A stretch of DNA of 63,788 nucleotides, filler included, from Octopus bimaculoides (taxonomy: Eukaryota), in the NCBI RefSeq assembly GCF_001194135.2. It is 3 parts of 3 records of this genome, joined end to end, with 100 filler letters (N's around TTAATTAATTAA, not from the genome) between each part and the next. Parts side by side here need not be neighbours in the genome. Positions count along the whole stretch, not along the records: positions 30,998 to 56,283 come from NC_069008.1; 2 more parts are not named here. One strand, given 5' to 3'. This document shows positions 1 through 63,788 of this stretch, piece after piece. Positions within the stretch are counted from its first letter, which is position 1, and each line of letters opens with the position of its first letter. Both the position numbers and the translations under genes were made by a program. Below the pieces are notes generated by a model. The model had not been told where the DNA came from and made no database searches. It was given only the letters and a program-made list of their open reading frames with translations.

Positions 1-39399: not shown

Positions 39400-41090
39400 T
39401 ATTTTAAAATTTATTTTGTCTAATGCAATATATTTTAAATTTTGTACTATATATTATATACACCCCCTTTAATTTTTAATTTGCATCAGATATGTTTCTA
39501 TTTTGCACTATATATAAATTTTGGCTGCAGTCAAATAACTGAAATAAGCAAAAGAATAAGAGAATAAAAAAATACAATATATTCTAAATTTTGCATGAGA
39601 TATTTTAAACTTTGCACTATATATATATATCAAATTTTGCATTATATATATTTAAAATTTTGCTCTATACATACTTTAAATTTTGCACTCTATATATCTT
39701 AAATTTTGTATTATATATATATTTCATCACTTTATTCCTTTATTTATATCTAATACAATTTATATCCTAAATTTTGCACATAAATTCCTAAATGTACTTG
39801 TTATCTATTTTTAATTTTATACTTTCTACCTTTAACTTTGCATTTTATAATTCAAATACTGCTCCATNNNNNNNNNNNNNNNNNNNNNNNNNNNNNNNNN
39901 NNNNNNNNNNNNNNNNNNNNNNNNNNNNNNNNNNNNNNNNNNNNNNNNNNNNNNNNNNNNNNNNNNNNNNNNNNNNNNNNNNNNNNNNNNNNNNNNNNNN
40001 NNNNNNNNNNNNNNNNNNNNNNNNNNNNNNNNNNNNNNNNNNNNNNNNNNNNNNNNNNNNNNNNNNNNNNNNNNNNNNNNNNNNNNNNNNNNNNNNNNNN
40101 NNNNNNNNNNNNNNNNNNNNNNNNNNNNNNNNNNNNNNNNNNNNNNNNNNNNNNNNNNNNNNNNNNNNNNNNNNNNNNNNNNNNNNNNNNNNNNNNNNNN
40201 NNNNNNNNNNNNNNNNNNNNNNNNNNNNNNNNNNNNNNNNNNNNNNNNNNNNNNNNNNNNNNNNNNNNNNNNNNNNNNNNNNNNNNNNNNNNNNNNNNNN
40301 NNNNNNNNNNNNNNNNNNNNNNNNNNNNNNNNNNNNNNNNNNNNNNNNNNNNNNNNNNNNNNNNNNNNNNNNNNNNNNNNNNNNNNNNNNNNNNNNNNNN
40401 NNNNNNNNNNNNNNNNNNNNNNNNNNNNNNNNNNNNNNNNNNNNNNNNNNNNNNNNNNNNNNNNNNNNNNNNNNNNNNNNNNNNNNNNNNNNNNNNNNNN
40501 NNNNNNNNNNNATATATATATATATATATATATATAATTTTGCTGTATATATCTCAAATTTTGCACTATATATATTCTAAATTTTGCTCTCTCTATATAT
40601 CTTAAATTTTGTATTATATATATATTTCATCACTTTATTCCTTTATTTATATCTAATACAATTTATATCCTAAATTTTGCACATAAATTCCTAAATGTAC
40701 TTGTTATCTATTTTTAATTTTATACTTTCTACCTTTAACTTTGCATTTTATAATTCAAATACTGCTCCATATTACATTTTATAATTTTGTTATATTTCAC
40801 ATATATTCTACTCAATATATTTTGAATTTAACACTATATATTTTTAATTTTGTTCCATTTTGCGTAATGCATTTTAAATTTTGCATCAAGTGTTCTTAGT
40901 TTTGTTCTGTTTTTTGTTTTAAATATTGCACAACATATATTTAATTTTTGTAATACATATTTTTAATTTTGCCTTTTAATTTTTAATTTCACATTGTACA
41001 TTTTGAATTTTGTTCTATATATTTTCATAAATTTGTTCGTTTTTAATTGTAATCTTTGCACTTATTTTTAATTGTGCATTATATATTTAT
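39400..41090. repeat. AT-rich degenerate minisatellite (aaattttgcactatatatat-like, about 24 bp), with gap and cross-gap duplication
   Basis: Motif recurs many times; about 39690-39867 is repeated at about 40590-40770. Confidence 0.8.
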
Positions 41091-41377
41091 GTAATTTTCG
41101 TTTTTTTTTTTGCTTGTTTGTGTTTGATAGTCTTTTATTATCATTATTTTTCATCATTTTCGAAGGTGGAGGGAGCGATTTTTTTTTCCTTCGCAGAAGC
41201 AAAAATCATTGAATGAGTTTTTTTGTGATTTGTAACTGACAATTTAGAATGAATGTTGATAGCTGATTGCTGATTGATTTATGAATAACATAAACAAGAA
41301 ACAATATCAAGATAGATGCTATTATTACTAGAAATAATTGACAATTGTTGTTTGTTCAGTGATTGTGGATTGATGGT

Positions 41378-41745
41378 TAATGAGTGACGATTGACACACA
41401 CCAAAGAAATCACAGTCGTGGCATCTTAACAGAAGATATTGTTGATTCATGGTTAACGAAAGATGATTCACACGTTTGACAGATACACCAAAACAAACCA
41501 AAGTAGGGACATTTTGATAGAAGGTATTGTTTGACTGATTGCTAATGAGTGATGATTGACACATACTTGACAGATTCACTAAAACAAACCCAAAAATATT
41601 CAATAGGGACATTTTAACAAGGTATTGTTGATTGATTATTAATGAGTGACGATTGACACACGACAGCTGCATCAAAACAAGCCAAAAAGCATTCAATAAG
41701 GACATTTTAACAGAAGGTATTGTTGATTGAAATGATAATGAATGC
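41378..41745. repeat. Diverged ~97-bp tandem repeat running into the Tctex ORF start
   Basis: taatga(g/a)tg at 41378, 41543, 41640 and 41736; shared gacattttaaca..aggtattgttgattga. Confidence 0.8.
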
Positions 41746-42439
41746 CAGAAATGATGGTTGGACTGATGTAACCCCTGGCAACAGCAATGGTGTTGGTGTG
41801 AGTGGAAAGAGGATGACCACAGAGGTCACAAAGCCAGAACCCTCGTTAATGAGGCGGTCAAGCTTTTTTGTCCAGAATGCAGAGAGAGCGAAAGAAATAA
41901 GCACTATGCCTTCACTTCTTGGCTTATTGGCATCTAAAAGAATGGCCAAGAAAATCTCGACCCGTCTGTATGAAAGACGCCATGGTCAGAACATGGTGGG
42001 AGTGGCTGCAGCGACGACAACATCAGGTGTAGCAACCACAGCAGCAGCAGCAGCACCTGGGACCTCACTGGGAATGGGCGCCAAACATGAGCCAACTTAC
42101 AGAATGGAACCACTGAGACGATTCCCAAAAGAGACGAGCCCATTGGCAGTGATAAAACGCACCCTTGCTGAGAACCTACGCAATGTGGAGTATGCGCCGA
42201 AAGCGGGAGCCAGACTGGTCATGTATCTGAGCGATGAGATCAGGGACTATGTGAAAGCACTGGAGTTTGACCGTTACAAGATTGTCTGCTATGTGGTTCT
42301 GGGTGAAAAGAAAGACCAGGATGCAACGGTGAGCAGCCGGTGTTCATGGGACGACCGGACTGATGGTTGTGCCTGCTACACATATGAAGCAAACAGCTGG
42401 TACTGTACGGCCATTGTGTATGGTATCTATAAGGAATAG
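41732..42439 (+). CDS. TCTEX1D1-like: Tctex-1 domain dynein light chain (TCTEX1D1/DYNLT5- or TCTEX1D4-like), single uninterrupted ORF; start could be ATG 41732, 41738 or 41813
   Basis: C-terminal ~115 aa (EPTYRMEP...LSDEIRDYVKALEFDRYKIVCYVVLGEKKDQDATVSSRCSWDDRTDGCACYTYEANSWYCTAIVYGIYKE*) is a complete Tctex-1 domain; GC-richer coding island. Exact orthology not determinable by eye. Confidence 0.9.
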   Translation: MIMNARNDGWTDVTPGNSNGVGVSGKRMTTEVTKPEPSLMRRSSFFVQNAERAKEISTMPSLLGLLASKRMAKKISTRLYERRHGQNMVGVAAATTTSGVATTAAAAAPGTSLGMGAKHEPTYRMEPLRRFPKETSPLAVIKRTLAENLRNVEYAPKAGARLVMYLSDEIRDYVKALEFDRYKIVCYVVLGEKKDQDATVSSRCSWDDRTDGCACYTYEANSWYCTAIVYGIYKE

Positions 42440-42458
42440 AGCAGGAAGAAATATGTAA

Positions 42459-42730
42459 TATGAAATGTATTCCAGAAGTCTTGAGAGTTTTGCAGGAGAG
42501 ACATTACTTTCAAACAAGTACAAAACTCTAATCTCTTTCGAAGTAGGGTCTCCTGACTGAATTGCATTTTTTGTAGCACTCCAGCCACTTTGTAAAAGTC
42601 CTCAAAGTGAAGGCGTCTGGGACCCTTGTGACAGCCTCTTTCTTCTTCAAAATGATTTCTCCTGAAGTTCTCTTTCAGCTTGTGGAACAACCAAAGATCA
42701 CAGGGAACAAGGTCAGGACTTTAGGAAACA
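42459..42730 (-). mobile_element. Mariner 3' fragment 1, starting about 20 bp after the Tctex stop
   Basis: rc encodes a PDLVPCDLWLFHKLKENFRRNHFEE-like remnant; terminus ttccagaagtcttgaga. Confidence 0.75.
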
Positions 42731-42770
42731 TTGAAAGACAATCTGATAACACAAAGCAGAGGCTACAATA

Positions 42771-43100
42771 CAAAGGACATTCCAGAAGTCTTGAGACTGT
42801 TCCAGGAGAGACATTTATTGATATCAAACAAATACAAAGACTTTAATCTCTTTCAAAGTAGGACCCTAAGACTTCAATGCACTTGTAGCATTCCAGCCAC
42901 TTTGTGAAGGAGCCATGGAAATCCTCCGAAGTGAAGGTGTCCATGATCCTTATCACATCCTCCTTTGCAGTCAAAACAACTGCATCTGAAGTTTTGCATT
43001 AGCTTGAAGAACAGCCAAAAATTACAGGGAGAAAGGTCTGGACTGTAGCGAGAGTAAGGGGTAGATTTGATGCCCATCTCTATCAAATAGTTGGTTACCA
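42771..43100 (-). mobile_element. Mariner 3' fragment 2, same family
   Basis: ORF 42874-43086 contains YSPDLSPCNFWLFFKL; TA precedes terminus caaaggacattccagaagtcttgagact. Confidence 0.8.
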
Positions 43101-43273
43101 GAATGGAATGGTGACAAGCAGAGTTTAGCAGGATTTGTTCAAAGTGGCTATTACAGCCATCTGCTTCAATCTGAAATAATAAAAGTTGGCAGGTCAGCTT
43201 ATTAGATGTAAAGTAATGATATGCTAAAACAATAATAATAATAATAATAGTAATAATAATAATAATAATAATA

Positions 43274-43317
<44 letters not shown>

Positions 43318-43705
43318 TTTGGACAGTTATAACTGCTTCTAAAAAAAGCCTCAAAACTTCTCGAATGCACCTCATATTACATGTTGATTGATATTGTGAC
43401 TTAGGGAACATCATCATAAACACTATTACAACATTAATAAGCATATACACACGTGTGTGCGCGCACACACACACACACACACACACAGCACAAGTACATA
43501 AACACCCTGTACGTCTGGCCATTAGTCTGTATACTTTTATCCTTTCGCTATATTGTCATCTGCTGCTATTCCATCTTTATTGGTATATCACCAAAAAATA
43601 TCCACAAAGTGACATTTTAGGGAAACACAATCTTACATAAAGTCATATGATGTTGTATATTGTTGTTACATGTCAAACTGTATATTGTATTTTTATTAAT
43701 AAAAT

Positions 43706-43719
43706 GTTGCTATGGAAAC
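43706..43719. promoter_or_regulatory. RFX X-box-like motif GTTGCTATGGAAAC
   Basis: Close match to the GTTGCCATGGCAAC palindrome consensus, 1.27 kb downstream of the Tctex stop; function untested. Confidence 0.4.
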
Positions 43720-43757
43720 ATATGTAGTAATACCCAATATACACACTTGTTTCATCT

Positions 43758-44079
43758 TTGTTATCATTATTATTATTATTATCATTATTATCATTATTAT
43801 TATTATTATCATTATTATCATTATTATTATTATTATCATTATTATTATCATTATTACAGAATGGCACACTTCTTTTAATTTTGACTCTATATCTTCAGCG
43901 GGGGTTACCTCAATCCTTTATATATTATCATTATTATCATTATTATCATTATTATTATTATTATTATCATTATTATTATTATCATTATTATTATCATTAT
44001 TACAGAATGGCACACTTCTTTTAATTTTGACTCTATATCTTCAGGGGGAGTTACCTCAATCCTTTATATATTATCATTA

Positions 44080-44119
<40 letters not shown>

Positions 44120-44124
44120 CATTA

Positions 44125-44165
<41 letters not shown>

Positions 44166-45342
44166 CNNNNNNNNNNNNNNNNNNNNNNNNNNNNNNNNNN
44201 NNNNNNNNNNNNNNNNNNNNNNNNNNNNNNNNNNNNNNNNNNNNNNNNNNNNNNNNNNNNNNNNNNNNNNNNNNNNNNNNNNNNNNNNNNNNNNNNNNNN
44301 NNNNNNNNNNNNNNNNNNNNNNNNNNNNNNNNNNNNNNNNNNNNNNNNNNNNNNNNNNNNNNNNNNNNNNNNNNNNNNNNNNNNNNNNNNNNNNNNNNNN
44401 NNNNNNNNNNNNNNNNNNNNNNNNNNNNNNNNNNNNNNNNNNNNNNNNNNNNNNNNNNNNNNNNNNNNNNNNNNNNNNNNNNNNNNNNNNNNNNNNNNNN
44501 NNNNNNNNNNNNNNNNNNNNNNNNNNNNNNNNNNNNNNNNNNNNNNNNNNNNNNNNNNNNNNNNNNNNNNNNNNNNNNNNNNNNNNNNNNNNNNNNNNNN
44601 NNNNNNNNNNNNNNNNNNNNNNNNNNNNNNNNNNNNNNNNNNNNNNNNNNNNNNNNNNNNNNNNNNNNNNNNNNNNNNNNNNNNNNNNNNNNNNNNNNNN
44701 NNNNNNNNNNNNNNNNNNNNNNNNNNNNNNNNNNNNNNNNNNNNNNNNNNNNNNNNNNNNNNNNNNNNNNNNNNNNNNNNNNNNNNNNNNNNNNNNNNNN
44801 NNNNNNNNNNNNNNNNNNNNNNNNNNNNNNNNNNNNNNNNNNNNNNNNNNNNNNNNNNNNNNNNNNNNNNNNNNNNNNNNNNNNNNNNNNNNNNNNNNNN
44901 NNNNNNNNNNNNNNNNNNNNNNNNNNNNNNNNNNNNNNNNNNNNNNNNNNNNNNNNNNNNNNNNNNNNNNNNNNNNNNNNNNNNNNNNNNNNNNNNNNNN
45001 NNNNNNNNNNNNNNNNNNNNTTGTTATCATTATTATTATTATTATCATTATTATCATTATTATTATTATTATCATTATTATCATTATTATTATTATTATC
45101 ATTATTATTATCATTATTACAGAATGGCACACTTCTTTTAATTTTGACTCTATATCTTCAGCGGGGGTTACCTCAATCCTTTATATATTATCATTATTAT
45201 CATTATTATCATTATTATTATTATTATTATCATTATTATTATTATCATTATTATTATCATTATTACAGAATGGCACACTTCTTTTAATTTTGACTCTATA
45301 TCTTCAGGGGGAGTTACCTCAATCCTTTATATATTATCATTA

Positions 45343-45382
<40 letters not shown>

Positions 45383-45387
45383 CATTA

Positions 45388-45428
<41 letters not shown>
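43758..45428. repeat. (ATT/ATC)n array with a ~75-bp spacer duplicated in tandem; the whole block 43758-44166 is repeated at 45021-45428 across a gap
   Basis: acagaatggcacacttcttttaattttgactc occurs 4 times. Confidence 0.9.
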
Positions 45429-45679
45429 CATGTACACACACGCACGCACACACTACTTCCTTTGTACCCAAAGCAGATGACACTGTTGAGAGAAGCTGGT
45501 GTACAAATCTGGTAAATCTGATATAATGAATTCAATCCACTTCAGTTTCTTTGAGTGATTTGGAAACTAGCGGTAACATGATTTCACTGTGTTCTACATT
45601 GATAAAAATAAATAAACTTATATTTGCTATACATTGTCAAATAAAAAAATTTTGATCACTGTGGGTGTGTGTGTGTATA

Positions 45680-45900
45680 TATCATCCTCATCGTCCTTTA
45701 ATGTCCACTTTCCATGCTGGCATGGGTTGGACGATTTGACCAGAGCTGGCAAGTTGGAGAGCTGGACTAGGTTCCAGTCTGACCTGGCCATGACTCTATG
45801 GCTGGATGCGCTTCCTAATGTCAACTACTCTACAGAGTGTATTGGGTACATTTCATGTAGCACCAGCACAGGGCTCTCGCAGGTGAATCCCCTTCATCAG
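45680..45900 (-). mobile_element. SINE-like repeat with (GAT)n tail
   Basis: catcctcatcgtcctttaatgtccactttccatgctggcatgggttggacg...ggatgcgcttcctaa; single copy here, recognised from memory. Confidence 0.5.
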
Positions 45901-46070
45901 AAGGAGTAGCATTAACACTTCTGCCATGGAAGATGGCTCTTCTTGAGTCATATAAGGAGGATAAGACCATTATTTAGAATAACGATCATATCAAATGGCC
46001 AGCATGGAAAAAAACCTTGTGAGTGGATTTGGTAGACAGAAACTGAAAAAAGTCCATCGTATATATATTT

Positions 46071-46171
46071 AGGCACAGGAGTGGGTGTGTGGTAAGAAGT
46101 TTGCTTCTCAATCACATGTTTCTGGGTTCAGGCCCACTGCATGGCACCTTGGGTAAGTGTCTTCTACTATA
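46071..46171 (+). mobile_element. SINE family B head, truncated at the ribozyme-element junction
   Basis: gtgtgtggtaagaagtttgcttc...ggcaccttgggtaagtgtcttctactat, then abrupt switch. Confidence 0.85.
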
Positions 46172-46311
46172 TCATTCCTAAGGTATTTTTTGATATTATT
46201 GTTATTATTAGTATTATTTTTCAGGTCACTGCCTAGAATTGAACTCGGAATCTTGGGGTTAAGAGCACGGGCTACTAACCCCAAGATTCCGAGTTCGATT
46301 CCAGGCAGTGA

Positions 46312-46346
<35 letters not shown>

Positions 46347-46393
46347 TTGAAAAATACCTTAGGAATGAGAACCCAGATTCGAAATTTCTCGAA

Positions 46394-46439
46394 GACACCT
46401 GATGAAGGCTGGAGGGTGTATCAGCTGAAACGTTGTGTT
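46394..46439 (+). ncRNA. Minimal type-I hammerhead ribozyme (predicted cleavage GUU^ after 46434)
   Basis: gacac-CTGATGA-a-ggctg(gagggtgtat)cagct-GAAA-cgtt-gtgtt: stem I gacac/gtgtt, 5-bp stem II, palindromic ACGU stem III. Confidence 0.75.
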
Positions 46440-46597
46440 AACAAACAAGATGAGGACAAATATCCATCAAATGTAAATAATGTAAATAATTCCTCATCTC
46501 TTAAATACAGAACTGAATAATAATAATAACAACAACAACAACAACAGCATCGAAAAAATACCTTAGGAATGAGAACCCAGGTTCGAAATTTCCCCAA

Positions 46598-46643
46598 GGC
46601 ACCTGATGAAGGCTGGAGGGTAAATCAGCCGAAACGCTGTGTT
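46598..46643 (+). ncRNA. Hammerhead ribozyme copy, probably inactive (U16.1>C)
   Basis: ggcac-CTGATGA-a-ggctg...cagcc-GAAA-cgCt-gtgtt. Confidence 0.6.
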
Positions 46644-47782
46644 AACAACAAACAAGATGAGGACAAATATCCGTCAAATGTAAATATTGTAAATAATTCC
46701 TTATCTCTTAAATACATAACTGAACTTTGAACTGTATGCCAGAAAATATGGTATTGACCATACAGATGTAGGCATGGCTGCTTCACAACCACATAGTCAA
46801 GGGTTCAAACCTTGGGTAAGTCTCTTCTACTATTGCCAAAACTGTGTGAATGGATTTCATAGATGGAAAGTGAGAGGAATCTATTGTATAGATTATTCTC
46901 TTATTTGTTTCAGTCATTTGACTGTGGCCATGCTGGAGCACCACCTTTAGTCGAGCAAATCGATCCTAGGACATATGTATATTGATAAAATAAATACCAG
47001 TTGTGCACTGGGGTTGATGTAATCTACTTAGCCGCCTCCTCAAAATTGCTGGTCTTGTGCCAAAACTTGACAGCAGTATTTCAAGTACAAATCTAGAACA
47101 TTCTAAAATCTTCTAGAACAAATCTAGGACATTCAACGCTGCTCTANNNNNNNNNNNNNNNNNNNNNNNNNNNNNNNNNNNNNNNNNNNNNNNNNNNNNN
47201 NNNNNNNNNNNNNNNNNNNNNNNNNNNNNNNNNNNNNNNNNNNNNNNNNNNNNNNNNNNNNNNNNNNNNNNNNNNNNNNNNNNNNNNNNNNNNNNNNNNN
47301 NNNNNNNNNNNNNNNNNNNNNNNNNNNNNNNNNNNNNNNNNNNNNNNNNNNNNNNNNNNNNNNNNNNNNNNNNNNNNNNNNNNNNNNNNNNNNNNNNNNN
47401 NNNNNNNNNNNNNNNNNNNNNNNNNNNNNNNNNNNNNNNNNNNNNNNNNNNNNNNNNNNNNNNNNNNNNNNNNNNNNNNNNNNNNNNNNNNNNNNNNNNN
47501 NNNNNNNNNNNNNNNNNNNNNNNNNNNNNNNNNNNNNNNNNNNNNNNNNNNNNNNNNNNNNNNNNNNNNNNNNNNNNNNNNNNNNNNNNNNTGGTGAGGG
47601 GCATCGTTGGTTGGTTTTATATTTCTACTTTATTTTTAAGAAATGTGGGAATAGGTTGGTGGAGCAGGGTAGCAGTTAGGGGATTTATGTATATCTGCTA
47701 TTCGTTATTTGAGTGTTATATAAATTCGTTATATGCGTGTGTGAATATGATTTTTTTTTTTTAAACAAAATGTTACAATAGA

Positions 47783-48155
47783 TGCAGGTGTGGCTGTGTG
47801 GTAAGAGGCTTGCTTCCCAACCACATGGTTCTGGGTTCAGTCCCACTGAGTGACACCTTGGGCAAACATCGTCTATATAACTGCAGGCTGACTAAACACG
47901 TGTGAGTGGATTTGGTAGACGGAAACTGAAAGAAGCACGTCGTGTGTATAGCTGTTTCAGTCATTAAACTGAGGTCATGCTGGGGCATCATGCTGAAGAA
48001 CTTTTAATCAAATGAATTAACCCTAGTACTTACTTTTTTTTAAAGCCTGGTACTTATTATATCAGTCTCTTTTTGCTGAACCGCTAAGTTACAAGGATGT
48101 AAACAAACAAACACTAGTCATCGAGTGGTGATGGAAGACAGACACAAAGACACAC
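47783..48155. mobile_element. SINE family B: head on plus (47783-47945), tail on minus (47953-48155)
   Basis: Both halves align to 10391-10808 but in opposite orientations. Confidence 0.75.
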
Positions 48156-48412
48156 ATATCTACAATTTCATATATTTATGTGTGTGTGTGTGTGTGGCTT
48201 TATATTGTGTCTAGCCACCTTTTACCCAGAAACCATTGGTCTACAGGTACTGTTACAGCTAGAAAGGGTACAGTAGACTCCCTTGCTCACACTCTATGGA
48301 CAGGGGTCATGCGTTGGTAGCCAGCTAGACAAGATGTTTTTCTGGGTCTAAAAAAATAGTAACATCGTCTTCCATAGAACTGAAACAAGTAAAAGAATAA
48401 AAGATAAATATT

Positions 48413-48636
48413 TTATTTCTTTATTGCCCACAGGGAGCTAAACACAGAGGGGACAAACAAGGAAAAACAAAAGGATTAAGCTGATAACATTGACCCCAGT
48501 GTGTCAGTGGTACTTATTTAATCGACCCTGAAAGGATAAAAGGTAAAGTCGACCTTGGTGGAATTTGAACTCGGAACGTAAAGACAAACGAAATACCGTT
48601 AAGTGTTTTGCCCGGCATGCTAACGTTTCAGCCAAA
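48413..48636 (-). mobile_element. SINE family A, near full length
   Basis: Aligns with 19409-19639. Confidence 0.88.
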
Positions 48637-48844
48637 CTCTAAGCATGTATTGAGTCCTATACACAATTAATGTTCATTGTTTTTATGTATTTAACCNNNN
48701 NNNNNNNNNNNNNNNNNNNNNNCCCCCCCCCCCAAAAAAAAAAAACTAAGCTCTGATGAACAGCTGCCTCTATGCTAAATTTCCGGCTGGATCTGTTGTT
48801 AATTCTCATCTTTCTGATGACATCCAGGAATGGATCTAGAAAGA

Positions 48845-49278
48845 ACCATTTGGTATTCAAACTGGCAATATCTGGCCCAGATATTCTACCGTTTTTATGT
48901 TCATAGTGGCCAGATCCTGCCTCTTACACTTACCCTACAATGTCATTCTGAACATAAATAATCACATTATCAAAATCTCGAAGCCTGTAAGATAATGCAG
49001 GATTAATTCAAAATAATGTGAATAAATAAACATTACATTTGATAGAGGAATCTGAATGCTAAAGGGTTACACTGGTCATATCTGGTCCAAATATTCTCCC
49101 TGTTTTATGTTCATACTGGCCACATCCAGCCTCTCACACCTACCCTACAATGCCATTCTAAAAATAAGCAACCATCACCAAGGCCTCAAAGCTATGAGAT
49201 AATGCAGGATTAATTCAAAGCAATGTGAATAAATAAGGATTACATTTGACACAGGAATCTGAATGCTAAAGGGTTAAA
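48845..49278 (+). mobile_element. TTAA MITE family H, two head-to-tail copies
   Basis: Both end atctgaatgctaaagggtta(c/a); internal sequences align. Confidence 0.8.
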
Positions 49279-49291
49279 ACAAGACCATATC

Positions 49292-49686
<395 letters not shown>

Positions 49687-49739
49687 TATTATTAGTGTTG
49701 CTTAAATGTTTTGCTAAAATTGCTGTTTCTTTTCAGATA

Positions 49740-49882
49740 TGATCAGAAAAAGGTAATAAAAAATTCATTAAAATTATAGATCTATCGGACTTTGAGAGAG
49801 GGCAAATTGTTGGTGCTCGTATGGCAGGGGCTAGCATAATGAAAACAGCTGAAATGTTTGGTGTTTCAAGAAGTACTGTCCA
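49740..49882 (+). pseudogene. Tc1 transposase N-terminal HTH fragment
   Basis: DLSDFERGQIVGARMAGASIMKTAEMFGVSRSTV. Confidence 0.85.
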
Positions 49883-50321
49883 AGCTTGTAGAGATACCTG
49901 ACAGCTGTTCTGGGACTGACATCAACTTGTTCTGCTATGTCAGAATCCTTGCAATGAGGATTATCCTCCGCACTTCTCTTAACAAATCGAAGGTCCTGTC
50001 AGAGGGCCCTGGGTTGACCTGGGCAAGGTGATGTGATCTCTTTCCCCTCTCTGGTGAATTGCACAATCACTCTCTTAACAAGCAGGACCTCAAGGTTTTC
50101 TGCAATTTTACAGCAAGTCCACCTTCACATTGACCCCACAATACAACCTCTTCGAAATTCGGAGAGTTCCAAGGCTTCTTTTTCTTTGTGACATGATTAA
50201 ACAATAACATATACAACCTGAAACATAAAAATGTCAATAAAAAATATAAACCTTTTCAAATTAAAATAATAAGCACAAAAACAATGTTTTATGGCATGTC
50301 TATTTACTTCTGTCATGTCTG
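49883..50321 (-). mobile_element. Second Tc1 family, 5' fragment with TIR and TA
   Basis: rc terminus TA-cagacatgacagaagtaaatagacatg; frameshifted MSQRKRSLELSEFRRGCIV...KRVIVQFTREGKE...VKRSAEDNP...VSPRTAVRYLYKL. Confidence 0.8.
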
Positions 50322-50345
50322 TATATACATCTATATATGTATGTA

Positions 50346-50383
<38 letters not shown>

Positions 50384-63788: not shown

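What the first reader, a model, noticed from the sequence alone, without database searches (positions are those of the whole stretch)
46172..46722. tRNA-headed, tandem hammerhead-ribozyme element: candidate Pol III retrozyme/SINE mobilised by Penelope-like RT
Seen: a tRNA-like head (ggttaagagcacgggctactaaccccaagattccgagttcgattcc, B box intact) followed by (AAT)n and two ~204-nt tandem units, each holding stemI-CTGATGA-A-stemII-GAAA-cg(t/c)t-stemI'. Known: Penelope-like elements and metazoan non-LTR retrozymes carry minimal type-I hammerheads whose palindromic stem III (ACGU) lets them work as dimers. An extra A between A9 and G10.1 is tolerated, as in the ChCMVd plus-strand hammerhead. Inference: Pol III read-through plus self-cleavage would release ~204-nt monomers that may circularise. 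I know of no description of a SINE head fused to a retrozyme array, but I cannot confirm novelty.
Basis: partly seen in the sequence, partly recalled or inferred. Interest (0 to 1): 0.85.

Follow-up and report, generated by a model that had tools for sequence, protein, structure and literature searches.

The report
Decayed hammerhead-ribozyme repeat in octopus DNA
This is a worn-out copy of a small mobile repeat in the Octopus bimaculoides genome that carries the minimal self-cutting "hammerhead" RNA motif typical of Penelope-like retroelements; the supposed tRNA-like head is really the centre of a 197-base palindrome and does not look like a working promoter, so the finding is a new example of a known kind, not a new kind.

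Summary
The window is Octopus bimaculoides chromosome CM046628.1. The two ~204-nt tandem units and their hammerhead (HHR) cores are real. A strict HHR descriptor hits unit 1 and none of 200 shuffles. A second array of the same unit lies 2.6 kb away on the other strand.

The six-copy consensus is GACAC-CUGAUGA-A-GGCUGG...UCAGCC-GAAA-CG-UU|GUGUU. This matches the published Penelope-like-element (PLE) "min-HHR": short helix I, an unpaired base before helix II, and a tiny palindromic helix III that needs a dimer. Every copy here carries a point change or a truncation, so these are probably relics.

Its outer ends are the first 24 nt of the unit, inverted. The head has a B-box-like motif but no A box. 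It gets no tRNA call from default ARAGORN or Rfam, unlike a control SINE in the same piece. It is absent from the one other 5'-complete copy.

Partial tandems, a shared 3' end and an inverted 5' copy (plus possible 5' truncation at locus 2) are described PLE insertion hallmarks. SINE-like, Pol III-transcribed HHR repeats are already known (Schistosoma Sm-alpha).

Verdict: a new member of a known kind. The SINE/Pol III reading is unsupported but not excluded.

The parts
46172..46261 (-). Left (inverted) arm of the palindrome. It is the reverse complement of the unit's first ~24 nt (46172-46194), a degenerate (AAT)n tract (46195-46221) and the 40-nt head arm (46222-46261).
   Evidence: the repeat finder I1/I2/I7; arm alignment; blastn self-hit at 88%.
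46262..46275 (.). Unique 14-nt centre of the palindrome (agagcacgggctac). Inferred to be the point where cDNA synthesis turned back.
   Evidence: Fold of 46172-46368: -128.8 kcal/mol, z = -24.5, with this stretch as the apical loop.
46276..46315 (+). Right head arm. It is GC-rich (52% for the whole head 46222-46315, both arms plus the loop) and holds the B-box-like AGTTCGATTCC at 46292-46302. No A box lies upstream.
   Evidence: ARAGORN default gives 0. Only a marginal cloverleaf appears at 80% thresholds, on both strands. Rfam finds nothing.
46316..46344 (+). (AAT)9.7 microsatellite that precedes each unit body.
   Evidence: TRF. The same tract type lies at 46518-46548 and 49569-49472.
46345..46517 (+). 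Unit 1 body, ending ...AGAACTGAA.
   Evidence: Alignment A5; nhmmer E = 2e-54.
46394..46439 (+). Hammerhead 1. Helix I is GACAC/GUGUU. CUGAUGA lies at 46399-46405 with an extra A at 46406. Helix II is 46407-46412/46421-46426 with G10.1.U11.1. GAAA lies at 46427-46430, ACGU at 46430-46433, and U17 at 46434 is the cleavage site.
   Evidence: The only hit of the strict descriptor; 0 of 200 shuffles hit. Stems I and II are in the MFE fold.
46518..46548 (+). (AAT)n(AAC)n microsatellite between units 1 and 2.
46549..46724 (+). Unit 2 body, the 3' end of the array (...ATAACTGAA).
   Evidence: A5; nhmmer E = 4e-57.
46598..46643 (+). Hammerhead 2. The core and the G10.1-C11.1 pair are intact, but position 16.1 is C (46637), which breaks the A15.1-U16.1 pair. 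U17 is at 46638.
   Evidence: Sequence; fails the descriptor; alignment.
49570..49686 (-). Second array, unit 4. It starts inside the CUGAUGA box (tgaaggctgg) and keeps helix II, GAAA, ACGU and U17 (49654).
49472..49569 (-). (AAT)~33 microsatellite between units 4 and 3, read as (TTA)n on the + strand.
   Evidence: TRF.
49288..49471 (-). Second array, unit 3. Its hammerhead spans 49422-49377 with an intact core, G10.1.U11.1 and helix III AUGU (CpG decay). It ends ...AGAACTGG, the same 3' end as locus 1.

Best explanation
These are two old, decaying insertions of an octopus family of short non-autonomous retroelements. Each unit has a ~175-nt body plus a variable (AAT)n tract, about 204 nt in all.

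What each unit carries. Each unit holds a type-I hammerhead of the minimal kind associated with Penelope-like elements. Helix III is only the self-complementary ACGU. An active ribozyme therefore requires two copies to pair, each core cutting the other copy's site. Tandem transcripts allow this.

Inferred life cycle (not shown here). A multimeric transcript is cut by paired hammerheads, possibly circularised by a host ligase, and copied back into DNA by a PLE reverse transcriptase/GIY-YIG endonuclease supplied in trans.

What the anatomy shows:
- Both arrays end at the same 3' position.
- The second array starts inside the catalytic box, which suggests 5' truncation. An internal deletion after its (TAA)3 is not excluded.
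- The first array is capped at its 5' end by an inverted partial copy of itself. This is the published PLE insertion signature.

The 'tRNA-like head' (inferred). It is the innermost ~47 nt of each palindrome arm plus a 14-nt centre. I read it as extra sequence that sat at the 5' end of the RNA or cDNA that was inserted. It could be read-in from the source locus, or a template switch onto a tRNA-related RNA. The reverse transcriptase then turned back on its own product and duplicated it in inverted orientation. I do not read it as a functional Pol III promoter of the family.

State of this locus. It is probably inert. Only the unit 1 site (after 46434), paired with the intact unit 2 core, still looks cleavable, so a 204-nt monomer cannot be released.
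For: - Tandem units and a second array.
- The hammerhead passes a strict descriptor with 0 of 200 shuffles hitting.
- The six-copy consensus gives a canonical core. 93% of stem I/II cells are paired, against 15-44% when partners are slid.
- The palindrome includes the unit's own 5' end.
- PLE insertions are described as 5'-truncated partial tandems, often with an inverted 5'-truncated copy at the 5' end, a 30-40 bp extra 'tail' and a microsatellite bias (PMC8557442).
- Outside the microsatellite the arms differ at 2 of ~70 positions, against ~10% between tandem units. Within-array units are not each other's closest relatives: u1-u4 95%, u1-u2 90%. This fits insertion of already-diverged multimers rather than duplication in place.
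- The head has no A box, no default ARAGORN call and no Rfam tRNA hit. A control tRNA-derived SINE in the same piece has a perfect A box and scores 14 bits.
- The head has 52% GC against 35% for the unit.
- The head is absent upstream of the 5'-complete solo copy in L002.
- PLEs are present in octopus genomes (PMC13282606).
Against: - No genome-wide copy set could be retrieved. Linkage of head and unit rests on one informative external copy.
- No compensatory changes were seen: 6 copies, 0 double changes.
- Rfam hammerhead models do not hit. I attribute this to the missing loop 3 but did not test it.
- No reverse transcriptase or GIY-YIG ORF lies in the 25-kb piece. No homology to a PLE pseudo-LTR could be tested, so the PLE partner is inferred.
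- The array's 3' end does not coincide with the ribozyme cleavage site, so the exact template form is unknown.
- The B-box-like motif is rarer than chance and no Pol III terminator lies in the array.
- The palindrome is seen in only one assembly, because the window is that assembly.
Confidence: 0.6

Rival explanations
1. The tRNA-like head is an integral Pol III promoter module of the family, a SINE-type head. It drives read-through transcription of the tandem units, which then self-cleave into ~204-nt monomers. The copy here has lost the first ~17 nt, including the A box, through incomplete reverse transcription followed by snap-back.
For: - A B-box core is present and rare: 2 in the window against 0.11 expected.
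- The head sits exactly at the 5' end of the array.
- No T4 terminator lies on the + strand from 46224 to 46800.
- The head is GC-rich like tRNA-derived sequence.
- ARAGORN gives a marginal cloverleaf at 80% thresholds.
- There is precedent in Schistosoma Sm-alpha.
Against: - No A box within 3 mismatches.
- No tRNA call at default thresholds and no Rfam tRNA hit, although a control SINE head in the same piece is detected.
- The relaxed cloverleaf appears on both strands. Its acceptor stem is simply the palindrome, and its D, anticodon and T stems are poor.
- L002 has a 5'-complete unit with a microsatellite but no head.
- The head shares only the 12-nt B box with a genuine SINE head.
Confidence: 0.13
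2. The palindrome has nothing to do with retrotransposition. It is a later DNA-level inverted duplication (fold-back replication error) of the array's 5' junction together with a pre-existing tRNA-related flank, or a short-read assembly artefact.
For: - The scaffold is a gap-rich draft. It contains a 409-bp block duplicated at 100% identity on both sides of a gap, 43758-44166 = 45021-45429.
- Palindromes are known trouble spots for assembly (PMC8557442).
- The arms are more alike than the tandem units.
Against: - The arms differ by substitutions and a 3-nt indel, for 88-89% overall. An assembly artefact would not produce this.
- The inverted segment starts exactly within element sequence, as in described PLE insertions.
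Confidence: 0.15
3. The hammerhead-like strings are fortuitous. The repeat is an ordinary AT-rich minisatellite or SINE fragment with no ribozyme ancestry.
For: - No Rfam hammerhead hit.
- No covariation.
- Monomer fold z-score of only -1.8.
Against: - 0 of 200 shuffles give any descriptor hit.
- The most conserved block of the unit across six copies, including two ~75%-identical copies from other read sets, is the helix II-GAAA region.
- All the idiosyncratic features match the published PLE min-HHR.
Confidence: 0.05

Closest known systems
Minimal hammerhead ribozymes of Penelope-like elements (min-HHR; Cervera & de la Pena 2014; Lunse, Weinberg & Breaker 2016/17)
   Same: - Type-I topology.
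- Helix I of 5 bp and helix II of 6 bp.
- An unpaired nucleotide between A9 and G10.1.
- Helix III reduced to a self-complementary ACGU, so only a dimer can be active.
- Massive dispersal as truncated copies in metazoan genomes.
- Insertions as partial tandems, with an inverted 5' copy at locus 1 and possible 5' truncation at locus 2.
   Different: - No PLE ORF or pseudo-LTR context lies within 25 kb.
- The motif sits in a 204-nt unit with an internal (AAT)n tract.
- Homology of the unit to an octopus PLE pseudo-LTR was not testable.
Metazoan non-LTR retrozymes (Cervera & de la Pena 2020, PMC7229834; Li, Clavereau & Pollet 2026 preprint)
   Same: - Short tandem repeats, 204 nt here against 170-400 nt.
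- Low GC (33%).
- One type-I hammerhead per unit.
- Occur as monomers, dimers and multimers.
- Proposed dependence on PLE machinery.
   Different: - Described invertebrate retrozymes carry canonical hammerheads that cut efficiently as monomers. This one has the PLE-type minimal motif.
- Expression and circularisation are untested.
- The copies here are mutated.
Schistosoma Sm-alpha / Sj-alpha SINE-like elements (Ferbeyre et al. 1998; Laha et al. 2000)
   Same: A short interspersed, tandemly arranged repeat that combines a hammerhead with a Pol III-type promoter.
   Different: - In Sm-alpha the Pol III promoter is part of every unit, and the hammerhead is canonical and active.
- Here only a B-box-like motif exists. 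It occurs once, outside the units, inside a palindrome, with no A box.
CChMVd plus-strand hammerhead (De la Pena & Flores 2001)
   Same: An extra nucleotide between A9 and G10.1 is tolerated. Cervera & de la Pena 2014 cite it as the parallel for PLE min-HHRs.
   Different: It is a viroid type-III hammerhead with a stable helix III, and is unrelated in sequence and biology.

Membership tests
Hammerhead ribozyme (type I, PLE min-HHR variant) | Conserved core C3-U4-G5-A6-N7-G8-A9 ... G12-A13-A14, the A15.1-U16.1 pair, and H17 not G | tested here: met
   Met in unit 1, unit 3 and the six-copy consensus. Unit 2 fails at 16.1 (C at 46637). Unit 4 lacks the first four core bases.
Hammerhead ribozyme (type I, PLE min-HHR variant) | Helices I and II flanking the core, with open ends in helix I | tested here: met
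   Helix I has 5 bp and helix II has 6 bp. 93% of cells are paired across 6 copies, against 15-44% for slid controls. Both helices are in the MFE fold. No compensatory changes are available.
Hammerhead ribozyme (type I, PLE min-HHR variant) | [quoted passage not shown] | tested here: met
   Extra A at 46406 and 46610. ACGU at 46430-46433. Compared with the description in PMC4209133.
Hammerhead ribozyme (type I, PLE min-HHR variant) | Match to curated Rfam hammerhead covariance models | tested here: not met
   No hit at E<=10 on 25 kb or on 901 nt. The cause is probably the absent loop 3. That is my inference and was not tested.
Hammerhead ribozyme (type I, PLE min-HHR variant) | Self-cleavage at H17 | not testable with these tools
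   Needs in vitro transcription of dimer constructs.
Non-LTR retrozyme | Tandem repeats of ~170-400 bp, each with a type-I hammerhead, and low GC | tested here: met
   204-nt period with 2.0 copies. A second array has ~1.7 units. GC is 0.33 and 0.25.
Non-LTR retrozyme | Expressed as linear and circular unit-length RNAs | not testable with these tools
   No RNA data are available. The only hint of transcription is that a unit fragment is part of a predicted dystrobrevin-beta isoform (P0003).
Non-LTR retrozyme | Canonical hammerhead with a helix III/loop 3 that cuts efficiently on its own, as described for invertebrate retrozymes | tested here: not met
   Helix III is a loop-less ACGU. PMC7229834 sets such minimal motifs apart as PLE/Terminon-type.
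Penelope-like-element-mobilised insertion | 5' truncation, partial tandems, an inverted 5'-truncated copy at the 5' end, and association with microsatellites | tested here: met
   Locus 2 starts inside CUGAUGA and both loci share a 3' end. Locus 1 has the inverted copy. (AAT)n lies at every junction. Definition taken from PMC8557442.
Penelope-like-element-mobilised insertion | RT plus GIY-YIG ORF, or homology of the unit to a PLE pseudo-LTR | tested here: not met
   A Pfam scan of 89 ORF segments of at least 55 aa finds only Tctex-1. Pseudo-LTR homology could not be tested because no octopus PLE sequences are at hand.
tRNA-derived SINE (Pol III type-2 promoter) | A box (TRGCNNAGTGG) 30-60 nt upstream of the B box | tested here: not met
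   No match within 3 mismatches in 46172-46300. The control SINE at 38696-38763(-) has a perfect A box.
tRNA-derived SINE (Pol III type-2 promoter) | B box (GGTTCGANNCC) | tested here: met
   AGTTCGATTCC at 46292-46302, 1 mismatch. The core is rare in the window. The copy in the left arm is mutated.
tRNA-derived SINE (Pol III type-2 promoter) | Recognisable tRNA-like cloverleaf | tested here: not met
   ARAGORN default gives 0. Rfam gives no tRNA hit, against 14.2 bits for the control SINE. A relaxed ARAGORN cloverleaf appears on both strands and is built from the palindrome.
tRNA-derived SINE (Pol III type-2 promoter) | Head linked to body in most full-length copies | tested here: inconclusive
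   Only one other 5'-complete copy was found (L002), and it lacks the head. Locus 2 and L001 are uninformative. The octopus genome could not be searched.

The most novel reading that the evidence does not exclude
The head is the remnant of a genuine tRNA-derived Pol III module that heads full-length members of this octopus family. This would be a cephalopod counterpart of Schistosoma Sm-alpha, built on a PLE-type dimeric hammerhead and mobilised by PLE machinery rather than LINE machinery. A variant of this reading: the palindrome centre, which falls at about tRNA position 26-29, records a reverse transcriptase that switched onto a tRNA and snapped back.
Probability: 0.13. Interest if true: 0.5.

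Novelty: new member of a known kind. Interest (0 to 1): 0.25.

Why it matters
If the main reading holds, this adds cephalopods to the animals whose genomes carry tandem, PLE-type hammerhead repeats. Neither the octopus repeat annotation I read (PMC13282606) nor the retrozyme papers mention hammerheads or retrozymes in octopus. It also gives a clean small example of PLE-style insertion anatomy on a non-autonomous element: a shared 3' end, partial tandems, a possible 5' truncation and a 5' snap-back palindrome. That is useful for repeat annotation, but it does not change what is known. It would become more interesting only if the head proved to be a recurrent Pol III module.

Tried and rejected
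- Rfam in E-value mode on 25 kb, 901 nt and the 67-nt head gave no hammerhead and no tRNA. The mir-297/mir-466 hits are microsatellite artefacts.
- I tried to collect more family copies through spurious ORFs in the unit.
  - The plus-frame profile gave 4 proteins: two O. bimaculoides entries and two Logan contigs, L001 and L002.
  - The minus-frame profile gave 2 O. bimaculoides UniRef entries with no DNA.
  - The head-frame profile gave nothing.
  - P0001 and P0005 and three window ORFs (46569-46730+, 46108-46398-, 46157-46402+) are not on record. The TTG-start version of the Tctex-1 ORF also missed. P0003's gene is too long to fetch.
- Exact DNA scans of the metagenome, viral and GTDB collections gave zero or chance hits. 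This held for the core and for the head (inspected).
- Fetching the locus through the neighbouring Tctex-1 gene showed that the window is GCA_001194135.2 itself. It therefore gave no independent check of the palindrome.
- The covariation count on 6 copies is uninformative, with 0 double changes.
- I considered and rejected the idea that the head is a diverged unit 3' end. Only the last ~8 nt (A[A/C]CTGAA) are shared.
- I considered and rejected the idea that the head belongs to the flanking octopus SINE family or to the tRNA-SINE at 38.7 kb. Only the 12-nt B box aligns.
- The SRR run identifiers of L001 and L002 were not found in the literature, so their species is unknown.
Full report
**Source and setting**

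The piece (30998-56283) is 100% identical, gaps included, to Octopus bimaculoides assembly GCA_001194135.2, chromosome CM046628.1, at about 2.95-2.97 Mb. I recovered this through the neighbouring single-exon Tctex-1 gene. The piece is a gap-rich, microsatellite-rich, SINE-rich draft region with 15-43% GC.

**The tandem units are real**

- TRF reports a 204-nt period with 2.0 copies at 46316-46724, at 88% identity.
- Each unit consists of an (AAT)n or (AAC)n tract and a ~175-nt body.
- In unit 1 the hammerhead reads as follows:
  - helix I 5' strand GACAC (46394-46398)
  - CUGAUGA (46399-46405)
  - an extra A (46406)
  - helix II GGCUGG/UCAGCU (46407-46412 and 46421-46426)
  - GAAA (46427-46430)
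  - CG, then U16.1 (46433) and U17 (46434)
  - helix I 3' strand GUGUU (46435-46439)
- I wrote a strict descriptor requiring:
  - helix I of at least 4 bp
  - CUGANGA, then 0-1 extra base
  - helix II of at least 4 bp
  - GAAA
  - a helix III that is a hairpin or a palindrome
  - U16.1, and H17 not G
- It finds exactly this site on both strands of the piece and nothing in 200 dinucleotide shuffles. ViennaRNA places helices I and II in the minimum-energy fold.

- The quoted string is the right half and centre of a 197-nt palindrome, 46172-46368.
  - Arms 46191-46266 and 46271-46346 are 89% complementary.
  - The outer pair 46172-46191 / 46553-46572 is 100% complementary.
  - As RNA it folds at -128.8 kcal/mol with z = -24.5.
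- Read outwards from a 14-nt unique centre (46262-46275), each arm holds 40 nt of head, an (AAT)n tract, and the first ~24 nt of the unit. The left arm is thus an inverted partial copy of the 5' end of the array.
- Outside the microsatellite the arms differ at only 2 of ~70 positions plus a 3-nt indel. They are not identical, which argues against a pure assembly artefact.

**Is the head tRNA-like?**

- For:
  - AGTTCGATTCC at 46292-46302 is a one-mismatch B box.
  - The core GTTCGANNCC occurs only twice in the window, against 0.11 expected.
  - The head has 52% GC against 35% for the unit.
- Against:
  - ARAGORN finds no tRNA at default thresholds.
  - At 80% of its thresholds it draws an 88-nt cloverleaf on both strands. 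The acceptor stem is just the palindrome, and the D, anticodon and T stems are poor.
  - Rfam in permissive mode gives no tRNA hit on 901 nt or on the head alone.
  - No A box lies within three mismatches upstream of the B box.
- Control: a genuine tRNA-derived SINE head in the same piece (38696-38763, minus strand) has a perfect A box, a B box and a 14.2-bit Rfam tRNA match. It shares only the 12-nt B box with the head.
- Conclusion: the head probably descends from some tRNA-related sequence, but in this copy it is not a complete type-2 Pol III promoter.

**A second array**

- blastn and an nhmmer profile find the same unit on the minus strand at 49686-49288.
- It starts inside the catalytic box (…taataataa|TGAAGGCTGG).
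- It continues through about 33 AAT repeats into a complete unit.
- It ends …AGAACTGG, the same 3' end as locus 1 (…ATAACTGAA).
- It has no head, but because it does not reach the unit's 5' end this says nothing about head linkage.
- There are only four unit copies in the piece.

**Other copies of the family**

- The unit happens to contain a ~55-codon open frame, which I used as a handle.
- The search returned two O. bimaculoides proteins.
  - One is a predicted dystrobrevin-beta isoform that includes a unit fragment.
  - Two Logan contigs were also returned.
- L001 and L002 each hold one decayed solo unit, 71-82% identical to the window's units.
  - L001 has CTAATGA and L002 has CTGACGA/AAAA in place of the core.
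  - L002 is 5'-complete and is preceded by a microsatellite-like tract and unrelated sequence, not by the head.
  - The L001 contig begins in the (AAT)n tract.
- Further protein-handle searches and exact DNA scans of the metagenome, viral and GTDB collections gave nothing usable.
- Linkage of head and unit therefore rests on one informative copy, which is negative.

**Consensus and state of the ribozymes**

- The six-copy consensus is GACAC CUGAUGA A GGCUGG AGGGUAUA UCAGCC GAAA CG UU|GUGUU.
- Individual copies depart from it by single transitions, mostly at CpG:
  - Unit 1 and unit 3 have U at 11.1, giving a G.U wobble.
  - Unit 2 has C at 16.1, which breaks the essential A15.1-U16.1 pair.
  - Unit 3 has AUGU instead of ACGU.
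  - Unit 4 lacks the first four core bases.
- In a domain-swapped dimer, each core cuts the partner's site. The intact unit 2 core could cut the unit 1 site, but the reverse is impaired. This locus therefore cannot release a 204-nt monomer. This step is inference from established hammerhead structure.
- Across the six copies, 93% of helix I/II cells pair, against 15-44% in slid controls. There are no compensatory changes, so covariation is untested rather than negative.
- The monomer fold is only mildly better than shuffles, z = -1.8.

**Comparison with what is known**

[quoted passage not shown] They are selected to work as dimers and are spread massively through metazoan genomes. The review PMC6765202 says the same. 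The octopus motif fits each point.
- Cervera & de la Pena (2020) define non-LTR retrozymes as 170-400-nt low-GC tandem repeats with type-I hammerheads. They set the minimal PLE/Terminon motifs apart from the canonical ones. [quoted passage not shown]
- Craig et al. (2021) describe PLE insertions as strongly 5'-truncated partial tandems. These often have an inverted 5'-truncated copy at the 5' end, a 30-40-bp extra tail and a microsatellite bias. Partial tandems, an inverted 5' copy and microsatellite junctions are seen here, and locus 2's start inside the core fits 5' truncation.
- PLEs are present in octopus genomes. No RT or GIY-YIG ORF lies in this 25-kb piece, so any PLE partner acts in trans and is inferred.
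- Within-array units are not each other's closest relatives: u1-u4 95%, u2-u4 93%, u1-u2 90%, u3-u4 91%. This weakly favours insertion of already-diverged multimers over duplication in place.

**The novelty claim**

SINE-like, apparently Pol III-transcribed, tandemly arranged hammerhead elements are textbook in schistosomes: Sm-alpha and Sj-alpha.

**Most likely mechanism**

- An RNA containing at least two units was reverse-transcribed at a nicked target from its defined 3' end (…AACUGAA).
- At locus 2 synthesis or joining apparently stopped inside the core, or a later internal deletion removed that stretch.
- At locus 1 synthesis ran through the first unit and its (AAU)n into ~50 nt of foreign, tRNA-related sequence. 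That sequence could be read-in from the source locus or a template switch.
- The enzyme then turned back on the nascent strand for ~95 nt before joining. This created the palindrome.
- Shown: the anatomy. Inferred: the enzyme, the template form and the origin of the head.
- Unexplained: why the arrays' 3' ends do not coincide with the ribozyme cut site, and what the head originally was.

**Verdict**

- The element is a new (octopus) member of the known PLE-type hammerhead / retrozyme-like repeats, and in this locus it is a relic.
- The SINE-head idea is not supported by the A-box, tRNA-model and linkage tests. It cannot be excluded without a genome-wide survey.

Noticed in passing
window 41732-42439 (+): An intact single-exon gene for a 235-aa Tctex-1 family (dynein light chain-type) protein, Pfam PF03645, E = 5e-24. 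It matches exactly a gene called on GCA_001194135.2 chromosome CM046628.1, which identified the window as Octopus bimaculoides.
   Followed up: yes
window 38685-38775 (-): The head of a tRNA-derived SINE. It has a perfect A box (TGGCTCAGTGG), a B box (AGTTCGAATCC) and a weak Rfam tRNA match (14.2 bits). I used it as a positive control.
   Followed up: partly
window 46016-46170, 46770-46900, 47785-47950 (+): Copies of another abundant octopus SINE-like repeat (ggtaagaRgyttgcttc...gggttcag...cttgggYaa...gtgagtggatttggtagacgg). The copy left of the element stops at ...cttctactata (46170) and lacks its 3' ~70 nt. The insertion seems to have been accompanied by a deletion, and no target-site duplication is visible.
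   Followed up: partly
window 48861-49276: A different 210-nt tandem repeat (2 copies, 83%) directly abuts the 3' end of the second hammerhead array. It has no hammerhead motif and its identity is unknown.
   Followed up: no
window 43758-44166 and 45021-45429: Two 409-bp blocks, 100% identical, lie on either side of an N gap. Each contains a 146-nt tandem repeat. This is probably an assembly duplication across the gap.
   Followed up: no
window 42430-42720 (-) and 55336-55667 (-); 55069-55520: ORF fragments that look like C-terminal remnants of Tc1/mariner-type transposases (e.g. SPDLVPCDLWLFHKLKENF..., ...FPALSPDLMPMDFF...). I judged this by eye; Pfam gave no significant hit. The second lies in a 231-nt tandem repeat at 99% identity with 2 copies, interrupted by a short run of N.
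   Followed up: no
protein P0003 (O. bimaculoides, gene on another chromosome-scale contig of 97.8 Mb of GCA_001194135.2): A predicted 'dystrobrevin beta isoform X1' of 94 aa begins with a translated fragment of this repeat unit (GEGWRVYQPKCCVNNKQDEDKYPSK). It covers helix II, GAAA and the cleavage site. This hints that at least one copy is transcribed or exonised.
   Followed up: no
protein P0005 (UniRef A0A0L8H9T6, O. bimaculoides): This is a minus-frame translation of another copy. It loses similarity to the unit within about 3 nt of the predicted ribozyme cleavage site (...CLLLTQ|VTCS...). It may therefore be a copy whose 5' end was made by self-cleavage. This is a protein-level inference only, and no DNA could be fetched.
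   Followed up: partly
L001 ~170-192 and L002 ~215-232: Both diverged solo copies lose similarity to the unit at the same point, after ...GTAAATAAT(G)TAAATAAT. They lack the last ~35 nt (TCCTCATCTCTTAAATACAGAACTGAA). The family may have subfamilies with different 3' ends.
   Followed up: no
window 51087-51330, 56168-56283 and other (GT)n/(TA)n tracts: The Rfam sub-threshold hits to mir-297, mir-466, mir-3149 and similar families all fall on dinucleotide microsatellites. They are artefacts of low complexity.
   Followed up: yes
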